From positions 1,536,001-1,600,000 of the forward strand of contig CAXXDV010000003.1 in NCBI GenBank assembly GCA_963674745.2: DNA of 64,000 nucleotides, written 5' to 3'. The first letter of the stretch is position 1. The number at the start of each line of letters is the position of its first letter. This DNA comes from Desulfosudaceae bacterium (lineage in GTDB: Bacteria; Desulfobacterota; Desulfobacteria; Desulfobacterales; Desulfosudaceae). Under the pieces are notes generated by a model. That model ran no database searches, was not told the DNA's origin, and saw only the letters and a program-made list of their open reading frames with translations. This document shows positions 1 through 64,000 of this stretch, piece after piece. The translations under genes were made by a program, and so were the position numbers.

Positions 1-504
1 GTCGGGGGCGGCGTCACGGATGCAGGTAAATTCGGGGGTCAGTAAAAATTCGTCAATCATGTCGTTCAAAACAAGGGGGCTCTTTTCCGAGTCAACCCCT
101 CTGGCGAGACTCATCAGGTCATTGACCACGGCGGCCGCCCGTACCGCCGCCCCCCGGATGACCTCCAGACCCTTTCTTGTTTTTTCGGAGATGGAGGCGT
201 CCATAAGCAGCAGTTCAGGATAGGTCAGAATGCCGGACAGGATATTGTTCAAATCGTGGGCCACGCCCCCGGCCAGAAGGCCCAGGGCCTCCATCTTTTT
301 CAGCCGGTGTACTTTCTCCTGGAGCTCCTTGATTTCCTCGATGGATGCCTTGATGTCATCCGTCATCATTTTCACGGCGATGGTAAGCGCATCCAGTTCA
401 TCGTTCCGGTCCGACACGGTCAGACCGTCTTCATAATCGCCCCGGGCAATCCCCATCGTATGCCGGATCAGCTGATCAATTCTTGTTTTTTCACTCTTGT
501 TCAT
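1..504 (-). CDS. Sensor histidine kinase (HAMP-like + HisKA), runs off window start
   Basis: Manual translation from ATG 504: MNKSEKTRIDQLIRHTMGIARGDY...DELDAL...KMEALGLLAGGVAHDLNNILSGI (H-box); open to position 1; absent from the ORF track. Confidence 0.85.
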   Translation of the reverse strand, partial: MNKSEKTRIDQLIRHTMGIARGDYEDGLTVSDRNDELDALTIAVKMMTDDIKASIEEIKELQEKVHRLKKMEALGLLAGGVAHDLNNILSGILTYPELLLMDASISEKTRKGLEVIRGAAVRAAAVVNDLMSLARGVDSEKSPLVLNDMIDEFLLTPEFTCIRDAAPD

Positions 505-535
505 ATGATCTCGATAAAAGGCTACAGATACCGCT

Positions 536-940
536 TCACGCAGGCCTGAGCCATTCCATGGCGTCTTCCCGGGTTTTGAAAAACGTCATGTTTTTGTTTC
601 TCGAAATACCCATGACAAAGGAAGCGATGACCATGGACACGGGATGCATTCCGAAAAGGGCGACCTTCCGGCATTTGCCCGTTTCGGAAAAGGCCTTGAA
701 CAACTTTCTCGACCTGGAAGACGTTTTCCCCGCACGGTTAAGATCGATCAGCAAGTCAATCTCACCGTCAACATCCTCAACCATACGATTGATCATACGG
801 TCAATTTCAATACCCATTTCATCGTCGGCATCGCCATTCAAGGTAACATAAAAAATGTTATCGTCGCCGATCAGGTAGTGGTGTTCCGCCGCCCAAAATT
901 CCCGATCGCTGATTTGATTGATCATGAAACCCTTTTTCAT
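536..940 (-). CDS. STAS/SEC14 (SpoIIAA-like) domain protein
   Basis: 134 aa; LLIDL...KVALFG...FFKTREDAMEWL pattern; directly upstream of the kinase. Confidence 0.7.
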   Translation of the reverse strand: MKKGFMINQISDREFWAAEHHYLIGDDNIFYVTLNGDADDEMGIEIDRMINRMVEDVDGEIDLLIDLNRAGKTSSRSRKLFKAFSETGKCRKVALFGMHPVSMVIASFVMGISRNKNMTFFKTREDAMEWLRPA

Positions 941-1503
941 TTATACAATTCCATTTAATAGATTTGAATGCCGGATGTATATATGGATATGGCGTTTTAA
1001 TTTTCAACATCTATAACAGGGGCTGTCCTTTATGACAACGTTTTTGAATTCCGGGGACAGAATTCAGTATACTAATTTGTTTATTCCGCTAATTGCCCAG
1101 GATCTCCTGCCAGGAATGATCAATACTTACTGCAATGGCCATAAAGCACATCATGGAACAGAGATGCGATGTGAGGGCGGGAAAGAATGATTTTAAAGTA
1201 CAGATGTTTTTTTTGTATTATACCTTCCACCTTGAATGTTATTAAAACGATAATAAATATAGAAGGGGCCAGGAGTCCGGGCTCAAAAAAACGCGTAGAA
1301 TTATCATTATTAGGCACTATTTATAACCATTAAAAAGCAAAATTAACCCTCTATGTATTTGTCAATCTTGTCGGATGGGTGTGATCTGACTGGTCTTCTG
1401 TTAATATTTATGATAATAATACGTTTTTATGATAAAAGCTTAAAATCATAATCATAAATTCGATTGTTTTTACAGCTTCATCTACCCGGAGAGAGGTCAT
1501 CTA

Positions 1504-3723
1504 ATGAACAGATTTACCCGCAAACCTTCCAGGCCAATACGCTCAACACTCCTGCTGATACTTGCATTCTGTTTTATTTTTGACGTGGGGTTTTTCACTT
1601 CCGACTCGGCGGCAATCGCCATTGACCCAACGCCATTTTTTTCCAAATCTTTTGCGCCCAATCCTGCCGGGCTCGGCACTGTCAGCACCCTGAGCTTCAC
1701 CATTGACAATTCCGCCAGCGCCAGCGCTGCCACCGGACTGGGTTTTACCGACAACCTCCCGGCCGGTTTGCTTGTGGCCACCCCACCCAATGCATCCACC
1801 ACCTGTACCGGCGGAACAATCACTGCAGTAGCCGGTTCAAGCGCCATCACCTATACCGGCGGTAGTGTTGCGGCCGGCGCATCCTGCACCGTACAGGTTG
1901 ATGTCGTCAGCAGTGCGACCGGTTTTCTGGTCAACACCACCGGCGATTTAACCTCTTCGGCAGGAAACAGCGGCCCGGCCACCGATACCCTGGCAGTGGA
2001 TCCGGCACCCGCTTTTTCCAAAAACTTTGCGCCCGATAAAATTGCCATTGGCGGTGTCAGCACCCTGACCTTCGCCATTGACAATTCACTCAGCACCTCT
2101 GCCGCCACCGGACTTGATTTTACCGACAACCTCCCGGCCGCGGTTGTCATTGCCACGCCAGCCAACGCCTCGACCGACTGTACCGGCGGAACGCTGACAG
2201 CGACAGACGGCACCAACGTCATCACCTACACCGGCGGCAGTGTTGCTGCCGGCGCATCCTGCACTGTATCCGTTGACGTCACTTCCAGCACAGCCGGCAG
2301 CCATGTTAATACTTCGGGCGATTTAACCTCGAGCCTCGGAAACAGCGGCTCGGCCAACGATACATTGCAGGTAAACCCTCCGCCCGGTTTTTCCAAAACC
2401 TTTGGGCCTAATCCGATTTTAACAAACGGAACCAGTACCCTGACCTTTACCATTGATAACTCCGGAAGCACTGCTGCCGCTACAGCCCTGGATTTTACCG
2501 ACAACCTCCCGGCAGAAATTGTCATTGTCACGCCATCCAACGCCTCGACCGACTGTACCGGCGGAACGCTGACAGCGACAGACGGCACCAACGTCATCAC
2601 CTACACCGGCGGCAGTGTTGCTGCCGGCGTATCCTGCACCGTATCCGTTGACGTCACTTCCAGCACAGACGGCAGCCATGTCAATACAACAGGCGCTTTA
2701 ACCTCAAGCCTCGGAACCAGCGGCACGGCCAACGACACGCTGACGGTTGCCAGTCCGACATCCGGCCGATATCTGCTGTCGGTCTTTAAATCAGGAGATG
2801 GCAGCGGGACCGTCACCAGCACCAACATACCGGGGATCAATTGCGGCCCGGACTGCGGGCAATACGCCAATCCCAGGTCAACGATTTCCTTAAACGCCGT
2901 CCCGGACGAGGGAAGCGTATTCGAAGGCTGGTCCGGTGTCTGTACCGGGACAGGCGGATGCACGGTCTATATGAATGGAAACCGGACGGTTACCGCCGCC
3001 TTCAGCAGGACGGACAGTGACGGTGACGGCACACCCGATGACAAGGACCGCTGCCCCAACGATCCTGGCAAGATCGAACCGGGCGCCTGCGGTTGCGGTA
3101 TGCCCGATGATGATAATGACAATAACGGTATACCGGATTGCCTGGATACGGATGACAGCGATATTCCCGAAGACCTGGACATGGACGGCGACGGCATTCC
3201 CGACCGTGACCAGGATGACCTGCGGGTGGTGGCCGGCGGCGCTGACGGCGATTTGTTTATCGGCATCGCAGCCCCGCCCGGGGTTGACCTGGCGTTTCTG
3301 GAGTGGGTCGATCCATCAACCATTGACGACACCGTCAACCGTCCGGACCGTTTACCCCTGGGGCTGATAAGCTTCCGCGGCATGACGGCAAACCCGGGAG
3401 ATACCGTCGAACTCGTCATCTACTTCTCGGAACCGATCCCCGAAGACGCGGTCTGGTATAAGTATGACCCGGTTAACGGCTGGTACGATTTTTCAGATTA
3501 TGTCGTTATCAGCAACGACCGGATGTCATTGACCATCCTGATTCAGGACGGCGGTCCCGGTGACGCGGATGGTGAGGTCAACGGTGTATTTGACGATCCT
3601 TCCGGTCCGGGTTTGTTTAATACTGATGACAACGGCCTTGACGATGATACCACGCCTGTTACGCCCGGCAGCAGCGGCGGCAGCGGCGGCGGGTGCTTTC
3701 TGAAAGCCGCGGAAAGCGAGTAA
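1504..3723 (+). CDS. Secreted surface protein: three DUF11-like Ig repeats, InlB-B-like repeat, Asp-rich Ca-binding segment, choice-of-anchor-U-like domain, Gly-rich GCF tail
   Basis: Signal peptide; 3x FSKxFxP...LTFTIDN...FTDNLPA...SCTVxVDV; DSDGDG motifs; WYKYDPVNGW...IQDGGPGDADGEVNG; ends GGSGGGCFLKAAESE. Confidence 0.8.
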   Translation: MNRFTRKPSRPIRSTLLLILAFCFIFDVGFFTSDSAAIAIDPTPFFSKSFAPNPAGLGTVSTLSFTIDNSASASAATGLGFTDNLPAGLLVATPPNASTTCTGGTITAVAGSSAITYTGGSVAAGASCTVQVDVVSSATGFLVNTTGDLTSSAGNSGPATDTLAVDPAPAFSKNFAPDKIAIGGVSTLTFAIDNSLSTSAATGLDFTDNLPAAVVIATPANASTDCTGGTLTATDGTNVITYTGGSVAAGASCTVSVDVTSSTAGSHVNTSGDLTSSLGNSGSANDTLQVNPPPGFSKTFGPNPILTNGTSTLTFTIDNSGSTAAATALDFTDNLPAEIVIVTPSNASTDCTGGTLTATDGTNVITYTGGSVAAGVSCTVSVDVTSSTDGSHVNTTGALTSSLGTSGTANDTLTVASPTSGRYLLSVFKSGDGSGTVTSTNIPGINCGPDCGQYANPRSTISLNAVPDEGSVFEGWSGVCTGTGGCTVYMNGNRTVTAAFSRTDSDGDGTPDDKDRCPNDPGKIEPGACGCGMPDDDNDNNGIPDCLDTDDSDIPEDLDMDGDGIPDRDQDDLRVVAGGADGDLFIGIAAPPGVDLAFLEWVDPSTIDDTVNRPDRLPLGLISFRGMTANPGDTVELVIYFSEPIPEDAVWYKYDPVNGWYDFSDYVVISNDRMSLTILIQDGGPGDADGEVNGVFDDPSGPGLFNTDDNGLDDDTTPVTPGSSGGSGGGCFLKAAESE

Positions 3724-3764
3724 AGACGGTTTGATGCCCGGTAATCGGTAGCTCAGACAAAATC

Positions 3765-4031
3765 ATGTTCAGCTATGTTTTTATGAAAATCCTGGAAGGC
3801 CGGCCGCGTTCCTATGACAAGGTCATGAACATGGCTTCGTCCGGGCGGGTTCTGCAAATAAAGCAATCCGTGGCTGCCCGGGTTCCGGCCGGCGCCCGGG
3901 TGCTGGAGATCGGCTGTGGTACCGGAGAGCTGGCTGTCATGTGCCTTTCACACGGGGCGATGGTGGACGGGTTTGACCTCGACCCGACCATGATCGAGGC
4001 CGGGTCAACCTACTCTGGCATCAAGTGTTGA
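3765..4031 (+). pseudogene. Truncated class I SAM methyltransferase (N-terminal part only)
   Basis: VLEIGCGTG motif I and GFDLDPTMI, then stops at 88 aa, abutting the convergent gene. Confidence 0.65.
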
Positions 4032-4034
4032 TTT

Positions 4035-4715
4035 TTACCGCATCATCATTCCGGTGCCTGGTGTCGTTACCAGGCCTTTCAGCCGTTCCTTGCAGGCCCC
4101 ATAATCACCGATAAATCTGGTAATATCGGAAATGATCTGATCAAACCTTCTCTTTATGTCATTTGCCTTTGCCTGTTGAACAAGCAGGTGATTCTGCAGG
4201 GCGCTGCTCTCTGTCTGGCTGAATTTATTCTTCAGACAGTATTCTGTCACTTTCTGATTCATATCTCTCAGGTAAGCTTGAATATTCTTCAAACAGGCCA
4301 GGTTTTTCCCGGAATTGGCACTGGCTCTATAGACATTTTCAGGAAAATGATCACAGCTCCTGGTAGAACCAGGGATCATCATGGATTCTGGTGAGCATCC
4401 AGGCTGCATGGGATACTCAAACCCCAGCGATGATGCCCTGGTCCTGGAGCCCGTGGGCTCGTCCCCTTTTTCGTCCCGCTTTAAATCCCCCAAAGTGACG
4501 GTACATTGTTGTGCCTTGAAATTAATCCGTTTAACCATTTCGGCAATATTACCGATTACCGCAAGACCATCCTTTTGATTTTGTTGGGCAGCAATCAGGT
4601 ATTTGTTCATATTGCGAAGAACCGGATCGCCGGCATCTGTCTCACTGCCAAAAAGCACGGCCGGAATAATTACCAACCCAAGAATTACTGTTGAATATGT
4701 AAACTTTTTGTTCAT
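4035..4715 (-). CDS. Hypothetical secreted helical protein
   Basis: MNKKFTYSTVILGLVIIPAVLFG signal-like N-terminus; G-rich RBS; several Cys. Confidence 0.65.
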   Translation of the reverse strand: MNKKFTYSTVILGLVIIPAVLFGSETDAGDPVLRNMNKYLIAAQQNQKDGLAVIGNIAEMVKRINFKAQQCTVTLGDLKRDEKGDEPTGSRTRASSLGFEYPMQPGCSPESMMIPGSTRSCDHFPENVYRASANSGKNLACLKNIQAYLRDMNQKVTEYCLKNKFSQTESSALQNHLLVQQAKANDIKRRFDQIISDITRFIGDYGACKERLKGLVTTPGTGMMMR

Positions 4716-5040
4716 TCCCCCCCCTTTTTTTAACATATTATATAAAAGATCGACGAAAACAGCTCACATCCCGTTAAAACGGTAAAAGGTTATACTTTCC
4801 CAACGTGTTTGCTCTTGATGTTTTGCAGTTTATGAAGGTCTTTATCCTGTTAGCGTGAACCTGGAACGCCGGACAGGAAGCGGTCACCACCATTATCGAT
4901 CAGGAATAGAGAAAGAGAAAAAGTTTATTTTTTGACTATAATCTATTGCAAAATCGGCCTTTTGTGTCAATATTAATAAATAGAAAGAAGGATGAAGGAT
5001 ACGCGTGGGTGACTTAATCAAAACAGGGAGGAAAAAATTA

Positions 5041-5493
5041 ATGGAAAGAAGCATAAAAGCCAGATGCATACTTGGGTTGGTTTTCTTTGTTGTGATAACG
5101 ATTGGATTCTGGGCCGGCCAGGATACATCGTATGCAGGCGGCGGGATCAACTACAAGGTCACGGTACAGAACCCGACCGATCTTCAATGCAGAGTCACCG
5201 TATGGGTAGACAAAGTAACTAAAGCGGGAAACATGGGTGAGAAAACAATACCTGCCGGCGGTTCTGGGACCTGGGAAACCGGAGCCTGGTGTCCTATTGG
5301 CGCAACAGGAAAAATCTACAGCACCGCAGACAGCAATTGGCTTAAAATGCAGGATACCAATTGTTACGGCAACAAAATGAGCATGGAATGGGCGCCTGCC
5401 TGCTGTTGGAACACCACCCTGGAGGTTACCAGAAAGGTCGGTGTCGGCTATCCCAATGTGCGTGATGAAGACTACGGGTTCTCTAAAAAATAA
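5041..5493 (+). CDS. Small secreted Cys-rich 'GGGIN' family protein (paralogue 1)
   Basis: Signal peptide ending SYA, then GGGINYKVTV; homologous to 42039-42491 and 63781-end. Confidence 0.8.
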   Translation: MERSIKARCILGLVFFVVITIGFWAGQDTSYAGGGINYKVTVQNPTDLQCRVTVWVDKVTKAGNMGEKTIPAGGSGTWETGAWCPIGATGKIYSTADSNWLKMQDTNCYGNKMSMEWAPACCWNTTLEVTRKVGVGYPNVRDEDYGFSKK

Positions 5494-5546
5494 GACCCCG
5501 ATCCGGATTTCATTTTGTTTCAGCGACATATCCCGTTCTTACTAAC

Positions 5547-5602
5547 GTAGGCCCCTCCTGTGGCTGCCCTTTCATCAGGCGGCAACAGGGGGCCGCCCCT
5601 AC
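5547..5602. repeat. GTAG-type REP doublet
   Basis: gtaggcccctcctgtggctgccc...ggcggcaacagggggccgcccctac; better copy at 15835-15893. Confidence 0.7.
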
Positions 5603-5683
5603 AACATCCAACGCAGCCCTCCGCCTTGCGGCATGGGACTTTTTACGAAGCCATCACATCTTCATTGCAAAAACCCCCCTCTT

Positions 5684-7213
5684 ATGCAAAAAAACACCAT
5701 GCTGCTTATTAATCCACCGGTCGTAAAACCGTGCGAACCGCCACCCGGCCTGGCAAAACTGGCCGGCGCCTTAAAAAACCATGGCATCGACCATCAGGTA
5801 ATCGATGCCAACATTGAAGGCCTGTCGTTTCTTCTTGAAAATGCTGCCATACAGCCGGAGACACCGGTAAACACCTCGATCAAAAGAGCCCGTTCTCACC
5901 TTCGTTCAAATATCAAATCACTGCAAGGGCCGGATGTTTATCAAAAACCGGATACCTATAAACAGGCGGTTCTGGATATCAACAGAATACTCGATACATT
6001 ATCCAATCCGTTTGACGTTAAACTGGGATTGGCCAATTACCAGGACCGGCATTTATCCCCTGTCAGAAGCCGGGATTTGATCAAGGCCTTCCACAACCCG
6101 GAAAAGAATATATTCCACCCCTATTTCGAAACCCGCCTGGCCCCGATGGCCGAAAACAGGTCCTGTAAAACAGTCGGCATTTCCTTAAACTTCCTGAGCC
6201 AGGCATTATGCACGTTTGCCATGATCGGTTTTTTAAAGCAAAAGGACCCCGGTCTTAAAATTATTCTCGGCGGCGGACTGGTCACCTCATGGGTACGCGG
6301 GTTGAACCGGCACAATCCGTTTACAGGCATTGTGGATGAATTCATTGCCGGGCCCGGAGAAAACAGGCTGTTGTCCATGTTTGGTGTGACGGATATACAG
6401 GATCATTATCAACCGGATTATGATCAATTCCGGTCTTATCCATATCTGTCCCCGGGTTTCATCCTGCCTTACAGTTCCGCCAGCGGCTGCTACTGGAACC
6501 GTTGTTCCTTCTGCCCGGAAAAAGCGGAAAAAAATCCCTTTCTTCCCATAGCCATCAATACCGTTATGACGGATCTTGAATTTTTATCAGCGCAGACAAA
6601 ACCCATACTGCTCCATTTGACGGATAATGCCGTCCGCCCTGCCCTTTTAAAAACCATGGCTGAGCATCCTATACACACACCCTGGTACGGATTTGTAAGA
6701 TTCACATCCCACCTGACAGATCTTGATTTTTGTTTGGCCTTAAAAGCATCCGGATGCGTCATGCTGAAACTCGGCCTTGAATCAGGTGACCAGGATATTC
6801 TGGATTGCATGAACAAAGGGATTGATCTTACGCTGGTTTCGGCGGCGCTGGCGGCACTGAAAAAAGCAGGCATCAAAACGTATATCTACCTGCTTTTCGG
6901 AACGCCTTCGGAAAATTACACTTCCGCCCAAAAGACCCTTGATTTTATTATTCACCACCAGGGACAAATCGATTACCTGAATCTGGCCGTCTTTAACCTG
7001 CCGGCTTACGGCCCTGATGCGGAAAAGCTGGATACCGGAAATTTCTATGAAGGCGATCTTTCGCTTTACAGCGCTTTTTCTCATCCCGAAGGATGGCATC
7101 GGAACCAGGTCAGGCAGTTTCTGGATAAAGAATTTAAACGAAATCCCGATGTCGCTTCTATTCTCAGAAAAAACCCGCCGGTGTTTACGTCAAATCATGC
7201 GCCGTTCTTTTAG
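5684..7213 (+). CDS. B12-binding-like radical SAM protein
   Basis: MLLINPP...PPGLAKL N-terminus; CYWNRCSFC CxxxCxxC motif; LGLESG; start uncertain (5633-5699). Confidence 0.85.
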   Translation: MQKNTMLLINPPVVKPCEPPPGLAKLAGALKNHGIDHQVIDANIEGLSFLLENAAIQPETPVNTSIKRARSHLRSNIKSLQGPDVYQKPDTYKQAVLDINRILDTLSNPFDVKLGLANYQDRHLSPVRSRDLIKAFHNPEKNIFHPYFETRLAPMAENRSCKTVGISLNFLSQALCTFAMIGFLKQKDPGLKIILGGGLVTSWVRGLNRHNPFTGIVDEFIAGPGENRLLSMFGVTDIQDHYQPDYDQFRSYPYLSPGFILPYSSASGCYWNRCSFCPEKAEKNPFLPIAINTVMTDLEFLSAQTKPILLHLTDNAVRPALLKTMAEHPIHTPWYGFVRFTSHLTDLDFCLALKASGCVMLKLGLESGDQDILDCMNKGIDLTLVSAALAALKKAGIKTYIYLLFGTPSENYTSAQKTLDFIIHHQGQIDYLNLAVFNLPAYGPDAEKLDTGNFYEGDLSLYSAFSHPEGWHRNQVRQFLDKEFKRNPDVASILRKNPPVFTSNHAPFF

Positions 7214-7394
7214 AACCGTAAAAGAGCGGTGACCCGCCGGAAAGGTTGTAAAAAAAACGAAAAAAGTGTATTTTAGGGAAAATTATCTCCTTTAATCAAA
7301 CTATCCGATTGGCTGCTCAAGCCATTAATATAAAAAGCTTTATCGCCAATAAGTTGGTTTTTGGAGATCAGGTTTTTATAAAGGAGGAAAACTG

Positions 7395-7994
7395 ATGGCG
7401 GAACGCCGACACCATTACATTGGCTTGCTGCTGCTGGCATTGCTGGCAGCCTTAGTGACCACCTTTTGTGACGCTATTCATGTTCACACAGGCACACTGG
7501 TATATCCCGATCCCTGGCTGTTCAATCAGTCCTTCTGGGTATTCCCTTCGTTTTTTATAAGCTTTCTCGTCATGGCCGCGGCCTATTTCCTGGTCGCAAA
7601 AACACTTCCGGATGCCATCAGCCATGAGCAGTCAACCGCGCCCGGTAGTTTTCAGGCCTGTATCGAAACATCAACATGCTTCGTAATGGTATTTCTGCTC
7701 AGCGGCTTCGGCAGCCGTGAACCCATACTGCTGGCAGTAGTCTTTTACGTCTCTTTTTTCCTGCGCCTGGCTTTTACTTACGATAAACGGTTCTTTTTCG
7801 GTCTGGCGCTGGTGCTGGCGGCAGCGGGCATATTCGGCGAAGGCACCCTGGCTGTTTTTGACATGGTACAGTACCGTCACTCCGAGTACCGTATGCCTGA
7901 AGTTTACAACGTTCCCTGGTGGCTGGGGGGGGTATACATGCACGGGGCATTTGCCTTAAGAGAAGCCATGCGCTTTTTTGTCTACAAGGAATAA
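7395..7994 (+). CDS. Integral membrane hypothetical protein
   Basis: Multiple hydrophobic segments; VPWWL motif; strong RBS aaggagg. Confidence 0.7.
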   Translation: MAERRHHYIGLLLLALLAALVTTFCDAIHVHTGTLVYPDPWLFNQSFWVFPSFFISFLVMAAAYFLVAKTLPDAISHEQSTAPGSFQACIETSTCFVMVFLLSGFGSREPILLAVVFYVSFFLRLAFTYDKRFFFGLALVLAAAGIFGEGTLAVFDMVQYRHSEYRMPEVYNVPWWLGGVYMHGAFALREAMRFFVYKE

Positions 7995-8049
7995 TTGCGC
8001 CCATGATCTGGTTTCTTCTCTGAGGTGCAATTCCGCAATTCCGGGAACG

Positions 8050-8511
8050 TCACATCTTTTTTACAAGTTCTATCCCTTTATCTGTAATCTTTATTTTCTT
8101 TTGTCTATATAGTATGCCGATTGCCCGCTTAAACACCTTTTTACTTACCTGAAACTCCTTTTTTATAGCTTCGGGGGAACTTTTATCGTTAAGCCGGCTT
8201 TTGCCACCGGCGGCCTTAAGGTGCGCCAGGATTTTGTCAGTGGTTGTAAGCGCATGGCTGCCTTTTTTCGGCTGCAGAGATACATCTATCTTTCCATCTT
8301 CTCTAACCAGTTTTATGTATGCTTTGATTTTCTGGCCTTTCTGGTAATCACCATAAACCTGATTTCCATAAACCAGCCCCGTATACGCATCATTGATGGC
8401 TACTTTTATCCCCAGATCGGTAAAGGCTATTATCTCGACATCCACTTGCTGCCATTGGGCAAACACGCCCGGCTCCACTGTTTCTTTTAAATGCTCATAA
8501 TTATTTTTCAT
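8050..8511 (-). CDS. CvfB-like S1 RNA-binding / winged-helix protein (short form)
   Basis: TDLG...YIKLVREDGKIDVSL...DKSSPEAIKKEFQVSKKVFKRAIGILY. Confidence 0.8.
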   Translation of the reverse strand: MKNNYEHLKETVEPGVFAQWQQVDVEIIAFTDLGIKVAINDAYTGLVYGNQVYGDYQKGQKIKAYIKLVREDGKIDVSLQPKKGSHALTTTDKILAHLKAAGGKSRLNDKSSPEAIKKEFQVSKKVFKRAIGILYRQKKIKITDKGIELVKKM

Positions 8512-8529
8512 TTTTCTACCTTAAACGAA

Positions 8530-8748
8530 TGTCCGAAAATTCCGGGAACAGTACATCTCGATGTATTCAAATACCCCAGCATGTGCTTCATCAACCGTTC
8601 TGTAATTCCCTGCGTAAATGAGCTTTACTTTAAACCGGCTGAAGAAGGATTCCATCACCGCATTATCCCAACAGTTCCCCGTTCAACTCATACTACAATG
8701 AATACCGTTTGCTTTCAACGCCTCCTGGTATTCATAACCGCGATATGG
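8530..8748. mobile_element. Probable degenerate IS end fragment (IS3-like terminus)
   Basis: tgtccgaaaattccgggaacagtaca reads TGTACTG...GGACA on the minus strand, resembling an IS3-type inverted repeat; no transposase present. Confidence 0.35.
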
Positions 8749-8896
8749 TTAAAAAACCTTGTATTGGCTATCAAATCAGATTATGAAGTCCTGAAAGTCT
8801 CCATGGGGCTTTTGCGCGGAAAAATTCTCATTTCTGAATTGGAAACGATCATAATGATGGGCACGGATTAACACTAAAAACGACAAGGAGCACACC

Positions 8897-9385
8897 ATGA
8901 GCGAATGTCCCTGCGGATCGAACCAGCCTTATTCCCGGTGTTGTGAGCCGTTGCATAAAGGCGCCCCGGCGCTTACCGCAGAACAGCTGATGCGCTCGCG
9001 CTATTCGGCCTATGTGAAGGTTGAGCTTGATTATCTTGAGGAGACCATCCATCCGCAAGAACGCGCGGGTTATAACGCTGACAGTGCGCGGGTTTGGGCT
9101 GAGCAATCGGCCTGGGACCGCCTGGAAATCCTTGAAACCACCGGCGGGGGACAGGATGATCAGACCGGTGAAGTTGAATTTATTGCGCATTACGCTGATG
9201 CCAAAGGGCGCAAATCAATGCATCATGAACGCGCCCGCTTTGAAAAAGATAACGGCCGCTGGTATTTCAAAGACGGGAATGTGGTCAATCAGCAAACCAT
9301 CAGAAGGGACGCTCCCAAGGTCGGACGAAACGCCCCCTGCCCTTGCGGCAGCGGAAAAAAGTTTAAAAAGTGCTGCGGTGCCTGA
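8897..9385 (+). CDS. ychJ: YchJ family SEC-C motif protein
   Basis: CPCGS...[13 protein letters not shown]...VEFIA...WYF.DG; C-terminal [18 protein letters not shown]. Confidence 0.9.
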
Positions 9386-9407
9386 TGCGGCTAAGGAGCG
9401 TCCTCGA

Positions 9408-9549
9408 CCGGGATCGGGCCTAACTAACGGTCTGATCTAAAACAAGACACACCTCAAAATCACCGAAAAATAAGGCTTAGAATGCCCTTTTGTGTCTCAA
9501 AAAGCAGGTTTTAGAGCTTTAAGGTGTTAGGTGGTCAGAAATGGGGTCA
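9408..9549. repeat. Dispersed intergenic repeat family E (GGGTCGG.CC...CTGATCTAAAACAAGACAC...AAAATAAGGCTTAG)
   Basis: Related segments at ~10415-10479, 48556-48628, 59945-59990, 61686-61730, 63551-63652. Confidence 0.6.
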
Positions 9550-10260
9550 ATCTTTCTGAATGCCGGATCGGGGTCCGGCATGACGAGGAAGCTGATCCCC
9601 CGGTTTAACCGGCTCTCCCATGAGTAGGCGGTTTTTCGGGGTGATGGCATGGGGAATGGCCGCGGTGTAAACCTGATACCCGGCATCCCTGAGCTTAAGG
9701 GCCCTGACCGCGTCAACTGCCAGATCCGAAGCCATCCACGAAGACAGCCCGCCGGTATCGCAGGTTTTCAGGTCATGGCAGCAAGGCAGAACCCCTACCC
9801 TGGCCCGCGCCGACACAGCCCGGGCCAGAACAACATCTGTCAGGCTGCCGCAGGCATGGGCAGAAACCACCAAATCGCCGGGCAGAAGTTCAATCTCCTT
9901 TATGTCCCGGGGTTCGAAACAGACACGGTCCCGGAGAAACGGCCAGGTTTCCGACATGGCGGCAAGCAGTGTTTCCGCACTTTTTGGGATGCGGGTATCC
10001 ACGGCCAGGGCCAAAGGTGACGTCCGGTCCAGAATGAGCATGATCTGGGCCAGGAGCCCGTGGCCGCAGGCCAGGTCCACCACCCGGCCGCCCCTGAACC
10101 GCCGCCTGACCCGTCGGGCCGTTTCCCAGGCCTCATACAACTCTTTTCTGGGCAGGAACCCGGCACAACAGACCGCCCTGGCAATCCGGTGGAACAGCGT
10201 GTCTTCCGGAAACAGGTCCTGGTGTATGGGCATGAGCCGGTTTTTGCTGGGCAGTTTCAC
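9547..10260 (-). CDS. SAM-dependent methyltransferase
   Basis: VVDLACGHGLL motif I; SAHACGSLTD; LPCCH. Confidence 0.85.
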   Translation of the reverse strand: MKLPSKNRLMPIHQDLFPEDTLFHRIARAVCCAGFLPRKELYEAWETARRVRRRFRGGRVVDLACGHGLLAQIMLILDRTSPLALAVDTRIPKSAETLLAAMSETWPFLRDRVCFEPRDIKEIELLPGDLVVSAHACGSLTDVVLARAVSARARVGVLPCCHDLKTCDTGGLSSWMASDLAVDAVRALKLRDAGYQVYTAAIPHAITPKNRLLMGEPVKPGDQLPRHAGPRSGIQKD

Positions 10261-10370
10261 TGGGATTCCGGCTTAACGTGTTTGACCCGGCCCACAATGC
10301 CTGATTCCAGCCGCACCTTGATGCCGTGGGGGTGAAAGGAGGTAGTATTTTTTCGGTTTGTTCCGTCCAT
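10257..10370 (-). pseudogene. YwbE/DUF2196-like gene with in-frame internal deletion
   Basis: Manual translation MDGTNRKNTTSFHPHGIKVRLESGIVGRVKHVKPESQ*; HPHGIKVRL.SG.VGRV is the YwbE C-terminus and the middle is missing; GTGA overlap with the next gene. Confidence 0.7.
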
Positions 10371-10664
10371 GGGGTTAATTTAGGACTTTATACTCTAAAA
10401 GTCATGCTTTTATTCGGGTCGGCTCGGACCGGGCAAATATGATTTAGGTTTTAGGTTTTAGGTGGTTAGGAATGAGGTCAATTTTTCTGGGTTCCGGGTT
10501 CCCAGAATTAAGTTCGTTTGGGTGTTTTTGATTTTGTTATATATAACTGGATGGCTGGCATTATTATTTATAATAACGTACATTCCCATATTTAATTGCA
10601 TTGACCTTTCGTAAAAAAAATGTTTAAAAAAAGCTTAAAAATGATTATAAATATTTATTTCATA

Positions 10665-10735
10665 CTACAGCCGAATTTGGGGTGACCGGAACTTGGTAAG
10701 CAGCGGGTTTTTAAATAAGACAGCCGGGTTACCAT
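10665..10735 (+). promoter_or_regulatory. Possible degenerate c-di-GMP-I (GEMM)-like riboswitch aptamer
   Basis: aagcagcgggt...agacagccgggttacc resembles the GEMM 3' half; GTGA loop upstream; 5' half poorly conserved. Confidence 0.35.
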
Positions 10736-10752
10736 GAAAAACGAAAATTATT

Positions 10753-10788
10753 ACCGGATTGCCTTTAAATAAACAGTCCGGTTTTTTT
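10753..10788 (+). terminator. Intrinsic terminator in the 5' leader (attenuator) of the 10837 gene
   Basis: accggattg-N12-cagtccggt followed by a T tract, ~50 nt before the ATG. Confidence 0.65.
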
Positions 10789-10836
10789 ATGCTGATAAGC
10801 ACCTTAATCTCAGGGGAATGAGGGGGGATAGCAACA

Positions 10837-12933
10837 ATGCAATACAGTAGAAAACTTTTTTCCGCGTTACGTATTACCTGCCTGTTAACGATCTTCGTTT
10901 TCGGCCTGCTGTCGATAATCGGTACCGGTGGTGGAGGTGGCGGTGGCAGTCAACCGGACTATTTTCATGACAATGATGGCGATGGCTATGGTGATCCTAA
11001 TGACGCCGGCTTTTTTTCCTATCAACCTCAGGATTATGTCACTGACAACACGGATTGTAATGACAACGATCCAGCCATAAATCCCGGCGCCCCGGAAATC
11101 TGTAGTGACAAAATAGATAATGACTGCGACGGGTTAATAGATGTGAACTGCGTAAGCTGTACCGATGCGGATGCTGACGGCTACTATGCCGAAAGCGGGT
11201 GTAAAACGGACATTGACTGCAATGATAACAACGCGGCCATAAACCCCGGAGCGGCGGAAATCTGCGCCGACGGGATAGACAATGACTGTAATAATGATAT
11301 TGATGAAGATTGCGTTGATTACTATCAGGACATGGATGGTGACAGTTACGGCAACCCTGCCGGAAAAATCTCCGCTGTTTCTCAACCCACAGGTTATGTC
11401 CTTAATGATACGGATTGTAATGATACGAACGCCGGTATCCACCCCGGTGCGACTGAAGTATGCGACGAGAAGGACAACAATTGCGACGGCATCACAGACG
11501 AAGGTTGTTTCGCGTTTTTTCAGGATGCCGACGGAGATTCTTTCGGCAATCCCCTTGAAAAAATTCTGGCTGCATCTGCGCCAGTCGGATACGTGGATGA
11601 CGATTCAGACTGTGATGACACAAGAACTTATATTAATCCTGCTGCCGCCGAAATCTGTGATGGTATGGACAACAACTGCAACGGTGTCACTGACGAAGGA
11701 TGTAGCAGAAATTTTTACGAAGATGCCGACGGAGACATTTACGGCAATCCGGCAGTTGCTGTCGTGGCGATTTTCGCGCCTCCGGGTTATGTAACCGACA
11801 ATACGGATTGTGATGATACGGATCCCGATATCAATCCCGGCGCCACTGAAATACGGGATGGCGCGGACAATGATTGCGACGGCCTGACTGATGAAGGTCT
11901 TTTTATCCCTGATACAGGCCAGACCAACTGCTATGACGCGGCCGGAACCGTTATCCCCTGCCCTGCTGAAGGAAACGCCTTTTACGGCCAGGACGCCAGT
12001 TATGACATTCATCCGCCTTCATATACAAAACTTGATGCCAACGGTAACGATCTGCCGGCCGGAGCCGCAAACTGGGCCATGGTTCGGGACAACGTCACCG
12101 ACCTGATCTGGGAAGTCAAGACCGACAAAGACGGATTCTTGGATTATAACAACCCTCATGACGCTGATAATACCTATACCTGGTATGATGGATCTACAGG
12201 CACACCTGGGGCCGGAACGGACACAGAAGACTTTATCAATGATTTAAACAACGCCGGTTTCGGCGGGTATTCCGACTGGCGCATGCCGACTCTAAAGGAG
12301 TTGTATTATCTAACAAATCTAAGTAGTGCACCGGCGACTATAAACACCGATTATTTTCCGAACACCATGACCGTTTTGATAAATCCGAGTGTATACTACT
12401 GGTCATCCACTTCTACGACCAATCCTGATATTGCCAGGCTTGTCGATTTTTCCTTTGGCTTGCCAGGATCTTATAATAAGCTTAATGACTGGTATGTACG
12501 TGCAGTTCGTGGGCAACAACACGTCCCCTCATTTACGGATAACGGTGATGGAACAATCACCGATAATGTCACCGGCCTGATGTGGGCCAAGGCAACAGCG
12601 GACACCAATGCGGACTTATTCCTTGATTCAAATGACCAGGTACTCTGGGAAACAGCCCTTTCCTGGTGTGCAGGGTTTTCCCTGGCAGGGTATGATGACT
12701 GGCGCTTGCCGAATGCGCACGAATTCATATCAATTGTGGATTATTCAACCATCGCCCCGGCCATAGATACCACTTATTTCCCGGATACGTTAGGGTTCTA
12801 TTATTGGTCCTCGAGTACGCTGGCCGACAATTCGAGTACCGCATTTGATGTGCATTTTCGCACTGGGGTTTACGCTAATGGTCCAAAACAATACGGTTAT
12901 TACTTTGTCCGACCAGTGCGTGGGGGGCAATAA
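10837..12933 (+). CDS. Secreted protein with MopE-like Asp/Cys repeats and two DUF1566 (Lcl) domains
   Basis: N-terminal TM + poly-Gly; repeated DxDGDGYG...DCND...INPGAxEIC.D.IDNDCDG; PDTGQT; DNVTxLxW; DWRxP..E. Confidence 0.85.
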   Translation: MQYSRKLFSALRITCLLTIFVFGLLSIIGTGGGGGGGSQPDYFHDNDGDGYGDPNDAGFFSYQPQDYVTDNTDCNDNDPAINPGAPEICSDKIDNDCDGLIDVNCVSCTDADADGYYAESGCKTDIDCNDNNAAINPGAAEICADGIDNDCNNDIDEDCVDYYQDMDGDSYGNPAGKISAVSQPTGYVLNDTDCNDTNAGIHPGATEVCDEKDNNCDGITDEGCFAFFQDADGDSFGNPLEKILAASAPVGYVDDDSDCDDTRTYINPAAAEICDGMDNNCNGVTDEGCSRNFYEDADGDIYGNPAVAVVAIFAPPGYVTDNTDCDDTDPDINPGATEIRDGADNDCDGLTDEGLFIPDTGQTNCYDAAGTVIPCPAEGNAFYGQDASYDIHPPSYTKLDANGNDLPAGAANWAMVRDNVTDLIWEVKTDKDGFLDYNNPHDADNTYTWYDGSTGTPGAGTDTEDFINDLNNAGFGGYSDWRMPTLKELYYLTNLSSAPATINTDYFPNTMTVLINPSVYYWSSTSTTNPDIARLVDFSFGLPGSYNKLNDWYVRAVRGQQHVPSFTDNGDGTITDNVTGLMWAKATADTNADLFLDSNDQVLWETALSWCAGFSLAGYDDWRLPNAHEFISIVDYSTIAPAIDTTYFPDTLGFYYWSSSTLADNSSTAFDVHFRTGVYANGPKQYGYYFVRPVRGGQ

Positions 12934-12948
12934 TCATCGCCAGTATTC

Positions 12949-13005
12949 CGGGGATAGTATATCTATTTCATATGCAACATGACTGAAATAGATATACTGT
13001 CTCCG
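12949..13005. repeat. REP family B variant hairpin
   Basis: cgggatagtatatctatttca...tgaaatagatatactgtctccg inverted repeat between convergent genes. Confidence 0.65.
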
Positions 13006-13007
13006 AA

Positions 13008-13607
13008 TTAGCGCTTCATAAAATATTGTATAAACGGTTCCTGGAACGCCTTGAACAGCTTTTCTATTTCGATATCATCTTTATCAAGGATTAAGGATAA
13101 AAGAGAAATACCTTCTGAAAAGGCGACCAGTCCGGCGCTGATGTGAGGCACTGAATCTTCATCCTTGAAGGTTTGGGTAAGAATCATTTGAATCGTTCCG
13201 ATCCACTCGGAATAGGCTTTCCGGAGTTTCTTTTTTATTTTGGGGTTGTATATCGCCATTTCCTGAAACTCGAGAAATATTTTTGAAAGGTCACGGTTTG
13301 AAGTGATGCGATGGTAGGCGAAATCAAGGCAGGCGCGCATCATATCCTCGGGGTCCTTAAATTCAGGTGTTTTTGAAACCATCCAATTTTCAAAATCAGT
13401 CTTGTAGTGGTCGATGACAAATTCGATATAGTTGAGGAGTATGTCTTCTTTACTTTTATAATAGTAATGCAGCATACCGTGATTGATCCCGGCTACAGCA
13501 GCAATATCTTTAATCGAGGTCTGATTAAACGGTTTTTTTAATAAACACCTGGTCAGTGCATCCATGACCTGTCGACGTCTTTTTTCCTGTATCGGAGTGT
13601 GTGCCAT
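13008..13607 (-). CDS. TetR/AcrR family regulator, divergent from the ald operon
   Basis: TSIKDIAAVAGINHGMLHYYYKSKEDI HTH. Confidence 0.9.
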   Translation of the reverse strand: MAHTPIQEKRRRQVMDALTRCLLKKPFNQTSIKDIAAVAGINHGMLHYYYKSKEDILLNYIEFVIDHYKTDFENWMVSKTPEFKDPEDMMRACLDFAYHRITSNRDLSKIFLEFQEMAIYNPKIKKKLRKAYSEWIGTIQMILTQTFKDEDSVPHISAGLVAFSEGISLLSLILDKDDIEIEKLFKAFQEPFIQYFMKR

Positions 13608-13681
13608 ATTTTGAGTCCTTCCTTTCATTCCATACGAAGACTATATCATCATTAAAAATTATAATTCCAGAAAAAAATTAG

Positions 13682-13716
13682 TTGACAGACTAATTTTTTA
13701 ATGTTAGTCAACTAAC
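13682..13716 (+). promoter_or_regulatory. Sigma70-like promoter with palindromic operator GTTAGTCAACTAAC over the -10
   Basis: TTGACA 13682-13687; operator 13703-13716, identical to 23806-23819. Confidence 0.65.
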
Positions 13717-13774
13717 TAAGAAACACAAAAGCCCTTTTACCAGGGTTTTGAGAATCCATATGATGCGGTGAAGA

Positions 13775-14890
13775 ATGAGAGTCGGCATACCAAAAGAGAT
13801 CAAAAAGCTGGAAAAGCGGGTGGCGGTTACACCGGCAGGCGTTGAGACGTTTATCGCCAGAGGCCATAAAGTTTTTGTGGAAACAGGTGCGGGGGCGGGC
13901 CTGGGAACTTCAGATGAGGATTTTCAGCAGGCAGGAGCGGAAATATTATCGACAGCCGATGATGTCTGGCATGAGGCTGAGATGATTATCAAGGTAAAGG
14001 AGCCGGTTGAACCTGAGTTTGACAGGATGAAGCCCGGCCAGATCCTTTTTACCTATCTTCACCTTGCAGCCGATTCAGAACTCACCCGTAAGTTGCTGGA
14101 AAAAGAAGTGACCGGCATTGCCTATGAAACCGTTCAGTTAAATGACGGCAGCCTGCCACTGCTTGCGCCCATGAGTGAAGTGGCCGGACGCCTGGCCGTA
14201 CAGATGGGATGTTTCTGTTTAGAGTCCAAAAATGGCGGTAAGGGGCTTCTTCTTTCCGGCGTTCCCGGGGTTCCTCCCGCAGAAGTAACCATTATCGGCG
14301 GTGGCATCTCCGGGTTGAATGCCGCGCATTTAGCCGTCGGCATGGGAGCCAGGGTTACGATTCTGGATATTAACATGAACCGTCTGCGTTATATCGAAGA
14401 TATTTTCCATTCCCGGATCGTCACCAGAATGTCCAATACCCGTAATCTTGAAGAAAGTGTTTCTACCGCGGATCTGGTTATCGGGTCGGTTCTCATCCCG
14501 GGTGCCAAAGCACCGAAGCTGATCAACCGTGAGATGCTTTCGGGTATGAAAAACGGGGCGGCATTTGTGGATATCGCTATCGATCAAGGCGGCTGCGCAT
14601 CTACCAGCAGGCCGACAACCCATGACAACCCGACCTTTGTGGAAGAAGGCGTTGTGCATTACTGCGTGACCAATATGCCGGGGGCGGTACCGATGACGTC
14701 TACATATGCCCTGACAAACGTTACCCTGCCTTATGCATTGGCGTTGGCGGACAAAGGGTGTACACTTGCGCTTGAAGAGGATGAATCATTAGCCAAAGGG
14801 CTCAATGTCTATCACGGGCAGCTTGTGAACGAGAAGGTCGCGGAATCACTTGAAATGGATTGCTGTCACGCCCCCGTCTTATACAATTAA
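13775..14890 (+). CDS. ald: Alanine dehydrogenase
   Basis: [55 protein letters not shown]. Confidence 0.95.
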
Positions 14891-14908
14891 ACCAGAAAAG
14901 GAGGAAAC

Positions 14909-15826
14909 ATGCCCCCCATTATAGATGCCCATTCTCATATCGGTGATATCCTGTATCCGAACGGCGGCAGGCTTATCGAGCAAAAAGGGGTCCGGAAAAA
15001 GCTGATATTCGATCCCATCACCCTATCGCAGATGGGCTTGAACCGTGATTATGGATTGGGGAACCTGCCTTACAGAATATTCTTACATTGGATTATCCGG
15101 GCCGAACAGGAACGAAATTTTACGGCAACACGGGAGAATGCCCGTAAATCGATGGATAAAAACGGGGTGACGGCTACCTGTTGCATGCCGATTCCGCCCT
15201 ATGTTGTTTTTTCTGACGTTAAAGCGGCGGCAGAAAAAGATCCGGGGCTGATTCCGTTCACAGGGGTTGATTTTTCCGATACATCACACTTGGACGAGCA
15301 GTTTAAAGCCGAAGTGGCGGCAGGCGCAAAAGGCCTGAAACTTCATCCCATCATTCAAAAGATATCGTTTTCCGATGAGCGGCTGATAAAAGCGGTCCGG
15401 GCATTCATGCCGTTTGATCTGCCCATACTGTTTCATGCCGGCGTTTCCAGCTACTATGTAGGCAGCGAGAAAGGAAAAAATATTCCGGAAAATGGCGGTA
15501 TTAAAGAAGCCGAGGAACTGGTTTCCGCCTTTCCGGAAGCAAAATTTATTGTGGGACATGCCGGCATGTTTGACGTCAAAGACGTCATGCAGATGTTGGG
15601 TGGATACCAGAATGTATGGGTGGATACGTCCCTGCAGTCGCCCGGAAAGATACGGAAGTTAATTGATGTGTTCGGGGAGGATAAAGTCCTTTATGCGTCG
15701 GACTGGCCCTACGGGAGCCGAAAACCGGCCATCAAGGCGGTAAAAGCCGCCTGCAAAGGCAATGCGCGACTGGAAAGAAAACTTTTTTATGAAAATGCAT
15801 GCAGCCTGATGAAGATAGAACCATAG
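14909..15826 (+). CDS. Amidohydrolase family (Amidohydro_2) protein
   Basis: IDAHSHIG; GLKLHP; LFHAG; VGHAG; LYASDWP. Confidence 0.85.
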   Translation: MPPIIDAHSHIGDILYPNGGRLIEQKGVRKKLIFDPITLSQMGLNRDYGLGNLPYRIFLHWIIRAEQERNFTATRENARKSMDKNGVTATCCMPIPPYVVFSDVKAAAEKDPGLIPFTGVDFSDTSHLDEQFKAEVAAGAKGLKLHPIIQKISFSDERLIKAVRAFMPFDLPILFHAGVSSYYVGSEKGKNIPENGGIKEAEELVSAFPEAKFIVGHAGMFDVKDVMQMLGGYQNVWVDTSLQSPGKIRKLIDVFGEDKVLYASDWPYGSRKPAIKAVKAACKGNARLERKLFYENACSLMKIEP

Positions 15827-15834
15827 CGATTTAT

Positions 15835-15893
15835 GTAGGGGCACCCCCCTGTGGGTGCCCTTTAATCGGGCGGCCACAGGGGGCCGCCCCTAC
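15835..15893. repeat. GTAG-type REP doublet inside the operon
   Basis: gtaggggcacccccctgtgggtgccc...gggcggccacagggggccgcccctac. Confidence 0.75.
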
Positions 15894-15980
15894 ATTATCT
15901 GCGAGTATGCTGCAACAAAGTATATGCGGTAAAATCGGCTCATGAAATATAAAACATACAACGAGCGAGGAGAAACCATC

Positions 15981-17363
15981 ATGAATCAAACAAGCCGGAA
16001 AACCATATCCCGGAAAGAACGGGATCAGATTTTCGATGCCTTTGGCAAACACATTTCCAAGGGGCAGATCCGTTATCTGACAGCAGGTCACCTGGATATC
16101 CTGGAAGGAGAGCGAGACGGCTTCCGGTTTTATGAAGGCCAAACCGGCAAAAGCTATATCGACGGGTTTTCATCAGCCGGGTGTTTCAATGTCGGGCGCC
16201 GTAATCCGCAGATTATCCAAAAACTGGAAGCGGCTGTGGATGAGTATGATATGGGCACCTATGGCATGCTGTCCGCGCCGAAAATCAAGCTGGCCAAACT
16301 GCTGGCAGACGTGGCCCCGGGTGACTTAAACCGGGTTCTGCTGTGCGGAACCGGCGCTGACGTGGTTGAAGGCGCATTAAAACTGGCCAGGGCCGCCACC
16401 GGGCGCAATGAAATTGTAGCCATGCTCAAGGCCTACCACGGCCATTCCGGGATGAGCCTGTCGGCCAACGGCAAAGACTATTACAAAGAACTGTTCGTGC
16501 CGTTAATGCCGGGTTTTTCCTTTGCCCCCTTTGGTGATCTTGAGGCGATCCGTCAAATGGTGTCCGAACGCACCGCAGCCATCATACTGGAGCCGATTCA
16601 AGGGGAGGGCGGCATACACGTGGGAACGGACGAATACCTCAAGGGGCTTCGTGAAATCTGCGACCAGTACGGAATCATGCTCATATTTGATGAAATCCAG
16701 ACCGGTTTCGGCAGATCCGGCAAACTCTGGGCGTCCGAACATTCCGGTGTGGTACCGGACATGATGCTTCTGGCCAAATCAATCGGCGGTGGGGTGTACC
16801 CCAACGCCGCGATTCTTTATCGCGACCGCAGCGAGCTCACCGACTATGTCGACCGTAACCCCGAGTTTCATCTGTCCATGGGCGGCGGCTCTGATCTGGG
16901 CTGTATTGTGTCCACTGCCGTTATTGAATATATCGTTGAGAATAAAGTCTGGGAAAATGTCGAGAAGATGGGCAACCGGCTGCTGGACGGGCTCCGCAGT
17001 ATTCAGAAGGAAAATCCGGGACTGATCCTGGAAGTCCGCGGCCGGGGCATGATGGTCGGGATCGAGTATAAACAGGAATACATGGGCATGCTCATGTCCG
17101 ATTGCCTGGCATCACACGGCATGTTTTCCGCCTATTCCGGCAATGCGCCCCAGGTGATGCGGTTCCAGTTTCCCACAGCCGCAACAGCCGAAGATATTGA
17201 CGAGGCCCTGGAGGTTATTCGCAAAGCCATCAAGCTGAGCAAACTGTATCTGCTGTTCCTGGGCCCGCTTTCCAAAATCCCCTTTGTCCGGGAAGCGATG
17301 AACAAGGGGGATATTCTGGTCACCATTAATAACTTGCTGCGCAAGGCCGCATTCTGGGGATAA
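15981..17363 (+). CDS. Class III PLP aminotransferase, Lys-containing subunit, with hydrophobic C-terminal extension
   Basis: AYHG; EPIQGEGG; FDEIQTGFGRSG; PDMMLLAKSIGGG (Lys codon 16776-16778); start 15981 follows RBS gaggag. Confidence 0.9.
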   Translation: MNQTSRKTISRKERDQIFDAFGKHISKGQIRYLTAGHLDILEGERDGFRFYEGQTGKSYIDGFSSAGCFNVGRRNPQIIQKLEAAVDEYDMGTYGMLSAPKIKLAKLLADVAPGDLNRVLLCGTGADVVEGALKLARAATGRNEIVAMLKAYHGHSGMSLSANGKDYYKELFVPLMPGFSFAPFGDLEAIRQMVSERTAAIILEPIQGEGGIHVGTDEYLKGLREICDQYGIMLIFDEIQTGFGRSGKLWASEHSGVVPDMMLLAKSIGGGVYPNAAILYRDRSELTDYVDRNPEFHLSMGGGSDLGCIVSTAVIEYIVENKVWENVEKMGNRLLDGLRSIQKENPGLILEVRGRGMMVGIEYKQEYMGMLMSDCLASHGMFSAYSGNAPQVMRFQFPTAATAEDIDEALEVIRKAIKLSKLYLLFLGPLSKIPFVREAMNKGDILVTINNLLRKAAFWG

Positions 17364-17392
17364 TGAAACAAAAAATTTCAGGAGAATGAAAT

Positions 17393-18601
17393 ATGAATAA
17401 ACTTATGGCAGACGCTCAACAGGTATTTGGCAAAGGTGTTGTGGAAAACCTGGTGTCAAAGGGATTGGACTGGCTGGAATCCGGCCGGGAGGGATCGGTT
17501 GTCTATGATTCAACCGGCAAGGAACTCGTTGACTGTTATTGTTCGTCCGGCACGTATAACCTGGGCCGGAAAAACCCCGCCATCGCCCGTGCACTCAAAC
17601 AGGCCATCCATGAAACCGACCAGGGCAATTTTGTCATGATCTCACGGGAAAAGGCGATGTTGTCGGAAAAACTGGCCCGGTTCACCCCGTCCGGACTGGA
17701 CTGTTCTCTGTTTACGGTCGTACGGGGGGAATCCGTGGACGCCGCCTGCAAACTGGCCCGGGGGTATACCGGGAGAACTGAGCTGATCACCGTGGACGGG
17801 GGTTGTTACGGCCCGACCGGGTTTGCCATGAGCCTGTCCGAGCGGGCAGACAAGAAAGACTTCGGCTCCCTGATACCGGATGTTCAGACGATCCCCTTTA
17901 ATGACATCGATGCTGCCGGCAAATCAATCACCCAAAAGACGGCGGCGGTCATCGTAGAACCGGTTCAAACCGAAAACAATTGCCGCACCGCGGACAAGGA
18001 TTACCTCGTTGCCCTGCGTAAATTTTGTGATCAAACCGGGGCGTTGCTGATTTTTGATGAATCCCAGACCGGGTTTGGAAGAACCGGGGAAAAGTTCGCC
18101 TCGGATTATTTCGGCGTGCTGCCGGATATCATGCTCCTCGGTGAAGCCCTGGGCGGCGGTATGTTTCCCTTCTCGGCCATGGTATTTACGAGTACCGTGA
18201 AGGCCTTTTTCGATGCCCATCCCCTGATCCATTTGCTGACATTCGGCGGCCATGATGTGGGCTGCCTGGTCGCGGCCGCGGCCATAAAGGAATATGATCA
18301 GGTACAACCCTGGCAGAACGCCAAAAAACAGGGAAAGATACTGGCGGAAAAGCTGAAAGCACTGGCCGCATCAAACCCGAAGCTGAAATCCGTGCAGGGT
18401 GTCGGCCTGCTGTTGTCCCTGGAATTTGACAGCGCACAAGAGGCCGAAAGTTTCTGCAAAAGCGCGATTCAAAACGGGGTGCTGGTAAAAAGCGGAGAGA
18501 CAGCCAAAAACAGCGTCGTCATCCGCCCTGCCCTCACCATAACCGATCAGGACCTGGATAAAATCGTAACCGGGATAGAAAAGGCGTTATCTGCTCTGTA
18601 A
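17393..18601 (+). CDS. Class III aminotransferase homologue lacking the catalytic lysine
   Basis: FDESQTGFGRTG; PDIMLLGEALGGG (GAA at 18143-18145 in place of Lys); retains LTFGG. Confidence 0.85.
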   Translation: MNKLMADAQQVFGKGVVENLVSKGLDWLESGREGSVVYDSTGKELVDCYCSSGTYNLGRKNPAIARALKQAIHETDQGNFVMISREKAMLSEKLARFTPSGLDCSLFTVVRGESVDAACKLARGYTGRTELITVDGGCYGPTGFAMSLSERADKKDFGSLIPDVQTIPFNDIDAAGKSITQKTAAVIVEPVQTENNCRTADKDYLVALRKFCDQTGALLIFDESQTGFGRTGEKFASDYFGVLPDIMLLGEALGGGMFPFSAMVFTSTVKAFFDAHPLIHLLTFGGHDVGCLVAAAAIKEYDQVQPWQNAKKQGKILAEKLKALAASNPKLKSVQGVGLLLSLEFDSAQEAESFCKSAIQNGVLVKSGETAKNSVVIRPALTITDQDLDKIVTGIEKALSAL

Positions 18602-18615
18602 ACCGGGAACAATTT

Positions 18616-18685
18616 GGGGACGTCTATGTTTTTATGCGTTTCTTAAGTACTGCGGGGAGGAACGCATAAAAACATATACGTCCCC
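18616..18685. repeat. REP family A doublet (GGGGACGTCTATGATTTTATGCGTTTC...GAAACGCATAAAATCATAGACGTCCCC)
   Basis: Long inverted repeat; full copies also at 21514-21582, 43741-43810, 55991-56060. Confidence 0.85.
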
Positions 18686-18736
18686 TTATCTACCCACTGT
18701 CCCCGGAATTCCCATAAAAAATAGCAAGGGGGAACC

Positions 18737-19375
18737 ATGCTGAATATAATTGGTATTTCCGGCAGCCCTGTCAAAGACGGCAATGTGGAGATGCTCCTGC
18801 ACACCATGCTTATGCACGCCGAAGAGCGCGGGGCCACAACAACGGCCATAAATCTATCCCGGCTGCATATTGCAGACTGTAATCATTGCAACTTCTGCCT
18901 CAAACGTCAGAAAGCCGGAAAATACTGCGCCCAAGAGGATGATGTCCAGGGGGTCTATGAACTGCTGGAAGCCGCGGACATTATCGTCCTGGCCAGCCCT
19001 GTCTATTTCATGCGCTTAAGCGGCCAGATGGCGTCTTTTGTAGATCGCCTCCGGGTATTTGTCTTCGGCAATATAGCGGGGGGCCGTCTGAAAAACAAGA
19101 TCGGCATAAGTGCTGCTGTTGCCTGGGCCCGGCATGGCGGGTTCGAGACCACCCACCTGACGCACATCACGGCTTTTCTGACGCTGGAGATGCTGCCGGT
19201 CAGCGTGCACCATTGCATAAGCCCGCTGGGCGCCTCGGCTGTGGCCAGCCAGGGAGGCACCGGATTCTTTGACAAAGCGCATCGTCACGGGGTAACGCTC
19301 GATGAGGCCGGACTGCACTCCGGCAGGGCCATGATCGAGCGCGGCCTGGAACTGGCGAGGCTGGTCAAACGATAA
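18737..19375 (+). CDS. Iron-sulfur flavoprotein / flavodoxin family protein
   Basis: ISGSP..GN; CNHCNFC...C; ASPVYF; FVDRL. Confidence 0.85.
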   Translation: MLNIIGISGSPVKDGNVEMLLHTMLMHAEERGATTTAINLSRLHIADCNHCNFCLKRQKAGKYCAQEDDVQGVYELLEAADIIVLASPVYFMRLSGQMASFVDRLRVFVFGNIAGGRLKNKIGISAAVAWARHGGFETTHLTHITAFLTLEMLPVSVHHCISPLGASAVASQGGTGFFDKAHRHGVTLDEAGLHSGRAMIERGLELARLVKR

Positions 19376-19431
19376 AACGCCGGATGCCAGTCTAATTCCG
19401 GGAACAGTATACTGTCCCCCGAATTCCAATT

Positions 19432-19662
19432 CGTCATTCTGGCGAAGGAAGACGAAGTCTTCGCTGTTGAATCCAGTGCTTGTTCGTCATTCCGGGCAGT
19501 GGAGCGAAGCGGAATCCTGGATCGAGTTCAGGACAGGCTTGCCCGGAATCCGGCCCGACTCGTCATTCCGGGCAGTGGAGCGAAGCGGAACGTGACCCGG
19601 AATCCAGTATAAAATTGATTGGTTTCAATTTTCTAGATCCCGGCTCGGCGGCCGGGATGACG
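19432..19662. repeat. CGTC-type palindromic repeat cluster
   Basis: Repeated cgtcattccgggc...ccggaatcc / ccgggatgacg units; related units at 9556-9584, 23886-24010, 59997-60064. Confidence 0.75.
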
Positions 19663-19721
19663 AAGGCGTAGGAAAGTTGGAAAGACGTCCCCATTATCAC
19701 CCCACACCAAAAGGCAAGGTT

Positions 19722-20138
19722 ATGGATCAAGATTTACGTTTATTTCTGATCAGGCATGGTGCAATTGTTGCGTTATTAGGCGCACTTTCAGGTTTGGGCT
19801 ACATGTTCGTGATTACGGGTGATATGCCCGGGAGTATGAGAGCGTGGCATCTGGCACACCTTCAAGGTATATTAACAGGTATTCTCATCATTGCCGGATC
19901 ATCGTACATTGATTATTTAAAGTTGAGTTTAAAATTGCGTCGCATCATATCATACCTGTTCGTGATTACAGGATATTGTTATTCAATTGGTCCGGCCTGG
20001 GGTGCTGTCTTCAACGTCAGAGGGATTGAACCGGCTTTACCCATAACCAATTTCGCAATGTTTATCTCAAATACGGTCGCCAGTATCGCTGTGGTTGCGG
20101 GATTGGGAATTACGATTTGGGGTTCAATGAAAAGATAG
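19722..20138 (+). CDS. Four-TM membrane protein, styrene-oxide-isomerase (StyC)-like
   Basis: LIRHG...RAWHLAHLQGIL motif; four hydrophobic helices; AT-rich. Confidence 0.5.
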   Translation: MDQDLRLFLIRHGAIVALLGALSGLGYMFVITGDMPGSMRAWHLAHLQGILTGILIIAGSSYIDYLKLSLKLRRIISYLFVITGYCYSIGPAWGAVFNVRGIEPALPITNFAMFISNTVASIAVVAGLGITIWGSMKR

Positions 20139-20142
20139 ATCA

Positions 20143-21330
20143 TCAATAAAGATCATACCGCACCAAACGGCCATCCAGACCGCCGGCGTGCAGGGGCTTT
20201 TTCCAGGTGGCTTTCAGGCCGATAGATTTGATATAGGAGCGGTCCCCCAGGTAAATGAAGGCCAGGGAACCCCGGCATTTCTGCTTTAGAAAGTCTCCCA
20301 GTTCTTTGTAAAACACGGTCAGGTTTTGATTTTTACCCATGCGGATGCCGTAGGGCGGATTGGTGACAATGAGATGGTTTTCCAGGCCGGACAGGTCCCG
20401 AAAGTCGTTCTGGGACACGGACACCCGGTCGCCGGAGTGCATCCCCATGAGGTTGGTTCTGGCAGCGGAGACAGTTGCCCTGTCGATGTCGCTGCCTGCA
20501 ATCAGGTTTTCCGGCAGTTCGCGGATGGCCGCGTCGGCTTCCTGGCGAACCTGCTGCCAGAGCGTATTGTCGAAATCAGGCAGGGCTTCAAAGCCAAACG
20601 TTTTCCGGAAAATACCGGCCGGTACATTGGCCCGACGCATCAGGGCTTCGCACAGCAAGGTGCCGGAGCCGCACATGGGATCATACAGGGGCTGGATTCC
20701 GTCCCATTCGGTCAGATGAAGAATACCGGCGGCTACGGTTTCCTGCATGGGACCGATTACGCTTTCTTCCCGATAGCCTCGCTTGTGGAGCGGCTCTCCG
20801 GAGGTATCGATGCTGATGGTGGCCTGGTTTTTCCGCAGGTGAAGATTAATTCGTATGTCCGGTGAAATGGTGTTGACGTCCGGACGCTGCCGGCCGGTGT
20901 TTTCTCTAAAATAATCCGCAATGGCGTCTTTGACGCGTAAGGCGGCAAAATGGGAATGGGTAACATCACTGTCGGAAACGTTGGCATATACGGCGAATGT
21001 CCGGTTATTTAAAAAAAACTGTTTCCAGGCAATGGTTTTGGCCTGTTCATAGAGCGTGTCGGTCTGCTGGCAGGAAAAACTGATCAGCGGCGCCAGGATC
21101 CGGGAAATCAGGCGGGAGGAGTAGTTGATCCGGTAGAGGTCGGCCGGTTGCGCGCAAAAATGAATGCTGCGAAACAGGGGTTGAATATCGGTAGCGCCCA
21201 ACGCGGCCAGTTCTTCGGCTGCCGGTCCGGCCAGGTTTTCGGCAACCTGGGCGATATAACGCCCTTCTTCCTGGTAAATATATGTAGGCGTTTTCTGGCT
21301 GGGGTCTCGTTTTTTCAGTCGTGTTTTCAT
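20143..21330 (-). CDS. THUMP-domain RNA methyltransferase (RlmL-like)
   Basis: KDAIAD; DTSGEPLHKRGYR; DPMCGSGT; TNPPYG. Confidence 0.9.
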   Translation of the reverse strand: MKTRLKKRDPSQKTPTYIYQEEGRYIAQVAENLAGPAAEELAALGATDIQPLFRSIHFCAQPADLYRINYSSRLISRILAPLISFSCQQTDTLYEQAKTIAWKQFFLNNRTFAVYANVSDSDVTHSHFAALRVKDAIADYFRENTGRQRPDVNTISPDIRINLHLRKNQATISIDTSGEPLHKRGYREESVIGPMQETVAAGILHLTEWDGIQPLYDPMCGSGTLLCEALMRRANVPAGIFRKTFGFEALPDFDNTLWQQVRQEADAAIRELPENLIAGSDIDRATVSAARTNLMGMHSGDRVSVSQNDFRDLSGLENHLIVTNPPYGIRMGKNQNLTVFYKELGDFLKQKCRGSLAFIYLGDRSYIKSIGLKATWKKPLHAGGLDGRLVRYDLY

Positions 21331-21513
21331 TAATTTTTTCCGGTTTTGGCAGTACCGTGCCACCGAGGCGGTTGTCCGGTTTCTCTGCCGGTCAGGCAGG
21401 ACAAGTTTATACGAATGGGTATTTTTATGGCAAAGCCGAATAATAGCAAGGAAAATATGGCCGATCAGGGTGAAAAGGGATTCCCCATCACGTTTCCCAA
21501 TCAGGACAAAGTA

Positions 21514-21582
21514 GGGACGTCTATGATTTTATGCGTTTCTTACGTACTGCGTGGAGAAACGCATAAAATCATAGGCGTCCCC
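21514..21582. repeat. REP family A doublet
   Basis: gtagggacgtctatgattttatgcgtttc...gaaacgcataaaatcataggcgtcccc. Confidence 0.85.
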
Positions 21583-21586
21583 TTTA

Positions 21587-23758
21587 TCACCCTGCGCCGG
21601 TAATATCTACCGGTATACCACCCAGAGCAGAGCTGCCTGAAAGCTGGTCATAGAATTCATCATCAACGATGTCATTCATGTTGGCACCGGCATGTTGATT
21701 GGCGATGGAAAGTTTTGTCTTGGACTGATTGTGCCCCCAGCCGAATGGCAGGCTGACGACACCCGGCATAACTTCATCCGTTATTTTAATCTGAACCGTG
21801 ATGCTGCCGACTCTTGATGTAACAACGACGCGTTGATCCGGTGATAAACCCTTTTGTTTTGCATCTTCGGGATGAATCATCAAGGTACACCGATGGGGGC
21901 CGCCAACAAGGGTTGGGCTGTTGTGCATCCAGGTATTCATACTGCGCAATGTTCTCCGGGAAATTAAAAGCAATTTCCCATTGCCATTGGCAGGTGTCTG
22001 TTTCAGTTTAAGGGATAACCTTTCGAGATCTTTAATCACCGGGTCAGAAAAGAGATTAATGCGTTTGTTTTTTGTATTGAGAATGCGTTTTAATCTCGGT
22101 TGAAGCGGACCGATCAGAAGGCCGTGGGGATGGCCTGATAGTTTTTTGATGGATAGTTTTTGCGGCCCCAGTCTCAAAAGAAAATCAAGCTGGAATTTGG
22201 GTGTTACAACATTTTTGACAGCGGCCCATTTAATCCAACCCATTATTTTAGATAAATATCCGCGATGTTTATCCATATAATAGCTGATATCCACCATTAT
22301 CTCCCATAGATGTTTGGCGTTGTCTGACCTGGGAAATACAGCCGGTGAATATTGGGCAAAGTTATGAACACCGGTCATGAGCTCAATAACCGGATATCGA
22401 TCCCGTTCAAAAAACGATGTGGGTGGGAAAATAATATCTGCGAATTTGGTGGTCTCATTTATGTAGTAATCAATCGAAGCCATAAATTCCAGATTTTCAA
22501 ATGTTTTTTGCAATCGTTTTGTATTGGGCAGAGATAAAAGGGGATTTCCCCCGGCAGTGACAAACGCCTTGATCTGACCTGCGCCGGGCGTTTCCATCTC
22601 CTCTGCTAAAGCAGCCACAGGAAGTTCCCCATTGAATTCAGGCAAGCCACTCACACGACTCTGATACTGATTGAATGTGCCGGGTAATCGAAACAGATTG
22701 GCAAGGCCCGGCAAATCCACGGCCGGCGTGTTAAACATGGCGCCACCAGGCCTGTCCATGTTACCGGTGATGATGTTTAAAATATCGATCAGACATGTGC
22801 TTAACGTCCCGAATTCCTGGGTGGACACGCCCAATCGGCCATAGCAGACAGCATGTTTGGCAGTTCCAAATTCCCTGGCAATATTCCGGATCTCTTCTGG
22901 TGCGATCCCCACAACAGGTGATACGGCTTCCGGAGAATAACCGGCTGCGTACTGTTTTAACTCTTCAATGCCATCCAATAAAGAACCAGGACGACTTGTG
23001 TCTATTTGTTTATCTTTGAATAATGTATCGATCATTGCAAACAACAACAGCGCATCCGTACCTGGTTTAATGAAGTAGTGCGCATCTGCTGCTGCAGCGG
23101 TTTCGGTACGTCTCGGATCAATGACAATAATTTTACCCCCCCTTTTTTGTATTTCTTTGAATCTTTTTTTGGTGTCCGGCGCTGTCATTAAACTGCCGTT
23201 TGAAACCAGGGGGTTGGCACCCATGATGAGAAAAAGGTCGGTTCTCTCTATATCCGGTGTGGGCAGGATGGCTTGATTATTATACAAGAGCAGTGATGCT
23301 GCCAATCGTGCCAGAGAATCGACTGAAATGGCTGAATAGCGATTGCGTGTTTTAAATCCATTTACAAACGTCAAAAGAGGGAGTACGGAATCATAATTGT
23401 GCTCCATGGCATTTCCGACATAAACGCCAACTGAATCGTTCCCATGGGTTTTTTGTACCTGTCGAATTTTTTGCCCCATGTACTCGTAGGCATCCTTCCA
23501 GGAGATTTCTTCCCATTTGTCTCCTTTTCTAATCACTGGATGTCGCAGGCGATCCGGATCATTATGGATGTCCTTTAAAGCAACCGCTTTGGGACAGATA
23601 AATCCTCGACTATGAGGGTTGTCTTTATCACCTCGTATGGATACAATATCCCCGTCTTTGTGTTGGATTTCAATGCCACACGCAGCACCACAGAGACAGC
23701 AAATCGAGTAATGTTTTTTTATCACACCAATTGACCTTTCCCGGGCATTAAGACGCAT
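21587..23758 (-). CDS. Molybdopterin (Mo/W-bisPGD) oxidoreductase, uncharacterised clade
   Basis: CCLCGAACG...CPK 4Fe-4S motif; GANPLVSNGSL; IDPRRTETA; C-terminal PGVVSLPFGWGH; no Tat leader. Confidence 0.9.
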   Translation of the reverse strand: MRLNARERSIGVIKKHYSICCLCGAACGIEIQHKDGDIVSIRGDKDNPHSRGFICPKAVALKDIHNDPDRLRHPVIRKGDKWEEISWKDAYEYMGQKIRQVQKTHGNDSVGVYVGNAMEHNYDSVLPLLTFVNGFKTRNRYSAISVDSLARLAASLLLYNNQAILPTPDIERTDLFLIMGANPLVSNGSLMTAPDTKKRFKEIQKRGGKIIVIDPRRTETAAAADAHYFIKPGTDALLLFAMIDTLFKDKQIDTSRPGSLLDGIEELKQYAAGYSPEAVSPVVGIAPEEIRNIAREFGTAKHAVCYGRLGVSTQEFGTLSTCLIDILNIITGNMDRPGGAMFNTPAVDLPGLANLFRLPGTFNQYQSRVSGLPEFNGELPVAALAEEMETPGAGQIKAFVTAGGNPLLSLPNTKRLQKTFENLEFMASIDYYINETTKFADIIFPPTSFFERDRYPVIELMTGVHNFAQYSPAVFPRSDNAKHLWEIMVDISYYMDKHRGYLSKIMGWIKWAAVKNVVTPKFQLDFLLRLGPQKLSIKKLSGHPHGLLIGPLQPRLKRILNTKNKRINLFSDPVIKDLERLSLKLKQTPANGNGKLLLISRRTLRSMNTWMHNSPTLVGGPHRCTLMIHPEDAKQKGLSPDQRVVVTSRVGSITVQIKITDEVMPGVVSLPFGWGHNQSKTKLSIANQHAGANMNDIVDDEFYDQLSGSSALGGIPVDITGAG

Positions 23759-23805
23759 ACTTATTTAAGCTCTTTTGTTGTTGCAATTTCTTAAAACGCT
23801 TTTTA

Positions 23806-23841
23806 GTTAGTCAACTAACCAAAAACCCCGGATTTTGTCAA
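23806..23841 (-). promoter_or_regulatory. Promoter with the same GTTAGTCAACTAAC operator
   Basis: Minus-strand TTGACA at 23841-23836; operator 23806-23819 overlaps the -10. Confidence 0.6.
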
Positions 23842-24157
23842 CTGTTTTTTGCGTTTTTGATATTCAGGACCATGTTTCTTCTCCTCGTCATTCCCCGTCT
23901 TGATCGGGGAATCCAGACCGCCCTCGTCATCCTGGACAAGCCTGTCCCGGACTTGATCCGGAAATCCGGAATCCAGTAAATAAATGATGTCATCCTGTGG
24001 CTTGACCAGAGGAGCCATACCTCCTCAAAAAATTCGCTTGTAATTATCAACGAAAATGGCTAAACAACATTAGGGGCGACAAATGATTAGCCTCGGAATT
24101 TGAATTTTCGAGGGAAAATCATGAAAAACGAATAATCCATATCGTTAAATCAAACAA

Positions 24158-24664
24158 ATGAAACTGCGACTCCAAACATTCTCATACCGCTTTGCCGAGC
24201 AAGTACTCAACAGTCGCCTGACAATCAAGCAAGAAATTGAATCTACGCTTAATCACCCTTCCATTAACATTCCGGATCTGACCCGCCCGAAGTTCAACGA
24301 GTTATTGGATAAGTTATTTCAGGAACAAGGTTGGGAAAGCCAGCCTGCAGTCTTTGACGAGCCTCGAGATCCAACTGCAAAAATGGATTTTCTAAAAGAT
24401 CCAGTAGGCGTTGAGGTCGAGTTCGGTCATTCGTCGTTTATCGGAATTGATCTTCTAAAATTTCAGGTTGCATCCTACTCCGGCCTAAACAAAATTGATT
24501 TAGGTGTCTACATCGTTACAACTAGATCGTTTCAAAAACGAATGAAAGACGAGGTCGGCCTTAAATGGGAAGGCAGCTTAACTTTTGAGAAGGTGACAAG
24601 ATATTTACAACATTTTAAAAGTGCGATTCAGGTTCCAATCTTTGTGATTGGAATCGATATGTAA
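24158..24664 (+). CDS. BglII/BstYI-like type II restriction endonuclease fold protein
   Basis: F.EQGW; MDFLKDPVGVEVEFGH; DLLKF; IDLGVYI; SLTFEK; PIFVIGI. Confidence 0.7.
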   Translation: MKLRLQTFSYRFAEQVLNSRLTIKQEIESTLNHPSINIPDLTRPKFNELLDKLFQEQGWESQPAVFDEPRDPTAKMDFLKDPVGVEVEFGHSSFIGIDLLKFQVASYSGLNKIDLGVYIVTTRSFQKRMKDEVGLKWEGSLTFEKVTRYLQHFKSAIQVPIFVIGIDM

Positions 24665-24748
24665 TCGTCCAAAATAACTTTAGGGTACAGCATTGTTATA
24701 TATCTGAAATAGCATACTGCCCCCAGAATTGTATGATAGCCACTAAAA

Positions 24749-27700
24749 ATGAGTAAAAATCGAAAGAAAAAAACCTCCAAAAAGAAGCATCCGAAAATGC
24801 CAGCCGGCTTTCGGCAGAGACTTTACAACAGCAAGGAGTTTAATCCTAAAAAAGTATTTCAAGATCTACAGGCTTATCGAGACTTTAATGAAATGCAAGC
24901 GGTCGCGAATTATGTGGCCAATCCGAACAACCCATTCCATCGTTTCATGTTTGGTATTACGTTTGCCAGGGCATATAATGAATTATGCACTTACCGTTCT
25001 TTCGTTTTGACTGACTCCTTGCAGAAAGAACTAGATTGGATGTCACTATCGCTAGTCCGTTATGCTAAGGAGATATCCCAATTTGTTAAACAAGCAAATG
25101 CCTTTCAAAAAACATTTCTTTTAGGTTCTTACCAACAGGCAAGTGAAATACTTGAAACCATTATCTCTGAATTTGGATTTTCTCTGTGGAGTTTAGAGAA
25201 AACCTTTCTGCTAGCAGAATATGCTCATGGTTTGGAAAGAAACAAAAAAGAGTTGACCAACATCATTGGAGACGAAAAAAACGATGAACTTCTGAAGTTT
25301 ATTGCCGAATACATAAGCCTAAGATGTGAGTCTAAAATGTCAGATGAAAACTATCGAATAAGGTTAAGCCGTGGGATAGATTTTGATGACGATTTTTTTG
25401 TACTTGTTAATTATTTGCGCTACCGACTTGAACAAATTGGCATGGACTTAACCTCTGTCGCAACTCACATCACCTACTTCGAAGGTAGCACGCCCATTAT
25501 TGATCGATATTTAACTTTCATTACTATTCTTCAGTCATGTGCAATAGCTGATCAAGAATATAGTGAAATCGCAAAAAATGTTGTAGTGAGACTTGATGGC
25601 TTGATTGAAGATTTACGTATTGATTCTTTGCTTCAGTTATTCATTCCTGATCGTGAATTTGAATGTAACACATTAGCTGTCAATATGATAGAGGTATTGG
25701 ATAACTACACTAATGGATATTACGAAATTAGTGCAGAGATGGCATCCCAGATTCTTACAGACAATCCAGAAAGTTATGAATTCTATTATATTTATATTCG
25801 TTCTCTCGCCCACATAGGCAAAGCTTTCAATCAATTTTTCCCCGAAGATTCGGTAGCGGCTTCAATTCTTGAACATAGCAATGTAATAATAAGAGGTAAA
25901 AGGTTGTATAACAGGAGTTTCAATTATCTTTCTAAACTATCTACGTCTTTGTGGAGAGACCCGTTGGCATATGGGCTTTTTGATTTTTATGTAGAAGAAG
26001 CGTTGCCCTCTCAAGAAAAAAGAATCCATAAACTAATGTTGCTAAATGCACATTTTCTTAATCCTCGTTTTGCGATAATTTATGAAGATAAAAACAATGC
26101 TGATAAGTTCTTAAACCAGTTATCAAGTCAGGTTGGAGAGGGCAGTACGTTATCACTAATGAGAGCCATAACAGCATCATCCCATAAATTCGATGATGTT
26201 CAGTTACCTGAAGAAATTCCAGAAGCACGAAGACAGATTTACCTTGCGGAAATTTATGAAAAAAAAGGACGGTTCCAAAGTGCTATTTCTGTCCTTCAAC
26301 CACTTCTTATAGATATAATGGAAGATAAATTACCAGGAGGCTTTTATTCATGCGAACGAGTTGCGGGGGCCCTTTTCCGATGTTATCTAGAAAGAAAACA
26401 ATTGGCTGAATGCACTGATATGGTCGTGAGTTCCTTCCTCCAAAATGACCTTTTGACAAAAAAGCTTCCACTTATCCAACTAGTAAAGTCAATTGACGAA
26501 ACAGGTCCAATTGATGTAATGAGGAAGATCTCATACCCAATTTTATATTCAATTGTCCACACTAAACCCCGTGAAGTTTATGTAGCTTATGATAATTTTC
26601 TTAATAGCATGGGTTTAAGTCGTCCAACGCAACTTTTTGATATGGCTGATGAGTTTAGCCCAAGTGATCTGCAGGAATTTTTGTTAAAAGTCTGCACCAT
26701 TGATGTTCTTTCGTGCTCATATCACTTTAATGGAACTAAGGATTTGGAAACGGAGAGGATTCGAATTTGTCAGTTTCTATCTGAGAAAGATCAAACAAGA
26801 TTGAAAATTTATTCAGACGAGATTAGCTCTATTACCTCTCGTTCCTTGATTAGAGAAGGTATGAGACAGATTGAAGTCAGTAAGATACATGTCGACGAAA
26901 AGGGAATCAGGACGACAGGGCGGAAACTTCTAGAAGAGAGTTTTGCGAGATATCGTGAGTTGGCTTCAATGAGCAGTATTAAAAATATGAGGGTTTTGAA
27001 TCAGGAATCTCTTTATCTCTACATAATAACTCGTGATGGTAAGGTAATAAAAGCGCCGATCTCAACAACGGAACTGAAAGATCCCGTTTTCGAGAAACAG
27101 ATCGTTCATAATGCACTGTTCATAAATTTTAGAGAATTGTTCATGGATGTGAGGGATCGATTTATCTCCAGTGGTGAGCATGGGCTTGATGGCTATTTGA
27201 GTGTAAGAATTAGACATGGTGTTTTGCAAAATCAGATACGCAGTACCTTTGAGGCGTTGCACTTAATTTCCGAAAAGGATACTACTACCGAAGAATATCT
27301 TATAAATCCGTATTGGGATACACGACTCGAAGATGTCTCTGTTGAAAACCGGGCAGCAATCCAAGAACAGCTCGCAAATTTCTCTCGTGATGTTGATGCA
27401 CTAGCACAAAGATTAAACAAAGAATTGATTCAAGTTAAAACAGAAAAAAAAAATACCGATGGCCTTTTCGATTATTCATTTAGTACAATAGAACTTTACC
27501 AGATATTCGTAGATGAGTTCCTTCAAATTACAGATTTTGATCAATTTATGGATTGTTTATTTGGAGTATTGTGGACACGTCTAAAGATAAACTTAGAAAA
27601 TATTCAAAACTATATTTCGGTGGAATTGAAGAATACTATCTATGAAAGTATAAGCCAGCTCGAACGTGAAATTCGAAAAATCGTTTCTCAATTCCAGGCC

Positions 27701-28303
27701 GCTGAACTTCTACAAAATATAGCTCGTTGCCAAACAAATCTTCAATACTCAATGGACAGCGTAGCGCAGTGGTTTACAATCTCAGGATCCAGCATTGTCC
27801 CTCAATTTACCCTCGAAAATTTAGTATCTATTTGCATTGAAAGCATCAATAATATTTACCCTCATAAAAAAATTTATCCAGAGAACTATTTTAGCAGTGA
27901 AGAAGTGATTATTGACGGTAAATTTTTTGCCCCGTTCTTTGATATATTACGGACTATTATGGATAATGCTATAACTCATTCAGGGTTACCCCCAGAGAAA
28001 ATTAAGGCCCAAATTATTGTGCAAGTTATTGATAACCGTCTTACAATGCAAATTAAAAATAGTTTGGAGAAGCAAGTGCGTGAATCTGACCCTATTGCTA
28101 ACCTAAAAACAACTCATTCGCTTATTGAAACGGCAGAAGTTACTGGTGGCATAGCCAAAGAGGGAAGATCTGGTTTAATGAAAGTAAGAAAGCTCATGGC
28201 TATTGATTTACAACGTAAGGATTCATCGTTAGATTTTTTTTATGATAATGAAGAGAATTTCGTAGTTAAGCTTAGCATGGAAATAGAGGAGCTGTGTATA
28301 TGA
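24749..28303 (+). CDS. dtcA: Detocs DtcA-like sensor (helical/TPR-like N-terminus, His-kinase-like C-terminus)
   Basis: 1184 aa; LSVRIRHG putative H-box; IMDNAITHSG N-box; KEGRSGL G-box; ATGA-coupled to a REC gene. Confidence 0.75.
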   Translation: MSKNRKKKTSKKKHPKMPAGFRQRLYNSKEFNPKKVFQDLQAYRDFNEMQAVANYVANPNNPFHRFMFGITFARAYNELCTYRSFVLTDSLQKELDWMSLSLVRYAKEISQFVKQANAFQKTFLLGSYQQASEILETIISEFGFSLWSLEKTFLLAEYAHGLERNKKELTNIIGDEKNDELLKFIAEYISLRCESKMSDENYRIRLSRGIDFDDDFFVLVNYLRYRLEQIGMDLTSVATHITYFEGSTPIIDRYLTFITILQSCAIADQEYSEIAKNVVVRLDGLIEDLRIDSLLQLFIPDREFECNTLAVNMIEVLDNYTNGYYEISAEMASQILTDNPESYEFYYIYIRSLAHIGKAFNQFFPEDSVAASILEHSNVIIRGKRLYNRSFNYLSKLSTSLWRDPLAYGLFDFYVEEALPSQEKRIHKLMLLNAHFLNPRFAIIYEDKNNADKFLNQLSSQVGEGSTLSLMRAITASSHKFDDVQLPEEIPEARRQIYLAEIYEKKGRFQSAISVLQPLLIDIMEDKLPGGFYSCERVAGALFRCYLERKQLAECTDMVVSSFLQNDLLTKKLPLIQLVKSIDETGPIDVMRKISYPILYSIVHTKPREVYVAYDNFLNSMGLSRPTQLFDMADEFSPSDLQEFLLKVCTIDVLSCSYHFNGTKDLETERIRICQFLSEKDQTRLKIYSDEISSITSRSLIREGMRQIEVSKIHVDEKGIRTTGRKLLEESFARYRELASMSSIKNMRVLNQESLYLYIITRDGKVIKAPISTTELKDPVFEKQIVHNALFINFRELFMDVRDRFISSGEHGLDGYLSVRIRHGVLQNQIRSTFEALHLISEKDTTTEEYLINPYWDTRLEDVSVENRAAIQEQLANFSRDVDALAQRLNKELIQVKTEKKNTDGLFDYSFSTIELYQIFVDEFLQITDFDQFMDCLFGVLWTRLKINLENIQNYISVELKNTIYESISQLEREIRKIVSQFQAAELLQNIARCQTNLQYSMDSVAQWFTISGSSIVPQFTLENLVSICIESINNIYPHKKIYPENYFSSEEVIIDGKFFAPFFDILRTIMDNAITHSGLPPEKIKAQIIVQVIDNRLTMQIKNSLEKQVRESDPIANLKTTHSLIETAEVTGGIAKEGRSGLMKVRKLMAIDLQRKDSSLDFFYDNEENFVVKLSMEIEELCI

Positions 28304-28752
28304 AAATATTAATCATTGAAGACGATAGTAATAAGATGCAACGTATTTCAAATGAAATTCGTGAAATTAAAACTGATGCACTAATAACTGAAGCGCGTTC
28401 ATATCAAAGTGGTATGCAACTCCTCATGTCTGTAAAATTCGACTTCTTGCTGTTGGATATGAGCCTTCCAATATTTGATATTTCTCCCGAAGAAGATGGT
28501 TTCCGTGTAGATCCATTTTCTGGCCGTAATATTCTTGGCGAGATGTTTAGAAAAGATGTAATTGTTCCCACAGTGGTTATTACAATGTTTGAGACTTTCG
28601 GAGATGGCAGTGATTTGATGACGCTTGATGAACTTGATAAGGAGCTTTCAGAGAATTACTCCTCTATTTACAAGGGAGTAATTTATTACAACTCATCCGA
28701 GATCAATTGGAAAGAATCATTAAAAACCTTTATGGAGAAAATGAATGATTAA
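28300..28752 (+). CDS. dtcB: Stand-alone receiver domain (Detocs DtcB-like)
   Basis: MKILIIEDD; LLLDMSLP; VVITMF. Confidence 0.75.
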   Translation: MKILIIEDDSNKMQRISNEIREIKTDALITEARSYQSGMQLLMSVKFDFLLLDMSLPIFDISPEEDGFRVDPFSGRNILGEMFRKDVIVPTVVITMFETFGDGSDLMTLDELDKELSENYSSIYKGVIYYNSSEINWKESLKTFMEKMND

Positions 28753-29971
28753 AATACTCGTTCTTGACGATAACAAAGATAAATCAGACAAGATTCTTAA
28801 GGTTATTGGAAATATACCTGATATTCCGCTTAGTGATGTCTTATGTGTACAAGATCTCATTCAAGCAAGGGATGCCTGTCGCCAGAATCTTTACGACTTG
28901 TTAATTCTTGACCTGCAGCTACCTAATAGAATTGGAGATACTCCCCAAGACATGGCAGGATGTGAATTTATCAAAGAGCTTAACACTAGCACAACACTAC
29001 TTCGCCCTTTTCACATAATTGGACTCACTGCCTATGATGATATTCTTGAAAAGGCAGATTCTTTTTTTGAAGACGAGCTTTGGCGAGTTATTAAATACGA
29101 TACTCGCACAAATAACTGGCATCGTCAGCTTATATCAAAACTTCAATATTTAATAACATCCAAAAAGGCATTACTTAAGGCAGATTCTACGAGACATATA
29201 TACGACCTTGGTATTGTGACAGCGCTACATGTGCCTGAGTTCCAGAGTATCCTCGATCTACCTGCGGAATGGGAAGTAATCAAACAACCTAATGATCCAA
29301 CTATATATCAAAGGGGTTGGTTTCGTAGTAACAGTAAGCAATTGTCTGTCATCTCGGCTTGTGCGCAACAAATGGGTATGTCTGCCGCAGCTGTTCTCAC
29401 GTCAAAACTCATAACGCAATTTCGTCCACGATTCCTTGCTATAAGTGGTATTGCGGCTGCCGTGAAGGGTGGTGATGCAAAGATAGGTGATATCCTTATC
29501 GCGGATCAATCATGGGATTACGAGAGCGGTAAGCACAAAATCAAGAATGACAAACAGGTCTTTGAGCCTGACCCGAAAAGTATTCCATTGCATGTTCATG
29601 TAAAGGAGTGGTTTTTGCATCATAAAGCGAAGAATTCTTTTCTAGCGGATATACAAAACAGCTGGAGAGGCGGAAAAGAGGCGGAACGTTTACAAGTGCA
29701 CATTGGTCCGATTGCTTCTGGTTCTGCCGTTGTGCAAGATGAACGCATAATAGATCACATCAAAGCACAAAGTCGAAAATTGGTGGGGCTTGACATGGAA
29801 ACCTACGGAGTTTTCTTCGCTGCAGAAAATAACTCACTACCCTGCCCAACAGTTATGTCAATTAAGTCTGCATGTGACTATGCCGATAATGATAAATCAG
29901 ATGAGCATCAAGCCTATGCTGCTTTTACAAGCGCACAGTATTTGTATCATTTCGCTCTGGAGTGCTTATAA
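28745..29971 (+). CDS. dtcC: REC + PNP/nucleosidase effector (Detocs DtcC-like)
   Basis: ILVLDD...LILDLQLP; IVTAL; QMGMSAA; SGIAA; GPIASGSAVV; GLDMETYG; KSACDYAD. Confidence 0.8.
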   Translation: MIKILVLDDNKDKSDKILKVIGNIPDIPLSDVLCVQDLIQARDACRQNLYDLLILDLQLPNRIGDTPQDMAGCEFIKELNTSTTLLRPFHIIGLTAYDDILEKADSFFEDELWRVIKYDTRTNNWHRQLISKLQYLITSKKALLKADSTRHIYDLGIVTALHVPEFQSILDLPAEWEVIKQPNDPTIYQRGWFRSNSKQLSVISACAQQMGMSAAAVLTSKLITQFRPRFLAISGIAAAVKGGDAKIGDILIADQSWDYESGKHKIKNDKQVFEPDPKSIPLHVHVKEWFLHHKAKNSFLADIQNSWRGGKEAERLQVHIGPIASGSAVVQDERIIDHIKAQSRKLVGLDMETYGVFFAAENNSLPCPTVMSIKSACDYADNDKSDEHQAYAAFTSAQYLYHFALECL

Positions 29972-30003
29972 GTCAAAAACAAAACTCAGTTGAAAAGCGT
30001 CAG

Positions 30004-30210
30004 CCGGAATTCGTGATGTGTGTTTCGTTCATGTCTTTGTAAAAAGAATACCTTTAAGTCCAGGCAGGTCAGGCTGCATGGCGACGATATATTCTTTTCG
30101 GTCTTTTGTCAGGCGCTTGATTGCCGCCTCGATTTTGTAGGCATCACTTTTTGAATCCGCCGCAATGGTATAAACCAGTTCCAGTGATCTGGATGCTCTC
30201 GTGTATTTGG
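30004..30210 (-). pseudogene. Duplicated 3' part of the GIY-YIG gene (direct repeat of 34742-34950)
   Basis: Near-identical sequence encoding KYTRASRSLELVY...GILFTKT; breaks exactly at the REP-B at 30211. Confidence 0.85.
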
Positions 30211-30411
30211 GTGGAATTCTGGTGCCAGTATACCTATTTATCTTACATATGAAAAAGATGATATCCGCGGGCATACCCGCACCGGACGCCCATTGGGCAG
30301 CCGCGTTTTTGTGATACAATTGGAAGATACGCTGGGCAGGCGGTTGCGGCCCAGGAAACCGGGAAGAAAACCCAAACCGGCTAACAATTAGTATACTGGC
30401 ACCGGAATTCC
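30211..30411 (+). mobile_element. Miniature RAYT-derived element: inverted REP-B pair enclosing a RAYT C-terminal remnant
   Basis: gtggaattctggtgccagtatac...gtatactggcaccggaattcc; 30242-30391 encodes EKDDIRGHTRTGRPLGSRVFVIQLEDTLGRRLRPRKPGRKPK. Confidence 0.7.
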
Positions 30412-30422
30412 TATATTATTTC

Positions 30423-30517
30423 TGGTATTACCAATAATGGGGTTAAATAATATATTTTAGCTTTTTAGTTAATTTTACGTTGACTTTTACCTTATATTCG
30501 CTATTCTGGTATTACCA
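30423..30517 (+). promoter_or_regulatory. Two FadR/GntR-type operators TGGTATTACCA
   Basis: Palindromes at 30423-30433 and 30507-30517 flanking TTGACT...TATTCT. Confidence 0.7.
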
Positions 30518-30534
30518 AAAATAATGGTGAAATA

Positions 30535-31284
30535 ATGAACAAAGACACATCGCTGACAGAACAGATTGTTTTTAAGCTTAAACAGGAGATTATCAGGGGG
30601 GAATTGAACCCCGGGACCCGGTTGCCGGCCGAAAGGGAGCTTGCTGAAAAATATAATGTCAGCCGGGTTACCATCCGGTCGGTCATTACTCAGCTGTGCC
30701 AGCTTGGTTTTTTAAAAACCGTTCCCAAAAGCGGGACCTTTGTTAACCATTATCTTGAAAATGCGTCCGTTGATCTTCTGGTCGAAATTATCAAAAACAG
30801 TGAGAAAGTTGACAACGTGATGTTTCTGGCGCTTCTGGATGTAAGACGGATTATCGAGGTTTACGCAGCGGGAAAATGCGCGCAGCGAATTACAGCGGAA
30901 GAAATTAACCGGTTGAACGCCCTTGACTTGGAAATGGAATTGCATGCAGGGGACCCGAAAACAGTTGCTGAAACGGATTATGTTTTTCATATGGAAATCA
31001 TAAGAATTGCCGGGAACCCGGTTATCCGGGTTGTGCTTAATTCCATCGGGTCGATTTTCAAATTTTATTTGAATAGTTATTACAAAGTGCCCGGAAATAC
31101 AGAAGCCATAAGACCGTTCTACAAGAGGCTTATGAATTCCCTGGAAATGGGAGACGACAGGTATGCTTCATTTGCAATGGAGGAACTGCTCACCTTTGCC
31201 GAAATGGGTATCAAAGAGACTATGGGGGCAGAGGCCGGGATGATGAAGAAAGAAAATGGATCCCCTGGTCGAGCCGGCGGATGA
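30535..31284 (+). CDS. GntR/FadR family regulator
   Basis: RLPAERELAEKYNVSRVTIR wHTH; FCD domain (DYVFH...GNP). Confidence 0.9.
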   Translation: MNKDTSLTEQIVFKLKQEIIRGELNPGTRLPAERELAEKYNVSRVTIRSVITQLCQLGFLKTVPKSGTFVNHYLENASVDLLVEIIKNSEKVDNVMFLALLDVRRIIEVYAAGKCAQRITAEEINRLNALDLEMELHAGDPKTVAETDYVFHMEIIRIAGNPVIRVVLNSIGSIFKFYLNSYYKVPGNTEAIRPFYKRLMNSLEMGDDRYASFAMEELLTFAEMGIKETMGAEAGMMKKENGSPGRAGG

Positions 31285-32084
31285 CGAAGGAAAGGATTGA
31301 GATGACCCCCAAAAACCACATCGTATTTGTCAGCCTGATCATCGCGGCTACCTGTCTTTTTGAAATGAGCCTTCTGGCCGGGCTGGAGGCGATTGCCGAC
31401 CCTGCTTATCAGGTCGTACATCTTTTTTCCATGGGTCTTTTAATCGCCGGGCAGGTTCTCCTGATCCGGCATTGCCGGCTCAACGGGTTGTCTGTCACGG
31501 TTCCGGCCCTGACCGCGGCCGCCCTGGTGTGCACGGGCATGGGCGACCTTGTCAACGGCACCCTGATCGGCGTTACACCGGTTTCCACCAAGCTGACGTT
31601 CGCCCTGTTCCTCTTTGGCGCGGGCTATCTCATGTATATTTACAACCTGTGGCAGGCCATCCGGACCACGGGCGATCCTTCCCGAAAAATGCCCCTGGCG
31701 GCGCTCATTCCCCTTGTTGTTATTATCCTTATCAATAATGTGGCCTCGTGGTTTATCTACATTGACGAACTGGTGCAAGGATTCACACTGCTTCATTACG
31801 GCGGGTTGACATTCAACGCCACCATTTACGTGGCCATGCCGGTTCTGGGCATTTATTACGCATACAAAACCGGCTGGGCGATTTCCGGCTGGATTATCCT
31901 AATTGCCGGCGTCTTTCTCCCCTATTCGGACCTGATTCTGTTCGACTCCTGGCTGCCGGGAAACCCGGATCAACCGGTCCGCGATTTGTATGCTTACAAC
32001 TGGATGGTCTATTTTAACGGGCAGTGCCTGATGTCCATGCTTCCCGCGTTTCTTGTGCTTGCGGAGAGGAAGGAAGCGGAATAA
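31281..32084 (+). CDS. YhhN/lysoplasmalogenase-like multi-TM protein
   Basis: CTGMGDLV; LFLFGAGYLMY; GVFLPYSDLIL; VYFNGQ resemble YhhN motifs; alternative start 31302. Confidence 0.5.
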   Translation: MTKERIEMTPKNHIVFVSLIIAATCLFEMSLLAGLEAIADPAYQVVHLFSMGLLIAGQVLLIRHCRLNGLSVTVPALTAAALVCTGMGDLVNGTLIGVTPVSTKLTFALFLFGAGYLMYIYNLWQAIRTTGDPSRKMPLAALIPLVVIILINNVASWFIYIDELVQGFTLLHYGGLTFNATIYVAMPVLGIYYAYKTGWAISGWIILIAGVFLPYSDLILFDSWLPGNPDQPVRDLYAYNWMVYFNGQCLMSMLPAFLVLAERKEAE

Positions 32085-34432
32085 TGAGCGAGCGGACACT
32101 GCGGCTGAAAAACGCGCTGCACCGGGAAAAACCCGGCATCTGCCCGGAAAGGGCGCTTCTCTGGACGGCCTATTTCAGGCAACGGGCAAACCGGAAAAAA
32201 CCCGCTGATACCCGGATTGCCGAAGCCACGCGCCACGTTCTTGAAAACAAGACCGTTCATATTTATCCCGAAGAAATCATTGTCGGCAATTACACTTCCA
32301 GGCGCGTGGGCGGCATCATTTACCCGGAGCTGGCCGGGATCCCGGCGCTGCTGGAAATTTCGAAATTTCACACCCGGAAAACAAACCCCCTGGAAACCAC
32401 GGCCCGGGACCGCCGAAAACTGGCTGCCATCATTCCTTTCTGGCTGACCAGGAACATCCCCTGGCAGGCCTTTGCCTCGCCCATAAGAAAAGCGGCCTTC
32501 GGGTGGAAACAGTTGACCGCCCGCCAGTACCAGGTTTACGAAAGCGGCGGCATCGCGCACCTGGCGCCGGACTATGGAAAGCTGCTCCGGGTCGGCGCCC
32601 GGGGGATTATACAAGAAGCGAAACAACAGTTGCGGGAAACGACTGATCCGCAAAAGCGCGATTTTTTCGAGGCGGTCATCATATCCGCAAACGCCCTGGC
32701 TGATTTCGGGGACCGTTATGCCGCCTGCGCGGAGCGCCTGGCTGCCGCGGAAACCGATCGGGAAAGAAAAAGCGAACTTGAAATAATTGCGACTGTCTGC
32801 CGGCGCGTGCCCCGCCACGGCGCCCGGTCCTTTCACGAGGCCGTCCAGTCCATGATGCTCACCCAGGTTGCCCTGTTCCAAGAAAGCATCGGCGAAACCA
32901 TCTGCCCCGGCCGGCTGGACCAGATCCTCTATCCCTATTACCAGAAAGACGCGGCCGGCAACCGCCTCACCGGGGAAAAGGCAAAGGAAATCCTGACCGC
33001 CCTGTGCATCAAGATGTGCGAGACCGTCCCGGTTTTTTCCGATATTCTGACTAAAACCTTGGGCGGGCTGCCCAGTTACCAGGTGGTCACCGTGGGCGGC
33101 GTGGACGAACACGGCCGGGACGCGACCAATGAACTCAGTTACATCTTCCTTGACATCATGGATGAACTGCGGATGCGCCAGCCCAATTTTCATGTCCGCC
33201 TTCACGACAACACCCCCGGCGATTTCTTTGATGAGGTCATCCGCATCCATGCGGGAACCGGCAGCGCGCCCGCCCTGTATAACGACAACATCATCATCAA
33301 AACCATGACCGGCGCCGGATACACCCTGGCCGATGCCAGGAATTACGTGGCCATCGGCTGTGTCGAACCCACCTGCCAGGGGAAAACCCTGGGATCGACC
33401 GATGCCGCCATCGTCAATCTTCCCCTGGCCCTGGAGCTGGCTTTGAACCAGGGCCGGCAGTTCGGGACGAATTTCCGTATCGGCGCGAAAACCCCATCTG
33501 TATCGCAGATGCAATCCATTGAAGATGTCAAGGCCGCCTATGAAGCCCAGCGCCGGCATCAGCTCACAAAGATGATCAATGAATTACGGGCCGTTGAACG
33601 GGCCCACGCGGAACATCACCCTACCCCCATGACCAGCATGCTGCTGGAAGGGTGCCTAAAAAAGGGCGTCTGCTCCACCCGGGGAGGGGCCGTCTACAAC
33701 TTTTCCGGTATTCAGGGCGTGGGTATATCCACTGTCGGGGATTCGCTTTACGCCATCCACAATGCGGTGTTTACCGACCAGCGGATCAGCCTGGAGGGGC
33801 TGGTCGCCGGGCTGAAAGACGACTTGAGCGATCCCGCCCTGCGGGCGCGGCTGCTGCGGCTGGGGAAATTCGGCAATGACCTGCCGGAGGCGGACGATTT
33901 CACCCGCTATGCGGCCGATGACTATGCCGGGGCCATCACCGGCCTGGGGGCAAATACCCGGGGCGGGCCGTATCTGCCGGGCATCTATTCCAACACCACC
34001 CATGTTCATTTCGGCAGTGTCGTGGGGGCTCTTCCCAACGGCCGCTTGCGTTGTCAACCGTTTGCCTCGGGCATGGCACCTGAAAACGGGGCCGACAAAA
34101 AAGGCCCCACCGCCCTGGTCAACTCCATGAACCGGATCGATTACACCCGGTTTCCCAACGGCATCAACTTCAATGTCAAGTTTCAGGCCGCCGCCTTTGC
34201 CGACCATTCCGGCCGTAACGCCCTGGGCAGCATTCTGAGGGTTTATTTTCAACGGGGCGGCATGCAGGCCCAGGTCAACATGATCGATCCTGAGATGCTT
34301 ATGGATGCCCGGAACAACCCCGATCTTTATCCCAACCTGCTTATCCGGGTCTCCGGTTATTCGGCCTATTTCAACGATCTCTCCCCGCAGATGAAAGATG
34401 AAATCATTTCCCGCAGCTTCAATGCCGTATGA
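32084..34432 (+). CDS. Glycyl radical enzyme (single-Cys, non-PFL type)
   Basis: AIGCVEP Cys loop; LLIRVSGYSAYF glycyl motif; GRLDQ; ATG overlaps the upstream stop (TAATG). Confidence 0.9.
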   Translation: MSERTLRLKNALHREKPGICPERALLWTAYFRQRANRKKPADTRIAEATRHVLENKTVHIYPEEIIVGNYTSRRVGGIIYPELAGIPALLEISKFHTRKTNPLETTARDRRKLAAIIPFWLTRNIPWQAFASPIRKAAFGWKQLTARQYQVYESGGIAHLAPDYGKLLRVGARGIIQEAKQQLRETTDPQKRDFFEAVIISANALADFGDRYAACAERLAAAETDRERKSELEIIATVCRRVPRHGARSFHEAVQSMMLTQVALFQESIGETICPGRLDQILYPYYQKDAAGNRLTGEKAKEILTALCIKMCETVPVFSDILTKTLGGLPSYQVVTVGGVDEHGRDATNELSYIFLDIMDELRMRQPNFHVRLHDNTPGDFFDEVIRIHAGTGSAPALYNDNIIIKTMTGAGYTLADARNYVAIGCVEPTCQGKTLGSTDAAIVNLPLALELALNQGRQFGTNFRIGAKTPSVSQMQSIEDVKAAYEAQRRHQLTKMINELRAVERAHAEHHPTPMTSMLLEGCLKKGVCSTRGGAVYNFSGIQGVGISTVGDSLYAIHNAVFTDQRISLEGLVAGLKDDLSDPALRARLLRLGKFGNDLPEADDFTRYAADDYAGAITGLGANTRGGPYLPGIYSNTTHVHFGSVVGALPNGRLRCQPFASGMAPENGADKKGPTALVNSMNRIDYTRFPNGINFNVKFQAAAFADHSGRNALGSILRVYFQRGGMQAQVNMIDPEMLMDARNNPDLYPNLLIRVSGYSAYFNDLSPQMKDEIISRSFNAV

Positions 34433-34487
34433 AGGGAACCGTGGGATAGGATCAGGCTAAGAGAAGCCCAAAATCATCACGACAAAC

Positions 34488-34524
34488 AAAGGGGCCTGGC
34501 ACTGGATGAATGTCAGCCCCTTTT
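34488..34524. terminator. Probable bidirectional terminator
   Basis: aaaggggcctggca...tgtcagcccctttt after the GRE gene. Confidence 0.5.
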
Positions 34525-34681
34525 GATAGATTTATTTCCTTGGCTTCCGTAATCCCTGCTGATTTGACCGGTTAACGACATGCTTGCGGCAACAGCTACG
34601 GTCTTCAATCCGCACGACCTCATCTGCACACCATCGCCACGGGCGGTTGCTTATACCGCGCCGCAGACGTGACTGATCAGG

Positions 34682-34750
34682 GTGGAATTCCGGTGCCAGT
34701 ATACCTATTTATCTTTTGCGGAATTCGTGGTGATACTGGCACCGGAATTC
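34682..34750. repeat. REP family B pair
   Basis: gtggaattccggtgccagtatacctatttatctt...atactggcaccggaattc; further copies near 1047, 19393, 37597-37712, 41917, 42573, 61737. Confidence 0.8.
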
Positions 34751-34768
34751 GTGATGTGTGTTTCGATT

Positions 34769-35062
34769 TCATGTTTTTGTAAAAAGAATACCTTTAAGTC
34801 CCGGCAGGTCAGGCTGCATGGCGACGATATATTCTTTTCGGTCTTTTGTCAGGCGCTTGATTGCCGCCTCGATTTTGTAGGCATCACTTTTTGAATCCGC
34901 CGCAATGGTATAAACCAGTTCCAGTGATCTGGATGCTCTCGTGTATTTGGCCGCTTTGTCCCCGCCTTCAAGGTGCTCGTAGTATCTGGCAACGGGGTTT
35001 ATGGCGACGCCGGTATAAAGAGCGTTTCTATCATTCCGCAGGATGTAAACATGCCACACCAT
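34769..35062 (-). CDS. GIY-YIG nuclease family protein (YhbQ/YazA-like)
   Basis: WHVYIL...LYTG...R..EH..G..AKYTR...E.AIK. Confidence 0.9.
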   Translation of the reverse strand: MVWHVYILRNDRNALYTGVAINPVARYYEHLEGGDKAAKYTRASRSLELVYTIAADSKSDAYKIEAAIKRLTKDRKEYIVAMQPDLPGLKGILFTKT

Positions 35063-35155
35063 GAGTTTTGATGACCTTGAACATTTTCAAAACTTCGTTA
35101 TAGGGAAGTTTCTTCCGATAAAATAAAAAAACCAACCCCACAAGGGGAATGAAAG

Positions 35156-35269
35156 ATGGTAGGTTATAAGAGCCTGTTTAGTCAACTGCTTGCCTTTTTT
35201 AACTGGAACAAATTTGAATAACTGGTTGTAAAGCACATTGCCGGGCGATACGCCAAGGGTTTCATATGA
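35156..35269 (+). pseudogene. IS4-family transposase N-terminal (DUF4372-like) remnant
   Basis: MVGYKSLFSQLLAFFNWNKFE*LVVKHIAGRYAKGF with an internal stop. Confidence 0.55.
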
Positions 35270-35499
35270 CGGGGTGTAAACTGGCGTCTGGACTTCAAGA
35301 AACAGCGATTATTCCAGGTCACAAATATTCAAATTGGAAAATTTAGAAAATGATTCCGCTTTTGTAACAGAAGCATTTAGAGAGAATGTCCTTGATAATG
35401 GTCTGCATTGTGTTTATGTGAGGGAAGAGAAAGCATTAAATGGTCAAATAAATTATTCAGGGAATATTATTTAATATTGGATGTAAAGGAGGGTGCGTG

Positions 35500-37575
35500 A
35501 TGAGAATGAAATGCCTGTTTCTGTTAATCTGTGTTGCCGCTGTTTCTCCAAGATATGCTCAAGGGGTTGTTTGGTCGGGCCTCGACTATTCCTTTTCCAA
35601 GGTGAATTACGCAGACTGGACAGCGCCTGAGAACCAAGACTGGATATCATCCAACGTTCACATCACACGCCAGAATAATGAAGGTCTTTTCAACATTGTT
35701 CTGGAATCAGGCTACCAGGGATGGGATACCAGCCCCATGGATACGGAATGGGCCTTTTCCGGATTGAACGGTTGTGCCACATTTTCAGCGGGTTCAGGCG
35801 CCGTTCAGCATGCTTCTTTAACGTTCGATAATTTTGCCCGGGCACTTTATGTCAATGTCGGGGACTATATTGTGGGAACACCCGGTGTGGTTCATTTGAT
35901 ATCCGAGGATATCTACATCGACATCCTCTTCACAAGCTGGCAAAAAGGCGGTGCCGGCGGCGGATTTGCCTACAATCGTGCATCCAGTTCCCCCACTGTC
36001 ACAACCGGTGCCGCCAGTGACATAACAATGGCGGCGGCTAAACTAAACGGTGTTATAAACGCTTGGAATTACAGCACTACCGCCACCTTTGAGTATGGCC
36101 TTGATACGGGATACGGCACAACGGTTACGGCGGACCAAAGCCCTGTTACAGGCGCAACGAACACGGCGGTCAGCTGCACTATAGGTGGGCTTACGCTCAA
36201 CACGACTTACCATTACCGTGCCGTGGGGCAATACTCATTAGGGACAATCAATGGCGCTGATATGACGTTTACAACCCTTGCGGATACAGATGGTGATGGA
36301 GAACCGGACATTACTGATGGTTGCCCAAACGATCCTAATAAGATTACCCCTGGTATATGTGGTTGCGGCGTAGCAGATATAGACAGTGACGGGGATGGCT
36401 CGCCTGACTGCAATGATCGGTGCCCGAACGATGCCAATAAGATGGTTCCCGGAGTTTGTGGTTGTGGCGTAAGCGATATTGACTCAGATAACGATGGTAC
36501 TCTGGACTGTAATGATCTCTGTCCGAATGACCCCAACAAGACAGACCCCGGAATATTCGGTTGCGGCGTTTCTGATGACGATACAGACAATGACGGAACG
36601 CCTGATGATAACGACGCTTGTCCCAACGACCCTGATAAAACAAATCCAGGTGTTTGTGGTTGCGGCGTCTCTGATATGGATACCGACAATGATGGAATCC
36701 CGGACTGCAATGATGATACGCCGAACGGTGTATGGGACGATTATGATGACGATGATGCGGACTTCTGCGATTTTATCCCGGTAGCCGTTTTGCCTTTAGA
36801 TGGCGCCGTTGATACATCGCCTACCCCCACGTTTGTTATTGATTGGGATATTGATCCGGATACTTGCGGAGACCACCATAAAACCCGCTGGCAGATAAGC
36901 GAGCGGCCTGATTTTTACGGGTTGACCTACAACAAAAATACCATTGGTAAAGACCCCTTCAGCCATAATGTTGCGCCGGGTGTTTTAACGCCGGATACCA
37001 CCTATTACTGGCGTGCCAGGGTATGGTGCAGCCAGGAATGCAAGTCCCGCTATTCAGAAGCGGTTTCCTTTACGACAGCGCCGGACCCGAACGATAACAA
37101 CCAGCCGGGGAATCAGGGGAATCATTCCAGGGGTGTTAATGCTGTTGTTGGAAACCAGTATGTCACCATTGAAACATCGGAAAACATAACCTTTTTACAG
37201 GCACTGGATAACAATGACCAGGATATCCTCGATGGTATGCCGGATAACATGCCATGGGGTCTGATCAATTTCAGGATTGAGATCGCTACCCCGGGTGATA
37301 CCGTCCAGATCACAATATTTTTTGAAGAAAAAGCGCGGAATAATGCGGTTTTTTATAAATATGACCCGGTAGAAGGCTGGATTGATTATTCCGACCATGC
37401 CACTTTTGCGCCTGACATGAAGTCCGTTACCATTGAAATCCAGGATGGCGGGTTCGGTGATATGGATGGAACGGTTAATGGTGTTATTGTCGATCCCTGT
37501 GGAATCGGGACCTTTGCATCAGGCGGAGGCGGAGGCGGGGGATGTTTTATCGATAGTACGTCTTTAACTCGATAG
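35500..37575 (+). CDS. Secreted surface protein: FN3-like, TSP3-like DxDxDG/CPND repeats, choice-of-anchor-U-like domain, Gly-rich GCF tail
   Basis: Signal peptide; CPNDPNK.PG.CGCG repeats; FYKYDPVEGW...IQDGGFGDMDGTVNG; ends GGGGGGCFIDSTSLTR. Confidence 0.8.
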   Translation: MRMKCLFLLICVAAVSPRYAQGVVWSGLDYSFSKVNYADWTAPENQDWISSNVHITRQNNEGLFNIVLESGYQGWDTSPMDTEWAFSGLNGCATFSAGSGAVQHASLTFDNFARALYVNVGDYIVGTPGVVHLISEDIYIDILFTSWQKGGAGGGFAYNRASSSPTVTTGAASDITMAAAKLNGVINAWNYSTTATFEYGLDTGYGTTVTADQSPVTGATNTAVSCTIGGLTLNTTYHYRAVGQYSLGTINGADMTFTTLADTDGDGEPDITDGCPNDPNKITPGICGCGVADIDSDGDGSPDCNDRCPNDANKMVPGVCGCGVSDIDSDNDGTLDCNDLCPNDPNKTDPGIFGCGVSDDDTDNDGTPDDNDACPNDPDKTNPGVCGCGVSDMDTDNDGIPDCNDDTPNGVWDDYDDDDADFCDFIPVAVLPLDGAVDTSPTPTFVIDWDIDPDTCGDHHKTRWQISERPDFYGLTYNKNTIGKDPFSHNVAPGVLTPDTTYYWRARVWCSQECKSRYSEAVSFTTAPDPNDNNQPGNQGNHSRGVNAVVGNQYVTIETSENITFLQALDNNDQDILDGMPDNMPWGLINFRIEIATPGDTVQITIFFEEKARNNAVFYKYDPVEGWIDYSDHATFAPDMKSVTIEIQDGGFGDMDGTVNGVIVDPCGIGTFASGGGGGGGCFIDSTSLTR

Positions 37576-37596
37576 AAATTGTTAAGCTGAAAGCAG

Positions 37597-37760
37597 AATT
37601 CCGGTGGAATTCCGGTGCCAGTATACCTATTTCTCTTTGTTGACACCGGCAGCAAGTGAATCTCCTCCCGCCGCAGAGCGGGAGGAGATTCAGTATACTG
37701 GCACCGGAATTGGGCCCAGCAGTACTCAAGAAACGCATATAATCATAGACGTCCCCACTT
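37597..37760. repeat. Composite REP-B pair with inner hairpin plus half REP-A
   Basis: ccggtgccagtatac...tgaatctcctcccgc/gcgggaggagattca...gtatactggcaccgg, then gaaacgcatataatcatagacgtcccc. Confidence 0.75.
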
Positions 37761-37777
37761 TTTTCCACTGACCTAGC

Positions 37778-38677
37778 CTATTGATTTGCCCAATCGATTA
37801 CCAATTGAGCCCAGCGCTCCCCTTGTTGTTCTTGTATAAAATGAAGGCCGTTCAAAGTAACATGAGGCTCCCCTTTTGCGCCGGGCACTTTATTCTTAAA
37901 TGGTTCTATACATGGACCTGTTAACGGGTCGTTATCCGAGAAGCATAACAGCATCGGTTTCTCCCATTTTTCCAAGACCTTCCAGGCATTTCGGTTATCT
38001 TCAGATGCAGGGTCATCTGGTGAAACCGGAACGAGCAAGGGAAACTGGCGCGCACCAGCCTTATATTCTTCAGAAGGAAATGGGGCTCGATAAGCATCTT
38101 TTTCCGCTTCGGTTAAGGGGCCCTCATCAAACATATTCACTATTAATCCAATATCAAAATCTTCGACTGTTTGGCTAAGCTCACGCCACCCCATAAAGAA
38201 ATCTGACATCGGTTCATCACCAGTTTGCAATCCTGTGTTTGAAATAGAAACACGCGAGAACTTCTCAGGCATAGCGGTAAGAAGCCTTAATCCAATATGA
38301 CCACCCCAGTCTTGAGCGACCAAAGTTATTTCATTTAACTCGAGTGAATTAAGCCAATCACTCATCCATTTAACATAATTCGCTACAGAATAAGCGTCGC
38401 GATCGGTAGGCTTGTCAGAACGACCAAATCCAATAAGGTCTGGGGCTATCACGCGGTACCCTGCAGATAAAAATACCGGTATCATCTTACGATAAAGAAA
38501 ACTCCACGTTGGTTCACCATGCATGCATAGCACAACCGGTTGGTTCGCATCCCCTTCATCAATATAGGCGACTCGCAACGCACCAATTTTTTCGTCAACG
38601 ACTTCCAGGTATTTAGGTTGATAGGGAAAGTTGGGTATATCTTTGAATCGCTCTTCTGGTGTACGTAATACGTTCAT
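37778..38677 (-). CDS. Haloalkane dehalogenase (HLD-I-like alpha/beta hydrolase)
   Basis: LRTPEERF; HGEPTWSFLYRKMI; AQDWGG nucleophile; HFIQE. Confidence 0.9.
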   Translation of the reverse strand: MNVLRTPEERFKDIPNFPYQPKYLEVVDEKIGALRVAYIDEGDANQPVVLCMHGEPTWSFLYRKMIPVFLSAGYRVIAPDLIGFGRSDKPTDRDAYSVANYVKWMSDWLNSLELNEITLVAQDWGGHIGLRLLTAMPEKFSRVSISNTGLQTGDEPMSDFFMGWRELSQTVEDFDIGLIVNMFDEGPLTEAEKDAYRAPFPSEEYKAGARQFPLLVPVSPDDPASEDNRNAWKVLEKWEKPMLLCFSDNDPLTGPCIEPFKNKVPGAKGEPHVTLNGLHFIQEQQGERWAQLVIDWANQ

Positions 38678-38729
38678 TTTTTCCTCCCATGTTGGGTATG
38701 TGGTTAAATCCTTTCAAGTGACTACGTGC

Positions 38730-39716
38730 TTAAAATCGGGAAATTTTACCCGGAAGAATGTAGTTGTAGGTTTTTTTCATCACGCCTGTCCTGATGAAAC
38801 GATCCAATCGCCGGCACTGCAGGAAAGCCTCAAGGAGGACAACATCTTTTTGGTAAAAGGATTTGATCTCTTTTATGGTAATTTTACGTTGCAGTTTCAG
38901 GTGATGGCCGTTTTCCTCTATCCAACTGTGAATGAAATCCAGTGTGATTTTAATACGGTCCGGCCGGCCCTCCTTGATGTAGTTGGCCAGGTGATCCAGG
39001 ATAATTTCACGTGGGCAAAAATAGGAGTCAAAGTAGCGCTGCATCATACCGAGCCTGTTGAAAATAAACCGCACCGGTAATGGCATGGCTTTTCCGATGA
39101 TGGTGCTGTCAAAAAGATCCGTCGTTCCTTTCCGAATGCAGGGCGTTGCCACATCGAGGAGGCGAATCGTGTCCTTTGTCACATGCCAGTTGGAGATTTG
39201 GGAATCCGCTGCAATGAGAATGTTATCCGGATTGGTGTGGTTGAAAGAAAAGATTTTTTCCGCATTTTCCAGAAAACCGGCGACGACGAAGAACAACGCT
39301 TCGTCTGTCCCGTTTTTTAAAATATCATTTCCCAATTCCGTCCCGGGAAGAGCCGGTTGTGTGAGATAAACAGTAAATCCGCCTACAGGGGCCTTGACGG
39401 AAGCAAAACGGGTGGGAACCACATCCACACCGATGGATTCAAGGGTTTGGCAATACCGTTTGACCAATGCGATATACGAATGAACTTGTGACTCGGTCTC
39501 AAAACCGGACATTCGCTTACACACCCGATCGGGCAGGGCCTTAAGTGTAAGAACCGCAGACACCTCACCACAGGCCACAACCGTTGCGGGCATGACGCCT
39601 GATTCAGGTCTGCAGGGATCAAGCTGATTTTCAAATTGCTGCAGCACCTCTTGTTCCGAAATGTTAAAAGTCGGCGACTGAGGGGTGATTTCATCAGAGG
39701 CGGTCACGGCGTGCAT
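38730..39716 (-). CDS. Hypothetical protein with kinase-like motifs (DUF6206-like)
   Basis: GEVSAV; CKRM; DSQISNW; LLDVATP; overlaps the aminotransferase stop. Confidence 0.55.
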   Translation of the reverse strand: MHAVTASDEITPQSPTFNISEQEVLQQFENQLDPCRPESGVMPATVVACGEVSAVLTLKALPDRVCKRMSGFETESQVHSYIALVKRYCQTLESIGVDVVPTRFASVKAPVGGFTVYLTQPALPGTELGNDILKNGTDEALFFVVAGFLENAEKIFSFNHTNPDNILIAADSQISNWHVTKDTIRLLDVATPCIRKGTTDLFDSTIIGKAMPLPVRFIFNRLGMMQRYFDSYFCPREIILDHLANYIKEGRPDRIKITLDFIHSWIEENGHHLKLQRKITIKEIKSFYQKDVVLLEAFLQCRRLDRFIRTGVMKKTYNYILPGKISRF

Positions 39717-40933
39717 ATTTTCAAGGCCTCCTCAAATCGGGAAAGGATATCGTCGATTAACGGTTGATCCAGGTAAAGCCAGGGTTTGCATTGCATTACC
39801 GAATAGTCGAAACCGGCGATCATGGCCCAGATACCGTTTTCATATAGCGCCTTACACATGCTTACCGCCCCGAAAGGATTATCATATTGAAGGCCGATCA
39901 CCAGTCCGCACTGTCTGATTTCTTTTAAAAACGGATAACGGCTTTTAAGGTCGGCAAATCCCTTGCCTAAAATTGCGGCATTTTTTCTAACCGAGGCCAG
40001 GATTTCCGGATCAGAGCAGATGTCCAGAACACGGGAGGCCACATGACACCCCGGTTCTGCGCCCCCAAAAGTGGAAATATGACCGAAACCGTTTTCCGTA
40101 AGCCATCCCCCGTATTTTTTTGAAATGACGGTGGCTGAAATGGGGTAGATGCCGCCCGAGAGCCCCTTGCCCGTGACCAGAATATCCGGGATTATCCCGA
40201 ATGTTTCCACTCCCCAGAGATGCCCCGTTCGCCCCAGGCCTGTTTGTACTTCATCGGCAATATAAAGCGCGCCGTATTTATCACACAGTTTCCTGACCCC
40301 CTCGAGGTAGCCATCTTCGGGAAGCGGAAAGCCGTATGTTGCCGGTATGGTTTCCATGATGACGGCTGCTGTTTTTTCCTTCTCGAGAATCTTCTCCATT
40401 GCGGAAAGATCATTGAAGGGGACATGAATGTATTCATCTTGCGACCCCCTGCTCAGGAAAAAGTCAGCGTTTTTCGGATCCCCTACATTGCCGGAAAGGC
40501 CTGTGCTGCCGTGGTACCCCTTGTCCAGGGAAACGATTTGCCGCCTTTGTGTGGCCCACCTGGCAGTTTTTATGGCAATGTCTACGGCTTCGCTGCCGCC
40601 GGTAGCAAAGACAGTGTAGTGAAGATCTCCCGGTGTTTTCTCTGCCAGTTTCCCGGCCAAAACGGCCCTTGCTTCAGAGGCAAAATGGTGGTTCCCAATA
40701 TCTGTTTCTTCAAGTGCGGACGTTAGTATGCGGATCAGTTCCGGATGACGATGTCCCAGGTTGAAGGTGCCGCCGTTAATATGCAGGTCTATGAGCCGCT
40801 GTCCGTCAATGTCAAAAATATAGGGCCCTTCCCTTTTGCCGATTACAAGATCGATGCCGATCTGATGAAATGTATTTATTTTCCCGGGGCAAACATACTC
40901 CCTGGCCATTTTGAAAATGTCCTTTTTTTCCAT
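39704..40933 (-). CDS. Class III PLP aminotransferase (all motifs intact)
   Basis: GGSEAVD; GYHG; DEVQTGLGRTG; PDILVTGKGLSGG; HISTFGG; start MEKKD after RBS. Confidence 0.9.
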   Translation of the reverse strand: MEKKDIFKMAREYVCPGKINTFHQIGIDLVIGKREGPYIFDIDGQRLIDLHINGGTFNLGHRHPELIRILTSALEETDIGNHHFASEARAVLAGKLAEKTPGDLHYTVFATGGSEAVDIAIKTARWATQRRQIVSLDKGYHGSTGLSGNVGDPKNADFFLSRGSQDEYIHVPFNDLSAMEKILEKEKTAAVIMETIPATYGFPLPEDGYLEGVRKLCDKYGALYIADEVQTGLGRTGHLWGVETFGIIPDILVTGKGLSGGIYPISATVISKKYGGWLTENGFGHISTFGGAEPGCHVASRVLDICSDPEILASVRKNAAILGKGFADLKSRYPFLKEIRQCGLVIGLQYDNPFGAVSMCKALYENGIWAMIAGFDYSVMQCKPWLYLDQPLIDDILSRFEEALKICTP

Positions 40934-40980
40934 TGTCTTTCCTTTCCGGATGGTTACTGTCTTCAGTGCCCTAAAGTATT

Positions 40981-41122
40981 GGGCACCTCTAAAAATTGCC
41001 TTTTGGCCCGATGTCGGCGTTGTGCTCAAATTTTAATCCTCGAAATACTTCTATGTATTCCTGTGGTTAAAATTTTCACACGCCTTGACCTCGAACCAAA
41101 ATTCTAATTTTTAGAGATACCC
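40981..41122. mobile_element. MITE-like element, copy 1
   Basis: Termini gggcacctctaaaaatt / aatttttagagataccc; second copy at 44851-45000. Confidence 0.7.
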
Positions 41123-41240
41123 ATCATGTTTAACTTATTAAAAATTCTATTGCTTTATTTTATGTAACGCGTTAAATAAAACACAGGTTTTAATGGATTG
41201 CAAGATATTTTTAATACGCGTTCTAAAAAAGGTTAAAGTT

Positions 41241-41900
41241 ATGTCCACGAAAGAAAAAAGAAGGGGCCGCCCGCCCAAAAGTGACCGGCAGAAGGAAGTC
41301 ATACGACAACGGATCATCGCGAGTGCCAGAGAACTGTTTCTGGATGAGGGATTTGAAAAGGTTTCAATGAGAAAGATAGCGGTAAAGGCCCGTTGCACAC
41401 CAACCACACTCTATCACTATTTCCGCAATAAACGCCATATTCTCCATTTTCTGTGGGAGGAACTTTTTCAACAGCTTTCAGACTCATGCGTGGAAGCTGT
41501 GCAGGGATATAAGGATCCCCTTTCCCGAATCCGGCGTTTAATGACCCAATATATCCATTACTGGTTGGAAAATAAGGATCATTACAGGGTGATCTTTATG
41601 ATTGAAGACCTTTCATCACCCCCTGACGAAGACGTGAATGCGACAAGTATAATGGGTAGAATGCAGGGGTTCCAGATCCTTGTGGAGGCCATTGAACAAG
41701 GGTGCAAAGACGGACTGTTTTTTTATGATGATATGGAACTGATCTGGCAAATTCTCTCTACACATGTCCACGGGATCGTAACAAGCCTTATTACGGTGCG
41801 GGAAATTCAGTGGAGACCGGATCACGAACTCATCGAAAGCAGCATTGAGACGACTCTTCGGGGACTGGTAAATGAAGGTCATCTGCTAAAGAGATATTAA
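41241..41900 (+). CDS. TetR/AcrR family regulator (WHG-like)
   Basis: VSMRKIA...TTLYHYFRNK; HVHG; divergent from the aminotransferase operon. Confidence 0.9.
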   Translation: MSTKEKRRGRPPKSDRQKEVIRQRIIASARELFLDEGFEKVSMRKIAVKARCTPTTLYHYFRNKRHILHFLWEELFQQLSDSCVEAVQGYKDPLSRIRRLMTQYIHYWLENKDHYRVIFMIEDLSSPPDEDVNATSIMGRMQGFQILVEAIEQGCKDGLFFYDDMELIWQILSTHVHGIVTSLITVREIQWRPDHELIESSIETTLRGLVNEGHLLKRY

Positions 41901-42038
41901 AAGAGCACTGCTATCAGAATTCCGGTGCCAGTAATTCCTTAAAACCCAAGAAACCCGGCCCAAAAGGGAACATGTGAAATCCCGGGACTCCGGAATTAAC
42001 GCGTAATAATCGTTGATGGTGACAGATAGAACCCGGTT

Positions 42039-42491
42039 TTATCTGCAAAAGCCAAAATCATAGTCGCGCACCTGCGTATATCCCTCACCGGCCTTGCGGC
42101 AGATACGCCAAGTGGAATCCCAGCACGCGGCGGTGCAGTCACAATTTTTTGAGTCGTTGCCCAGGCCGACATTTTTGGTTAAAAGCTTTCGCCATACGTT
42201 ATTGGCGGCATCGTAATATTGACCCTTCAGACAGCAAGGACACAGACTACCGGTTTCAAAGGTATAGCTATCACCTGCAGAAATCGTAACAACCCCCACC
42301 CAATCTTCATTAACTAATTTATCCTTGCTTAAATTCACCTTACACTTGCTACCGGAGTCATTAATAACCGTAACCTTGTGATTGATGCCCCCGCCGGCGT
42401 TGGTTTCTCTTGGCGCGACCCACACGATCGTGACAACAGCAACTAATATTATTAATACCAAGCCGATTGTTTTTGCGTTTTTCTTGAGCAT
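42039..42491 (-). CDS. Small secreted Cys-rich 'GGGIN' family protein (paralogue 2)
   Basis: Signal peptide ending TNA, then GGGINHKVTV; ETGSLCP; ACW; RK.G.GY..VRD.DFGF. Confidence 0.8.
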   Translation of the reverse strand: MLKKNAKTIGLVLIILVAVVTIVWVAPRETNAGGGINHKVTVINDSGSKCKVNLSKDKLVNEDWVGVVTISAGDSYTFETGSLCPCCLKGQYYDAANNVWRKLLTKNVGLGNDSKNCDCTAACWDSTWRICRKAGEGYTQVRDYDFGFCR

Positions 42492-42592
42492 AATACCTCC
42501 TTTTAGTTATCTCCCTACCCCCAATATTTCATGAATTTTTCCGACAAAAGGGAATAAACATATACATAACAGTAATTCCGGTGCCAGTATAC

Positions 42593-42970
42593 CTAATTCA
42601 AAAACAATTCGGCATTTACGGATACTTCTCCATCACAGGCGATGATGCCTCTTTTTATCAAGTAAATGACACACGCCAGCATGGAGCGCTGGGCAGCCGG
42701 GTGCAGAAAATCAGGAACATCACTATATAGATCAGCTACCATCCCGGAGATGGTGTTTGGGCCTTTTGCCAGTTCATCCAATATTTGCTGCTCACGTTTT
42801 TTGCGATGTACGAGAAATGATTCGACATAGTTTTTGGTGTCCCGGATGCCGGGACCATGGGCGGGCCAGTAGTAAATGTCGTCTCTGTGCAGCAGCAGGT
42901 CCAGGCTGTTTATATAGTTTTCCATGTTTCCCGAAGGGGGGGATATGACAAAAGGTATATCACCTGTCAT
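42593..42970 (-). pseudogene. MBL-fold hydrolase with large in-frame internal deletion
   Basis: MTGDIPF joined to VISPPSGNM..Y..SL...PAHGP and a C-terminal winged helix; HxHxDH region absent. Confidence 0.65.
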
Positions 42971-43024
42971 GAACGTCTCCTGTATGGATCCCGGTTACCC
43001 ATGGACCTTTCATTCTAACCGCTG

Positions 43025-43720
43025 CTACCGCCAGGCAAAATGGGGCTGGTCATAATGATCCACCCGTTTATTTTTTCCTAAAATCGCCACTTCCCGGAAT
43101 TGATAAATCATCGCCGCTGTGGGTGCTGCAATGAAATTGTTACCAACAGGCATAATCAAAGCCGGATGATCGCTTTCGGGAATCGGCTGCAGAATGGGTG
43201 AATCCGGGCGCATGAATTCAGCCAGGGGAATACGATGAATCGACGCAACCTCTTCGGGATTGGCCGTCAGTGTAAGGCCGGTACCGCCCCATACCACGAC
43301 CGGGGAAATGGTGAATCCCGATCTCGTGCTGTAGTCATCCAGGCGCCCGATAATCCGATCTTCACCAAGCTTCAGCCCGACCTCTTCCTCAAGTTCCCTT
43401 AAGGCCGTATCTTCCGGACGTTCTCCCGCATCCATGCGGCCTCCGGGCAGTGCCCACTGGTGCGCATGTTTTCTGAGCGTTGTTGCCCTTTGCGTCAGGA
43501 TAAGGGCGGCATGACTTGCCCACGCTTCATGAAACGGGATATCATAGACTCCCGGATCATTTTGGACATCAACGACCGTAAGGGAAACCGCAGCGTTTCT
43601 GTAACCCGCTTTGTCATGCGTTCGTATGTCAAACCGTTTCAGGTTCGAAATAATCCGGTGCAGCAGGTTTTCATTGCAAATGAGCTGATTCATATGTCTT
43701 TTTGACTGGTTCGTCTTCAT
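43025..43720 (-). CDS. Nudix hydrolase (CoA pyrophosphatase-like)
   Basis: QWALPGGRMDAGE..EDTALRELEEEVG Nudix box. Confidence 0.9.
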   Translation of the reverse strand: MKTNQSKRHMNQLICNENLLHRIISNLKRFDIRTHDKAGYRNAAVSLTVVDVQNDPGVYDIPFHEAWASHAALILTQRATTLRKHAHQWALPGGRMDAGERPEDTALRELEEEVGLKLGEDRIIGRLDDYSTRSGFTISPVVVWGGTGLTLTANPEEVASIHRIPLAEFMRPDSPILQPIPESDHPALIMPVGNNFIAAPTAAMIYQFREVAILGKNKRVDHYDQPHFAWR

Positions 43721-43740
43721 TAAGAAAGTGGTAAGAAAGT

Positions 43741-43810
43741 GGGGACGCCTATGATTTTATGCGTTTCTTCAGCACTACGGGGAGAAACGCATAAAATCAT
43801 AGGCGTCCCC
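43741..43810. repeat. REP family A doublet
   Basis: ggggacgcctatgattttatgcgtttc...gaaacgcataaaatcataggcgtcccc. Confidence 0.85.
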
Positions 43811-44783
43811 TTATCCCTTTTATACTTTCTATCCATCTGGGCGTCTCTGCAAAAAACGTATCCACAATCCGTTTGAACTGATCCGGATTTTTGGCTTTTT
43901 TAATTTTTTTATAAATTTTCCCGCCGTCTTCAAATGAGCAGGAGAAATAATTCCAGTAGCCTTTCATTTTATCTAAAAGATGCGATGGGCCACTTAAAAT
44001 CATGCTGTACCGGTAAACCAGCTCATCGTGAAACTTTTTAAAAACCATCGTCTTATCCTGAATCGTATCCTTGTCCTTTTTGATTATGTCGGGAAGAAAC
44101 GGATTGGATAGTGCAAAGCGGCCGATCATCCAGCGATCGACTGTGGGAAATCTTGCAGATAGAAATCGGAATGTTTCGAGGTTTTCTATGTTGCCGTTGT
44201 ATACAACCCGGTGATCAGAAAGCTCAAGGCATTTCTCAAAAATATCGAGATCCGGTTCTCCCTCATACCGTTGTATGCCGATTCTCGGGTGAATGATAAT
44301 CTCTGAAATGGGATGGTGATTGAAAAGAGGGATCAGGTTCAGAATATCCGAACTGTTTTTCCATCCGGTACGTGTTTTTATTGACAGCCGGTTTGGAATC
44401 GCCGGGATAACTTTATCCAGAAACGAATTGATCTCTTTCGTATATGGAAGAAACCCGGAACCTCGCTTCTTTTTGGCGACGATGGGAAAGGGACAGCCGA
44501 GATTCCAGTTCACTGTGTCATATCCCAGATCGAATAAAACAGAGGCAAGCTGAATGAAGCCATCAGGATCATTGCTCAGGATCTGGGGGATAACAGGCAT
44601 GCCAGAATTGTTTTCAGGAAGTATATCCTTAATGTGGGATCTACCGATCTGCTTTGCCTTCACAGAGGCGATAAAAGGTGCAATAGCCAGATCAAATCCA
44701 GTGAAATATTCAGAGAAAAGGTTTCTGTAAAGCGAATTTGTAAATCCCTGGATTGGAGCAAGATAAAGTTTGATTTTTTTCAT
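43797..44783 (-). CDS. tRNA-dihydrouridine synthase family protein
   Basis: LAPIQG; NWNLGCP; GSGFL; SIKTR; IHPR; YNGNI; MIGR. Confidence 0.9.
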   Translation of the reverse strand: MKKIKLYLAPIQGFTNSLYRNLFSEYFTGFDLAIAPFIASVKAKQIGRSHIKDILPENNSGMPVIPQILSNDPDGFIQLASVLFDLGYDTVNWNLGCPFPIVAKKKRGSGFLPYTKEINSFLDKVIPAIPNRLSIKTRTGWKNSSDILNLIPLFNHHPISEIIIHPRIGIQRYEGEPDLDIFEKCLELSDHRVVYNGNIENLETFRFLSARFPTVDRWMIGRFALSNPFLPDIIKKDKDTIQDKTMVFKKFHDELVYRYSMILSGPSHLLDKMKGYWNYFSCSFEDGGKIYKKIKKAKNPDQFKRIVDTFFAETPRWIESIKGIRGRL

Positions 44784-44850
44784 TGGCGACTGCGAAATTC
44801 TAAACAGAATTATTCCGAAGCGTTTCGGATTTTTTCAAATAAACACTTTA

Positions 44851-45000
44851 GGGCACCTATAAAAATTGCCTTTGGGCCCGATGCCGGCGTTGTGCTCCAA
44901 TTTTAATCCTCGATAGGGCACGGCACGCCCTGCCCCTACTGCGGTTAAAATTCTCGCACGCCTTGACCTCGAACCAAAATTCTATTTTTTAGAGATACCC
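44851..45000. mobile_element. MITE-like element, copy 2, with a GTAG-type REP in its loop
   Basis: Same termini and body as 40981-41122; centre replaced by tagggcacggcacgccctgcccctac. Confidence 0.7.
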
Positions 45001-45379
45001 TTTAATCTCTGGAAAGATAAAGTAATTGATTTAAAAAGGAAAGGCAAAAGGTGGGACTCCTAATTCCATTTCCGGTTCATCAAGAGGCAAAATCTCCTGC
45101 CAGATTACGCATCGACTTAATTGTCAAATTCGGGTATAAAATAAAATTTGGGAATTTTTGGGATTACATCAGGGGAATCCCATGCCATGACGTTTCGTGG
45201 AAACCGGCCGGATGTTTTTACCTTCTGTTAATCATGATGTTCGTTGGTCCGACCCAAACCAGTGTCATGTCAATCGAAAGTGTCGCTTAAAATTTGGATG
45301 GAAGGCTAAATCCTTCCGCTACAAGTGCATTCTTATGCCGTATAAGATTACTTTAACAGACCCTGTAAAGGAGGCAAAA

Positions 45380-48300
45380 ATGTCCGTACGGTCGTATCCC
45401 AGGTCAAAGGCGGTTCTGGTTGTTGCGTTTTCAATGTTCATGTCATTATGTATTCTGATCTCCCCGGGTGTGGTTCAGGCCGAAAACACAATCCAGTGGA
45501 CCAACGGCAATACAATAACCGATTACGCCACCAGTGACGGCAACCTGGTCACCGGTCACGACAACACCATAAGCAACGACAGCGATGACAATGCGGTCAG
45601 CGGCAATAACAACACCCTCAATGACAGCGATTACAATGCAGTCAGCGGCCAAAACAACACTGTTGATGGTGACAACAATCTGGTTTCCGGAAACACCAAC
45701 AGCGTCACCGGCGACAACAACGTGGCCCTCATGGGTGCAACGGTAACGGGCGACAACCTGATCGGCATGGGGTCCGGGGCCGTTGTCTCAGGAACCGACA
45801 GCGTTGCCATAGGCAACAACGCCCGGGCCACTCACGCAAATGCCGTGGCCCTGGGCGCCGGTTCGGTGACCGGCGCGGACAACACCGTGTCTGTGGGCGC
45901 CGCCGGCAGCGAACGCCGCATCACCAATGTCGCGGCCGGCGTCGATGACACCGATGCGGTCAATGTCGGCCAGATGAACACCACCCTGGGCGGTCTCATT
46001 GATGTCAACAATACAAGCGGATACGCCGATCCTTCGGCTACCGGTGATGATTCCGTAGCCGTTGGCCCTGGCGCTGTCGCCACTGGCACTAACAGTACCG
46101 CTACCGGCGTAAGCAGCACTGCCAGCGGTGAAGACAGCACTGCCAACGGTTATGGCAGTGAAGCCAGCAGCCGACAAACTACCGCTACCGGTGCTAACAG
46201 TACCGCCAGCGGCGATCACAGCACCGCCTATGGCTCAGGCAGTACCGCCAACGGCGATCAAAGTACTGCTACCGGATATTACAGTACCGCCAGCGGCATA
46301 AACAGTTCCGCATATGGCACAGGCAGTACCGCCAGCGGCTATGCCAGCACCGCCTATGGCACAGGCAGTACCGCCAGCGGTGAGGGCAGCACCGCTATCG
46401 GCATGAATAGCAGCGCCACCGCCGAATACAGTTCCGCCTTTGGCGTAGCGAGTCAAGCCACCGGCATTAACAGTACCGCTACCGGCACCCTCAGTACGGC
46501 CAGCGGCCAATCCTCCGTGGCCCTGGGGTATAACTCCGACGACGGAGGGCAAAGCAATGTGGTTTCCGTGGGGTCAGTTGGTAACGAGCGCCGGGTTATA
46601 AATGTCGCGGCCGGGATTGATGACACCGATGCGGTCAATGTCGGGCAGATGAATACCGCCGTCGCCAACACCCTGGCTTCGGCCAACACTTATGCGGAAA
46701 CGATTGGCGCTAACACTCTTGCTTCGGCCAATGCTTATACCGATACCAGTTCGGCTAACACCCTGGCATCGGCCAATGCCTATACGGATGGCCGTATTGC
46801 CATCAACAACACGGGCGGATACGCCGATCCTTCGGCCACCGGCAGTAATTCAGTTGCCGTCGGCCCGGGCGCTTTCGCCAGCAGCGAACAAAGCACCGCC
46901 ACCGGCGCTAACAGCACGGCCGACGGTTCATATAGTTCCGCCTTTGGCACAGGCAGTACCGCCAGCGGCATAAGCAGTACCGCTATTGGTTCCTATGACG
47001 TGTTTGGCGGTTATGCCACCGCCAGCTCGAGTTATACCACCGCCATTGGAGCGGGAAGCCACGCCACCAGCTCAGGTGCCACCGCGATTGGCGTTTACAG
47101 CCAGGCCACCGATACTTTCGCCACTGCAACCGGCGTTGACAGTTGGGCCACTGGTTATTACAGCACTGCCTCGGGCGGATACAGTTTGGCAAACGGTGAT
47201 CAAAGCACTACTACCGGCGCATTCAGTCAAGCAACCGCCCAAAGCACCACCGCCAACGGCGCATACAGCGAGGCCAGCGGCGCGTACAGTTCCGCATTTG
47301 GCAACGGCAGCACCGCCAGTGGCCAATCATCCGTAGCCCTGGGGTATAACTCCTCCGACGGGGGGCAAAGTAACGTGGTTTCCGTGGGGTCGGTCGGCAA
47401 CGAGCGCCGTATTATCAATGTCACAGCCGGTGTCGATGACACCGACGCGGTCAATGTCGGCCAGATGAACACCACCGCGGCCAATACGCTTACAACAGCC
47501 AACACTTATGCGGATACGGTGGGCACCAATACCCTGACGTCAGCCAACACTTATGCAGACACGGTCGGGGCCAATACCCTTGCCTCGGCTAATGCCTATA
47601 CCGATACCAGTTCGGCCAATACCCTTTCATCAGCCAACGCCTATACGGACAGCATCGCTTTTGCTTCTGTGTCAGCATCCTATGCCTACACGGACGCGGT
47701 TGCAGCCGGCACCCTGGACTCGGCCAATACTTACACGGATACGGTCGGGGCCAGGGCCCTTGATTCGGCCAATGGTTACACCGAGAATCGTATTGCCGAT
47801 TTTGTTGATGCCGACAACACCGGCGGTTATGCCGATCCGTCGGCCACCGGCCAGGACTCCCTGGCCGTGGGGCCGGGTGCGGTGGCCTCTGCTCCCAAAA
47901 CCCTGGCCGTGGGCATTAACGCGCAAGCAACCGGAACCAACGCCATTGCCATCGGCACCGGCGCCCTGGCCACCGGTTCCGTGGCGGTGGGAACCGACGC
48001 CACTGCCTCTAACGGCGGTTCGGCGGTGGGTGATTATGCCACGGCTACGGGCACCGCCGGCGCAGTATTGGGTAGAAACGCCACCTCCACGGGTAATAAT
48101 TCCGTGGCCATCGGATCCAATTCCACGGATAACGGCGAGGCCAATGTGGTTTCGGTCGGTTCGGCTGACAGCGAAAGAAGAGTCACTCATGTAGCTGCCG
48201 GCGTGGATGCCACAGACGCCGCCAATGTATACCAGGCACAGACTTTTGCATCTAACTCGCTTGCCACAGCCAGGGCCTATACGGACGACAGGATCAACGA

Positions 48301-48535
48301 TCTTGACCAAGAGGCCCACCGGGACATTGCCGGCGCTATTGCCATGTCCAGGTCGAGCATCCCCTTAAACCCGGGAGAATCCGGCATTGCCATGGGATTC
48401 GGCAACTCGCATGGTGAAAACGCGGTGGCCGTCTCCTTCCAGCATTACACCAGGCATAATATTCACGTGAACATCGGTACCAGCCTTGCCGGCGGACGCA
48501 TCCAGACCGGCGGTGGTATTGGCTTGAAGTTTTAG
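45380..48535 (+). CDS. YadA-like trimeric autotransporter adhesin
   Basis: RBS aaggagg; signal peptide; S.A.G head repeats; VSVG...ERRITNVAAG..DTDAVNVGQ necks; ANxYTD stalk; C-terminal barrel ending GLKF. Confidence 0.9.
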   Translation: MSVRSYPRSKAVLVVAFSMFMSLCILISPGVVQAENTIQWTNGNTITDYATSDGNLVTGHDNTISNDSDDNAVSGNNNTLNDSDYNAVSGQNNTVDGDNNLVSGNTNSVTGDNNVALMGATVTGDNLIGMGSGAVVSGTDSVAIGNNARATHANAVALGAGSVTGADNTVSVGAAGSERRITNVAAGVDDTDAVNVGQMNTTLGGLIDVNNTSGYADPSATGDDSVAVGPGAVATGTNSTATGVSSTASGEDSTANGYGSEASSRQTTATGANSTASGDHSTAYGSGSTANGDQSTATGYYSTASGINSSAYGTGSTASGYASTAYGTGSTASGEGSTAIGMNSSATAEYSSAFGVASQATGINSTATGTLSTASGQSSVALGYNSDDGGQSNVVSVGSVGNERRVINVAAGIDDTDAVNVGQMNTAVANTLASANTYAETIGANTLASANAYTDTSSANTLASANAYTDGRIAINNTGGYADPSATGSNSVAVGPGAFASSEQSTATGANSTADGSYSSAFGTGSTASGISSTAIGSYDVFGGYATASSSYTTAIGAGSHATSSGATAIGVYSQATDTFATATGVDSWATGYYSTASGGYSLANGDQSTTTGAFSQATAQSTTANGAYSEASGAYSSAFGNGSTASGQSSVALGYNSSDGGQSNVVSVGSVGNERRIINVTAGVDDTDAVNVGQMNTTAANTLTTANTYADTVGTNTLTSANTYADTVGANTLASANAYTDTSSANTLSSANAYTDSIAFASVSASYAYTDAVAAGTLDSANTYTDTVGARALDSANGYTENRIADFVDADNTGGYADPSATGQDSLAVGPGAVASAPKTLAVGINAQATGTNAIAIGTGALATGSVAVGTDATASNGGSAVGDYATATGTAGAVLGRNATSTGNNSVAIGSNSTDNGEANVVSVGSADSERRVTHVAAGVDATDAANVYQAQTFASNSLATARAYTDDRINDLDQEAHRDIAGAIAMSRSSIPLNPGESGIAMGFGNSHGENAVAVSFQHYTRHNIHVNIGTSLAGGRIQTGGGIGLKF

Positions 48536-48821
48536 AATCCAACAACCGCCAACAACCGGGATCAGACCTGACGAACATGTTGATCTGATGCAATATACCC
48601 TTAAAAAACATCGAAAAATAAGGCTTAGTAAAAAAGTGGGGACGTCTATGATTTTATGCGTTTCTTCAGCACCCCCTGATGCCCCATACTACGAAAATAT
48701 ACCTAAGAAACATAACTTTATGTCAATATGTGTGGCTTTATCAAGCTTGACATGGTTATGGTTTAACCGGTAAATAAAAAAAGACAGTTAATATCATTTA
48801 GCGAAAGTATTAATACGTTTT

Positions 48822-49178
48822 ATGACACAACAGCGCAAATCCCTGTTCAAAGACAAGCTGGACCTGCCTAAAAAACCGGAAGAACGCATTGTTGCAGCGG
48901 TGGTTATCCCCATCATCCTGTATGTACTGTTTCGTGCGGAAAGGCTTTGTGCAGCATGGGAATTAAGTCAATGGTATGATATGCTGATCAAAATAGCCCT
49001 TCAGGAAGTTATTTACATCTTTTTCTCTGCATTCAGCCTGATCTTCATCTGGGCGCTGTTTTCACCCAAATGGGTTGAAGCGCTTTTAGATAAGATTTTC
49101 AGCCGCCTGGTTGCCTATTCCCTGATATTTTTTTTCGGGTGCGGCCTGTTTCTTTTGTTTCTGGAAATACAGGGCTGA
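48822..49178 (+). CDS. Small membrane hypothetical protein
   Basis: 118 aa, about three TM segments; flanked by REP-A remnants. Confidence 0.6.
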   Translation: MTQQRKSLFKDKLDLPKKPEERIVAAVVIPIILYVLFRAERLCAAWELSQWYDMLIKIALQEVIYIFFSAFSLIFIWALFSPKWVEALLDKIFSRLVAYSLIFFFGCGLFLLFLEIQG

Positions 49179-49610
49179 CAAGGAAAAAGTGGGGACGTCC
49201 CCTTATCCCCTTATCCCTCCCGTCCGGTTTATCATACAAGTCCATTTTTTCGGAAAACGGCATCTCTTTTTTTGATGAATCGAAAAATCTAAAAAAACTT
49301 TATTCTCACAACAGGTTAAACGGATGTTGTGACCTCTCGGGTCTTATGAAAGAGGACTTTGGATCTGCTCCCGGCCTTATATTATAATCCTTACTCAAGG
49401 AGATCGTTTATAATTATTAATCATATCAGGATAATATTAAATTCGGCATGTTTTTTGTATTATGACCAGCTAATTATCGGCATAACCTTGCGAAGAATGT
49501 CCGATGCCGTGAAAAAAAGATAGATTCATTAAATAATACCCATGCATTAAAGGTTAGCCATAACCTGACAAAAATTATATTAATATCAAGGAAGAAGGGG
49601 TAGTATTAAT

Positions 49611-51575
49611 ATGAATATGACCATTCGCAACAAGCTGTCTACGGGTATTCTAATTCAGGTCGTTTTTATCGCCCTGATCTGTTTCTTTCTGTTTTATCTG
49701 AACCGTTCGTTCAATCAGATATCCGATGCCAAACTCAGGAATACGGAACAAATCAACAAGATCAAATCGTTTACTTTGGGCATCAAGGATTATTTCAATA
49801 AAAGCCTTAGCTATGACCAGATGCAGAAAGATTTCAAACAAATGAAGTTTGATCTGGATAATGCGGTTCTGACGGATAACGTTAATGAGATCTGGAAGTT
49901 GCTGGGAGATATTGAAGAAAATCGTGCCCGGAACAAGACCATTGAATCCACACTTCTTGGTTTATGTGATCAGTCCATAGAGCAATCCTCGAATTTTATC
50001 AACAAACTGAGCCAGGCCCTGGCCGATGAAACCGCCCGCAAGGATGTCACCACGCTGGAGCGGCTGGTGATCAGCGGCGCCAATAACAACAATCTCTTTT
50101 ACGGCCGTATTAAAGTCCTGTTCTTAAAACTGACCAGTGAGATCACCGTAGAGAAAAAGCTGCTCGACCTGCTTGAGGCCGGCATGGAAAATGTCAAGAA
50201 AGATTATGAAAACCTGGCCAATACGCCCTATGCCGGTATGGCGCTGGCGGCCATGAAAGCCAATCAACAGGTTCAAGACCTGACCATTGATTATGTCGCC
50301 AACGTTAAGCAAGCCATTGAAATGCAATCGAACATAGAGCAGAAAACGGCTGAGCTGTCAACGCTGCTGAATGAAAAAGATATTGAAAGTACCAAAAACA
50401 GCTTTGCCTCCATTTCCACCATTTTTAGAAATGTGTTTATCGTGCTGCTGGCTGTTTCCATTATTTTAATTCTGATCAACTTAAATATTTCTTCATTGCT
50501 GAAGAATTTCATGGATGATTTCAGTGACCGCATCTCCGAACTCTCCGAAGGCCATTTATCGCTTACAACATCAAACCGTTATAAATTACGTAATGACGAG
50601 TTGGGACTCTTATATGGAAAACTGGAGCAGATGACGGAAAAGCTAAGGGAAGTGGTCTCCCAGGTCAAGAGCGCCGCGAACAATGTCGCCTCCGGCAGCC
50701 AGGAAATGAGCGCCTCGTCAGAGCAGCTTTCGCAGGGATCTACCGAACAGGCTTCCAATCTGGAAGAGATCACTTCCAGTATGGAAGAAATGGGCTCGAA
50801 TATCAATCAGAACGCGGATAATGCCACGGAAACCGATAAAATCGCCCGTCAGGCCTCTCTGGACGCGGAAGAAGGTGGACGCCAGGTCCAGGACACGGTT
50901 CAGGCTATGAGAGATATTGCAAATAAAATCAATATTATCGAAGAAATCGCCCGGCAGACCAATCTGCTGGCTTTGAATGCCGCCATTGAAGCGGCCCGGG
51001 CCGGTGAAGCCGGTAAGGGCTTTGCGGTGGTCGCGGCCGAAGTGCGCAAGCTGGCCGAACGTAGCGGGCAGGCAGCCAAGGAAATCGGCGAGCGTTCCGT
51101 GAGCAGTGTGGACGTGGCTGAAAAAGCCGGACGCATGCTGGAAAAGATGCTGCCGGATATTCACAAAACCGCGGAGCTGGTCCAGGAAATCAGTGCCGCT
51201 TCCAAGGAACAGACATCCGGTGCCGACCAGATCAACCGGGCTATTTCCCAACTGGATCAGGTGGTGCAGCAAAATGCCTCGTCAGCCGAGGAAGTCTCTT
51301 CCACGGCTGAAGAATTATCGGCCCAGGCCCAACATCTTCAGCATATCATCGGTTTTTTCACCATCGACGAATCCGGATCCGGTAAACGTTCGGGCATACA
51401 GAACGTGAGCAACTACGGCAATCGTCATCAAAACGTTAAATCAGCACCCATGAACCGTTTACTCGCTGAAAATGGCGGCCCGGCCCGAAGATCCTACGAT
51501 CGACCGACGGATGATGTTAATGATGAGCCGTTTCTGCTCGACAACGACCGGGATGAAGACGTGCAGCGTTATTAA
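49611..51575 (+). CDS. Methyl-accepting chemotaxis protein
   Basis: Two TMs; HAMP (DELG); [40 protein letters not shown]. Confidence 0.95.
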
Positions 51576-51877
51576 GTTTAAGGGTATTTCTGAAAATTTG
51601 ATTTTCCAGGGTCTCGTGGGTTTATCCGGAAATGTGCCGGATGATGCACACGCCGGCCCTGATATTTCACCAAATATCGGGCTACAGCCAGCGCTTTAAA
51701 GGAAAGTGGGGACGTCCCTATTATCCTACCTATTATCCCACTTTTGCCGGTTGCCCCCGGTTTTTATTGCATCCGTAACAGATTTAAGAGAGGAATTGAC
51801 TCCCAGGCAGATTTTCGGTTTAATATCGATGGAAATAAAATCCATGTAGAAATCCACCCATCCTAACAGGAGGTAAC

Positions 51878-53146
51878 ATGTCGACTCAGGCCAACAAGAT
51901 CCAGACGTACAGATTTGAATACGATATTCCTGAAAATCCCGCAGATTTCAACCCTGCGGACTTTGTTGAGAAAGCGATATCCTGGGTGAAAAGCCTGGTG
52001 AAGCCGGGTGAGAAGATCGCTCTCTCCGCATCCGGGGGAGTTGACAGTACGGTCGCCGCGTTTCTCCTTGATCGTATCGTCGGCAAAGATCTTCATGCAT
52101 TCTTCATCGAAGACGGTTGCCGTCGCCTGATAAACGATAAACCCGAGGGAGAAGTCACGCGTAAAATCTTCAGCAAACTGAATTTCGAGGTCCTGGAGGT
52201 CAGGGACGAGATTCTCCCGCCGCTGGTGGGGCTTTCCGACGGTGAAGAGAAACGCAAGACGTTCATCGGCAACTACAGGAAAGTATCAGACAGGCATATC
52301 GCTCAGTTGGGTGCCTCCTGGATTGCAGACGGCACGATCGCACCGGACATTATTGAAACCGAAGGTGGCTTCAAAAGCCAGCATAATGTAGGCTGGAATT
52401 ATTCTGTCGGGAAGATCGAGCCGTTGGCGTCACTCGCGAAACCTCAGGTCAGGAAGGTCGGAGAGTACCTTGACCTTCCTCCGTCATTCACGCACCGGAT
52501 TCCTTGCCCGGGTCCCGCGCAAATTATCAGAACTGTAGGTGAATTCAACGAAGAGAAACTCCGTATTGGCCAACTCGCGTCCGACATCATCGAACAGGAG
52601 ACTGAGAAATATTACACTGAGAAACACGGTACCCCCTACCTTTACGACGAAACTACCGGCATCCGGACGCCCTTTCAGTACTTCGGAATGGCTCTTGACC
52701 CGCACATGGAACCCGACCAGGCCCTGGCAGATCTGGCGAACAGCATCCTCGGCGCGAACGCTGAATGCTTCAAGATGAATAGCCGAACGACGGTCGTCCC
52801 CGAAGAGGGAACGCGCCCCGAGGTCCCTATTTACAAACCTGTCTCCTGGATAAAGATCGACGGCGATATCGATTATGATAAGCTGAATACACTCTGTGTC
52901 GATGCATGGAAAAAACTTGAGCTTCCGCGCATTCTTCTCGAGATTTGCGCGAACAATGCGCCGAAAACCAGTTATGTTGTCGGCATGCGGGCGGTCGAGA
53001 GCGTGGCCGCAAAGCTGGCGCACCCGGTCAGGATAGATGAGGTCGCGCTCCTTGAGATGGGCAAAAAGATTGCCTCGCACACCGGCGCGTCGAGGGTAGC
53101 GTACGATATCAGCATCAAGCCACCGGCAACGATCGAATTCGAGTAG
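51878..53146 (+). CDS. GMP synthase ATP-pyrophosphatase-like protein without glutaminase domain
   Basis: SGGVDS PP-loop; GTIAPD; KSQHNVG; PCPGP; YDISIKPPATIEFE. Confidence 0.8.
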   Translation: MSTQANKIQTYRFEYDIPENPADFNPADFVEKAISWVKSLVKPGEKIALSASGGVDSTVAAFLLDRIVGKDLHAFFIEDGCRRLINDKPEGEVTRKIFSKLNFEVLEVRDEILPPLVGLSDGEEKRKTFIGNYRKVSDRHIAQLGASWIADGTIAPDIIETEGGFKSQHNVGWNYSVGKIEPLASLAKPQVRKVGEYLDLPPSFTHRIPCPGPAQIIRTVGEFNEEKLRIGQLASDIIEQETEKYYTEKHGTPYLYDETTGIRTPFQYFGMALDPHMEPDQALADLANSILGANAECFKMNSRTTVVPEEGTRPEVPIYKPVSWIKIDGDIDYDKLNTLCVDAWKKLELPRILLEICANNAPKTSYVVGMRAVESVAAKLAHPVRIDEVALLEMGKKIASHTGASRVAYDISIKPPATIEFE

Positions 53147-54254
53147 CTATTGTCTGTGGCTCAAATCCTCTCGCCCCGGCCAAAACATAGATATGAAAAA
53201 GGCACTTATGTTTAAGTGCCTTTTTCATTGGGTTATAAATCATACCCCCCCAATCAATCAAAGCGACTCCCCTTTCTTTTGCGATAATTTCTCCCCTCTT
53301 TGATGCACGGCTTACTGCTGATTGGCTGATCTCTAATTTCTGAGCAATCGCAACCGTGCTAATGCCCAACCTGCGTTGCGCCCAGAAACAAAGCAGCGAC
53401 CGTGCTTCTACGATTCGCGGTGATTTTCCTGAGGCTGTCACCAGATCGGTATTTATCCCCATTACTTCCGCCACACGTTCGATTACACGGTCAAAATCAT
53501 AACCCCTGATCCTTAAATCATATTTTTGTTCAAAAGATTCTTCAGCTGATTTTAGAACATTTATCACGAAATCACTGTCACCTAATATACGTTCATCTCC
53601 TCTTGATCGAATTCCTTCTTTACGGTGTTTCTGCAAAACAGTCCAACCGCCGGTACTCCGTATTAACCCTCCTCCGGTCAGGTCGGGGCGTTTGCCCTGT
53701 TCAACCCCACGATCAACAAATTTGCGATACTTCTTTTGCGCGATTTCTTTTCGTTCATCAAACCATCCGTAAACATAATCGGTATTCTGCCAAGCTCTTT
53801 TTACCACACCCATTAACGTGCCATGTCCGCACCAGGGATGTTTTTCAAGCTCATCCAGCCCTTTGACAATCCCGGCCCTTAATGGATTTAAATGGATATA
53901 ACGAACCAGTTCTTTCAGATATCGATCTTCCTGACATAAAATTGATTTATAACGGTTTTGAAAAAGATGACCATGACGCTGGTACTTCTTGTTGAACCAT
54001 CCCGCATACCCCGTAAGCAAGCGGTTCATGAATATGGAAATCGGTATAACCCCGGTTCTCATCACTAAATGGACATGATTGGGAATCAGCGCCCAGGCAA
54101 AACAATCGGTTTTGGTTTCTGGAATTAAAACTGAAAGCCGGTTAAGAAAATTCTCTCGATCAAAATCGGATCGAAATATCTGCCGTCTTTCGATCCCTCT
54201 GATAATCAGATGATGCAACGCTCCCGGAGCGTCGATTCTCGCCTTCCGTGGCAT
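53115..54254 (-). CDS. REP-associated tyrosine transposase (RAYT, Y1 HUH) with C-terminal DnaA-like HTH
   Basis: MPRKARID.PG.LHH..IRG; PNHVHL (HUH); GHLFQNRYKS; RYIHLNP; REP-A half at 54288-54316 just upstream; last ~45 aa look like read-through. Confidence 0.88.
   Translation of the reverse strand: MPRKARIDAPGALHHLIIRGIERRQIFRSDFDRENFLNRLSVLIPETKTDCFAWALIPNHVHLVMRTGVIPISIFMNRLLTGYAGWFNKKYQRHGHLFQNRYKSILCQEDRYLKELVRYIHLNPLRAGIVKGLDELEKHPWCGHGTLMGVVKRAWQNTDYVYGWFDERKEIAQKKYRKFVDRGVEQGKRPDLTGGGLIRSTGGWTVLQKHRKEGIRSRGDERILGDSDFVINVLKSAEESFEQKYDLRIRGYDFDRVIERVAEVMGINTDLVTASGKSPRIVEARSLLCFWAQRRLGISTVAIAQKLEISQSAVSRASKRGEIIAKERGVALIDWGGMIYNPMKKALKHKCLFHIYVLAGARGFEPQTIATRIRSLPVA
53158..53182 (+). 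other. Degenerate tRNA(Pro-like) 3' fragment, possible att scar
   Basis: ggctcaaatcctctcgccccggcca resembles a T-arm/acceptor end GGTTCAAATCCTCTCGCCCCGACCA; no 5' half. Confidence 0.6.
53196..53225. terminator. Bidirectional intrinsic terminator
   Basis: aaaaaggcactta-tgtt-taagtgccttttt. Confidence 0.75.
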
Positions 54255-54368
54255 ATTCTCTCCTTTTTATTCTCAATATCTCAGGTGGAAACGCATAAAA
54301 TCATAGACGTCCCCACTTCCACTCCATGCTTGCATCCCCCCTGGCTTTATAAAATATAATGCTTGTTG

Positions 54369-55727
54369 TTATCGGCTTAAAACACTTATGCACGTCCACC
54401 CTCCAGGTTGAGGATAAGTGCTTACAAAATTGTTCTTGCCGGTAGCAAAATACTGTTCTGTTTCTCCACCATCATGTATAAGGGTTAGGGTGTTCCCAGC
54501 GAGGCTCCACTGCCCCTTCCCGCTTACAGGGATCTCCTCTGTGGAATAAAGACCAGCATCCGTAACAGTAATGCCAGTGTTAACACCACTATAGGAAAAC
54601 TGACCATTAACATTAAAAGTGTATGTACCTGTACCAGTTACGGTGACCGTAATAGTACCGCCAGGGTATACTTCTGTATATGGATCACATGAAAGGCTGA
54701 AGTTCCAATTACCAGCTATTGTCGAACTGTCTCCGTCACCTCCACCACCACCGGACAGTGCAGCTGCAGTTCCTGCTACGGCGGCGGCTCCGGCAACACC
54801 AGCCCCGATCAGAACGCCGGCACTGAATCCTGTTTCACCGGCCCCGGCAGTTACGGTACAGCCCGAGGTCGCTGAAGCAGCCAGGTCGCTTGCCCCGGCG
54901 GCTTTTTCTGATGTATATAAACCGCCCGCCACCATGCCGAATCGAAGCCCTGATTCGACTTTGTTCATGACGATGTTGTCAGAGAAACCGGGAAGTCCGG
55001 ACGGGACCTGGTCCAGCTCCATACTGACCGTGACGTTTTTTTCTTTATCGATATTCTGCCAGGCAGGCAGGCCGACCGTTAAATCCCTGTTCATCAAAAA
55101 CGGCCGGCTCTTTACTATTTCGTTAGCTTTGTTAACTGCAAGAAACAGGTATTGAATCTGTCCGGTAGATGAAGACGGGGCGGGAAGAATAGCGGAATAG
55201 CTGTATCCCCGATCACTTCCCCCGGTATGCATCATTGCCACAAATACAAAGTCCGCTTCGCCAGCGGCTTTAAAGTAGCATCTGGCCCGGTCTATGCCGG
55301 CAGGATCCTTGATGTTGACGTCTACCTGGATGCGATTTGCCGGAATAAAATATTCAGGCGGCGTGTGAGACATCTCGGCTTTACTGCTGCTCGCATACGG
55401 ACCACTGCTCACTCTGTCGTTTGCAAATGTACTGCCGGGTTCAGGCGTGGCTTTAAAAAGTATGTTTTCAGTTCCAATGTCAAGGGTGCCCGAAATATTT
55501 AGTCCGTTATCTTCTTGGAATTTTTTTAGGGCCTGCCTGGTCTTAGGCCCCATTGTCCCATCAACAGCCCCGACGCTATAGCCCTTTAAAGACAGTTCTT
55601 TTTGAATGTCGTAAACTGAATGGCTTTTGTCCTCAACGGAAAACGCTGAAAATGCATTCAGTATGAGTATTAAAAAAACAAAAAAGAAAACAAAATACTG
55701 GCATTCAACACGTCGAATCCTATACAT
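54369..55727 (-). CDS. Secreted peptidoglycan-binding domain protein with internal Ala/Gly TM and C-terminal beta domain
   Basis: IQKEL..KGY..G.VDG..GPKTRQALKKFQ..NGL..SG.LD; GAGVAGAAAVAG...SGGGGG. Confidence 0.75.
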   Translation of the reverse strand: MYRIRRVECQYFVFFFVFLILILNAFSAFSVEDKSHSVYDIQKELSLKGYSVGAVDGTMGPKTRQALKKFQEDNGLNISGTLDIGTENILFKATPEPGSTFANDRVSSGPYASSSKAEMSHTPPEYFIPANRIQVDVNIKDPAGIDRARCYFKAAGEADFVFVAMMHTGGSDRGYSYSAILPAPSSSTGQIQYLFLAVNKANEIVKSRPFLMNRDLTVGLPAWQNIDKEKNVTVSMELDQVPSGLPGFSDNIVMNKVESGLRFGMVAGGLYTSEKAAGASDLAASATSGCTVTAGAGETGFSAGVLIGAGVAGAAAVAGTAAALSGGGGGDGDSSTIAGNWNFSLSCDPYTEVYPGGTITVTVTGTGTYTFNVNGQFSYSGVNTGITVTDAGLYSTEEIPVSGKGQWSLAGNTLTLIHDGGETEQYFATGKNNFVSTYPQPGGWTCISVLSR

Positions 55728-55990
55728 GATATTTTGCTCCTTTTATGGGATTGGTTTTATTTAGGCAACGCTGCATTTCGACATCCAGATTACTTCCCAG
55801 GACGCAAACAGGCACTATGACGAGAAAAACAAAGTGATCAGAATATCTTTTCGAGGATGAATGCATTCATGACGATTGCCTTTCACCATGACGATTGCCT
55901 TTCACATAGATTGTGTATTTAATCAATTAAATAGCGAGGGAAACATATTATGAACAATGATTAATGTCAATTAAAAAAAGGGAAAAAAGT

Positions 55991-56103
55991 GGGGACGTCT
56001 ATGATTTTATGCGTTTCTTCAGCACTACGGGGAGAAACGCATAAAATCATAGACGTCCCCTTATCCCACGTCCCCTTATCCCACCGTCCCCTTCCCCTTA
56101 TCC
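55991..56103. repeat. REP family A doublet with stuttered right end
   Basis: Perfect arms followed by repeated tccccttatccca units. Confidence 0.85.
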
Positions 56104-57249
56104 CATATTCCGAGCAAACTGCATGTTCAGCCAGTCAAAGGTCAGGTCCAGCCAGTCTTCGTAATTCCCCATGGCACAGTGGTCGTCGTCTTTGTAAAGC
56201 TTTAAGAACGACGTCGGTACTTTCATGTTCAGCTCGATCGAGTCCCTGGTACCGGTCAAGGTGTCGTTTTCGCCGTTGATGATCAAGACGGGGATTGTTA
56301 TCTTGCGGTAGAGATCGTTTTTCTCGAATGACAGCGCGCCAGTCGCCCGGCGCAACGCGTGCAGGCTTTTGGCTCCCAATACTTTTTTTAACGCGGATAC
56401 GAATATCTCCGGCATGCCGATGGCGTTGCCGAATTTGAAGGCATAATGCAGGGGCGCGCCGCAGACCACGGCACAGTTTAAATTCGGACTCACGGCCGCC
56501 ATACGCGCGGACCAGTACCCGCCGAAACTGACGCCGACCATGGCGATCTTGCCGGCGTCCACCTGGGGATGGCCGGCAAAGTAGTCGATGACGCCTTTAT
56601 AGATCTTTTCCGATGCTGCCGACATGGATTTGGTATAGGCATACGTGCCCGGCATTTCCATTACGAAAACACCCATCTCGGAATCTTTGTATTTTTGAAG
56701 GGGAATGAGTATCTCCTGAAGGGTACCTTCCAGCCCGTTGGTGATGATGATCATGGGGCCCTTCTTGTCACCTTTTGGAAAACGCACATAACCGTCAACT
56801 TTTTCGCTTTCAATCTCGAGGCGAAGATACTCCAGCCCCTCTTCGTACATGGGCACGATCTGCGCAAGCATCTCTTTGGCCTTGTGGTATGCCTGCATCC
56901 TGAGCGGAGAATCTCCAGGAAAAGCGGAAACCGTGTAATATGTTATCGCCTTGGCCAACAGATCTCTTATTTGATCACGGTTGGTTTCTCCTCCCGCAGA
57001 AAACGACGTCTCAGCCTTTTTTTCATATTCTGCGGCAAAGGCATTCCAGTATGCGCACCATTCGGATTCTTCGAATGTCTTGATGCTGTCAAGCTGGCGC
57101 GTAAAAACATCCGTGTCCAATCTGCCCATGTTGGCGTAACGGAGTCTGAATAATTTGGGCAGGAAAAAGCGTACCCCCAGAATCCCGGCGGCTTTTTCCG
57201 TCCGCCGCGTCAGCATGCATAAGGTGACGAAGACGTCTTTTAATAACAT
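56098..57249 (-). CDS. Alpha/beta hydrolase (FrsA/DUF1100-like)
   Basis: NGLEG; EMPG; GVSFGGYW; NGEND; DHC. Confidence 0.85.
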   Translation of the reverse strand: MLLKDVFVTLCMLTRRTEKAAGILGVRFFLPKLFRLRYANMGRLDTDVFTRQLDSIKTFEESEWCAYWNAFAAEYEKKAETSFSAGGETNRDQIRDLLAKAITYYTVSAFPGDSPLRMQAYHKAKEMLAQIVPMYEEGLEYLRLEIESEKVDGYVRFPKGDKKGPMIIITNGLEGTLQEILIPLQKYKDSEMGVFVMEMPGTYAYTKSMSAASEKIYKGVIDYFAGHPQVDAGKIAMVGVSFGGYWSARMAAVSPNLNCAVVCGAPLHYAFKFGNAIGMPEIFVSALKKVLGAKSLHALRRATGALSFEKNDLYRKITIPVLIINGENDTLTGTRDSIELNMKVPTSFLKLYKDDDHCAMGNYEDWLDLTFDWLNMQFARNMG

Positions 57250-57265
57250 GGGTTCCCCCTTTTCA

Positions 57266-58276
57266 TTACTGCATGATTTCCCTGAGCCAGGCCGTTACCG
57301 GCGGAACAACCTCGCCCACATTGTTGGTCATCACCAGGTGTTCCGTGTCCTTGAGCAGAAGATATTGTTTCCGGCAGGTCAACCGGTTGTATATGCCCTC
57401 GACATACGCCTGCGGAAATATATTGTCGTTGCCCGCGTGTATCAGCATGACCGGAACGTTGATTTGCTCCACCGGTTTGGCCAGGTCTGTGCGCAACAGT
57501 GAATTCAGCGCCCTGAAGGTGACCCAGGAAACGGCCAGGGGATCGGTTTTAAGCAGCGTTGCGGCATCCGTGCCGTCGGGGAATTTCTCCTTTTTAAGAT
57601 CAAGGTACAGGGAAACCGGGATCGAGTAGCCTGCATACAGGTTCATAAGAAACCTGGCCGCCGGAACCAGAAATCGTGGCGGCCGGATGGTCGACAGCAC
57701 CAGGTTGTCTTTCCCGTTCAGGTCGGCGATGTTGTGGCAGACAACGGCGTTTAATGAATCGTCGCGGGCAGCGGCGTAGAAGGCGACCATACCGCCCTGG
57801 CTGCTTCCGGCCAGGGCGACCTTGCCGCCGAACCGTTTACGAGCGTATTTCACAACCGCCAGGGTGTCGTCGACCAGACCGTTGATGGTGTAATCTCCGC
57901 GTGGCCCGCTGCTCTGTCCGTGACCCCTCGGGTCGAACCCGATCAGGTTGAACCCCTGCTTGTACATGTCATATCCGAATTGCGCGTATACCTGGGCGTA
58001 AGCCGTGGTACCGGGAATGCACACCAGGCTGGGCGCACCTTTGCCGGCAACGGCCACAATCAAATGAAGCCTGTACCCGTTGGCGTCGATATAGGTTTGC
58101 TCCATGACCGATCGATCAACCTTCATCTTCATCCGTTTGATCATGATGTCTTCATATTCCCGGAGGGCTGTCTCGTCGGGAAGCTTCCGGTTCTGGTAAG
58201 CGCGGCTGATTGCGTACCAGACGATATGGAAAAGGCCGATAAGGAAAATGACAATAAGAACAATTGTTTTTATCAT
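57266..58276 (-). CDS. Alpha/beta hydrolase (lysophospholipase-like) with N-terminal TM
   Basis: DPRGHGQS; GSSQGG; GNDNIF; EHL. Confidence 0.85.
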   Translation of the reverse strand: MIKTIVLIVIFLIGLFHIVWYAISRAYQNRKLPDETALREYEDIMIKRMKMKVDRSVMEQTYIDANGYRLHLIVAVAGKGAPSLVCIPGTTAYAQVYAQFGYDMYKQGFNLIGFDPRGHGQSSGPRGDYTINGLVDDTLAVVKYARKRFGGKVALAGSSQGGMVAFYAAARDDSLNAVVCHNIADLNGKDNLVLSTIRPPRFLVPAARFLMNLYAGYSIPVSLYLDLKKEKFPDGTDAATLLKTDPLAVSWVTFRALNSLLRTDLAKPVEQINVPVMLIHAGNDNIFPQAYVEGIYNRLTCRKQYLLLKDTEHLVMTNNVGEVVPPVTAWLREIMQ

Positions 58277-58300
58277 GTAACGTCTCCTTTGAGGTATGAA

Positions 58301-59116
58301 TCAGTCCAGCGGTTTGCCGAAAATGTTGCGGTATTCAAACTGGTCATGGCTGGCGATAAGCCTGACCTTATCGCCATGCTCCTGTACAATCTTTTTCAGC
58401 CGGTCGACTTGAACCATGGCCCGGCTGAAATTGACGTGGGCCACGCGCCGGAAGGCCCTGACCCCGAAGGACGCTTTGCCATTCTGACGAAGCTCCTCCT
58501 TGACATAATAAGCATCGCCGCAATGAAGAACCCAACCGGCTCCGGTGTCCACAGCCACACCGCACTGACCGCGCGTATGACCCTGCAGCGGGACAAGACG
58601 GATCTCGGGCGGCAGTTCCGGTATGTTTGCGATGCATTCGAAGCCAAACCATTTTTCATCGGATAACGCCTCATGAACGATCCACCTGGGGCCATGCGAA
58701 AAGTGGCATTGACGATAGCGTTCTTTTTCTGAAAACACTTTGGGGTGTAATACCGCTTCGCGTTCAGCCGCCAGCACATGCACGCTGGCTTCCGGAAAGT
58801 CGGAAAGGCCGCCGGCATGATCGCGATCCAGATGGGTACAGATAATGTGACGGACATCTTCCGGCGCAAAACCCAGCTTCTCGATTTGACGTATAGCCGG
58901 TTGATCAGGATCCGGCCGGGTATTTAACAGCAATTCCCCAGGCCCTAACCGGCCGGTATCCGCCATGTCCCTGGTGCCGAAACCCGTATCTACCAGCACA
59001 AGCTGATCCCCTGTTTCAATGAGCATGCAGATCGCCGGCGATCGATCCAGACAGGACACGAATAAGCCGGCGCCTCTGGGATACATGGTGGCGCAGTTCA
59101 TATAATGAATTTTCAT
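58301..59116 (-). CDS. MBL-fold metallo-hydrolase
   Basis: DTGFG; THLDRDHAGGL; GHTRG; GDA; SHD. Confidence 0.9.
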   Translation of the reverse strand: MKIHYMNCATMYPRGAGLFVSCLDRSPAICMLIETGDQLVLVDTGFGTRDMADTGRLGPGELLLNTRPDPDQPAIRQIEKLGFAPEDVRHIICTHLDRDHAGGLSDFPEASVHVLAAEREAVLHPKVFSEKERYRQCHFSHGPRWIVHEALSDEKWFGFECIANIPELPPEIRLVPLQGHTRGQCGVAVDTGAGWVLHCGDAYYVKEELRQNGKASFGVRAFRRVAHVNFSRAMVQVDRLKKIVQEHGDKVRLIASHDQFEYRNIFGKPLD

Positions 59117-59182
59117 GCCAGCCTCCCCTTTTCACAAACACAATTTTTGGTAATTAAGCAGTGGATCAAAATCGGTTTTTTC

Positions 59183-59236
59183 TTGAGCGTGCTCCAACTT
59201 CCAGCGGTTGTCAATAAAAATTTGAGCGTGCTCAAA
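59183..59236. promoter_or_regulatory. Two TetR-type operators TTGAGCGTGCTC(A/C)A
   Basis: 59183-59196 and palindrome tttgagcgtgctcaaa 59221-59236 between divergent genes. Confidence 0.7.
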
Positions 59237-59277
59237 AAATGTTGATTTATGCATCCGGATTCATTATTTATAGGGGT

Positions 59278-59907
59278 ATGGAAAATGTCAGAGAAAAGAT
59301 ACTGGATGTATCGCGGGAATTGTTTCTTGCCCAGGGATATCAAAAAACCACCACCCGGCAGATCCTTGCCAAAGCAGGCATAAAAAACGGCACCCTGTAT
59401 CATTTTTTCAAAAACAAGGAACAGATTTTCATGTACCTGGCAGCCGGCTTGTTCGACGAGGCATCACGGGTGGTTGACGAATTGGCAGGAAAAGATAACA
59501 GCCCTGTTTTAAAATATGCGATTGCAATGATCCTGGAGTTTTACGCGGTCGAAAAACATGAACGACTGGCGGAACTGTTTTATGAGGCTTACAAGTCATG
59601 GACTGTTTTGGCGTTTCTGACACAAAAAGGAACCCGGAAAAATAAAATGCTTTTCGAATCCTTTAATCCCGGTTTTACGGATCAGGACTATTACGTCCGG
59701 ACCATGGCCATAAAGAGCTGTATTTCCGGTTTTATCGCGGAACGATATCAGAAAGGGGAAATCTCATATCAAGATAAAGCAACGACCATTCTGGAATTGT
59801 CCCTGTCTTTGTTCAACGTTCCCAAAACGGATATCAAGACCACCATAAAAAAATCGAACGACATCATAAAAAAGAAAAAGATCATTATTTCCGGTTTTAA
59901 AATATAG
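59278..59907 (+). CDS. TetR/AcrR family regulator
   Basis: TTTRQI...GTLYHFFKNKE. Confidence 0.9.
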   Translation: MENVREKILDVSRELFLAQGYQKTTTRQILAKAGIKNGTLYHFFKNKEQIFMYLAAGLFDEASRVVDELAGKDNSPVLKYAIAMILEFYAVEKHERLAELFYEAYKSWTVLAFLTQKGTRKNKMLFESFNPGFTDQDYYVRTMAIKSCISGFIAERYQKGEISYQDKATTILELSLSLFNVPKTDIKTTIKKSNDIIKKKKIIISGFKI

Positions 59908-60229
59908 GGCACCTATAGTTTTCAAGGGTTTGCGGGATTGGATGGCTTAAAAGGCCCTTTCTGCCTCTGAAAAGGACAGTCTAAGCTTTTTTATTTCTGG
60001 ATTCCGGGTCAAGCCCGGAATGACGAAGGAAGGTATGGATCTCGGATCGGGGTCCGGCATGACGAAGGAAAGGACGACCCCAGCCGGAGATATTGACAGG
60101 CAGGGCCGACATTGCTATCAGTACACATACAAAATCTCTTATCAGCTCAGTAAGTTTGTCGTCCGGCCCCGTTTGTGATTACAGAAGGCGGGGGGATTTT
60201 CAAATTTTCATAGTATAAGGTGAAACAAT

Positions 60230-61642
60230 ATGACAAGTCATAAGCAGGTCAGCGCTTTTTGCGATGATATTATCTCCAATATGGATGCCGTGGAAATTGC
60301 CCGCCACATTGCCGCTGGAGAAATAAAAGCATCAGAAGCAGTTGAAGCTTCAATTTTGCGGGCAAAAAAAGTCGACCCCGAACTTAACGCCATTGTGACT
60401 GAAACATTCGAAGACGCCCTTGAAAAAGCAAAAGCCCCTGTTAACGATTTCTTTTACGGGGTTCCGTCCTTTATTAAAGATAATGATGAAGTGAAAGGTT
60501 TTCCCACGCTACAGGGCTCGCGGGCTGTGGCCAAGGTGCCTTCGCCTGAATCCAGTCAATTCGTCAGGCAGTTCCTTTCGACCGGGTTAATCAGCCTTGG
60601 CAAAACATCACTGCCGGAATTTGGCTTAACGGCTACGACCGAGCCTTTGGCGTCCGGCCCGACACGAAATCCCTGGAATTCTGATTTTTCCACGGGCGGT
60701 TCCTCCGGCGGAAGCGCCGCATTGGTGGCGGCAGGCGTTGTTCCGATTGCTCATGGCAATGACGGCGGCGGCTCCATCAGGATCCCCGCGTCCTGCTGCG
60801 GGCTTGTCGGTTTAAAGCCGAGCAGAAACAGGCTGGTAAACATGGAGGCCGGAAAATATCTGCCCATCAATATTCTGCACGAAGGCGTTCTTACCCGCAC
60901 GGTCCGGGACACGGCTCATTTTTTTCATGCAGCCGAGCAATTTTACAAAAACCCAAAGTTTCCTGAAATCGGACTTGTTGAGCACCCCGGCAAAAAACGT
61001 CTGAAAATCGGTATTTTTACAGATTCGCCGTATAGCGAAGCCTGTGACAAGGATATCGCGGAAGCGGTTTACAGTGTGGGCAAAGACTGTGAGCGCCTGG
61101 GGCATAAAGTAGAGGAAATCTCTTCTCCGGCGACAAAACAGATGGGTGATGATTTTATCGTTTACTGGGGGATGCTGGCGTTTTCAATTAAACATTTCGG
61201 CGGCCTGTTTTTCGGGAAAGGGTTTGACAAAACAAAAGTCGAACCCCTTACATCCGGTTTGAGCCGGTATTTTTTTAAAAAATCATACAAGCTTCCGCTT
61301 TTGCCCTTTCGCATGATGCAGTTTACCCGGCTTTATAAAAAAATCTTGGAAGAATATGATGTGCTTCTGTCTCCCGCCCTGGGGCATGAGCCGCCTGAAA
61401 TCGGTTATATGGGCCCGGACGTGCCTTTTGAAACTGCGCTTGAAAGGCTTGAAAAATTTGTGCCGTTTACACCGCCGCAGAACGTTACCGGAACCCCGGC
61501 CATATCATTGCCGTCAGGCCATCAGACGTCAAACGGGCTGCCGGTTGCGATACAATTCGCAGCCGGGCTTGGCCAGGACAAAACCCTGCTGGAACTGGCT
61601 TTTGAAATCGAAGAAGCCAGGCCCTGGCCACTTATCGGATAG
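60230..61642 (+). CDS. Amidase signature family protein
   Basis: IKD; GKT..PEFG; GGSSGGSAA; DGGGSIRIPASCCG. Confidence 0.92.
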   Translation: MTSHKQVSAFCDDIISNMDAVEIARHIAAGEIKASEAVEASILRAKKVDPELNAIVTETFEDALEKAKAPVNDFFYGVPSFIKDNDEVKGFPTLQGSRAVAKVPSPESSQFVRQFLSTGLISLGKTSLPEFGLTATTEPLASGPTRNPWNSDFSTGGSSGGSAALVAAGVVPIAHGNDGGGSIRIPASCCGLVGLKPSRNRLVNMEAGKYLPINILHEGVLTRTVRDTAHFFHAAEQFYKNPKFPEIGLVEHPGKKRLKIGIFTDSPYSEACDKDIAEAVYSVGKDCERLGHKVEEISSPATKQMGDDFIVYWGMLAFSIKHFGGLFFGKGFDKTKVEPLTSGLSRYFFKKSYKLPLLPFRMMQFTRLYKKILEEYDVLLSPALGHEPPEIGYMGPDVPFETALERLEKFVPFTPPQNVTGTPAISLPSGHQTSNGLPVAIQFAAGLGQDKTLLELAFEIEEARPWPLIG

Positions 61643-62114
61643 TTCCGTGGCTCATGTGGCTATAAGTTTAAACTGAGAAATACAACCGGGGTCGGACCAA
61701 ACCAACAGCCTGATCTAAAACAAGACACACGAAATACGGGGAACAGTATATCTGTTTCAAATCTATTGCCTGCAGAAAATAAGTATCATGGATGTCCCCG
61801 GAATACCTTTTCTGTTTTTTTTATCTCTTTGATAATGTCCTGTCAAACCCCGCCTGAAAGGACCATCAACATGTGGTGGCCTCAACAATATTGACATACA
61901 AGGCCGTCCTTGCTATAAATGGTGGCCATAAAAGCAAGTTCTTATCCTTGATGGTTTGGGGGAGGGGATTCCGTCCCACATCGAGATCCCCGCCAACGTC
62001 TTCTGAGACATGGCGGGACCGCCTTGGTTATTCGAGGGCTCGGGACATCCGGATCACAAGCACCCGGGTACGGCTGCAGCCAGACCCGCATAAAACAGGA
62101 GGGAGGACGGTATA

Positions 62115-63290
62115 GTGCGACGCCAGGTATTCATGTTTCTGATTCTTCAAGCATTTCTCACGGTTCTGGTCTTCGCCGTTGGCTTGTTGGCGGGCCAATG
62201 GCGCGTGCTGCACCCGTTTGGAGAATCCATAGCAGCAAGGAACCGGACCCAGTACTTGGCTGCGCATCTCGACAAGGCCCAGCGCGAAAAGATACTGTCC
62301 AGCTACTACGCTGACGGGGCGACTGCCGACACGATTGGGAAAAGCCTATGGAATGTGCCGTACGCGATTGCGCCTTTTGTGGGTACCGCTGCGTGTCCAG
62401 GCGAGTACGGCAGCGGGGCGATCAACTCGATGCTGTGCCGGAACTCGGAGCAACTCGCGATTCCGCGACCCCGCAACGAGTACCGGGTGTTCATCGTCGG
62501 CGGGTCCGCGGCTTTCGGTGTGGGTGCACCTTCTCAGGAACGCACGATTGGCGCGTATCTTGAGCGGGAATTGGCACGGGGGCTCCGCGAGGTGTTTGAT
62601 GACGAAATGGTCGCCAAGGTATGGACCCTTGCCACCCCGGGTTGGTGCTCCACGCACGAACGGATCATGATCGAGAACCGAATCTGCGAGTTTTCCCCAC
62701 ACTGGGTGTTCGCTTTTTCCGGGATCAACGAAGTCCATTGGGGTAGCCGCGGGGAGAACGTCATGTGGTTCCGGACTTTAGATGACAACAACGTGTTTCA
62801 GCTCCTGTCTCAGCTGCAGTGGAAAGCGGCGGGGACGCCTTTGGTCGACATTCTCCCAGTCCCAGAAGCAGCAGTTGCCCCGCAACTCGTCGCGGATCGA
62901 CTGGGCCGAAACGTGGCATCGTCGGCATTTGCACTGTCTGCTGTCGGGGCCCGGTACACGTTCGTGCTGCAGCCCACGCTCTATTTGACCGGGAAAGAAC
63001 GGACCAAGTGGGAGAAGCGTCGTCACGGGCTCGAGTCCCCGAACTACTTCTCGCTATGCTATGAGGCTATGCGTCAGTCGCTGGGAAAAATACAGGCCTG
63101 CAATTTCTCGTGGCTTGACTTGACCCCCGTGTTTGACAACTGCACCAGCGACGTCGGCATATTCCTTGACAACTACCATCTGGGCGACCGCGGAAACGAG
63201 TTGGTGGCGAAAGCCATGGCCAACACAGTGCTGGTGGCACTATCGAAAACACCCGACGCGCTGCGGGGATCCGGGGTTGCGGCCGAATGA
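62115..63290 (+). CDS. SGNH/GDSL-like hydrolase with N-terminal TM, GC-rich
   Basis: VGGSAAFG; SGINE; VLQP; FLDNYHL..RGN. Confidence 0.7.
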   Translation: MRRQVFMFLILQAFLTVLVFAVGLLAGQWRVLHPFGESIAARNRTQYLAAHLDKAQREKILSSYYADGATADTIGKSLWNVPYAIAPFVGTAACPGEYGSGAINSMLCRNSEQLAIPRPRNEYRVFIVGGSAAFGVGAPSQERTIGAYLERELARGLREVFDDEMVAKVWTLATPGWCSTHERIMIENRICEFSPHWVFAFSGINEVHWGSRGENVMWFRTLDDNNVFQLLSQLQWKAAGTPLVDILPVPEAAVAPQLVADRLGRNVASSAFALSAVGARYTFVLQPTLYLTGKERTKWEKRRHGLESPNYFSLCYEAMRQSLGKIQACNFSWLDLTPVFDNCTSDVGIFLDNYHLGDRGNELVAKAMANTVLVALSKTPDALRGSGVAAE

Positions 63291-63780
63291 CAGATTGCCG
63301 AGCCATTCACGCGTGGACCTTCTCTCCGTGACGGCCTGTCCACGGTCGTGAACATCGGCTGTTCGAAGAAGTTGTGGTAGCAGACCAGCACGACCCGGCC
63401 GCTGGCGAGGAATGCCTGCAGGTAGTTTGCGACCGCCAGGCCAGGAACAAGTAGTGAACAGGAACAAGTAGGGGACGTCTTTAAATAATTAAGCAACTTG
63501 CTTCCGCCTTCCCTTTTGTTATTTTTTTCATATGCCAGGAATTGGTATCTCCGGGGTCGGGCCAAACCAACATACTGATTCATAAACGATAACACCTCAA
63601 AAATAAGGCATAGAGTACCTTTCTTGCCCCTGAAAAGTACAGTCTACGCTTTTTCTTATGGAAGGCGAAAAGCCTTCCGCTACATTTATTTGCAAATTTT
63701 GTAATTTCAAATTACTGTTTTTCGTTATATTATAAAATTAATAAAATTTTCCCGATTACACGAACATATCAAGGAGAACA

Positions 63781-64000
63781 ATGATGCAAAAAAACCGTTT
63801 ACACATCAAGGTCGTCCTTTTTCTGGCTGCTTCGTTTGTTCTGATCAGCACCCTTGCCCTGGCCGGCGGCGGGATAAACTGGAAGGTGACTGTTACAAAC
63901 GATACGAATTACAAATGCAAAGTAACCGTGTCGAAGGATAAATTTACTACCCTTGAATGGATGGGGTGGCGAACATTAGAACCCGGGCAGCAGACCACCT
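63781..64000 (+). CDS. Small secreted 'GGGIN' family protein (paralogue 3), runs off window end
   Basis: Manual translation MMQKNRLHIKVVLFLAASFVLISTLALA-GGGINWKVTVTNDTNYKCKVTVSKDK...; RBS aaggag; absent from the ORF track. Confidence 0.8.
   Translation, partial: MMQKNRLHIKVVLFLAASFVLISTLALAGGGINWKVTVTNDTNYKCKVTVSKDKFTTLEWMGWRTLEPGQQTT

Follow-up and report, generated by a model that had tools for sequence, protein, structure and literature searches.

Annotation and omega-transaminase biocatalysis alike regard class III aminotransferases as symmetric homodimers. Among fold-type I enzymes, the two-subunit glycine decarboxylase P-protein GcvPA/GcvPB, which occurs in many bacteria, has long been known as a related alpha-beta pair in which PLP is carried on one chain only and each alpha-beta unit has one site; it is a decarboxylase from a distant fold-type I branch and does not belong to class III. 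Eukaryotic serine palmitoyltransferase LCB1/LCB2 is a membrane-bound alpha-oxoamine synthase with small activating subunits, not a transaminase. It consists of two homologous fold-type I subunits with the PLP lysine on only one of them, and the Lys-less subunit keeps residues thought to complete the single shared site (PMC3794620). A literature search for heteromeric aminotransferases yielded only SerTA (Ser4/Ser5, 2024) of Serratia sp. ATCC 39006, a hetero-oligomeric sugar-type aminotransferase of a different family, that of the DegT/sugar aminotransferases, which is encoded by tandem paralogous fold-type I genes, one of them Lys-less. SerTA has a single active site per heterodimer, and residues of the Lys-less chain are needed for activity (PMC11726168).

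The closest solved relative of the genes described here is the E. coli putrescine aminotransferase YgjG/PatA (4uox), a homodimer with two identical sites, and the corresponding model NF008570 is the best NCBIfam match. The PLP contacts of YgjG are Gly150/Thr151, Phe180, Glu243, Asp271, Val273, Gln274, Lys300 and Arg426, together with Thr332* from the other subunit, a residue that binds the PLP phosphate of its partner and not that of its own chain (PMC4244111). An initial sequence-only reading of the present locus had taken as established that the TFGG Thr of class III dimers completes the partner's active site and that LCB1/LCB2 is a Lys-less/Lys-bearing pair, and both points agree with these sources.

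Within the window, the whole stretch of 64,000 nucleotides from a Desulfosudaceae bacterium that was analysed, two neighbouring genes (Table 1) have the same class III fold and motif order as YgjG, whose roles are here split over the two: the own-subunit contacts are all matched by gene 1 and the trans contact by gene 2. As in LCB1/LCB2 and SerTA, two paralogous subunits are encoded together and only one of them has the lysine. The pair differs from SerTA in its class III membership, in the full length of gene 2, whereas Ser4 is truncated at both ends, and in its catabolic context, SerTA being part of a secondary-metabolite cluster with a carrier protein; moreover, the reciprocal loss of the Thr loop in gene 1 has no counterpart in what the available text reports for Ser5 (PMC11726168).

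Table 1. Features of the aminotransferase pair locus, in positions of the window
Feature	Position	Strand	Details
TetR-family regulator, divergent	13008..13628	-	BetI-type C-terminal domain
Alanine dehydrogenase	13775..14890	+	TIGR00518, 539.8 bits vs cut-off 391.85
Metal-dependent hydrolase, same operon	14909..15826	+	Amidohydro_2 (PF04909)
Gene 1 (alpha), class III aminotransferase subunit with catalytic apparatus	15981..17363	+	460 aa
Gene 1/gene 2 spacer	17364..17392	+	29 nt, AGGAG ribosome-binding site
Gene 2 (beta), Lys-less class III paralogue	17393..18601	+	402 aa

Both proteins give full-length matches to the class III aminotransferase family PF00202 (gene 1, E 8e-85 and 285.4 bits; gene 2, E 1e-77 and 261.9 bits; gathering score 30.5 bits), and they are 34% identical to each other. 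With the putrescine aminotransferase model NF008570 they score 326.5 and 253.7 bits, below its equivalog cut-off of 612, and with TIGR03372 265.4 and 224.9 bits, below the equivalog cut-off of 658.65; among the NCBIfam matches listed (the best 25 of 71 for gene 1 and the best 25 of 69 for gene 2), all fall under their own cut-offs. Since the scores lie far under the PatA equivalog cut-off, both genes fall outside the PatA orthologues, and the family assignment does not fix the substrate. The open reading frame of gene 1 could start at 15942 or at 15981; in favour of the latter, a GAGGAG precedes it by 8 nt and the alignment with orthologues begins at residue 1. The two aminotransferase genes form one operon. 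The AGGAG of the spacer lies 8 nt 5' of the gene 2 ATG, a scan of the spacer for a terminator-like site found none, and most of the 63 related pairs have their genes 16-50 nt apart. The junction is bridged by contigs of two RNA libraries of relatives, the depth of which is low in parts. A DNA contig of run X1 spans 15865-18800 with 0 differences, so the Glu codon of gene 2 discussed below is no assembly slip of the window.

The motifs on which the sequence-only reading had been built are all present. Gene 1 carries LLAKSIGGG with the Schiff-base lysine, AYHGHSG, FDEIQTG and the altered Thr loop FHLSMGGGSD. Its own-site residues comprise the Gly125-Ala126 cup, Tyr152-His153, Glu209, Asp237, Gln240, Lys266 and Arg394, and its partner-facing loop is degenerate, with Met300 in place of the TFGG Thr, so that of the features of a self-sufficient class III enzyme it lacks the trans Thr (YgjG Thr332*). 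Gene 2 carries LLGEALGGG, VVRGESVD, GCYGPTG, FDESQTG and HLLTFGGHD. In an alignment to YgjG, its Glu251 falls exactly on the PLP lysine; Arg111-Gly112 stands in place of the Gly-Thr phosphate cup, Cys138 occupies the position of the ring-stacking aromatic residue, and Val/Ile on the other ring face has become Thr/Ser; it therefore lacks both the Schiff-base lysine (YgjG Lys300) and the phosphate cup (YgjG Gly150-Thr151) that a self-sufficient enzyme would have.

These complementary departures are conserved. All of 55 full-length orthologues of gene 1 (55/55) have the Lys, Tyr-His-Gly, Asp-Glu-x-Gln in the form DE[IV]Q, the cup Gly125, Glu209 and Arg394, and position 300 varies (H23/S10/L6/Y6/M5/F4/T1), with Thr in 1/55. 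The neighbouring position 299 is conserved as Ser/Thr (S47/T8), and this residue could partly substitute for the lost Thr were the loop displaced. On the side of gene 2, the 120 nearest homologues, which reach down to 52% identity, all have Glu251 (120/120) and none has Lys there, so that the substitution is neither an isolated mutation nor a sequencing error, either of which would have spoken against the composite site first proposed. Thr283 of the TFGG motif is likewise invariant (120/120), Arg111 is present in all 119 homologues with a residue there, and position 138 varies (C49/W38/S17/A10/R2). Several of gene 2's own-site residues are nevertheless kept, namely Glu194 (120/120), Asp222 (119/120), Gln225 (116/120) and Arg378 (119/120). 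With Arg111 and Glu251 invariant and these four retained, the gene 2 pocket looks remodelled and conserved, not merely decayed. The proposal that each subunit had kept only the half it contributes is therefore an oversimplification.

In 63 of 71 loci with a gene-2-type gene, the gene immediately upstream is of the gene 1 type and has the same orientation; 7 of the remaining 8 begin at a contig edge and the other is a 140-aa gene fragment, so that the tandem arrangement is found in 63/63 loci having upstream DNA. In 401 genomes of the class, gene-1-type genes occur in 15 and gene-2-type genes in the same 15, adjacent in 14. Overall, the pair is present in at least 63 species-level genomes, distributed over Desulfobacterales, other Thermodesulfobacteriota, Leptospirales, SAR324, Bacteroidales and other lineages. 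Natural gene 1-linker-gene 2 fusions with the same motif pattern form four protein clusters of 851-906 aa, one of which has 11 members from several independent sources. Values of dN/dS of 0.13-0.22 for gene 1 and 0.20-0.23 for gene 2 indicate that both genes are under purifying selection. Trees recover both families as monophyletic (support 0.978 and 1.0), with mirrored topologies; pairwise distances of the two families correlate (r = 0.91), gene 2 evolving somewhat faster (mean distance ratio 1.14). Mirrored trees are weak evidence of contact, since tandem genes share their history in any case.

The recurrence of the same reciprocal pattern in dozens of other bacteria suggests that the two proteins must pair to make one working site. 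The reading to which we assign a probability of about 0.72 is that of an obligate heteromer, a class III (fold-type I) aminotransferase whose alpha subunit is the product of gene 1 and whose beta subunit is that of gene 2, with one working PLP site per dimer and probably using pyruvate. The unit would be an alpha-beta dimer, possibly a dimer of such dimers, in which gene 1 would provide the Schiff-base Lys266, the phosphate cup, the ring-stacking Tyr152, Asp237/Gln240 and the Glu209-Arg394 pair, and Thr283 in the TFGG loop of gene 2 would cross the interface to bind the cofactor phosphate; gene 2 probably also adds residues that line the pocket. The symmetry-related site centred on gene 2, with Glu251 for Lys, the Arg111-Gly112 cup and no Thr from gene 1, would form no Schiff base and is probably filled by a network centred on Arg111 and Glu251. 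The only sensible reading of an invariant Thr283 in a protein that appears unable to hold PLP is that it serves the PLP of the partner, and the tandem co-occurrence, the fusions and the complementary conservation together favour the composite site that had been suggested from the motifs of this one locus. It is co-occurrence that speaks for the word obligate, since a gene 1 homodimer would lack just the trans Thr, could bind PLP and could be partly active. The motifs with their conservation, the linkage and the fusions are observed, whereas pairing of the proteins, one PLP in each dimer, pyruvate as acceptor and the class of substrate are inferred.

The residues retained by gene 2 allow the heterodimer to be read differently, in that its pocket could be live, a rebuilt and conserved ligand site that makes the enzyme asymmetric and serves as a second catalytic or allosteric site; Arg111 would then bind a phosphate or carboxylate, and non-covalent PMP/PLP or an effector would be bound through Asp222, Gln225, Glu194 and Arg378. 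These residues, with Glu251, are conserved like catalytic ones, fold-type I enzymes are known that lack the Lys and work with PMP (ColD and the E1 sugar dehydratases), and in aspartate aminotransferase an Arg binds the PLP phosphate. We nevertheless regard a live pocket as unlikely: its ring-stacking position varies freely, the Val/Ile of the other ring face has given way to Thr/Ser, the trans Thr that gene 1 would supply is lost and variable, a Gly-to-Arg change falls where the phosphate normally packs on the backbone, and the conserved residues could equally be structural salt bridges. If real, such a pocket would mean built-in allostery or two-step chemistry coupled to a classical PLP site, which is not known among aminotransferases. 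The near-invariance of Asp222, Gln225, Glu194 and Arg378 is more than a purely donor subunit requires and counts against the preferred single-site reading.

Whether the two proteins touch at all bears on a further alternative, in which gene 1 would be an ordinary homodimeric transaminase and gene 2 a separate protein of the same pathway, either an enzyme of other chemistry or a non-catalytic binding protein, sensor or chaperone. Gene 1 does have all its own-site residues, and operon partners need not touch. The predicted gene 1-gene 2 heterodimer, the one dimer modelled, reaches an ipSAE of 0.96 against 0.00 for the best control, and the mark applied is reached by 116/157 solved complexes and 2/215 mismatched pairs; at least 95% of contacts are common to the three runs, the partner has a pLDDT of no less than 94, and the predicted interface includes gene 1 Lys266, gene 2 Glu251 and the gene 2 loop 273-285. 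This pass may reflect only likeness to solved homodimers, since homodimers of the fold are already solved and a pass is to be expected for any pair of class III paralogues, and the prediction cannot separate paralogue likeness from true pairing. The best 25 interface contacts are alike on both sides, the charge-swap comparison at symmetry-related contacts being uninformative, and the fusion P0122, folded from an alignment of the 4 fusions, gave a mean pLDDT of 56.5 and a pTM of 0.48, too poor to show whether its halves dock. Independent proteins would, however, leave unexplained why Thr283 and TFGG are invariant in gene 2 as the gene 1 loop drifts, as well as the recurrent end-to-end fusions and the unbroken adjacency, and we consider this alternative quite improbable. 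The suggestion that gene 2 is a decaying duplicate, an incipient pseudo-gene, or that its Glu is a sequencing error could draw on the faster evolution of gene 2 and on an in-frame TAG in one orthologue (G071); it is refuted by the invariant Glu, by the dN/dS of gene 2, by the X1 contig and by a frame that is intact in all other orthologues seen.

Regarding the reaction of the proposed heterodimer, YgjG uses 2-oxoglutarate as its partner, whereas the alanine dehydrogenase encoded here points to pyruvate. Coupling of an amine:pyruvate transaminase to alanine dehydrogenase is known, for example, from taurine catabolism. Of the 63 related pairs, 29 have an alanine dehydrogenase orthologue at a distance of up to 6 kb, and the other 34, the three Desulfoluna isolates included, have none in that range. 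Because alanine dehydrogenase is a frequent neighbour, the amino acceptor is probably pyruvate: the amino group of some amine would most likely be moved to pyruvate, and the alanine dehydrogenase of the operon likely recycles the resulting alanine to pyruvate. The amidohydrolase may free the amine from an amide; its orthologues are near 14/63 pairs, and 15 others have in their vicinity an Amidohydro_3 protein, which is not related to it. Comparison of both amidohydrolase types with NCBIfam and PDB sequences returned only uncharacterised or far-below-cut-off relatives and no clue to the substrate. The TetR-family regulator, with homologues near 34/63 pairs, is likely the operon's repressor. Together with the pair, the regulator, the alanine dehydrogenase and one or the other of the two unrelated amidohydrolases would make up a previously uncharacterised route of amine or amide catabolism in anaerobes. 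An FMN-reductase-like gene (18737-19375), with a homologue near 0/63 related pairs, and a molybdopterin oxidoreductase neighbour, near only 4/63, were rejected as parts of the system. A downstream 153-aa membrane protein was also left outside it.

A whole conserved family thus appears to split its active site over two genes, with reciprocal losses on each. If this is true, the arrangement of LCB1/LCB2 and SerTA would have its equivalent in class III, in a soluble enzyme of bacteria, and the label "putrescine/acetylornithine aminotransferase" that automatic annotation gives to both genes would be wrong for gene 2. As a natural model, the pair would also allow one to ask why one of two sites is surrendered in an enzyme, perhaps for half-of-sites control, for the rebuilding of the second pocket or for the sake of a larger substrate.

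At its C-terminus, gene 1 further bears an extension of about 45 aa (residues about 418-460) that is conserved and helical, modelled as three helices with pLDDT 56-82. Uncharged hydrophobic runs in it reach about 9 residues at most and none is of membrane length, so that a role as membrane anchor or lipid cue is unsupported, and the lipophilic amine substrate once suggested from a hydrophobic tail is not upheld. A role in clamping gene 2 was likewise rejected, since no gene 1 residue beyond 384 takes part in the confident predicted interface.

Intact class III genes provide points of comparison. The window paralogue at 39704-40933, proposed at the outset as a control with every motif intact, does have the Lys, YHG, DEVQ, TFGG and a G-S cup, but departs in ETIPATYG for EPIQGEGG and in a Gln at the position of gene 1's carboxylate-binding Arg. 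Closest in sequence to gene 1 are the tandem intact genes h1 and h2 of same-order relatives (L080-L085), whose surroundings, in the stretches fetched, hold no alanine dehydrogenase, TetR or amidohydrolase homologue. Both lack the C-terminal tail of gene 1 and keep the Lys, YHG, DE[IV]Q and EPVQGEGG, h1 with TFGG and h2 with SFGG; their identities to gene 1 are 46-48% and 41-42%, respectively, and they are sister to the gene 1 family in the tree.

The tandem genes 1 and 2 are paralogues of the class III aminotransferase family, matching PF00202 at E values of 8e-85 and 1e-77, respectively, and sharing 34% identity. They are separated by a 29-nt spacer, with AGGAG located 8 nt 5' of the gene 2 start; the gene 1 start at 15981 has GAGGAG 8 nt upstream, and close orthologues align from residue 1 onward. 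The closest named relatives of both are putrescine aminotransferase models and YgjG structures, and the best 25 of 71 NCBIfam matches of gene 1 and the best 25 of 69 of gene 2 all score far under their curated thresholds (for one model, 326.5 and 253.7 bits, respectively, against 612). A DNA contig from run X1 spans 15865-18800 with zero differences from the window.

Features of the gene pair, its operon and other parts of the window
Feature	Position	Strand or direction	Description
Gene 1 (alpha)	15981-17363	+, same strand as gene 2	ORF, 460 aa; alternative ATG 15942
Gene 2 (beta)	17393-18601	+, same strand as gene 1	ORF, 402 aa
Alanine dehydrogenase	upstream of gene 1	same direction	TIGR00518, 539.8 bits vs 391.85
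Amidohydro_2 protein	upstream of gene 1	same direction	
TetR regulator	upstream	divergent	BetI-type C-terminal domain
Palindromic repeat	15833-15895		GC-rich, intergenic, about 62 nt
Long-hairpin repeat	18617-18685		about 70 nt
Class III paralogue	39704-40933	minus	
ORF of unknown family	38730-39716	minus	328 aa
Modular protein	10837-12933		698 aa, signal-like N-terminus

The homodimeric putrescine aminotransferase of Escherichia coli, YgjG (PatA, PDB 4uox), provides the reference for the active site. According to the description of its structure, Lys300 carries PLP, Gly150 and Thr151, together with Thr332 from the partner subunit, hold the phosphate, the pyridine nitrogen is bound by Asp271, the ring is sandwiched by Phe180 and Val273, and Glu243, Gln274 and Arg426 are strictly conserved (PMC4244111). 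The sequence-only reading had described gene 1 as keeping the Schiff-base lysine with an altered Thr loop, and gene 2 as having lost the lysine and the phosphate cup while keeping TFGG; this description is right at each residue, since alignment to YgjG gives those residues in both genes.

Active-site residues of genes 1 and 2 and their YgjG equivalents, assigned by alignment
Role	YgjG	Gene 1	Gene 2
Phosphate cup	Gly150-Thr151	Gly125-Ala126	Arg111-Gly112
Ring stack	Phe180	Tyr152	Cys138
	Glu243	Glu209	Glu194
	Asp271	Asp237	Asp222
Ring face	Val273	Ile239	Ser224
	Gln274	Gln240	Gln225
Schiff base	Lys300	Lys266	Glu251
	Arg426	Arg394	Arg378
Given to partner	Thr332 (other subunit)	Met300	Thr283

The same division extends across both families. 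Among the 120 best matches of gene 2 (52-91% identity), none has lysine at the Schiff-base position, which is Glu in 120/120, so that the replacement is no private accident; the cup position is Arg in all 119 sequences having a residue there, and the TFGG threonine is retained in 120/120. The ring-stacking position is unconstrained (C49/W38/S17/A10/R2), and the Val/Ile ring-face position is Thr in 78, Ser in 41 and Ile in one. In the 55 full-length gene 1 orthologues, the lysine, Tyr-His-Gly, Asp-Glu-x-Gln, Glu209 and Arg394 are each present in 55/55, and the Thr-loop position varies (H23/S10/L6/Y6/M5/F4/T1). These counts show that gene 1 keeps the residues of its own site and lets the residue acting in trans drift, and that gene 2 does the reverse, with fixed losses. 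Comparison with three close orthologues gives dN/dS values of 0.20-0.23 (gene 2) and 0.13-0.22 (gene 1). In another genome from the same taxonomic order, the gene 2 orthologue (G071:C71:2861-4057) contains a single in-frame TAG, which could reflect an error in sequencing, a pseudogene or recoding of the codon.

The two genes are closely linked. A pattern scan with one genome per species returned 109 relatives, the best 80 of which represent 79 loci; 71 of these hold a gene of the gene 2 type (45% identity or more), and the other eight are ordinary class III genes (32-46% identity). A gene-1-type gene lies immediately upstream on the same strand in 63 of the 71, and in seven of the eight exceptions gene 2 occupies the very start of the contig. 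The eighth (L075:646-1074) is an isolated 140-aa fragment resembling the C-terminal third of gene 2 (59% identity), lacking an upstream gene 1, from a MAG in which a complete pair (L002) is present as well. In a sample of 401 genomes from the class, 15 carry gene-1-type genes (53% identity or more) and precisely those 15 carry gene-2-type genes (51% or more), the two being adjacent in 14; in the remaining genome, G161, both are fragments on separate small contigs.

A search among longer proteins yielded four fusion clusters (P0121-P0124, 851-906 aa), in which a gene-1-type half, including the tail, is joined through a Pro/Ser-rich linker to a gene-2-type half. The N-terminal halves retain AKS, YHG and DEIQ, and their loop is degenerate; the C-terminal halves carry R-[GS]-E, GEA and TFGG. 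Eleven proteins, of which nine measure 848-861 aa, make up one of the clusters; they come from NCBI, JGI, ENA and Logan assemblies, with contigs reaching 730 kb, so the fusion is no gene-calling accident. In RNA data from relatives, contigs of two libraries, X23 (15961-17856, 133 differences) and X22 (16777-17921, 89 differences), bridge the gene 1/gene 2 junction, which is compatible with co-transcription and does not by itself prove a single transcript.

The predicted gene 1-gene 2 complex reaches an ipSAE of 0.96 in three of three runs (best control, 0.00). Of 157 solved complexes, 116 reach the mark, as do 2 of 215 mismatched pairs. Since solved structures of class III homodimers exist, the score, which covers the heterodimer only, indicates likeness rather than proof. 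The runs share at least 95% of contacts, with partner pLDDT of at least 94, and the confident interface includes, on the gene 1 side, residues 265-266 and 289-302 and, on the gene 2 side, residue 251 and the stretch 273-285.

The proposed arrangement is an alpha-beta unit with a single complete PLP site, to which gene 1 would give Lys266 and every own-site residue, and gene 2 would give Thr283 and probably further loop residues. The mirror site would lack the lysine, the stacking aromatic and the trans threonine, and would have Arg at the place where the phosphate packs. Within the gene 2 family, Glu194, Asp222, Gln225 and Arg378 are near-invariant and the replacements Arg111 and Glu251 are invariant, which suggests that these side chains form a network filling the empty cofactor pocket; the main alternative, that the pocket has been rebuilt as a ligand site, appears rather improbable. 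The core idea of a composite site is well supported in silico; the accompanying hint at a lipophilic substrate, drawn from the gene 1 tail, is unsupported, as no link to such a substrate was found. This tail comprises about 45 extra residues, is conserved in the family (core Y-L-x-x-L-x-P-L-[AS]-[KR]-[IV]-P) and is modelled as three helices (pLDDT 56-82); it sits before the linker in the fusions, and none of its residues lies in the confident interface of the predicted complex. An alanine dehydrogenase is encoded in the operon and in the vicinity of 29 of the 63 pairs, which suggests that the amino group goes to pyruvate, with recycling of alanine. Amidohydrolases belonging to two unrelated types likewise occur close to 29 of the 63 (Amidohydro_2 at 14, Amidohydro_3 at 15), which suggests that the amine is set free from an amide; in NCBIfam and PDB both types match only relatives that are uncharacterised or score far under the cut-off, and these gave no pointer to the amine itself.

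The two families each form a clade (support 1.0 and 0.978), their branching patterns mirror each other, and their pairwise distances correlate (r = 0.91), gene 2 being 1.14 times more divergent; since linked genes share history anyway, this is weak evidence of pairing. A second tandem class III pair in the same order, h1/h2, occurs at six related loci (L080-L085, in G219, G324, G259, G014, G351 and G060) and forms the sister group of the gene 1 family in the tree, gene 2 having split off earlier. Both h1 and h2 have the lysine and are intact, except that h2 has SFGG instead of TFGG, so tandem class III pairs exist in both undegenerate and complementary states; h1/h2 could represent either an earlier-stage heteromer or a pair of independent enzymes.

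Paired chains of this kind have precedents, the two-subunit P-protein among them. The classical Lys-less/Lys-bearing pair is LCB1/LCB2 of serine palmitoyltransferase (PMC3794620). A full-text search of open-access literature for heteromeric, heterodimeric, heterooligomeric or heterotetrameric aminotransferases or transaminases found SerTA of Serratia alone, whose authors describe heterooligomeric aminotransferases as unstudied until then (PMC11726168). SerTA is a sugar-type enzyme with a truncated Lys-less chain (PMC11726168), whereas genes 1 and 2 belong to class III, for which searches of open-access text found no heteromeric aminotransferase. The pair is well supported in silico as a conserved, widespread and apparently undescribed alpha-beta class III aminotransferase.

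The class III paralogue at 39704-40933, taken in the sequence-only reading as a control with every motif intact, has neither the Glu of EPIQGEGG nor the Arg that binds carboxylate. At its 3' end it overlaps the beginning of the 328-aa ORF, with which it may form another functional pair. Between the amidohydrolase and gene 1 lies the palindromic repeat (GTAGGGGC...GCCCCTAC), which is REP-like, with 57 matches in its own genome (both strands counted), among them a tandem array at G000:C3:1114806-1115405. The long-hairpin repeat directly 3' of gene 2 recurs at about 21514, 43740 and 55990, with partial copies at about 37715, 48637 and 54288, and the majority of the genome's full copies lie within this window. 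The 698-aa protein contains at least five Cys-/Asp-rich module repeats (...DxDCDDxxxxIxPGAxExCDGxDNxC...), and after these comes a C-terminal domain in which DWRLP/DWRMP motifs recur.

Follow-up and report, generated by a model that had tools for sequence, protein, structure and literature searches.

Two of the genes considered here have their closest described counterparts in two kinds of enzymes. YhhN, TMEM86A and TMEM86B are lysoplasmalogenases (PF07947) and act on vinyl-ether lipids; for them the available portion of PMC11994398 gives a set of eight residues that includes D82, D190, Tyr213, His104 and Lys43, and reports that TMEM86A requires D82 and D190 for its activity and that the H104A mutant retained >10% activity. 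Glycyl radical enzymes (GREs) of the C-O eliminase type use, according to section 5.6.1 of PMC13450708, the Glu of the CXE motif as the general base, and His164 protonates the leaving hydroxyl; the same source, as far as its excerpts extend, credits the GREs YbiW and PflD with scission of the ring-ether C-O bond in 1,5-anhydro-hexitol-6-phosphates, with the CXE-loop Glu deprotonating the neighboring hydroxyl.

In the window (i.e. the whole 64,000-nucleotide stretch of DNA analyzed) we found predicted relatives of both enzymes within a single cassette (30423-34432), which comprises two identical palindromes, a FadR-subfamily GntR regulator, an eight-helix membrane protein, and a 782-aa GRE, i.e. 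an oxygen-sensitive radical enzyme.

Organization of the cassette

The 4-kb operon is self-contained and lies between direct repeats (Table 1). The left repeat copy is located inside a 96-aa ORF (30029-30319, minus strand), which is a partial copy of the right-hand GIY-YIG gene, and the repeat has only three copies genome-wide, the third one at C1:1733826-1734163. The cassette is present in one of the 401 genomes sampled from the phylum.

Table 1. Features of the cassette and its flanks (positions counted from the first letter of the window)
Feature	Coordinates	Strand	Remarks
Left direct-repeat copy, 207-209 bp	30004-30210	.	98% identical to 34742-34950
Operator 1, palindrome TGGTATTACCA	30423-30433	.	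exact match; overlaps weak -35-like hexamer
Promoter-like site TTGACT-16 nt-TATTCT	30480-30507	+	9/12 consensus matches; consensus match only
Operator 2, palindrome TGGTATTACCA	30507-30517	.	identical to operator 1
FadR-subfamily GntR regulator (HTH + FCD), 249 aa	30535-31284	+	first operon gene
Divergent YhhN-superfamily membrane protein, 260 aa, 8 helices	31302-32084	+	hhalign, family profile, AF2
Orphan GRE, PFL2/glycerol-dehydratase group, 782 aa	32084-34432	+	PF02901 3.6e-175, PF01228 1.9e-29
Terminator-like G+C-rich hairpin then TTTTG	34491-34525	+	59 nt past GRE stop
Right direct-repeat copy	34742-34950	.	inside GIY-YIG ORF (34769-35062, -), GIY-YIG Pfam 1e-12

The order regulator-membrane protein-GRE and the two operators are as originally predicted, except that the start of the second operator had to be corrected to 30507. 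This operator follows the first one at a distance of 84 bp and precedes the regulator ATG by 18 nt, and its first base is the last base of the promoter-like site. Palindromes of the TGGT-N3-ACCA type are typical of FadR-subfamily GntR regulators. Exact copies of TGGTATTACCA number only three in the whole 5.5-Mb genome, and the third one falls within an ORF (C3:1804520). The same motif occurs also upstream of the GRE in loci L013, L032, L035 and L036, and in the first three of them an operator pair with a spacing of 73-74 bp precedes the GRE.

The regulator matches PF00392 (3.2e-19), PF07729 (3.3e-17) and PF07840 (FadR_C, 32.2 bits against the cut-off of 23.6). By equivalog score it is not a FadR ortholog (72.9 bits vs 189 for NF003444, 72.2 vs 249 for TIGR02812), and it stays under every equivalog cut-off, with the best score for LldR (85.7 bits vs 311). 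A regulator with 42-43% identity is present in L013 and L032, where it is transcribed divergently from the GRE. We infer that the GntR protein acts as a repressor, i.e. that the operon is probably repressed by the product of its own first gene, which would bind both promoter palindromes.

The original prediction also held that the genes are coupled by overlapping stop and start codons. This is true for the membrane protein and the GRE (TAATG, in which the TAA of the former overlaps the ATG of the latter), and it applies to the regulator and the membrane protein (ATGA) only if the first ATG of the membrane ORF is used (31281-32084, plus strand, 267 aa). As 31 of the 32 aligned relatives begin at or past the second Met, the gene more likely starts at position 31302, which puts 17 nt of spacer between it and the regulator. 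Downstream of the GRE the putative terminator has a folding energy of -18 kcal/mol (calculated for 50 nt of RNA that include the hairpin), and it is absent from the list produced by our consensus promoter/terminator scan. As anticipated, neither an activase nor microcompartment genes are adjacent: TIGR02494-type activases are absent from the window, the nearest of the five in the genome (which has about 10 GREs) being ~117 kb away, and BMC shell genes are absent from the entire genome.

The glycyl radical enzyme and the membrane protein

Analysis of the GRE reveals a PFL-like domain (PF02901, residues 1-644) followed by a Gly_radical domain (PF01228, residues 660-764), with the predicted GCVEP loop (G425-C426-V-E428-P429) and a glycyl site R755-V-S-G758-Y759. 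All 51 homologs compared retain H159, C426, E428, D440 and G758. The protein scores 645.7 bits against TIGR01774, short of the 678.2 cut-off, and remains far under the other NCBIfam cut-offs (HpfG 471/1000, HypD 465/1100, CutC 406/1050, PFL 456/1109), in agreement with its original description as uncharacterized. Its best solved relative is the glycerol dehydratase of C. butyricum (1r8w, 5.4e-155, 521 bits, query residues 3-778), whose His164 aligns with H159. Judged by these scores, the GRE belongs to no characterized enzyme, and it keeps the machinery of the C-O 1,2-eliminases (C-x-E loop, His164 equivalent, glycyl site).

The best solved match, together with the retained equivalents of H164, Y339, C433, E435, D447 and Y640, would fit an ordinary glycerol or 1,2-propanediol dehydratase with the membrane gene as an incidental neighbor. 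We regard this as very improbable, as His281 and Ser282 of glycerol dehydratase, which we take to be a substrate-binding pair, correspond to Glu271 and Thr272 (the 51-homolog consensus at these columns is Gly-Glu-Thr), the TIGR01774 score is under cut-off, the genome has no microcompartment genes, and the pairing recurs in several lineages with a conserved operator.

The membrane protein has neither a Pfam match (E<=1) nor an NCBIfam match, and within its family PF07947 matches one of 33 members (4.3e-7) and none of the 14 core representatives. Its likeness to YhhN, which was part of the original prediction, is supported by profile comparison: hhalign against 16 unselected Pfam-YhhN proteins yields a probability of 95% (E 3.8e-8, 173 columns), and of 99.3% (6e-20) after the addition of five Pfam-positive YhhN proteins from the family profile, a set selected for likeness. 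These five are recovered by the family profile with library-wide E-values from 1.9e-7 to 3.9e-4 over nearly the full length, and a language-model feature search placed 28 of its 30 matches within the YhhN-like set. In the AF2 model (pLDDT 91.8, pTM 0.90) the stretch from residue 10 to 266 contains eight long helices.

All 33 family sequences share G88-D89, S216-D217 and Y244, which fall in columns aligned with YhhN. As predicted, the two Asp motifs are kept and the usual His is not. The His column is occupied by an invariant Tyr116 and the Lys column by Val, two residues ahead of an invariant His47, so that the window protein lacks two of the eight residues proposed to be catalytic in YhhN. 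The family alignment contains 31 invariant columns, many of them polar and within helices, and family-specific invariant residues include E28, Y43, N92, K104, N179 and T181. With only 45 matches at E<=0.001 among 1.84 billion representatives, the family is, by homology, a rare and deeply branching part of the YhhN/TMEM86 superfamily, and the invariant polar helix residues, the YhhN homology and the retention of D89 and D217 suggest that the protein is enzyme-like.

A different role is raised by a paralogous GRE (64% identity) in the same genome, whose operon comprises an MFS transporter, an aldehyde dehydrogenase (located after the GRE) and an AOR-like protein, and no YhhN-like gene. The presence of the aldehyde dehydrogenase and the transporter suggests a small soluble substrate and speaks against a lipid as the substrate of the GRE itself, and since the paralog works with an MFS transporter, the membrane protein could simply be the uptake component, i.e. 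a permease or channel that takes the role of the MFS protein and brings in a small polar compound, such as a diol or an amino-alcohol, to be dehydrated or cleaved by the GRE to an aldehyde. The lost His and Lys residues would suit such a function, and the soluble hydrolase that accompanies the family in aerobes (see below) could likewise need an importer. We consider a permease rather unlikely: none of the 33 sequences departs from the two Asp motifs, the Ser or the Tyr, repeated recruitment to two different enzyme types suits a shared chemical step no less than shared uptake, and in the partially accessible literature we found no YhhN-family member described as a transporter.

Recurrence of the pairing and genomic neighborhoods

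In a tree of 30 GREs the window clade comprises seven rows, i.e. six distinct sequences, because those of L032 and L035 are the same. A membrane-family gene lies <=3 kb from the GRE in six of the seven rows, the exception being the genome's own paralog; in the seven-row sister clade (51-53% identity) no membrane-family gene was found nearby. The predicted conservation of the membrane gene beside the GRE is thus borne out, and it extends to L019, in which a distant GRE (37% identity) is located 42 nt behind another member of the membrane family. The GRE-linked members occupy at least two places in the membrane-protein tree, and the pairing in L036 disagrees with the GRE tree, which suggests that the two families became re-associated independently. 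As the operon is tight and the pairing recurs in other anaerobes, the two proteins probably work together. In the orthologous locus L030/L031 an activase (287.5 bits) is encoded between the GRE and the membrane gene.

Other partners recur as well. In L013, L032, L035 and L036 a 295-319-aa QueG/RdhA-like protein is encoded between the GRE and the membrane protein, and in L014 and L033 its gene immediately precedes that of the membrane protein. The QueG/RdhA-like protein matches models of reductive dehalogenases and epoxyqueuosine reductases with E-values of 1e-10 to 1e-7, but with 41-44 bits against a cut-off of 160. The membrane family has a different partner in aerobic Proteobacteria, an epoxide-hydrolase-like hydrolase (nine loci). 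This hydrolase has an HGWP motif and an Asp-Trp-Gly nucleophile elbow, and among solved structures it is most similar to soluble epoxide hydrolases (2.9e-17) and to haloalkane dehalogenases. This partner with an Asp nucleophile shows no obvious fit with an ether-lipid pathway.

These neighbors could be reconciled by a shared chemistry of epoxides and vicinal diols (or halohydrins) on a hydrophobic compound other than ether lipids, in which aerobes would open the epoxide with the hydrolase. In anaerobes either the QueG/RdhA-like Fe-S protein would reduce the epoxide or the GRE would dehydrate the diol, and the task of the membrane protein would be to handle the hydrophobic compound. The diol dehydratases, being the closest solved relatives of the GRE, agree with this scheme, which is nonetheless unlikely: the epoxide-hydrolase matches are limited to the N-terminal 110 residues of the partner, the QueG/RdhA matches are far under their cut-offs, and neither partner is present in the window operon. 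A haloalkane-dehalogenase-type gene does occur in the window (37778-38677), but on the opposite strand and 3.3 kb off, and it is not orthologous to the partner hydrolase.

Lipid-related neighbors were each confined to one locus. L013 contains a patatin-like phospholipase and a geranylgeranyl-reductase-family flavoprotein, and L036 an aldehyde:ferredoxin oxidoreductase, while in L029 the closest membrane homolog (81% identity) directly follows a 1413-aa PlsA/Ger-like gene, an adjacency seen in one of 28 loci. In the source genome (G000) an open frame of 1427 aa, located 265 kb away, shares 79% identity with the PlsA/Ger-like protein of L029. The module might therefore remodel or build the cell's own ether lipids instead of degrading those from outside, e.g. 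by turnover of plasmalogens or alkyl-ether lipids made by this enzyme; in the available parts of the respective reports, single-gene plsA forms span 4,248-4,920 bp (PMC12838417) and a sulfate reducer has a PlsA homolog that produces 1-alkyl glycerol ethers (PMC13159169). We find this improbable, since the adjacency was seen once and in a locus without a GRE within 6 kb, and since a repressor-controlled, repeat-flanked cassette found in a single genome of the phylum sample resembles an accessory catabolic trait.

Proposed pathway and comparison with known systems

The analysis establishes how the genes are arranged, what they are homologous to, which catalytic residues they keep, that the operators are conserved and that the two families are paired repeatedly. 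A common pathway, the order of its steps and a lipid-derived substrate are what we infer. Tentatively, and with somewhat less than even confidence, we favor a two-enzyme module, in which an Asp-dependent membrane hydrolase of the YhhN branch and a cytosolic glycyl radical 1,2-eliminase are produced from an autoregulated operon. At the bilayer, the membrane enzyme would attack an acid-labile amphiphilic lipid, either a deacylated one of the ether type or a different one, and release a glycerol-derived beta-hydroxy compound. The GRE, once activated by an activase from another genomic location, would abstract the H atom adjacent to a hydroxyl, Glu428 would deprotonate this hydroxyl, and His159 would protonate the neighboring C-O leaving group, yielding an aldehyde or ketone, which in related loci might be oxidized by the aldehyde oxidoreductase.

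Cleavage of ether lipids by the module is possible, as judged from context (patatin lipase, aldehyde oxidoreductase, one PlsA-like neighbor). To our knowledge, the only known alkyl-ether-cleaving enzyme is an oxygenase. It is doubtful, but conceivable, that the cassette represents the first oxygen-independent breakdown of glycerol ether lipids, in which deacylated lipids of the plasmalogen or alkylglycerol type, such as sulfate reducers produce themselves, would be turned into a fatty aldehyde or alcohol and a C3 carbonyl compound by the joint action of a YhhN-like membrane hydrolase and a glycyl radical ether/diol lyase; if true, this would explain the turnover of such lipids in anoxic sediments, where the oxygenase cannot work. 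The "new GRE chemistry" of the original prediction is not required, since ring-ether C-O cleavage by YbiW and PflD is already described in the available text of PMC13450708. The sequence features that it named are confirmed, and as the GRE matches no characterized enzyme and the membrane protein is YhhN-like and conserved beside it, its overall interpretation stands in part.

Compared with YhhN, TMEM86A and TMEM86B, the membrane protein shares eight helices and the aligned GD, SD and Y..GQ motifs (the last one Y244..Q248), but it lacks a Pfam match, has Tyr116 in place of His104 and Val in the Lys43 column, and belongs to a tiny family linked to GREs or to the epoxide-hydrolase-like enzyme. 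The regulator resembles the FCD GntR repressors of the FadR/LldR/PdhR type in its HTH and FCD domains, FadR_C match and TGGT-N3-ACCA palindrome at the promoter, and differs in the lack of an equivalog-level score and in heading the operon, whereas its counterparts in L013 and L032 are divergent. The GRE aligns over its full length with the B12-independent glycerol dehydratase of C. butyricum (1r8w/1r9d) and the GRE 1,2-propanediol dehydratase (5i2a), is of the same size, and shares the Cys-x-Glu loop, the glycyl site and the pairs H159/H164, D440/D447, Y332/Y339 and Y635/Y640; it is set apart by Glu271/Thr272, the sub-cut-off TIGR01774 score, the lack of an adjacent activase or microcompartment, and the membrane-protein partner. 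YbiW and PflD are distant relatives (E 1.9e-117 and 1.5e-103) that act on soluble sugar phosphates and have no membrane partner, but in the text available to us they provide the precedent for ether C-O scission by a GRE, and their CXE loop is kept in the window enzyme.

Organization of the operon and its surroundings

The region 30400-34530 of the window is a single compact plus-strand unit, in which genes for a FadR-subfamily GntR regulator, a divergent membrane protein of the YhhN superfamily and an orphan glycyl radical enzyme (GRE) follow two identical palindromes. The original prediction of paired operators and overlapping stop and start codons stands as regards the palindromes and the GRE gene, whose ATG overlaps the TAA of the membrane gene; the TGA of the regulator is overlapped only by the first ATG of the membrane ORF. 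The start lies at or after the second Met (31302) in 31 of 32 aligned relatives of the membrane protein, and this Met is preceded by a GGA-rich stretch. The second palindrome ends 18 nt ahead of the regulator gene. With one mismatch allowed, the window contains no operator sites besides these two; in shuffled sequence the mean was 1.06 matches, and 4 were reached in 2 of 100 shuffles. The exact 11-mer TGGTATTACCA has three copies in the whole 5.5-Mb genome (G000), two at the operon and the third (C3:1804520) 150 nt inside a 942-aa ORF. The operator is also conserved: two copies of TGGTATTACCA, TGGTAATACCA or TGGTCATACCA, spaced by 73-74 bp, lie between the regulator and GRE genes of three loci carrying relatives of the membrane protein (L013, L032, L035), and one copy is present in the slice examined of another (L036). 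The regulator falls far under all NCBIfam equivalog cut-offs (e.g. FadR, 72.9 bits vs 189).

The direct repeat bracketing this cassette is part of a small GIY-YIG gene, with the third genomic copy at C1:1733826-1734163. Since the bracketing repeats are 98% identical and only three copies exist in the genome, we suggest that recombination at this element brought the cassette in or relocated it. The G+C content climbs from 0.46 in the regulator to 0.59 in the GRE (genome: 0.50). In a listing of sequencing runs, no RNA run contains 30400-34450, and only two runs, both from one sample, contain most of the stretch.

Several other features were observed in the neighborhood. Immediately upstream of the cassette (24000-30000) there is a low-G+C island (0.37-0.39 vs 0.50 for the genome), which looks like a defence island. 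A 36-nt repeat has three copies in the window, and 27 nt of it recur at one further genomic site (C3:1517818). Some 35 copies of a repeat of ~137 bp, which looks like a MITE or REP element, are distributed over the three G000 contigs (68-92% identity by blastn), and the repeat recurs on the related metagenome contig L029 (1301-1439), upstream of a PlsA-like gene. The L029 segment with this gene terminates in 162 bp duplicated from the 3' end of an ABC-F gene.

Features of the window, and of related loci (prefixed by locus or contig)
Feature	Position	Strand	Remarks
BglII-type restriction endonuclease	24158-24664
1184-aa protein	24749-28303		no Pfam match
Short receiver-like protein	28294-28752
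PNP_UDP_1 phosphorylase-superfamily protein	28745-29971
Direct repeat, 207-209 bp	30004-30210; 34742-34950		brackets operon cassette
36-nt repeat	30209-30244; 34680-34715; 37603-37638		copies 94-97% identical
Palindrome TGGTATTACCA, 11 nt	30423-30433; 30507-30517		two identical copies
Promoter-like TTGACT-16-TATTCT			consensus scan; last base is the start of the second palindrome
Gene 1, GntR-HTH + FCD regulator	30535-31284	+	FadR_C match (Pfam)
Gene 2, membrane protein, 260-267 aa	31302-32084 (or from 31281)	+	no Pfam or NCBIfam match
Gene 3, GRE, 782 aa	32084-34432	+
G+C-rich hairpin, then TTTTG	59 nt 3' of GRE
Alpha/beta hydrolase	37778-38677	-	haloalkane-dehalogenase subfamily; NF002043 413.8 bits vs cut-off of 265
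~137-bp repeat	40981-41116; 44850-44994
Trimeric autotransporter adhesin, 1112 aa	45197-48535	+	YadA head, stalk and anchor domains; high-G+C stretch
PlsA/Ger-like protein, 1413 aa	L029:1452-5693		two BcrAD/BadFG domains + DUF2229
PlsA/Ger-like copy	G000 C3:1299052-1303266		79% identical to L029 protein; 265 kb from window
Fe-S protein	L013:4677-5633; L032:3338-4297; L036:3870-4826; L014:191-1078

The glycyl radical enzyme and its activation

The closest solved relative of the GRE is the B12-independent glycerol dehydratase (GD) of C. butyricum (PDB 1r8w; 5.4e-155, 521 bits, full length), followed by A. fulgidus PFL2, an unnamed "glycyl radical protein" (9rco), and propanediol dehydratase. The subfamily model TIGR01774 yields 645.7 bits, under its cut-off of 678.2, and all NCBIfam equivalogs (HpfG, HypD, PFL, HpsG, CutC, and others) score far below theirs. 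Residues H159, Y332, C426, E428, D440, and Y635 match H164, Y339, C433, E435, D447, and Y640 of 1r8w, with the glycyl site at G758; H159, C426, E428, D440, and G758 are invariant among 51 homologues (53-91% identity). In the mechanism described for GD, the substrate hydroxyl loses its proton to the Glu, and the leaving hydroxyl receives one from His164 (PMC13450708). On the other hand, Glu271/Thr272 replace His281/Ser282 of GD, and the homologues have the consensus Gly-Glu-Thr at these columns. The retained catalytic residues, taken together with this replacement, indicate that the enzyme has the predicted build of a C-O (or C-X) 1,2-eliminase with a putative pocket that is not that of glycerol or propanediol dehydratase. 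The clade is large (1628 of the scored candidates reach E<=1e-100), bears only generic names in public databases, and includes sequences labeled as Smithella, Syntrophorhabdaceae, Desulfosarcina, Bacteroidales, and Spirochaetota.

The earlier remark that neither activase nor microcompartment genes are adjacent extends well beyond the immediate neighborhood: the window contains no TIGR02494-type activase, the nearest one being ~117 kb away, and no BMC shell gene was found across the whole genome. G000 encodes about ten GREs and five activases of this type. Segments resembling an activase and a GRE also share one open frame of 1110 aa (C1:1681040-1683874), an apparent activase-GRE fusion.

The membrane protein family and its genomic partners

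Our word-indexed search of 5.8 billion clusters identified 36 relatives of the membrane protein, all "hypothetical". A full scan of 1.84 billion representatives with the family HMM retrieved 45 proteins at E<=0.001 (23 of them at E<=1e-30), hence the family is very small; among 401 genomes sampled from the phylum it is present only in G000, which lacks a canonical YhhN gene. Among 33 aligned members, 31 columns are invariant, including E28, Y43, H47, G88-D89, N92, K104, N179, T181, S216-D217, Y244, and Q248. The AF2 model (pLDDT 91.8, pTM 0.90) comprises eight long helices. No fused or longer forms were found among 8000 scored candidates of 512-2000 aa, which is weak evidence. In a Thermodesulfobacteriota MAG, a 63-residue fragment 87% identical to the C-terminus (L027:7001-7189) is embedded in an ORF publicly annotated as glycoside hydrolase family 3, and is probably a gene remnant.

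The Pfam YhhN model PF07947 matches one of the 33 members (4.3e-7) and not the window protein. Nonetheless, comparison by hhalign with 16 Pfam-positive YhhN proteins, which were picked from genomes of the phylum independently of the query, gave a probability of 95% (E 3.8e-8, 173 columns). The family HMM also reaches five full-length proteins (library-wide E from 1.9e-7 to 3.9e-4) that score 61-88 bits with PF07947; with these added to the YhhN side the comparison gave 99.3% (6e-20, 242 columns), an upper bound, as the added set was chosen for its likeness. By language-model features, the YhhN-like set accounts for 28 of the 30 nearest Atlas clusters. Comparisons with solved structures returned nothing specific: Foldseek found nothing in the PDB at E<=0.001, VIA-align in wide mode only generic 7-helix bundles (GPCRs, rhodopsins) with a best Z of 12.0, which is under the tool's meaningful level for helical bundles, and the family profile a single chance-level match to PDB sequences (E 0.014).

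The eight catalytic residues proposed for TMEM86A/B and examined there by mutagenesis are K43, G81, D82, H104, G182, S189, D190, and Y213 (PMC11994398). Of these the window protein retains the G-D and S-D pairs and the Tyr, while the His column is occupied by Tyr116, the Lys column by Val, with the invariant His47 two residues on, and the G182 column, Gly in most family members, by Ala-Gly. Residue by residue, the original description of YhhN-like Asp motifs with the usual His missing is thus correct.

We fetched 15 genome and 13 metagenome loci with members of this family. A GRE lies within the fetched flank in two of the former (L013, L019) and six of the latter (L030, L031, L032, L035, L036, L037), which reduce to three arrangements, because L030/L031 and L032/L035 are near-identical pairs and L036/L037 come from one contig. 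L030/L031 encode a GRE (67% identical to that of the window), a true activase (TIGR02494, 287.5 bits; its closest counterpart in G000, C1:2192931-2193809, is 51% identical), and the membrane protein (57%). In L032/L035 a divergent GntR/FCD regulator (42-43%) is accompanied by a GRE (54-55%), a 318-319-aa Fe-S protein, and the membrane gene; L013 has the same order with a geranylgeranyl-reductase-family flavoprotein inserted before the membrane gene and a patatin-like phospholipase after it. In L036 the GRE and the Fe-S protein are followed by another membrane protein (289 aa), then the membrane gene itself, and finally an aldehyde:ferredoxin oxidoreductase, ThiF, and an OYE flavoenzyme. In L019, from a gammaproteobacterial MAG, 42 nt separate the membrane gene from a downstream GRE that has only 37% identity to that of the window. 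On the two short contigs L014 and L033, too, the Fe-S protein (295-319 aa) is encoded ahead of the membrane gene; it matches models of reductive dehalogenases and epoxyqueuosine reductase weakly (1e-10 to 1e-7, well under their cut-offs). In one subclade it stands between GRE and membrane gene, where the activase would be, and it is possibly a third component of the module.

A GRE tree was calculated for 30 sequences: the window GRE, six from membrane-linked loci, nine G000 paralogues, two from the L013 genome, and the 12 best matches from 400 other genomes of the phylum (L081, without a full frame, and L031 and L037, duplicates of L030 and L036, were omitted). The window GRE, L030, and a G000 paralogue form one starred group, sister to L036/L013/L032/L035. 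The original expectation that the membrane gene is conserved beside the GRE is borne out, as it accompanies every member of this seven-row clade (99% SH-aLRT) except the paralogue, as well as the GRE of L019, which branches far away. Genomes behind the seven-row sister clade (51-53% identity) contain no match to the membrane-family profile; in six of its seven loci, which we examined, the GRE is surrounded by activases, TetR or GntR regulators, SDRs, sugar-type genes, and others. The membrane-protein tree (22 rows, omitting the fragments L027, L040, and L041 and the duplicates L031, L033, L035, and L037) requires at least two changes of GRE label, and L036 and L019 group together in it among hydrolase-linked members, unlike their GREs. 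It follows that the two families were joined more than once, and such repeated association, as read from these trees, argues for a function rather than inherited synteny. Complex prediction for GRE 35-782 and membrane protein 12-262, each supplied as an alignment, gave a score of 0.00, which speaks neither for nor against a complex.

In Aquabacterium, Fluviicoccus, and Moraxellaceae MAGs the membrane gene adjoins one particular alpha/beta hydrolase (57-91% identity among loci), without a nearby GRE. The two are adjacent in L015, L016, L017, L018, L020, L022, L023, and L039 and 3 kb apart in L025; the pair is accompanied by an AraC regulator in at least L017, L018, L023, and L039 and by an SRPBCC protein in L023 and L038. 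The hydrolase has a HGWP motif and an Asp-Trp-Gly nucleophile elbow; its best solved matches, over the N-terminal 110 residues only, are soluble epoxide hydrolases (2.9e-17) and haloalkane dehalogenases. GRE and this hydrolase never co-occur among the loci examined. The window hydrolase at 37778-38677 shares a minus-strand run with DUF6206 and a class-III aminotransferase, beside a TetR gene. It is likewise of the broad class with an Asp nucleophile but was ruled out as an orthologue of this partner (24-28% identity over only ~110 residues).

Possible substrates and relation to known systems

A lipid is a possible substrate of the GRE, given that the regulator is of the FadR type, that the membrane protein is homologous to hydrolases of lipid vinyl ethers, that L013 encodes a patatin-like lipase and a protein of the GG-reductase family, and that L036 encodes an aldehyde oxidoreductase. 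In addition, the closest homologue of the membrane protein (81%, L029) comes after a PlsA/Ger-like protein. This likeness rests on size and architecture, which match published descriptions of single-gene plasmalogen synthases (4,248-4,920 bp; PMC12838417) and of the Ger enzyme of a sulfate reducer, which makes 1-alkyl glycerol ethers (PMC13159169). The large PlsA/Ger-like protein encoded in G000 suggests that this organism may itself make ether lipids. However, in a search of all fetched loci a PlsA-like gene was found beside the membrane gene only in L029, a single case in a rearranged region, and a G000 paralogue of the GRE points elsewhere: the GRE of locus L072 (C1:1034138-1043062), 64% identical to that of the window with the same Gly-Glu motif, is the first gene of an operon with an aldehyde dehydrogenase, DUF202, a dihaem cytochrome c, an MFS transporter, and an AOR/GAPOR-like tungsten/molybdenum oxidoreductase, and without an adjoining activase, which fits a small imported substrate and an aldehyde product. 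By analogy with this operon, the membrane protein might merely stand in for the MFS transporter.

Returning to a YhhN-like hydrolase, we tentatively propose the following mechanism, which as a whole we consider somewhat short of an even chance. The regulator would repress the operon via the two palindromes until a pathway metabolite binds the FCD domain. At the membrane, the YhhN-like protein would carry out the Asp-dependent hydrolysis of an amphiphile, either a deacylated one of ether type or one of similar acid lability. One of the five activases found elsewhere in the genome would switch on the GRE, which would then perform a radical 1,2-elimination on the beta-hydroxy compound, with Glu428 as base and His159 as acid, yielding an aldehyde or ketone. 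Which of the two steps comes first, and what the substrate is, are inferences on our part.

GREs catalyze chemically hard reactions without oxygen, and to our knowledge each newly assigned GRE clade has led to a new anaerobic pathway. The present clade is widespread in environmental anaerobes, and the membrane family is rare and unannotated. If the pair acts on ether-type lipids, their oxygen-free degradation becomes a directly testable question; even if the membrane protein is a permease, the conserved regulator, operators, and partners provide a handle for the substrate search.

The pairing of GRE and membrane protein is well supported and unusual, and we know of no GRE described with an integral-membrane enzyme partner. 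Our literature search found no paper on glycyl radical and YhhN together, and the word "membrane" is absent from the 2026 review of the GRE superfamily (PMC13450708). Each part comes from a known superfamily (GRE eliminases, YhhN, FCD-GntR); it is their combination that is not described. The ether-lipid or alkylglycerol cleavage originally put forward as new chemistry has a precedent in the GRE-catalyzed cleavage of ether C-O bonds by YbiW and PflD (PMC13450708), so an alkylglycerol lyase would extend known chemistry.
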